In this document: piece by piece, positions 1 to 12,169 of the stretch | Layout: each line of letters begins with the position of its first letter | Position numbering within the stretch: position 1 is the stretch's first letter | Assembly (NCBI GenBank): GCA_046760225.1 | Contig: JBHIDR010000023.1 | Location: 1 to 12,169 of the forward strand | Direction: 5' to 3' | Length of the DNA stretch: 12,169 bases | Origin: Candidatus Aenigmatarchaeota archaeon | GTDB taxonomy: Archaea > Aenigmatarchaeota > Aenigmatarchaeia > Aenigmatarchaeales > JACQIB01 | The notes under the pieces: model-generated | What the model was told of the DNA's origin: nothing | Database searches by the model: none | Seen by the model: the letters and a program-made list of their open reading frames with translations, nothing else | Made by a program: the position numbers and the translations under genes

Positions 1-304
1 CAGCTTCTTTTATTTTGTCTTTTGCCCTTGTACCTGCGAGCAGCCCTGTAAGGTATGCTGCAGGTATGTTGCCTGTGCCTCCCTTCCATCCGTACTTCTT
101 GAGCTCCTGTGAATTGGCAGCAACCACGGTCCTGTCACCTTCAGGAACATAATCTATGAACTGGACATTCATGTGACTTGAGGATTTCCTTATCACCAGG
201 CGCACCTTTCCTGACCTGATGAGCCTGAGCCTTGCTCTGTAGTCTGTCCTTTTCTCCCTTCTCCTCTTGTGGGGCAGTTTGTAGCCTTTGGTTATCTTCG
301 CCAT
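1..304 (-). CDS. rpl18: 50S ribosomal protein uL18 (archaeal L18), 3' part runs off the window
   Basis: Not in the ORF track; translated by hand from ATG at 304: MAKITKGYKLPHKRRREKRTDYRARLRLIRSGKVRLVIRKS...GWKGGTGNIPAAYLTGLLAG. The RRRE-x-TDY-x2-RL and N-x-PAAYLTG motifs are typical of archaeal uL18. SD AGGTGA lies 6 nt before the ATG. Position after eL19 is canonical. Confidence 0.96.
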   Translation of the reverse strand, partial: MAKITKGYKLPHKRRREKRTDYRARLRLIRSGKVRLVIRKSSSHMNVQFIDYVPEGDRTVVAANSQELKKYGWKGGTGNIPAAYLTGLLAGTRAKDKIKEA

Positions 305-306
305 TT

Positions 307-747
307 CTACTCACCTTTCTCAATCAGGAGGTTGTTCTCTTTCAGGTATGTCTTCAGGTGCGCCCTGCTCCTGAAGCCTCCTCCCTTGATTTTTCTGTAG
401 ACCTTCCTGTAGGCAAGCGGTTTCAGCTTGCCGTCCTTCTTGTATTCCAGCAGCAATTTCCTCTGTGGCCTTACCATCTTCAGCCAGTCTGTTTTCTTGC
501 CTTCCCTTGCTCCTTTCCTTCCCTTCCTGCTTCCTGTCCTCTGCTTCCTGTATACTATCCTTTTCCTTTTCTTTACAGGAAGCTTTTTGATTATCCCATC
601 ATCAATCATCCCTCTGATATCAGACCTTGTTATGGCCTTCTTTATTCTTGGTGCTGCTGACGGATCCATCCATACCCTGTTCACCCCGCATTTCAGTATC
701 TTTGCTGCAAGCTTTCTTTGGGAATTTGATGTACTGTGCTGTCTCAT
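307..747 (-). CDS. rpl19e: 50S ribosomal protein eL19 (L19e)
   Basis: QRKLAAKILKCGVNRVWMDP, AITRSDIR, GSRKG and VYRKIKGGGF motifs. ATG at 747 is preferred over the track's GTG at 759, which overlaps the stop of the upstream microprotein. Confidence 0.96.
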   Translation of the reverse strand: MRQHSTSNSQRKLAAKILKCGVNRVWMDPSAAPRIKKAITRSDIRGMIDDGIIKKLPVKKRKRIVYRKQRTGSRKGRKGAREGKKTDWLKMVRPQRKLLLEYKKDGKLKPLAYRKVYRKIKGGGFRSRAHLKTYLKENNLLIEKGE

Positions 748-755
748 AAAACCAC

Positions 756-914
756 TCACGTATTATGGCTCTCCCTCTCACTTCCTTCGCTTATTATTCC
801 GAATTCTGAAAATATTGCATTGCATAAAGGACACACCAGTATCTCCTTGTCATTTTTCCATTTCCTTCCCCTTATGCCGCACGTCGGGCAGTTTTTTATC
901 GATATCATGAACAT
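756..914 (-). CDS. 52-aa zinc-ribbon (CPxCG-type) microprotein of unknown function
   Basis: Hand translation: MFMISIKNCPTCGIRGRKWKNDKEILVCPLCNAIFSEFGIISEGSERESHNT*. It has two Cys knuckles (CPTCG, CPLCN) and fills the eL32-eL19 gap almost exactly. ATG is 4 nt after the eL32 stop in the context GAAGTGA-TTTT-ATG. Alternative start at 908. Confidence 0.8.
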   Translation of the reverse strand: MFMISIKNCPTCGIRGRKWKNDKEILVCPLCNAIFSEFGIISEGSERESHNT

Positions 915-918
915 AAAA

Positions 919-1383
919 TCACTTCTCCTTCTTCTCCTCAGGTTTTTCTTTTGGTTTTTCTTCCTTCTTCTCCTCTTTTGGTTTTTCTTCCTTCTTCTCT
1001 TCTTTTTTTACTTCCTTCTTCTTTGCCTTTTTCTTTTCGGCCTTTTTCGGGTTCAGTATTTTGATTTTCTTTTCTTGTGCCTTCTTGATTATATCTCCCC
1101 TCTTCTTCCTTCCCACAGTAGAGGCTATCTTTATGCATTCTTTCCCTGGTTCTATCCTGTCCAGTTCTGATGTATTTCGCACAACCACCTCAACTAGACC
1201 GCACGGGTGCTTGCCTCTCATGGACTTCGGGCTGCCATAACCAACTGTTGGTATGAATCCCTTTCCTTTGATATGCTTCCTTAGTTTCGATTGCTTTCCC
1301 TTGGGTGCTCTCCACTTCTTTCCTAATGAAACTTTTCTGAACCATTCCTGCCTTAGGAACTTTTGTTTCTTTTTTGGATTCAT
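919..1383 (-). CDS. rpl32e: 50S ribosomal protein eL32 (L32e) with Lys/Glu-rich C-terminal tail
   Basis: FLRQEW, WRAPKGKQSKLR, VGYGSP, RGKHPCG and IASTVGRKKR motifs. Start is ATG 1383 (after GGAGGT) or ATG 1389. Confidence 0.96.
   Translation of the reverse strand: MNPKKKQKFLRQEWFRKVSLGKKWRAPKGKQSKLRKHIKGKGFIPTVGYGSPKSMRGKHPCGLVEVVVRNTSELDRIEPGKECIKIASTVGRKKRGDIIKKAQEKKIKILNPKKAEKKKAKKKEVKKEEKKEEKPKEEKKEEKPKEKPEEKKEK
947..999. repeat. Two-copy tandem repeat with 27-bp period inside the eL32 tail (EEKKEEKPK x2)
   Basis: tcttttggtttttcttccttcttctc occurs at 947-972 and again at 974-999. Confidence 0.8.
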
Positions 1384-1385
1384 GC

Positions 1386-1916
1386 TCATGACCTCCCCAC
1401 AAGGAAGCAGCCGTCCTGGAAAACTCTCCTGTCTCTTGCAGGTACTTTGGTTGCCTGCTCTATGTTGGTTGCTGTCTGGCCTGCTTTTTCTATGTCTGTT
1501 CCTGTGACAGTTATCTCATCGCCCTTTATCTCGACCTTTGTGCCTTCCAGTATTCTGGCTTTCCTCGGGAACTTCTCTCCGAGGAAGTTTGTGATATGCA
1601 CCTCGTCCCCGGAAACCTTCACTGTCATAGGAAAATGAACATAAACTATCTTCAGCTTGTACTTCCACCCGTCCTTCACTCCCTTTATCATGTTCCTTAT
1701 GTGGGCGGCTATGCAGCCCACTTCTGCCTTTACCTTTCTTTTGTCGCTCTTTGACTTCACAACAACCTTGTCATCCACCTTCTCTATGGTTATGAGCTTT
1801 GAAAAGATGGGACTGGAAAAATCTTTTTCAAGCTCGCCTCTCTCCCCTTTCACATTTACCTTAAGTCCCTTGACTGCAACCTCAGTCCCCTCAGCTATCT
1901 TGACTGTCTTTTCCAT
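1386..1916 (-). CDS. rpl6: 50S ribosomal protein uL6
   Basis: VKGERGEL, AAHIRNMIKGV, YVHFPM, NFLGEK and DRRVFQDG motifs. ATG 1916 follows AGGTG; the track's 1925 is a GTG inside the SD. Confidence 0.97.
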   Translation of the reverse strand: MEKTVKIAEGTEVAVKGLKVNVKGERGELEKDFSSPIFSKLITIEKVDDKVVVKSKSDKRKVKAEVGCIAAHIRNMIKGVKDGWKYKLKIVYVHFPMTVKVSGDEVHITNFLGEKFPRKARILEGTKVEIKGDEITVTGTDIEKAGQTATNIEQATKVPARDRRVFQDGCFLVGRS

Positions 1917-1925
1917 ATCATGCAC

Positions 1926-2312
1926 CTAGTACACAAATACCAGCAACCTGCCTCCTATCTTTCTTTTCTTTGCCTCTTCATGGCTCATGACACCCTCTGA
2001 AGTGGAGACTATTATTACTCCAAAGCCTGAAGCAGGCAGAAATCTCCTCTCGTATTTCTCATAATCCTCTTTTTTTACCCTGAACCTGGGCCTTATTGAA
2101 CCGCAGTTGTTTATTGTACCGAGGAGGGAGACCTTGAACTTGCCTCCTCTTGCATTGTCTATGAACTCGAAATTCCCTATGTAATTGTACGACTGCAGGA
2201 CCAGAAGGACGTTTTTAATCATGGTGGACGCTGGTGTGACTACATCTTTCTTTCCAAGCAGGTCGCCGTTCTTTATTGTTGACAGCACGTCTGAAAGCAG
2301 GTCATGCCTCAT
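1926..2312 (-). CDS. rps8: 30S ribosomal protein uS8
   Basis: YIGNFEFID, INNCGSIRPRF, FLPASGFG, IVSTSEGVMSH and IGGRLL motifs; SD AGGTGA. Confidence 0.97.
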   Translation of the reverse strand: MRHDLLSDVLSTIKNGDLLGKKDVVTPASTMIKNVLLVLQSYNYIGNFEFIDNARGGKFKVSLLGTINNCGSIRPRFRVKKEDYEKYERRFLPASGFGVIIVSTSEGVMSHEEAKKRKIGGRLLVFVY

Positions 2313-2321
2313 TACATCACC

Positions 2322-2468
2322 TTATGAATATTTTTTGAATCCTAGTTTTTTGGCTACTTCCCTCATGCACTGCCTGCAGTGCATCAGCCCGTACTTCCTT
2401 ATTACGCCTCCGCTCCTTCCGCATCTCCTGCATCTGTACTTCCCCTTGCCGTGTTTTCTTACAGCCAT
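2322..2468 (-). CDS. rps14: 30S ribosomal protein uS14 (zinc-binding C+ type)
   Basis: Not in the ORF track (48 aa): [48 protein letters not shown]. Has CRRCG...IRKYGL..CRQC.RE.A..LGFKK; canonical position between uL5 and uS8. Confidence 0.97.
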
Positions 2469-2975
2469 CTATTCCACCTTAACATTCAGGTTTTTTTCTG
2501 CCCATTCCCTTGCTTCTCCGGCAGTTATCCTGTGCGCCTTTCCTACCTTGCTGGAAATTCTTTTTTTGGCAACGCGATAACCTCTCCTTTCCAGTCTTAT
2601 GCAAACATCCATTCCGAATATTCCTATCTCAGGATCATAACGCACCCCAGGAATGGATATGTGCTCCTTTATGCCGAAGGAAAAGTTTCCCTGTGTATCA
2701 AAAACAGACGCGGCAAGCTTGAAGTCAACAGCATCAAGAAGCTTCTTCAGAAATTCCATTACATCTTCCCCGCGAAGGGTTATCTTGCATCCTATTGGCC
2801 TTCCCTTGCCTACACCAAAGGTGGTCCTCTTCCTTGTATGGGTCTTTACCACTTTCTTGCCTGTAAGGCTGGTCAGCAGCTTCTTGGCCTTTTCCAGCAT
2901 CTCTCCTGGCTCTCCGCACCCTATGTTGACCACAACTTTCTCAATCCTGATTTCCTTCATTGGGTTCATCATCAT
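2469..2975 (-). CDS. rpl5: 50S ribosomal protein uL5
   Basis: NPMKEIRIEKVVVNIG, PIGCKITLRG, GNFSFGIKEHI and YDPEIGIFGMDV motifs. Three tandem ATGs (2975, 2972, 2969) make the exact start uncertain. Confidence 0.97.
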   Translation of the reverse strand: MMMNPMKEIRIEKVVVNIGCGEPGEMLEKAKKLLTSLTGKKVVKTHTRKRTTFGVGKGRPIGCKITLRGEDVMEFLKKLLDAVDFKLAASVFDTQGNFSFGIKEHISIPGVRYDPEIGIFGMDVCIRLERRGYRVAKKRISSKVGKAHRITAGEAREWAEKNLNVKVE

Positions 2976-3646
2976 TCACCTGTCTTTATCAATGGTTCCT
3001 TGCTTCCGATTCCCATTACCACCCTCATCGGTGTTTCCATCTCTCTTCCTTCTGTCTCTAACCAGACCCTCTTGACCATTCCCTTCTCTATCTTCTTGAG
3101 TTTGGCAATCTTTCCGCTGTGCTTTCCTGAGATGATTATTACCAATATGCCTGGCTCGAACTTCACAGCATCAATTATCTTCTGTTCCGGAAGTTGTATC
3201 AGCAACGAATCATTAACAGAATACTTGTCCTCCTCTACCAGCATGTTCCTTCCATCATGAAGGTTGAGCTGAATCTTTCCTCCTTTCAGCACCACCTTGC
3301 CTATTATCTTGCATACCTTCCTGTCTGCCTCATTCTCAGGTATCTCAATAGCCCTCATTACTTTTCCTGGCACCATCCTGTAGCTCTTCCCACCAACAGT
3401 CACAACATCAAAAAGCCCGATTCCGCTTTTTGTATCTGTCATTATTCTCCCGTCTACCTTGACCTCTCTTCCCTTAATTATTGACTTGGCCTCCTTTGCA
3501 TTTTCTCCCAGTTCCAGCATGTCCCTTATTACAACTAACAGGGGTATGCTCTCATCCTTTCTGTGCGCTCCACGTGGCGCTGTAACAAACCTTGCTTTCT
3601 TCCTTTCCATTGACCATGGAACAGTAGGTCTTTTCAGTCTTGGCAT
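2972..3646 (-). CDS. rps4e: 30S ribosomal protein eS4 (S4e)
   Basis: LKR...W, PRGAH, SIPLLVVIRD, VKVDGR, GLFDVV and QLNLHDGRN motifs plus KOW-like IISGKHSGK. Confidence 0.96.
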   Translation of the reverse strand: MPRLKRPTVPWSMERKKARFVTAPRGAHRKDESIPLLVVIRDMLELGENAKEAKSIIKGREVKVDGRIMTDTKSGIGLFDVVTVGGKSYRMVPGKVMRAIEIPENEADRKVCKIIGKVVLKGGKIQLNLHDGRNMLVEEDKYSVNDSLLIQLPEQKIIDAVKFEPGILVIIISGKHSGKIAKLKKIEKGMVKRVWLETEGREMETPMRVVMGIGSKEPLIKTGE

Positions 3647-4005
3647 TACTTCGCCCTCCTTATTGCCCTCTGTCTTTTCTTGTCAGCCATGTCGGCCTTG
3701 ATGATCATAAGGTTTGACGCATGAATCGGTATTACAACCTCCTCACCCGAGACCTTTTTTCTTTTCAGGCTGTCAACATAGACCTTTGATTCCTTGAGGT
3801 CCACTTTTGTGACCTTGCCTGTGATTTTCTTGTGGTCCCCTCTCATTACTCTTACCTCATCACCCTTTCTCAGGCCAAGGCTCCTCTTCGCCATCTCCTT
3901 TGCCAGACTCTTGCTGAGTCTGGCTGAGACCAACCTCTTCCTCTTGTGCAGCTTTGCCCTGTAAATCCTCTTCCTCTGTTTTCCTGGTTTTTTTGAAGCC
4001 ATCAT
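3646..4005 (-). CDS. rpl24: 50S ribosomal protein uL24
   Basis: SKKPGKQRK, LSKSL, RKGDEVRVMRGD (KOW) and PIHASNLMI motifs. Alternative start at 4002. Confidence 0.97.
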   Translation of the reverse strand: MMASKKPGKQRKRIYRAKLHKRKRLVSARLSKSLAKEMAKRSLGLRKGDEVRVMRGDHKKITGKVTKVDLKESKVYVDSLKRKKVSGEEVVIPIHASNLMIIKADMADKKRQRAIRRAK

Positions 4006-4400
4006 ACCACCGTTGTTGCTATTTTTCCTATTGTGGAAAACCTCTCAACTGCCTCCTTTGCAACAGGGCCCTTTATCCTTGTGCCCCTTGCCTCCTTCCT
4101 CTCGTTGATGAGCACAGCTGCATTGTCCTCAAAGCTCATCCTCATCCCGTTCTTCCTCATGTACTCCTTTTTCTGCCTCACTATAACAGCATCAACAACC
4201 TCGTGCTTCATCTTCGGGTCGCCTTTCTTAACAGCTACCACCACTATGTCTGATACTCCTGCCCTGGGCTTCCTCCTCTTGACACCCTTGTATTTCTTCA
4301 CAGCAATTATTTGCAGCAGGTCTGCTCCTGTGTTATCTATGCACTTCAGGTAACTTCCTACCTGGAGAGCCTTTGTCATGGATGCGGACACTGCTTTCAT
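4002..4400 (-). CDS. rpl14: 50S ribosomal protein uL14
   Basis: CIDNTGA, AVIVRQKKEY, FEDNAAV and GTRIKGPVAKE motifs. Confidence 0.97.
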   Translation of the reverse strand: MKAVSASMTKALQVGSYLKCIDNTGADLLQIIAVKKYKGVKRRKPRAGVSDIVVVAVKKGDPKMKHEVVDAVIVRQKKEYMRKNGMRMSFEDNAAVLINERKEARGTRIKGPVAKEAVERFSTIGKIATTVV

Positions 4401-4753
4401 TTTCCCACCTCAATCACAACGAATGACTTTGTCTTGCTGAGCGACCTGCATTCAACAACCTTGACCTTGTCCCCTACCTTTGCTGAGATGCACTGTGGAT
4501 TGTAGGCAACAACCCTTCCCTTCCTCCTCTCATACCTCTCGTACTTGGGAAGATAGTGCACGAATCTCCATTCCACCACAGCTGTCTTTGATGCCTTGGC
4601 ACTCCTCACAATGCCTCTGATTATCCTGCCCCTCAAGGACAGGGAACCGTGCCACGGGCATTTCTTGTCTTTGCATGTCCCTTTGGGTGGTTTAGCATCT
4701 ATTCCTATGTTTGCATGCTTTCTCTCCTCTTTCTTTTTCTTTGTCAGCGCCAT
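4397..4753 (-). CDS. rps17: 30S ribosomal protein uS17
   Basis: NIGID, C-x-DKKCPWHGSLSLRG, PKYERYERR and ECRSLSKTKSFVV motifs. ATG 4753 follows GGTGA; the track's start is GTG 4762. Confidence 0.97.
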   Translation of the reverse strand: MALTKKKKEERKHANIGIDAKPPKGTCKDKKCPWHGSLSLRGRIIRGIVRSAKASKTAVVEWRFVHYLPKYERYERRKGRVVAYNPQCISAKVGDKVKVVECRSLSKTKSFVVIEVGK

Positions 4754-4755
4754 TG

Positions 4756-5037
4756 TCACCACTTTCTTATTCTTATTTTTATCCTGTCTTCAGGCCTCAG
4801 CTCTATTGTCTTTCCCCTGACCTTTACCTTTCTTTTGTCAGGCAGCGTGAAAATGAAGTCTGATGTTGCTTTACCTATTTTCTTTATTCCTTTTTTTGTC
4901 CTCATTACCAGTGTCTTCTTTGTTTCATTGACCACTTTTCCTCTTACGCCTACCAGTGTCTTGTTCCTGCTCTCTGCAACCTCTGCATCGAGCCCTATGA
5001 GTTCATGCCTCACGAGGTTCTTGGCCGTTATCGGCAT
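4756..5037 (-). CDS. rnp1: Ribonuclease P protein component 1 (Rpp29/Pop4)
   Basis: ITAKNLVRHELIGL, GKVVNETKKTL and LRPEDRIK motifs; canonical position between SUI1 and uS17. Start is ATG 5037 or 5043. Confidence 0.95.
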   Translation of the reverse strand: MPITAKNLVRHELIGLDAEVAESRNKTLVGVRGKVVNETKKTLVMRTKKGIKKIGKATSDFIFTLPDKRKVKVRGKTIELRPEDRIKIRIRKW

Positions 5038-5039
5038 TT

Positions 5040-5336
5040 TCATTCAACCTCTATCTGGTCTGGTGAAAAGCCTGCCTTTATCAGCAGGTCCTTCACACGC
5101 ATCTTGTGATTGCCCTGCAGTTCTATCTTGCCTTCCTTGAAGGTGCCTCCGCACGCGAGCTGCGACTTCAGCTTCTTTGTGAGCTCCTTTGCATCCTTCT
5201 CGATTCCTTCCACAATGGTCACCCACTTCCCGTACGACCTCCTAACATTATAGACCTTTATTTTTGCGGCCTCCTTTGCCATTGCCCCGCATACGCAGAG
5301 TTCCCTAGGCAAACCACAAACTTTACATACTGCCAG
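5040..5336 (-). CDS. sui1: Translation initiation factor aIF1 (SUI1 family), predicted CTG start
   Basis: (M)AVCKVCGLPRELCVC zinc-knuckle N-terminus, RRSYGKWVTIVEG, LKSQLACGGT and IELQGNH. The position where the initiator Met is expected is CTG (5336-5334), preceded by GGAGGCGA with a 6-nt spacer. The track's start at 5450 lies deep inside rpl29. Confidence 0.93.
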   Translation of the reverse strand: MAVCKVCGLPRELCVCGAMAKEAAKIKVYNVRRSYGKWVTIVEGIEKDAKELTKKLKSQLACGGTFKEGKIELQGNHKMRVKDLLIKAGFSPDQIEVE

Positions 5337-5553
5337 TTGTTTTCGCCTCCTTTTTCTTTTTCCTTTGTTTGAGTTCAGTGAGTATCCTTGCCATTGTCTT
5401 TCTTGTTTCACTGACACGTCCGGTATTGCTGGGACTTCCTCCAACAGCAATCTGCGCTCTTTCCTTGGACAGTTCCATCTTCAGCTCTGCCAGCCTCTTG
5501 CGCAAATCATCCTCACTCATCTCATGGATTTGTCTGATTCTGATAATCGCCAT
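5323..5553 (-). CDS. rpl29: 50S ribosomal protein uL29
   Basis: MAIIR...EMS...L.ELKMELSKER...GGSPSNTGRV...RKTMARILT. ATG 5553 is preferred (alternatives 5562, 5559). The 3' end overlaps the aIF1 start by 14 nt. Confidence 0.95.
   Translation of the reverse strand: MAIIRIRQIHEMSEDDLRKRLAELKMELSKERAQIAVGGSPSNTGRVSETRKTMARILTELKQRKKKKEAKTTGSM
5343..5350 (-). promoter_or_regulatory. Strong Shine-Dalgarno site (GGAGGCGA) for the CTG-initiated aIF1 gene
   Basis: One mismatch to the archaeal GGAGGTGA consensus. The 6-nt spacer to CTG equals the AGGTGA-GTAGAA-ATG spacing of rpl18 in this operon. Confidence 0.75.
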
Positions 5554-5558
5554 CAGCA

Positions 5559-6218
5559 TCACTCTTCTTTTTTCTTCTCCCCCTTCTTTTCTTCTTCCTT
5601 TGGCTTCTCTTCCTCTTCTTTCATCATCTTCCTTCCAAGTTTCTTCATGGCCTCTATCTCTTTAGGCGGCTCTATGAGTATCCTTACCTGGACCCCGATT
5701 GTGCCCAGCTTTACCTGGGCAGTTGCATATGCCTTGCTAAGCTTTTCAGCTGGCTCACCTGCAAATTTCAGGTAGCCTGCAGAGAACTTCTCTGTTCTTC
5801 CCATTTCTCCACCGACCTTACCACCGATTCTTATTGCTGCACCCACTGCACCTGCTTCCATTATTCTTGTTAATGCAAGGCTCGCAACCCTCTTGTATTT
5901 CAGGCCCCTCTCTATTGCAGCCGCAATCTGCTTTGCAACAATATTGGCATCAAGGTCAGGGTTCTCTATTTCCTGTACATCAAGCTGCGGGTTCTCTATA
6001 CCGAACCTTTCCTTCAGTACCTGTGATATCGCATCAATTGTCTTGCCTCCCCTTCCTATCACCATGCCTGGCCTTTGTGCATAAACAGTAATCCTTATTG
6101 ACAGGGGAGTCCTGTGGATATCGCTGTGGCTGTATCCGGCTCTCGCGAACTCCCTTGCAAGGAATTCATCAACTTCCGAAAGCCTCAGGTTCTCTCTGAT
6201 GAACTTCTTCTCTATCAT
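5559..6218 (-). CDS. rps3: 30S ribosomal protein uS3
   Basis: MIEKKFI, RAGYS, KH motif RPGMVIGRGG, NPDLDA, IMEAGAVG and KLGTIGVQVRI; Lys/Glu-rich tail. Confidence 0.97.
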   Translation of the reverse strand: MIEKKFIRENLRLSEVDEFLAREFARAGYSHSDIHRTPLSIRITVYAQRPGMVIGRGGKTIDAISQVLKERFGIENPQLDVQEIENPDLDANIVAKQIAAAIERGLKYKRVASLALTRIMEAGAVGAAIRIGGKVGGEMGRTEKFSAGYLKFAGEPAEKLSKAYATAQVKLGTIGVQVRILIEPPKEIEAMKKLGRKMMKEEEEKPKEEEKKGEKKKEE

Positions 6219-6637
6219 TTCTTTTCCACCTTCTTTTCCTCTTTTTTCTTTTCCACCTTCTCCTCCCCCGGCTTGAGGATTGCTTGGAGGTTTGTTGACT
6301 TCATCATTGTTCCGTGCCTTCTCTTCCTCCTGGCCCTCATCATTGTAGCTCCCTGATGGGCTGATATGAAAAGTATCATCTTCCCGGGCTCAATGTCCCT
6401 TGCCTTGGCATTTGATTCCAAAGATTCCAAAAGCCTCTTTATGTTCTCTGATGCTGATGTGTAGTAGCATCCCTTGATGCTCTTTTTCTTTTCAACAATA
6501 TCGCTGATTGTTTTCTTTGCTCTTTTGAACTGCATCCTGTTCAGGTGCCTGCATATCACCACCGCGTTCTTCGTGGAAATGCTTGCAGTTGTCCTTGCTG
6601 TCACCATTTCCTTTGTTACAGGCATTGTATAGCTCAT
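6215..6637 (-). CDS. rpl22: 50S ribosomal protein uL22 (divergent, shortened)
   Basis: Position between uS19 and uS3; ISTKNAVVICRHL and LLESLESNA motifs. Start is ATG 6637 or 6643 (the track uses GTG 6646). Confidence 0.9.
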   Translation of the reverse strand: MSYTMPVTKEMVTARTTASISTKNAVVICRHLNRMQFKRAKKTISDIVEKKKSIKGCYYTSASENIKRLLESLESNAKARDIEPGKMILFISAHQGATMMRARRKRRHGTMMKSTNLQAILKPGEEKVEKKKEEKKVEKK

Positions 6638-6642
6638 ACTCA

Positions 6643-7029
6643 TCACTTAAGTGGCAGGAACTTGCTGCTTTTTGTTGCACCAACTCCTGGTGCACTGTGC
6701 ATGACCTTCTTTCTGGTCATTGCAAATTCTCCAAGCCTTCTTCCCAGCATTTCTGTCTTTATTTCAATTACTACCCACTCCTTGCCAGCATGAATGCTAA
6801 TTTTCTTGCCAACCATCTCGGGGAGCACTACCATGTCCCTGCAGTGTGTCTTTACCACAGCCTTCTTTCCTTTCCTCAGCCTCTCAAGCAGTTTCTTTTG
6901 CTGCACAGTGAGTCCCCTTTTCAGGCTCCTTCTTTCCCTTGACCTCACCAGCTTTGCAAACTCTTCAAGGCTCATCTTCTGCAGCTCCTCGATTGTTCTC
7001 CCCTTGTATGTGACTATCTTTGCCACCAT
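6643..7029 (-). CDS. rps19: 30S ribosomal protein uS19
   Basis: [42 protein letters not shown] and [14 protein letters not shown] motifs. Confidence 0.97.
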
Positions 7030-7030
7030 C

Positions 7031-7723
7031 TCACCTCTTTTTCCTTCCCATCCTCCTGGGTGCTACTGACCCTACTTTTGCTCCAGGAGGTGCCCATCTT
7101 GATTTGCTCTTTGGCTGTCCTGGTTTTGTCTGGCCTCCGAACGGATGGTCAACAGGGTTCATGCTCACAGCTGATGTCCTTGGGTAGAGCTTGTTTCTTG
7201 CATGGTGCCTGTGGTATGCCTGGCCTGCTTTCACAAACGGCTTCTCCTTTCTGCCACTCCCAGCTGGCACACCTATTGTTGCCATGCACTTGGGATTGAA
7301 GTTCTTGAATTTCTTTGAAGGCATCTGCACTATTACTTTTCCTGGCTCATGTGAAACCATTATAGCATGCGTGCCTGCTGCACAGCATAGCTGTGGTCCT
7401 TTGCCTGGGATGTTCTCTATTGCAAAAATATACGAGCCCTTTGGTATTGCTGAGAGCGGAAGTATGTTGCCAACAGCAGGGGTCTTTCCAACATCAAGCA
7501 GTGTCCCTACTCTGAGGCCCTCGGCTGCTATTATGAGTATTTCCTTGCCGTCTTCCATTCTTAGCTTGGCAAGAGGCGCGTCCCTTGCAGGATCATTTAT
7601 TATGTCAACCACTTCTGCTTTTCCTTCAGGCGGATACTTCACTGCACCAGCAAACCTGTGTCCAGGGCTCCTGTAAGTGGGTCCGCCCTTTCCCCTTGCC
7701 CTCTGTATTATTCTTTTTCCCAT
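7031..7723 (-). CDS. rpl2: 50S ribosomal protein uL2
   Basis: [39 protein letters not shown] and APPGAKVG motifs. Confidence 0.97.
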
Positions 7724-7731
7724 TCAATCAC

Positions 7732-8028
7732 CTATAGCATACCGAACCTCGTTGCAATGTCTGCTGCATTGAACTCCTTGCTCAGTTTGACAATTGCCCT
7801 CTTCTTTCCCCTCTTGTCTATGAGCGTGTTGATGCTGTCCACCTTTACTTCCAAGGCGGTTTCAATTGCCCATCTTATTTGTTTTTTGTTAGCCTTTCTT
7901 GAAACAATGAACATGAGCTTGTTCTCCTTTTCCACCATGCCTATTGCTTTTTCAGTGAGCAATGGATGATAGATTATGCTCCAGGGGTCTATTGCTGCTT
8001 TCTTTTTGACTTTCTTCTTCTCAGCCAT
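7732..8028 (-). CDS. rpl23: 50S ribosomal protein uL23
   Basis: DPWSII.HPLLTEKA, ENKLMFIV, NTLI, KKRAIVKL and A.DIATRFG motifs. ATG 8028 follows GGTGAGAGGT. Confidence 0.96.
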   Translation of the reverse strand: MAEKKKVKKKAAIDPWSIIYHPLLTEKAIGMVEKENKLMFIVSRKANKKQIRWAIETALEVKVDSINTLIDKRGKKRAIVKLSKEFNAADIATRFGML

Positions 8029-8812
8029 ACCTCTCACCCAGATAATTTATTGCAGACTCTGTCCATAGTGTGAGCCTTCCGCCTTTTGCTCCGGGAGCAA
8101 GCATCTCGACATTCAGGTTCTTTATGTTGCAGACCTCTGCACTAGAGATGTTAGAGAGCGCCTTTACAATCCCCTCGTCCTTTCCAACAACAAGAAGGAA
8201 CGACTTCTTGGTCTTGTATTTCCTTCCCCTCATCTTTCCTTTTCCTGCCCTGACCTTTTTCTTCTTTGCCCTTTCCAGCTCGCTCTTGATTTCCATTGCT
8301 ACCATTACCTTCTTCAGCTCGCTCGTCTTCTTTATTCCTTGAATATCGTCCTTGAAAATTATCGGCAGTTCAAGGCCCTTGGGTATATTGTGCCTCTTTC
8401 TCACAATATCAGAGGCTGTTGCAGCTATTGCTGACTTGAGTGCAACCACTGCTTCTTTCTTGTTTATTTTTTCCTTCCAGACCTTCTCTGTCTTTGGGGG
8501 ATGCGCACGCCTGCCTCCTCTTGTCTGCGGAGCGCGCCTTGCCCTCAGGTCCACTCCAGGCGGACCACCATGCACTCTTGGCAGTCTTGCCATCTCCCTG
8601 TTCATCATGGTATACCTGCTGTGTCTCATGCCATGGTAGTGCGCTGAAGTCCTCTTTCCTGCCCTGATGTTCGTACCATAGGGCTGTCTCCTCATTGACT
8701 GCAGTGCAAGCACTGCTCTCTTTATCAGGTCAGGTCTGTATTCAGTGCTGAATACCTCTGGTAGTTTGATTTCACCTACAACCTTTCCTTCCTTGTCATA
8801 TACTTTGCTCAT
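8021..8812 (-). CDS. rpl4: 50S ribosomal protein uL4
   Basis: RPDLIKRAV, AGKRTSA, ARLPR, GGRRAHPPK, RAGKGKMRGRKY and LAPG...GRLTLWTESA motifs. Start is 8812 or 8818. Confidence 0.97.
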   Translation of the reverse strand: MSKVYDKEGKVVGEIKLPEVFSTEYRPDLIKRAVLALQSMRRQPYGTNIRAGKRTSAHYHGMRHSRYTMMNREMARLPRVHGGPPGVDLRARRAPQTRGGRRAHPPKTEKVWKEKINKKEAVVALKSAIAATASDIVRKRHNIPKGLELPIIFKDDIQGIKKTSELKKVMVAMEIKSELERAKKKKVRAGKGKMRGRKYKTKKSFLLVVGKDEGIVKALSNISSAEVCNIKNLNVEMLAPGAKGGRLTLWTESAINYLGERYG

Positions 8813-8814
8813 AA

Positions 8815-9792
8815 TCATGCACCCTGCTTGCTCTCCAATGATATGTACCTGACATCAACAGGAAACTTTGTTTTTCTGGGCCTGACAGGCACCCTCATCC
8901 TTATCAGCTGCTTTGTTGGGCCTGGCACACTTCCCTCAATAACAAGCGCTTCTCCCCTCACTTTCCCATATCTCAGGAAGCCTCCTTTTATTTCTATCTC
9001 CTCTGGCTTGGCAACCTTCAGCACCCTCTTGTTCGGCTCGCACCTTGAGAAGTAACCCAGTTGCCCTGCCTGCGGTATTGTTGGTCTTACTTTTCCTGGC
9101 TCTTTCTGCCCTTTTGGCGCGCTCTTCCTATGAAGGTGCTCTGCTTTTCTTCCATGAATTCTTATGCCAAATCTTTTCACTGCACCTGCAAAGCCCTTGC
9201 CCTTTGTTACTCCGGAAACATCCATGAAGTCCCCTGATGCAAAGATATCAGACGCCTTTATCTCCTTCCCGAGCATTTCCTTGGCATACTTTAGCTGCTC
9301 ATCCTTCTTGCCTCCCAGTGCAACCTCGAACACAGCAGGCTTCTTCTTGAACAGGGGATTTGTATGGCACAATAGTGTTATCTCTGCTATCTTGTCGGTA
9401 TTATCATCTATTTTCTTCAATTGCATGGCTGTTGTAGACTTCTTTGGAACTCTCAACTTTCTTGCAAGCTTCTTGTCAACTTTTTCAGCAAGAACATGCG
9501 TGAAAGTCCTTTTTCCAGCAGTTGTATGAACATACGCTCTGAAACCGAAAACAGAAAGAGGAGGGCAGTCAATCACGGTTACTGACCTGGCAAGAGCCTG
9601 GCCCTTTGTCCTTGAGTTTGGGTTTGTGTCCACCACAAGGGCATGCGTCATTCCAGCCTTGTATCCTGCAAAGCCCAGTGGCTTTGTCTCCTTTGCCCTT
9701 GGCCAGCTCTTGATCCTCGGATAGCTACGTCTGGCTCTTTTCCTGGGATAAAAGCCCATGCTTCCCCTTGTTGGCCTCTTTACTTTCGGCAT
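8815..9792 (-). CDS. rpl3: 50S ribosomal protein uL3
   Basis: RPTRGSMGFYPRKRA, GFAGYKAGMTH, TKGKGFAGAVKRFG, PQAGQLG and GSVPGP motifs. True start is ATG 9792 (GTGA-TTCA-ATG), not the track's TTG at 9888. Confidence 0.97.
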   Translation of the reverse strand: MPKVKRPTRGSMGFYPRKRARRSYPRIKSWPRAKETKPLGFAGYKAGMTHALVVDTNPNSRTKGQALARSVTVIDCPPLSVFGFRAYVHTTAGKRTFTHVLAEKVDKKLARKLRVPKKSTTAMQLKKIDDNTDKIAEITLLCHTNPLFKKKPAVFEVALGGKKDEQLKYAKEMLGKEIKASDIFASGDFMDVSGVTKGKGFAGAVKRFGIRIHGRKAEHLHRKSAPKGQKEPGKVRPTIPQAGQLGYFSRCEPNKRVLKVAKPEEIEIKGGFLRYGKVRGEALVIEGSVPGPTKQLIRMRVPVRPRKTKFPVDVRYISLESKQGA

Positions 9793-9822
9793 TGAATCAC
9801 TTTTTCTTTTAACTTCTTCAAC

Positions 9823-9840
9823 CTTTTTAAACCTTATTCT
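9823..9840 (-). promoter_or_regulatory. Candidate proximal TATA box for the r-protein operon
   Basis: Minus strand reads AGAATAAGG-TTTAAAAA, ending about 31 nt upstream of the rpl3 ATG. Confidence 0.4.
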
Positions 9841-9916
9841 GAGAACACGTATCCCACAAGAGCCCTTCCAAACCCTTGCTCTGCGCAAAAACTTTCCAAT
9901 CTCCTTTGCTCTTCAA

Positions 9917-9934
9917 TGTATTTAAAGCTTTTTG
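9917..9934. promoter_or_regulatory. Archaeal BRE-TATA promoter, possibly bidirectional
   Basis: Minus strand reads CAAAAAGC-TTTAAATA, an A-rich BRE plus consensus TATA facing rpl3. Plus strand reads TTTAAAG about 25 nt before ATG 9952, the spacing expected for a leaderless mRNA. Confidence 0.6.
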
Positions 9935-9951
9935 CTGCCCACTATTGGGCT

Positions 9952-10158
9952 ATGGAGGACTTCCCTGTTGAGGAAAGGCCATGGAGCAGATGGAACGGCA
10001 CTTGGAAACAGTATACCAAGGACTGTGAAGATTGTGATTTCTACAAGCAAGTTGATGGGGAAGACAGGTGCTATCAGGGCAAGGCATGGAAGCGCCTCAG
10101 CAGGAACGTGAAAAAGCTCAGGAAGTGCCAGTATAGCCAGCCAAAGAACTCATGGTAG
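9952..10158 (+). CDS. Small 68-aa four-cysteine (CxxC-x11-C-x18-C) hypothetical protein
   Basis: MEDFPVEERPWSRWNGTWKQYTKDCEDCDFYKQVDGEDRCYQGKAWKRLSRNVKKLRKCQYSQPKNSW. It fills the gap between the promoter and the nuclease stop. The track's start at 9916 overlaps the TATA box, so 9952 is preferred. Confidence 0.7.
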   Translation: MEDFPVEERPWSRWNGTWKQYTKDCEDCDFYKQVDGEDRCYQGKAWKRLSRNVKKLRKCQYSQPKNSW

Positions 10159-11328
10159 GGCTGTATCCTCTTCTATTGCATCCCATTTCTCCCTCAGTAG
10201 CTGTCTCATTGTCATCTCATTGCCATGGAGCTCCCTTGCAGCATCCTCGCATATCTGCAGGTTGAAGCAGTCACCGCACTTCCCTGCCTCAAGCATGGAA
10301 TCCTTGACCTTCTGGTAGAAGTTCCTGTCATCCAGTATCCTCCTCTGCACATTGGCTGTCCTTGTTATTTCTTTTTCTAGGTTGCCCACAACTTCCCCCT
10401 CATCAAATTCCACTCTTGTTATGTGTAGTTCCAGTGGTCTGTCGCCCCCTTTCTGCGGGTCCCTTGGCCTTTTGGCAGATATGACCTGGAAATGCTCGCA
10501 ATCAAGGCCAAGCTGCTCTATCACAGCCAGTGCATAAACGCTCATCTGGAACTTGGTTCCCCATTCCTCATACATGGAGTACTTCTTCCTCTTCTGGTCG
10601 AATATGACAGGCTCCACCTCTCCTGTCTCCATGTTTATGAACTTCAGAACTGCATCAGCATGCCCGCTTAGCACATATTCCATGCCGTCTATTACAAATG
10701 TCTTTTCCAGCAACCTTTCACAATACTTCCTCCTGTCCATAGAATCAATGCCATCTATCTTCAGCCTCTGGTTCTCAATCATGTCATCAACATGCTGGCC
10801 GTTCAGGAACGTATGGCCTGTTGTGCCTTTTATTGCCAGGTCATTCTGCAAATATCCAAGCTTTGTCTGGTCTGTCTTGGTGAATATCCTGAACATGTCA
10901 CATTTTCTCGTTGACCATTGGTCATTGTCCTTTACTTCCTCGAATGTGCCACCTGAGAACTCGCTTCCCCTGAGATGGTATTTCTTGTAATCATCTTTCA
11001 TTGGAATGGGCAATGGCTCATATTTCCATTTCCTTGTTAATTTAATCAGGTCCTCTGTCTCCCTGCCCTCATACTCCACCATCCAGTCAACCCTGTGGTT
11101 CAGAAGCAGTATGTACTCCTCTATTCCTTGGAGCGAATACCCCTCAGTATACGTATCTTCCTTTAGCAAATCAAGCGCACGGTCTGTTATGTACCTGTCG
11201 CCATCCTCATCAATGGCCTTTGTCAGGCCGTATGTGCATTTGGGCAGTTCATCATCAGGCCTGCACAAATCAGTGTCCCTGAAGGGACAGTTAAAGAAGT
11301 TAAGCTCGCATCCTCCGCTTCCAGTCAC
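10150..11328 (-). CDS. PD-(D/E)XK superfamily nuclease, Cas4/AddB/RecB-like, with predicted Fe-S staple
   Basis: Motifs in the expected order: ...RKCDMF (first Cys), GTTGH, LSGHADAV (motif II Asp), IFDQK (motif III), QMSVYA (QxxxY) and C-terminal CGDCFNLQIC (CxxC-x5-C). GTG start follows the SD GGGAGGT. Confidence 0.82.
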   Translation of the reverse strand: MTGSGGCELNFFNCPFRDTDLCRPDDELPKCTYGLTKAIDEDGDRYITDRALDLLKEDTYTEGYSLQGIEEYILLLNHRVDWMVEYEGRETEDLIKLTRKWKYEPLPIPMKDDYKKYHLRGSEFSGGTFEEVKDNDQWSTRKCDMFRIFTKTDQTKLGYLQNDLAIKGTTGHTFLNGQHVDDMIENQRLKIDGIDSMDRRKYCERLLEKTFVIDGMEYVLSGHADAVLKFINMETGEVEPVIFDQKRKKYSMYEEWGTKFQMSVYALAVIEQLGLDCEHFQVISAKRPRDPQKGGDRPLELHITRVEFDEGEVVGNLEKEITRTANVQRRILDDRNFYQKVKDSMLEAGKCGDCFNLQICEDAARELHGNEMTMRQLLREKWDAIEEDTALP

Positions 11329-12163
11329 TATAAAAACCTCCCATTATCCTGTTTATTGAAGAGGGGTCGGCCTCCCTGTAAGAGCTCCTTTCAGCATTCT
11401 CCATCACCTTCCAGCTTATGAACTCGACCCCGTCTATGAACTTTAGAATGTCCCAGACATATGAGCTTTCCATTGCAATAACGTCTATCTCCTTTATGTC
11501 TAATGGATTGAGCAGGCTCTCCTTTATTGCCAGCGCCATTAATTGCTTGTTGAGGTATGTGCTCCTGTCAATCACGTTTTCATATTCCTGTTTAAAAATC
11601 TCCTGCACAACTCCCTTTGTCTTTTCATATCCTATCTCAAAGCACTTCTTTACCTTGTCCCTTGAATAGTCGGAAAGAAAAGGTATGTTCCTCTTGATAA
11701 AGCCCATTGAAAATTCCTTGTCATCTACGTAGCCTGTACGCGCCTTTTTGGCCACTCTTCCGGAAAACAGTTTTACGCTGAACTCATAGTTTCCTGTCAT
11801 AGGCCCTTCTTGCTTTACTAACCTGTCCAGGGAACCAAATGTATGCTTGTTCTTTTGCTCCAGATAAAGCTCAGCTTCCAGTACAGCTTCAGGAGCAGCG
11901 TGCTCCATTATTATGTCCCCGTCCTTTTCATTAAATACAAAGGGGAAGAATATCGGGGATACCGGGTGTATCACTTCATCTTCATAGCCTGTAAGGTCCT
12001 CACCATATTTTTTCTTATGCTCTTTTACAACGCTGTTGACCCCCTTTAACAGCTCCTCATAGAACCTTGCAAAGTGCGCTGTCCAGTCCATGCCTGTAGG
12101 GGATGATGGCTTCAGTCCGAACCTGCTGTCTGGTTCAGTAAAGTCCACGCTTAATCCTGTCAT
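11300..12163 (-). CDS. Hypothetical protein (287 aa)
   Basis: Long open frame with globular-protein composition that overlaps the nuclease start by 29 nt. The ATG is in a TGATG context, suggesting coupling to an upstream gene beyond the window. No family recognised. Confidence 0.75.
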   Translation of the reverse strand: MTGLSVDFTEPDSRFGLKPSSPTGMDWTAHFARFYEELLKGVNSVVKEHKKKYGEDLTGYEDEVIHPVSPIFFPFVFNEKDGDIIMEHAAPEAVLEAELYLEQKNKHTFGSLDRLVKQEGPMTGNYEFSVKLFSGRVAKKARTGYVDDKEFSMGFIKRNIPFLSDYSRDKVKKCFEIGYEKTKGVVQEIFKQEYENVIDRSTYLNKQLMALAIKESLLNPLDIKEIDVIAMESSYVWDILKFIDGVEFISWKVMENAERSSYREADPSSINRIMGGFYSDWKRRMRA

Positions 12164-12169
12164 CAGCCT

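Follow-up and report, generated by a model that had tools for sequence, protein, structure and literature searches.

A conserved zinc-ribbon microprotein gene between rpl32e and rpl19e in Aenigmatarchaeota

Small zinc ribbons and the gene array examined

Few gene arrays in biology are as conserved as the S10-spc cluster, and several described proteins can be compared with the small gene found within it here. Ribosomal protein eL43 (L37ae, PF01780), the product of a small translation-linked gene, has a single C4 ribbon with C-P-x-C knuckles and a phenylalanine four residues past the last cysteine. Acidic C-terminal tails that recruit partners are known from the ribosomal P-stalk proteins and from the carrier protein LysW, in which a small globular or zinc-ribbon body bears a flexible acidic tail with a conserved end. 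The haloarchaeal one-domain C(P)XCG microproteins, for example HVO_0758 and Brz, and the aS21/HVO_2753 family are archaeal proteins of fewer than 70 amino acids with C-P-x-C-G knuckles, and archaeal ribosome structures include chains of HVO_2753-like proteins (9e71_Bc in the PDB, and a Zn-ribbon RNA-binding protein in 9fny and 9qf4). The C(P)XCG group is a descriptive class, not a single family; for Haloferax, the available text of two reports describes 43 micro-proteins that carry two C(P)XCG motifs and differ in their roles (PMC10716476, PMC6562870). Ribbons of the TFIIB, TFS and RpoP types share the same general fold, and, in the accessible part of PMC10833476, their genes are often embedded in archaeal ribosomal clusters.

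The window, that is, the whole stretch of 12,169 nucleotides that was analyzed, belongs to a genome of 851,505 bases in 83 contigs that is about 83% complete. Its (-) strand carries a typical archaeal S10-spc cluster, with uL3, uL4, uL23, uL2, uS19, uL22, uS3, aIF1/SUI1, RNase P Rpp29 and uS17 in the first part and uL14, uL24, eS4, uL5, uS14, uS8, uL6, eL32, eL19 and uL18 in the remainder. Apart from the gene reported here, the operon holds solely ribosomal proteins, aIF1 and Rpp29. An earlier note on this DNA had described a 52-amino-acid frame with the pattern CPTCG-x14-CPLCN, starting 4 nt after the eL32 stop codon and ending 8 nt before the eL19 ATG. The open reading frame listing of the window confirms the frame, which starts with ATG, and both spacings. 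We refer to this zinc-ribbon microprotein as ZR (MFMISIKNCPTCGIRGRKWKNDKEILVCPLCNAIFSEFGIISEGSERESHNT); its two knuckles, C9-P-T-C12-G13 and C28-P-L-C31-N32, are separated by 14 residues. Positions are collected in Table 1. The eL19 gene could alternatively start at a GTG at 759 instead of the ATG at 747. GAGG- or GGTG-type runs lie just upstream of the ZR start in most relatives, and among the sequencing runs listed, four DNA runs from one study, and no RNA run, contain the locus.

Table 1. Positions of the ZR gene, its sequence elements and other features of the window
Feature	Position	Strand	Basis or remark
ZR CDS	756..914	(-)	Stop codon 756-758, ATG 912-914; homologues and purifying selection
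ZR zinc knuckle 1, C9-P-T-C12-G13	876..890	(-)	Conserved columns
ZR zinc knuckle 2, C28-P-L-C31	822..833	(-)	C28 and C31 invariant
ZR F-x-[E/D]-F-G motif (F35-S-E-F38-G39), after knuckle 2	798..812	(-)	Conserved columns
ZR C-terminal tail, residues 40-52	759..797	(-)	Predicted flexible, acidic
4-nt spacer and eL32 3' end, with purine-rich GGAG-type run upstream of the ZR ATG	915..944	(-)	Sequence
rpl32e (eL32), upstream neighbor	919..1389	(-)	Pfam PF01655, E 1.2e-34
eL32 C-terminal tail	919-1050	(-)	Beyond the Pfam domain (residues 8-113)
rpl19e (eL19), downstream neighbor	307..747	(-)	PF01280, E 1.5e-22; PF25476, E 1.2e-19
Cysteine of the eL19 L-K-C-G motif	~685-700	(-)	
Rpp29	4756-5043	(-)	In the ZR operon
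aIF1/SUI1	5040-5450		In the ZR operon
ORF of 392 aa	10150-11328	(-)	Upstream of uL3
ORF of 287 aa	11300-12163	(-)	Upstream of uL3

The product resembles eL43 in having one C4 ribbon, C-P-x-C knuckles of similar spacing (x14 in eL43, x15 in ZR) and the phenylalanine after the last cysteine. It resembles the haloarchaeal microproteins and the aS21/HVO_2753 family in its length and C-P-x-C-G knuckle, and the transcription ribbons in its general fold. To the P-stalk proteins and LysW the likeness is an analogy only, that of a small body with a flexible acidic tail; the ZR tail, which typically ends in a hydrophobic residue followed by T, S, N or A, is unlike the end motifs of the stalk proteins or of LysW.

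Conservation, distribution and operon position of ZR

ZR is a real, strongly conserved gene. Searching with the single protein found homologous open frames in 53 of 61 related genomes (E<=1), the best of them at E 1e-14 to 4e-16 with 40-56% identity. Among 40 coding sequences taken from the loci, pN was lower than pS in 778 of the 780 pairs, and dN/dS, a calculation proposed in the earlier note, came to 0.07-0.39 in the closest pairs, which indicates purifying selection. The four cysteines are invariant in 40/40 of these sequences and are encoded by both TGT and TGC; the proline, glycine and phenylalanine columns also have mixed codons. Knuckle 1 keeps its C, P and C in 40/40 and G13 in 36/40, and the F-x-[E/D]-F-G motif keeps F35 in 38/40, F38 in 40/40 and G39 in 39/40. 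An alignment of 20 ZR sequences (A1) has C9, P10, C12, G13, G16, C28, C31, F38 and G39 invariant, with W19, P29 and F35 (at least 90%) near-invariant. Homologues exist, and both the frame and the four cysteines, the loss of which the earlier note had considered as evidence against the gene, are kept in them.

A profile built from 76 members of the family matches 224 of the 301 genomes sampled from Aenigmatarchaeota (the name used in the source labels) at E<=1e-3. With f-numbers denoting families within the phylum, ZR is near-universal in f3 (15/15), f24 (35/35), f19 (22/23), f10 (32/34), f21 (11/11), f9 (9/9) and f18 (8/8); matches are weak or absent in f22 (23/58, scoring only near 1e-4), f16 (7/19), f23 (7/17) and f11 (1/5). 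Two genera within the family of the window lack ZR as well. With a profile of the same kind, only 88 of 1.84 billion representative proteins match at E<=0.001, nearly all of them 47-62 amino acids long; at 50% identity there are about 80 clusters. Seven of the nine proteins with a label are named Candidatus Aenigm(at)archaeota, and the two labeled 'Micrarchaeota' and 'Nanoarchaeota' are identical in sequence to ZR in genomes of the window's order. The same phylum name is carried by all three labeled clusters among ten divergent members, and by at least eight records from a scan with a degenerate ZR DNA motif; that scan returned at least 120 stretches, and among those listed 15 were true ZR members and 5 others were chance ribbon matches. 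Going by these source labels and by how few proteins the all-protein search turned up, ZR appears confined to Aenigmatarchaeota (DPANN), as far as labeled members show. The sole candidate for a fused or longer form, P0202, was rejected: in this TniQ protein, weak scores from numerous tandem ribbons simply add up.

The gene is usually found in the same place. The earlier note had suggested looking for homologues between rpl32e and rpl19e, and ZR lies there in 32 of the 39 relatives' loci; in the others it is beside eL19 at a contig edge (two loci), after eL32 only (one) or elsewhere (four). The first 19 loci all have ZR between the two genes and on the same strand. The 20 more distant ones comprise 13 with ZR between both genes and all seven of the exceptions just listed, and in the one where ZR follows eL32 the operon is broken. 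Of 31 relatives' loci, 28 have no more than 25 nt between the ZR stop and the eL19 start, and in 14 the two overlap by 4 nt; the gap between eL32 and ZR is at most 25 nt in 22/32. The coupling of ZR to the operon is as firm an observation as the gene itself, the selection on it and its distribution, and we infer that it is co-transcribed with its neighbors. In one group, a gene for a 207-amino-acid MBL-fold (metallo-beta-lactamase) protein has been inserted between eL32 and ZR, and ZR still overlaps eL19. This insertion, at L008:875-1498 (+) and also in loci L012, L015, L020 and L060, has overlapping stops and starts on both sides.

Departures from this arrangement are also found. In families f15 and f19, the operon stops short of eL19, with ZR staying behind eL32. 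In family f14, ZR is outside any translation operon and convergent with an AmmeMemoRadiSam-type radical-SAM gene in 9/9 loci examined (L045, L047, L050 and L235-L240), where it abuts that gene. In one of these loci (L047) ZR follows EF-1alpha, an adjacency absent from the other eight. The tail of the f14 proteins is longer and ends in F-[EQ]-D-N or similar. In six genomes lacking ZR, two of which belong to genera of the window's own family, eL32 abuts eL19, with anything from an 8-nt overlap to an 81-nt gap and no ORF between them; a seventh such genome was not counted, having eL32 off the locus. These six genomes bear out the statement of the earlier note that rpl32e and rpl19e are normally adjacent, and the accessible part of PMC10833476 agrees, describing L32e and L19e as usually adjacent in archaea, DPANN included.

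Because the position is kept in relatives, and because eL32 and eL19 abut where ZR is absent, ZR is an insertion into the S10-spc operon, strongly retained over most of the phylum but open to loss. Since it is missing from whole families and from two genera of the window's own family, it is not essential. Such losses, which leave no trace and have occurred repeatedly, would also be expected of a zinc-finger protein like the haloarchaeal C(P)XCG micro-proteins, unrelated to translation and active for instance in stress response or regulation, that simply profits from a strongly expressed operon. The position outside the operon in f14, a composition unlike that of ribosomal proteins and the diverse roles of the Haloferax micro-proteins mentioned above all agree with such a passenger. 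A gene of this kind would, however, have little reason to keep its position across most families of the phylum, to overlap eL19 by 4 nt in nearly half of the loci, or to stay with one of its two ribosomal-protein neighbors after the operon has been rearranged, and we consider this explanation somewhat unlikely.

Comparison of ZR with known ribbon families

ZR belongs to an undescribed family of stand-alone C4 zinc ribbons and falls in no described family. The protein has no match above cut-off in Pfam-A 2025 (best 19.9 bits, against 23.2) or in NCBIfam 20.0 (best 14 bits, against 60), and no description of the family was found in the available text of the literature searched, including PMC6393860 and PMC9258230. 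The earlier note could not match the frame to eL37, eL40, eL43, eS27, eS31, RpoP or Nop10, and the absence of any Pfam match agrees with this. All of these except eL40 are encoded elsewhere in the genome: above the Pfam cut-off we found eS31, eL43, RpoP, eL37, eS27, Spt4, an HVO_2753/aS21-like protein, TFS, eL24, eL42, eL34 and Nop10, while eL14 and eS26 match below cut-off only and an eL40 candidate is unmatched in Pfam. A relocated standard ribosomal protein or RNA polymerase subunit, which the earlier note had named as the kind of clear match that would change its view, was therefore rejected, there being no match in Pfam or NCBIfam and the standard proteins being encoded elsewhere. When the 76 family members were scanned against Pfam, the matches at E<=0.01 were to generic ribbons only (Prok-RING_1 in 15, Zn_ribbon_3 in 14, the TFIIB ribbon in 11), and the 25 families matched most frequently include no ribosomal one.

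By sequence comparison, eL43 appears to be the nearest known ribbon, with a likeness at the level of the general fold, and this is why some members carry the JGI label 'L37AE/L43A'. In hhalign comparisons of the ZR profile with the ribbons of the genome, eL43 came first (88.8% over 38 columns), followed by the aS21-like protein (81%), the TFB-type ribbon (76%) and TFS (73%), and then by RpoP (51.5% over 12 columns), eS31 (40%), eL37 (27%), Spt4 (8%), the eL40 candidate (7%) and eS27 (2%). That ZR is a shortened eL43 paralogue, a standard ribosomal protein relocated or duplicated, would fit this first place, the naming of 10 of 120 listed members as 'ribosomal protein L37AE/L43A' by JGI, the top row in Foldseek (T. 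kodakarensis eL43, E 1.2) and one Atlas cluster with PF01780 on 57% of its members. The sequences themselves speak strongly against it. PF01780 is absent from the ZR matches even at E<=1, as well as from the 25 families just mentioned, whereas the true eL43 of the genome scores 97 bits on it. When the ZR profile is compared with an alignment of 29 eL43 sequences, the hhalign value falls to 77.2%, within the 73-81% that unrelated ribbons reach. The basic G-R-[YF]-G-x-R-Y-G N-terminal arm and the C-P-x-C-E-R, G-I-W-x-C and A-G-[GA]-A-Y motifs, which vary little or not at all among the 29 eL43 sequences from relatives (alignment A5), are all missing from the ZR alignments A1 and A2, and ZR is near neutral instead of basic. 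Canonical eL43 is moreover present alongside ZR, in 39 of 41 relatives, so that we regard a paralogue of eL43 as very improbable.

Other members of the family are annotated 'rubredoxin', 'rubrerythrin' or 'TiaS', or not at all. A defined signature, namely M-[FY]-hydrophobic stretch, C-P-x-C-G-x2-G, C-P-x-C-x3-F-x-[ED]-F-G and an acidic tail ending hydrophobic-[TSNA], would improve the annotation of a protein that pipelines now miss or misname.

Transcription ribbons are the other group to which weak matches point, and ZR might be a small extra RNA polymerase subunit or a factor of the TFB, TFS or RpoP kind that lies in a ribosomal operon by chance. The TFIIB-type ribbon PF08271 (cut-off 29 bits) is matched by 11 of the 76 members at E<=0.01 (best 2.9e-5; the window's ZR is not among them), a PDB sequence-profile search has the C-ribbon of TFS4 in second place (E 0.008), and the TFIIB N-domain and Pol I/III ribbons are among the top Foldseek rows. 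RNA polymerase subunit genes do occur in archaeal ribosomal-protein clusters, according to the available text of PMC10833476, and the near-neutral pI of ZR fits a protein-protein adaptor. Nevertheless, the PF08271 matches represent generic ribbon likeness only; every similarity is below the family cut-offs, and the hhalign values for the TFB-type ribbon and TFS are no better than those for eL43 or the aS21-like protein. ZR differs from these ribbons in standing alone and in having its own F-x-E-F-G motif and acidic tail. In addition, the genome has canonical RpoP, Spt4 and TFS, and the spc part of the cluster is without an RNA polymerase gene in the part of PMC10833476 available. A role in transcription is thus unlikely. 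ZR was rejected as RpoP/Rpb12 (PF03604) in particular, as it has no PF03604 match and canonical RpoP is encoded beside eL43.

Two further candidates were set aside. An aS21/HVO_2753-like identity (PF07754) does not agree with the four cysteines of ZR, as HVO_2753-type proteins have eight in two sites; PF07754 is unmatched and no significant sequence match was obtained (E 0.6-4.6), whereas the genome's own PF07754 protein scores 69 bits (E 3.1e-19). The first place in the PDB sequence-profile search is taken by an ArfGAP finger (E 0.0036), and 3 of the 76 members match Pfam ArfGap (PF01412) at E<=0.01. Residues 6-41 of ZR align with PDB 3sub_A through the common pattern C-x2-C-G..W..C-x2-C-x3-[FH]-x2-[FL]-G. 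The match spans a 36-residue finger only, out of a full domain of about 120 amino acids that a protein of 52 amino acids could not hold. The arginine after the fourth cysteine is catalytic in ArfGAP, and the residue of ZR aligned to it is N, S or E. The likeness is probably a convergence of small fingers.

Structural models agree with this picture. The mean AlphaFold pLDDT is 78.5 for the window's ZR and 81.5 for a typical family member, with about 91-92 in the core (blocks 11-40) and 54-70 in the last 13 residues. The predicted core is all-beta with two knuckles. Structure prediction followed by Foldseek, also proposed in the earlier note, gave no row against the PDB at E<=0.001 for either model, whether to a ribosomal protein, TFIIB or RpoP; the top rows were eL43, a Trm112-like protein, the TFIIB N-domain, NudC and, among the weak ones, LysW. 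The best VIA-align score over 48,161 chains was Z 3.8, to Rieske knuckles, and the ESM Atlas returned generic ribbon clusters only. Overall, the prediction for ZR is a generic ribbon fold followed by a flexible, acidic tail.

Candidate roles at the ribosome

The charge of ZR sets it apart from its neighbors. Its pI is 7.7, with 13% K+R, whereas the 20 other operon products in the window have pI values of 9.4-11.3; the family median is 7.6 (range 4.1-9.9), with 79 of 173 members below 7. A near-neutral pI is atypical for a protein buried in rRNA, which argues against an integral ribosomal protein threaded into it. In the 173 sequences of the family, the core averages a net charge of +2.6, and the tail, with a median length of 14 residues, averages -1.9. 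The core has conserved basic and aromatic positions together with glycines (G16, W19, K/R20-21, F35, F38, G39). The last position but one is taken by F, W, I, L, V or M in 140/173 and the last by T, S, N or A in 142/173. About 81% end hydrophobic-[T/S/N/A]; the N-T of the window's ZR is a minority form. This conserved dipeptide at the end of a flexible acidic tail looks like a docking peptide.

Reading ZR as a ribosomal protein or translation factor is what we infer from the position of its gene, and since the operon also carries the non-ribosomal aIF1 and Rpp29, position alone does not make it ribosomal. An accessory, ribosome-associated role is plausible. The reading that we prefer, with a probability of roughly 0.4, is that ZR may be a dispensable, peripheral ribosome-associated protein, either an accessory on the large subunit or an escort for a basic neighbor, acting at the ribosome or on the way to it. 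Dedicated escorts for single ribosomal proteins are known in eukaryotes. ZR would be made in step with the large-subunit proteins, and would then either bind the surface of the large subunit or accompany a very basic neighbor such as eL19. The compact ribbon core, with its conserved basic and aromatic residues, would do the binding, and the flexible acidic tail with its hydrophobic-[T/S/N/A] end might serve as the docking peptide for a partner. Cryo-EM still finds proteins of unknown function on archaeal ribosomes, as stated in the part of bioRxiv 10.1101/2024.11.12.623245 available, which is a precedent and not evidence for ZR.

A stronger version would make ZR a true new, lineage-specific protein of the large-subunit surface near eL19 or eL32, whose free acidic tail, with its hydrophobic-[T/S/N] end, might recruit a translation partner in the manner of the stalk tails. 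We hold this to be doubtful. If it were true, a reduced DPANN lineage would have added a part to its ribosome and not only lost parts.

The non-ribosomal members of the operon suggest another role, in which ZR would be a partner of an RNA-processing or translation factor, for example of Rpp29 or aIF1, or an RNA-binding autoregulator of the operon, and not a component of the ribosome. Rpp29 and aIF1/SUI1 do share the operon with ZR, and Rpp21, the usual partner of Rpp29, is itself a zinc-ribbon protein, with two N-terminal helices that bind Rpp29 and a C-x2-C-x25-C-x2-C ribbon, according to the available text of PMC4919917. Rpp21 was not found in the window genome and is rare in its order. Across the phylum, however, 261 of 301 genomes have Rpp21 (PF04032), and so do most of the families that bear ZR (f24 33/35, f19 22/23, f10 31/34, f9 9/9), so ZR is no replacement for it. 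Apart from this co-occurrence, by which a substitute for Rpp21 was ruled out, ZR has only 8 residues before its ribbon, is without the N-terminal helices and has a knuckle spacing of x15, not x25. As to an autoregulator, no Rfam family matched anywhere within the window and no RNA element was detected around ZR. Taken together, these points make a role of this kind quite unlikely. In the window's order itself, Rpp21 was detected in 3/15 genomes of f3, 0/3 of f4, 1/3 of f2, 0/2 of f5 and 0/2 of f8, a scarcity that could be due to loss or to strong divergence.

To our knowledge, there have been no direct studies of DPANN ribosomes. It is rare for a protein-coding insertion to persist within the S10-spc cluster across most of a phylum, and, as a ribosome-associated protein, ZR would mark a candidate lineage-specific part or helper of the DPANN translation machinery. 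Being short and easily expressed, ZR would suit pull-down and structural studies. Even if unrelated to the ribosome, it would illustrate how small genes colonize highly expressed operons.

Some further features were noted along the way. The eL32 C-terminal tail in the window comprises about 40 residues, almost all K, E or P, and its length varies widely between relatives. Neither of the two long ORFs that precede uL3 matches Pfam at E<=1e-5. The cysteine of the L-K-C-G motif of eL19 is present in 31/31 loci with ZR and in 2/6 without it, a small sample that is confounded by kinship. Elsewhere in the window's genome (G000), a 37-amino-acid stand-alone ORF at G000:C6:8474-8587 (-) matches the TFIIB zinc ribbon above cut-off (34.8 bits) and may represent a free ribbon or else a TFB that has been split or truncated. 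Finally, a very basic ORF of 69 amino acids at G000:C4:34170-34379 (+) matches the SWIB/MDM2 domain above cut-off (E 1.6e-7), an unusual find in an archaeon.

Follow-up and report, generated by a model that had tools for sequence, protein, structure and literature searches.

The ribosomal protein operon on the minus strand of this archaeal contig raises the question of where its gene for the start-codon proofreader aIF1 (SUI1) begins, and whether the codon at that place allows the factor to govern its own synthesis. An earlier note, made from the letters of this DNA, had claimed that the gene starts at a CUG codon and that aIF1, by acting on initiation at this codon, regulates itself. We examined both parts of this claim in the window, by which we mean the whole stretch of 12,169 nucleotides that was analysed, and in related genomes.

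Pfam searches identified the minus strand of the window as a typical archaeal ribosomal protein operon with the gene order L3, L4, L23, L2, S19, L22, S3, L29, SUI1/aIF1, Rpp29, S17, L14 and L24, followed by S4e, L5, S8, L6, L32e, L19e and L18. The placement of aIF1 between L29 and Rpp29 is the one expected in such operons, and the Pfam gene order of the window confirmed it; among the 40 loci listed in the comparison below, L29 is found around aIF1 in 33 and Rpp29 in 28. A tRNA scan of the window returned no genes, and Rfam searches at gathering thresholds gave no matches in the window region. The features on which the argument depends are the following.

5040..5336, minus strand: aIF1/SUI1 coding sequence read from CTG, 98 codons plus TGA (translation, PF01253, NF002096, 4mo0_A, P0003)
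5334..5336, minus strand: CTG, the proposed aIF1 initiation codon, homologous to the start of the 39 other loci listed
5343..5351, minus strand: SD-like AGGAGGCGA, 6 nt upstream of CTG, predicted duplex of -12.0 kcal/mol
5289..5327, minus strand: zinc knuckle CKVCGLPRELCVC, 13 codons, with mostly synonymous codon differences
5280..5282, minus strand: first in-frame ATG of aIF1 (Met19), taken as the start in the 80-aa calls P0005, P0010 and P0026
5323..5553, minus strand: L29 gene with a likely ATG start at 5553 (Pfam PF00831, translation, N-terminal alignment MAIIR...)
5323..5325, minus strand: L29 stop codon TAA, in another frame than aIF1, beginning 11 nt after the C of CTG
4756..5043, minus strand: gene for the RNase P subunit Rpp29 (Pfam PF01868)
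2322-2468: S14-like ORF of 48 aa
756-914: zinc-ribbon ORF of 52 aa

The last 14 nt of the L29 gene overlap the aIF1 start, and the ATG of Rpp29 overlaps the aIF1 stop (ATGA). Translation of the aIF1 frame gives (L/M)AVCKVCGLPRELCVCGAMAKE... and stops at 5040. Its product scores above the SUI1 domain cutoffs (64.8 bits with Pfam PF01253, cutoff 25.5; 130.8 bits with NCBIfam NF002096, cutoff 98), is similar to archaeal aIF1 over its full length including the zinc knuckle, and occupies the expected position between L29 and Rpp29. It also matches the solved aIF1 of M. jannaschii (4mo0_A, E 8e-30), with residues 3-97 of the query pairing with 4-101 of the chain and the CxxCGLPxELCVC stretches in register, as well as PDB chains of eIF1. 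Since residue 3 of the window protein pairs with residue 4 of 4mo0_A, the CTG is placed at the first residues of the solved protein; it thus lies at the usual N-terminus of aIF1, as had been claimed, and is homologous to the ATG and GTG starts of other loci. The knuckle itself is present in many archaeal aIF1 proteins, as stated in passages of PMC6237735.

The letters and coordinates around the CTG are exactly those given in the earlier note: on the minus strand GGAGGCGA (5350-5343) is followed by AAACAA, CTG (5336-5334), GCA GTA, TGT (5327-5325) and AAA GTT TGT GGT TTG CCT, so that the CxxCGLPxELCxC zinc knuckle follows three codons after CTG. The further claim that no in-frame ATG occurs before 5282 stood as well; this ATG (5282-5280) lies 18 codons downstream of CTG, and a start there would lose all four knuckle cysteines. 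What had been overlooked is that canonical codons other than ATG do occur in the frame, namely TTG at 5312-5310, inside the knuckle as the Leu of GLP, and GTG at 5417 and 5411, which are 27 and 25 codons upstream of CTG and inside L29, the frame being open upstream to TTG at 5450. None of these three has support from relatives or from SD spacing. For the two GTG codons, inspection of the sequence revealed no SD-like motif less than about 20 nt upstream, and relatives have in-frame stops in this region; accordingly, they were rejected as starts. The out-of-frame ATG at 5328-5326 was likewise rejected, being merely the last codon of L29 with TAA directly after it. A canonical start (ATG, GTG or TTG) at the homologous N-terminus with workable SD spacing is therefore absent from the aIF1 gene of the window.

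A scan of species-representative genomes yielded at least 42 loci, three of which (L040-L042) were set aside as bacterial YciH-type genes. For the start-column comparison, the window and 39 loci were read at the nucleotide level ahead of their first Cys codon; because the scan detects a genome only through an 8-residue peptide in common with the window, this sample, composed of DPANN-type and Hadarchaeota genomes, is biased. Among the 40 loci listed, the homologous start position is occupied by ATG in 29, by CTG in seven (the window, L001, L004, L005, L007, L015 and L021) and by GTG in four (L002, L003, L006 and L008). No CTN codon other than CTG, no TTA and no codon outside the NTG set was found at this position in the 40 loci. 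The six CTG-bearing relatives are separate species genomes that were assembled independently and belong to two phylum-level lineages.

The surroundings of the CTG in these relatives are informative about the start. In L001 an in-frame TAG directly precedes it (TAG CTG), and no ATG, GTG or TTG occurs from this upstream stop to the internal Met. An in-frame stop lies two codons before CTG in L004 (TAA) and L005 (TGA), 6 codons before it in L007 and 5 codons before it in L021. The Val codon that immediately precedes the first Cys in L004, L005 and L007 is a GTG; gene callers chose it as the start, and it would sit about 15-17 nt from the SD. In the window, L001, L015, L021, L006 and L008 the codon in this place reads GTA or ATA. 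Two further canonical codons are L015's GTG, three codons upstream of CTG and within the SD-like AAGGTGA, and L021's TTG, two codons upstream and against the SD-like GAGGGGGT. The spacer between the SD and CTG measures 4-7 nt in 7/7 CTG loci (5 nt in the window by the duplex end).

For the phylogenetic distribution of the start codon we used a tree of ten concatenated ribosomal proteins (IQ-TREE quick, LG+G4) with 35 of the 40 rows, those with fewer than 500 filled columns (L016, L027, L029, L031 and L032) being left out. The window falls within a deep, Aenigmarchaeota-like clade of six rows (starred), of which five carry CTG (the window, L007, L001, L015 and L021) and one, L002, carries GTG. 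The end branches of this clade are 0.27-0.40 changes per column long; among the loci listed, ribosomal protein identity to the window reaches 62% at best. The earlier note had allowed for its reading to fail if close relatives all had ATG; the nearest genomes on the tree instead carry CTG (L007, L001) or GTG (L002). The sister of the window clade, L014, bears ATG. A separate Hadarchaeota clade (support 100) has CTG in L004 and L005, both of them Hadarchaeales rows, GTG in L003, L006 and L008, and ATG in L010 and L013, and all 20 Woesearchaeota- and Nanoarchaeota-type tree rows have ATG. The fewest changes on the tree are three for CTG versus any other codon and four for all states. On this topology CTG is found in two clades with ATG-bearing lineages between them; as judged from the loci listed, aIF1 has kept its own suboptimal start in evolution, with CTG in a deep clade and again in a second phylum. 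ATG is the start in 29 of the 40 loci, among them L014, L010 and L013, which are basal relatives; hence, start-codon feedback, if it exists, is not general to Archaea.

We then compared the CTG with ordinary leucine codons. Its share of Leu codons at the same loci is 0.42 in the window, 0.37 in L001, 0.08 in L007, 0.30 in L015, 0.11 in L021 and 0.20 in L004, and the product of these shares over the six lineages is 8e-5. Among the neighbour-gene columns where every one of the six CTG lineages has Leu, 0/35 keep one codon, and CTG reaches at most 4/6. The adjacent knuckle varies at the nucleotide level in the manner of a coding sequence: among nine CTG/GTG lineages (36 pairs) its codon differences comprise 201 synonymous and 71 nonsynonymous ones, each of the four Cys codons occurs as both TGT and TGC, and both Leu positions vary, one with CTT/TTG and the other with CTC/CTG/CTT/ATC. 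This predominance of synonymous variation shows the knuckle to be translated and under purifying selection. By these codon controls the CTG pattern exceeds chance, and the codon before the knuckle behaves as a start codon, unlike a Leu sense codon.

Start codons of neighbouring genes were counted in ten families with cleanly aligned N-termini (L3, L4, L2, S19, L22, S3, S4e, L5, S8 and L19e). L23, L32e, S17, L29, Rpp29, L14, L24 and L6 were left out of this count of 283 genes, because their start column coincided with an internal Met or their N-terminus is variable, and were read by eye. The nearest canonical starts in the ten families were 261 ATG, 13 GTG and 9 TTG, with 5 rows uncalled owing to gaps or alignment shifts; as the rule seeks only ATG, GTG and TTG, its zero count for CTG is by design. 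The reading by eye, which took in 16 loci and 19 families and is thus the proper control for CTG, found ATG, GTG or TTG at the homologous N-terminus of every neighbour in the seven CTG loci. The tabulation of sui1 loci that the earlier note had proposed thus gives CTG in 7/40 of those listed, with no neighbour gene needing a CTG start in those seven by eye, and its statement that the other genes of the operon have a usable ATG holds for the genes examined. Non-ATG starts are present in 11/40 listed loci for aIF1 versus 22/283 neighbours (Fisher p 7e-4, shared ancestry ignored). GTG and TTG also start neighbours in the same lineages, as with L29 (GTG) and S4e (TTG) in Hadarchaeota; hence, a non-AUG start alone is not special to aIF1, and only CTG is.

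SD strength was scored against an anti-SD motif that was assumed to apply to these genomes. With this assumed motif, the window aIF1 SD has a duplex energy of -12.0 kcal/mol, where its neighbours average -8.4, and ranks first among the 13 operon genes scored, in agreement with the claim that it is one of the strongest in the operon. Under the same assumption the aIF1 SD is the strongest of the scored operon genes in 11/11 non-ATG loci versus 13/24 ATG loci (Fisher p 0.007); since ATG, too, is accompanied by the strongest SD in these 13 loci, SD strength does not simply make up for a weak codon. The L29 stop lies -7 to +14 nt from the aIF1 start in most loci, a proximity that makes translational coupling likely; in the window, where this stop is only 11 nt downstream, coupling to L29 translation is likely too. 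No notable RNA structure was found in 5390-5290, which folds at -13 kcal/mol with a z of +1.35 (182/200 shuffles fold at least as well), and no conserved base at -3 or +4, as in a Kozak-like context, was seen by eye at the CTG in the CTG loci.

The protein search gave 2542 homologues; the analysis covers the 120 best. The closest relatives among these 120 are P0004, P0008, P0010 and P0026, with P0004 (79% identity, MTVCKVC...) being the closest named one. The expectation that gene callers would miscall the start proved correct only in part: the identical protein is called from ATG 5282 as an 80-aa form on two other contigs (P0005), but the record for the contig of the window itself (P0003) is the 98-aa protein, with M placed at the CTG. 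P0010 (91% identity) and P0026 (80% identity) are also 80-aa calls beginning at the internal Met, as expected of callers that have no ATG, GTG or TTG upstream. Among the same best 120 of 2542, 25 clusters have their start called at the codon immediately preceding the first Cys ('M/V-CKVCGLP' proteins), three are 80-aa forms without the knuckle and one is a 90-aa form. These N-termini are probably wrong, and the recorded N-termini of the aIF1 family hence need review. Most gene callers refuse CTG, with truncated or shifted calls as the outcome.

The occurrence of CTG in six other genomes at a position that holds only ATG, GTG or CTG, the upstream stops, the SD spacing and the selected knuckle together make it very probable that the CUG at 5336-5334 is a genuine, selected aIF1 initiation codon in this Aenigmarchaeota-like archaeon, as the earlier note had claimed. 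A start elsewhere, whether at GTG 5417 or 5411 to give a long form, at TTG 5312, or at ATG 5282 to give a form without the knuckle, would turn the CTG into a Leu codon or leave it untranslated. All of these codons exist in frame, and callers did take ATG 5282 on the two other contigs (P0005) and the corresponding Met in the relatives P0010 and P0026; however, stops 1-6 codons before CTG bar any extension in L001, L004, L005, L007 and L021, the GTG codons of the window have no SD-like motif nearer than about 20 nt upstream, purifying selection on the knuckle implies that it is translated, and a sense Leu would drift among six codons, given that 0/35 control columns are fixed. We regard such a start as quite improbable. 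It is harder still to credit that L29 and aIF1 form a single chain through stop-codon readthrough or frameshifting, leaving aIF1 without a start of its own. The L29 stop does lie in the aIF1 frame, with 0-1 codons between it and CTG, in L001, L004 and L005, yet L29 and aIF1 occupy different frames in the window (offset +11), L007 (+5) and L021 (-5), L004 and L005, though near-identical, have different stops (TAA and TGA), and neither an Rfam recoding element nor a fold better than that of shuffled sequence (z +1.35) was found. An error of sequencing or assembly, or a recent mutation disabling an ATG, might be suspected in a window that is a single metagenome-type contig. It would have to be reconciled with the CTG at the same position in six independently assembled species genomes, the identical protein called short on two other contigs (P0005), the equally short calls of P0010 and P0026, as expected if these have no ATG, GTG or TTG there, and the intact and conserved remainder of the aIF1 gene, and we consider it extremely unlikely.

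Given initiation at the CUG, the proposed regulation would proceed as follows. The strong SD 5-6 nt upstream would set the small subunit on the CUG, which ribosomes finishing L29 would probably feed; the first-position mismatch between CUG and the initiator tRNA would make for weak initiation, and aIF1 would destabilise such non-AUG initiation complexes. With a weak CUG and an aIF1 that rejects non-AUG complexes, the yield from the CUG should track aIF1 inversely, falling when the factor is abundant and rising when it is scarce, and a negative feedback would arise inside the ribosomal protein operon. This feedback half is plausible by analogy with the AUU start of infC, the poor context of eIF1 and the reported discrimination by the Sulfolobus factor: in the relevant passages of PMC4705826 and PMC6237735, S. 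solfataricus aIF1 is reported to prevent the formation of 30S complexes on AUU mRNA in vitro, and P. abyssi aIF1 is reported to act as a fidelity factor. The main rival grants that the CUG is real and takes it for a fixed attenuator, in which the weak codon and the ribosomes terminating on L29 would hold aIF1 at a low, constant ratio to the ribosomal proteins with no feedback; it explains the same sequence data as the feedback does. Both the location of aIF1 within a polycistronic ribosomal protein operon and the L29 stop -7 to +14 nt from its start in most loci fit such an arrangement, and the GTG or ATG in sister lineages suggests a graded tuning of output, not a switch. Output could, however, also be lowered by a weak SD, whereas the SD of aIF1 is the strongest in 11/11 non-ATG loci; moreover, CTG is confined, among the operon genes examined, to the gene of the start-codon proofreader, and if aIF1 rejects CUG complexes as it is reported to reject those on AUU in vitro, feedback follows automatically. 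We view the fixed attenuator as a possible but rather doubtful account. For the whole statement, in which the CUG start is joined to autoregulation of aIF1 through its own proofreading, the analogies leave the chances in our estimate about even. That Archaea independently reached the bacterial and eukaryotic solution, with a conserved CUG, the strongest SD of the operon and a self-set aIF1 level in at least two lineages (Aenigmarchaeota-like and Hadarchaeales), is a tentative proposal that we rate a little short of that.

A search of the full-text literature, in which subscription journals are sparse and an earlier report is thus possible, found no report of a non-AUG start or of start-codon autoregulation for archaeal aIF1. 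PMC5714202 was discarded as an aIF1 paper, since it concerns the human gene AIF1L. According to a 2021 review, the aIF1 gene of S. solfataricus formerly carried a frameshift in its annotation but proved full-length on resequencing, which suggests a sequencing error. If autoregulation through the conserved CUG is true, CUG would be established as a physiological and selected initiation codon in Archaea. If the feedback is true, self-control of a fidelity factor via its own suboptimal start would be present in all three domains with unrelated or diverged factors, and this recurrence would mark it as a near-inevitable design for setting the stringency of initiation. Even without feedback, a conserved CUG start falls outside what common gene callers accept. 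In addition, archaeal toeprinting and cryo-EM systems already exist for the study of initiation, and the locus provides them with an SD-CUG substrate found in nature.

Several known systems resemble parts of this arrangement. The aIF1 gene shares with coupled, overlapping ribosomal protein genes an upstream stop at or over its start (that of L29, in most loci) and the ATGA overlap with Rpp29; coupling, however, leaves unexplained why only aIF1 lost its canonical start and why CTG is conserved. With the archaeal GUG and UUG starts, the only alternate start codons named as accepted in a 2014 review and in a Haloferax ribosome-profiling paper, CUG shares the class of first-position mismatch, and sister lineages have GTG at the aIF1 start itself; near-cognate sites other than GUG and UUG were set aside in the Haloferax ribosome profiling. 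The likeness to eIF1 is one of homology, aIF1 being its archaeal counterpart, and review passages describe how high eIF1 inhibits its own suboptimal start, a loop that appears in PMC6237735 only as an analogy. In eIF1 the start is an AUG in a Kozak context reached by scanning, whereas in aIF1 it is a near-cognate codon with a strong SD and no scanning. IF3, the product of infC, and aIF1 are unrelated proteins; the AUU of infC has a third-position mismatch, whereas the CUG of aIF1 has a first-position one and its CTG is lineage-restricted, being present in 7/40 loci listed. In infC, mutation of AUU to AUG is reported to abolish autocontrol, whereas the aIF1 case is known from sequence. What the two have in common is that the gene of a fidelity factor starts at a non-canonical codon against which that factor is reported to discriminate, that its operon also contains ribosomal protein genes, and that the expected logic is the same: a low level of the factor would relax stringency and thereby lead to more of the factor.

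A strong Shine-Dalgarno (SD) sequence seems, from the nucleotide sequences compared, to be a general trait of the aIF1 gene: even with an ATG start, aIF1 outranked every other operon gene scored for SD strength in 13 of the 24 such loci (scored loci within L009-L039, drawn from the matches listed), the scoring being based on an assumed anti-SD motif. In the Hadarchaeota loci (L003-L008), the start codon is GTG for L29 and TTG for S4e, and in two of them (L006 and L008) S19 and S3 likewise start at GTG; therefore, non-ATG starts are common in the r-protein operon of these lineages. In three of the loci with a CTG-started aIF1 (L001, L004 and L005), the L29 stop codon shares the aIF1 frame and lies 0-1 codons upstream of the CTG, just 5' of locus position 5001; this stop is TAA in L004 versus TGA in the near-identical L005.

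In a Woesearchaeota-type subgroup (L030 and L033-L038), the cysteines of the N-terminal zinc knuckle of aIF1 are substituted (MVEIDPITGLPKELSVW or MPEIDPITGLPKELGVW). The substituted site lies around position 5001 in these loci (about 2516 in L036 and 1953 in L037), and GLPKEL is retained despite the replaced cysteines. Judged by these residues, the zinc site appears to have been lost. The records of L017, L019, L026 and L035 are titled Methanosarcinales or "Aminicenantes bacterium", yet their r-protein operons are archaeal and cluster with Woesearchaeota-type rows in the r-protein tree; their bin labels are probably wrong.

Three further ORFs lie in or beside the operon of the window:

756-914, minus strand: 52-aa zinc-ribbon-like ORF (CxxC...CxxC), between L32e and L19e
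10150-11328, minus strand: 392-aa ORF, upstream of the r-protein operon
11300-12163, minus strand: 287-aa ORF, upstream of the r-protein operon

The two upstream ORFs have no family in Pfam or NCBIfam and no match among the related loci compared. The 52-aa ORF likewise has no family in NCBIfam, and its Pfam zinc-ribbon matches are all sub-threshold; comparison with related loci showed it to be kept in L021, L002, L001 and L028 at 35-39% identity. To our knowledge, the textbook operon has no gene between L32e and L19e.

As for nomenclature, the window aIF1 (5040-5336, minus strand) matches NCBIfam family NF002096, in which, as in several NCBI records, the archaeal factor goes under a bacterial name, "stress response translation initiation inhibitor YciH".
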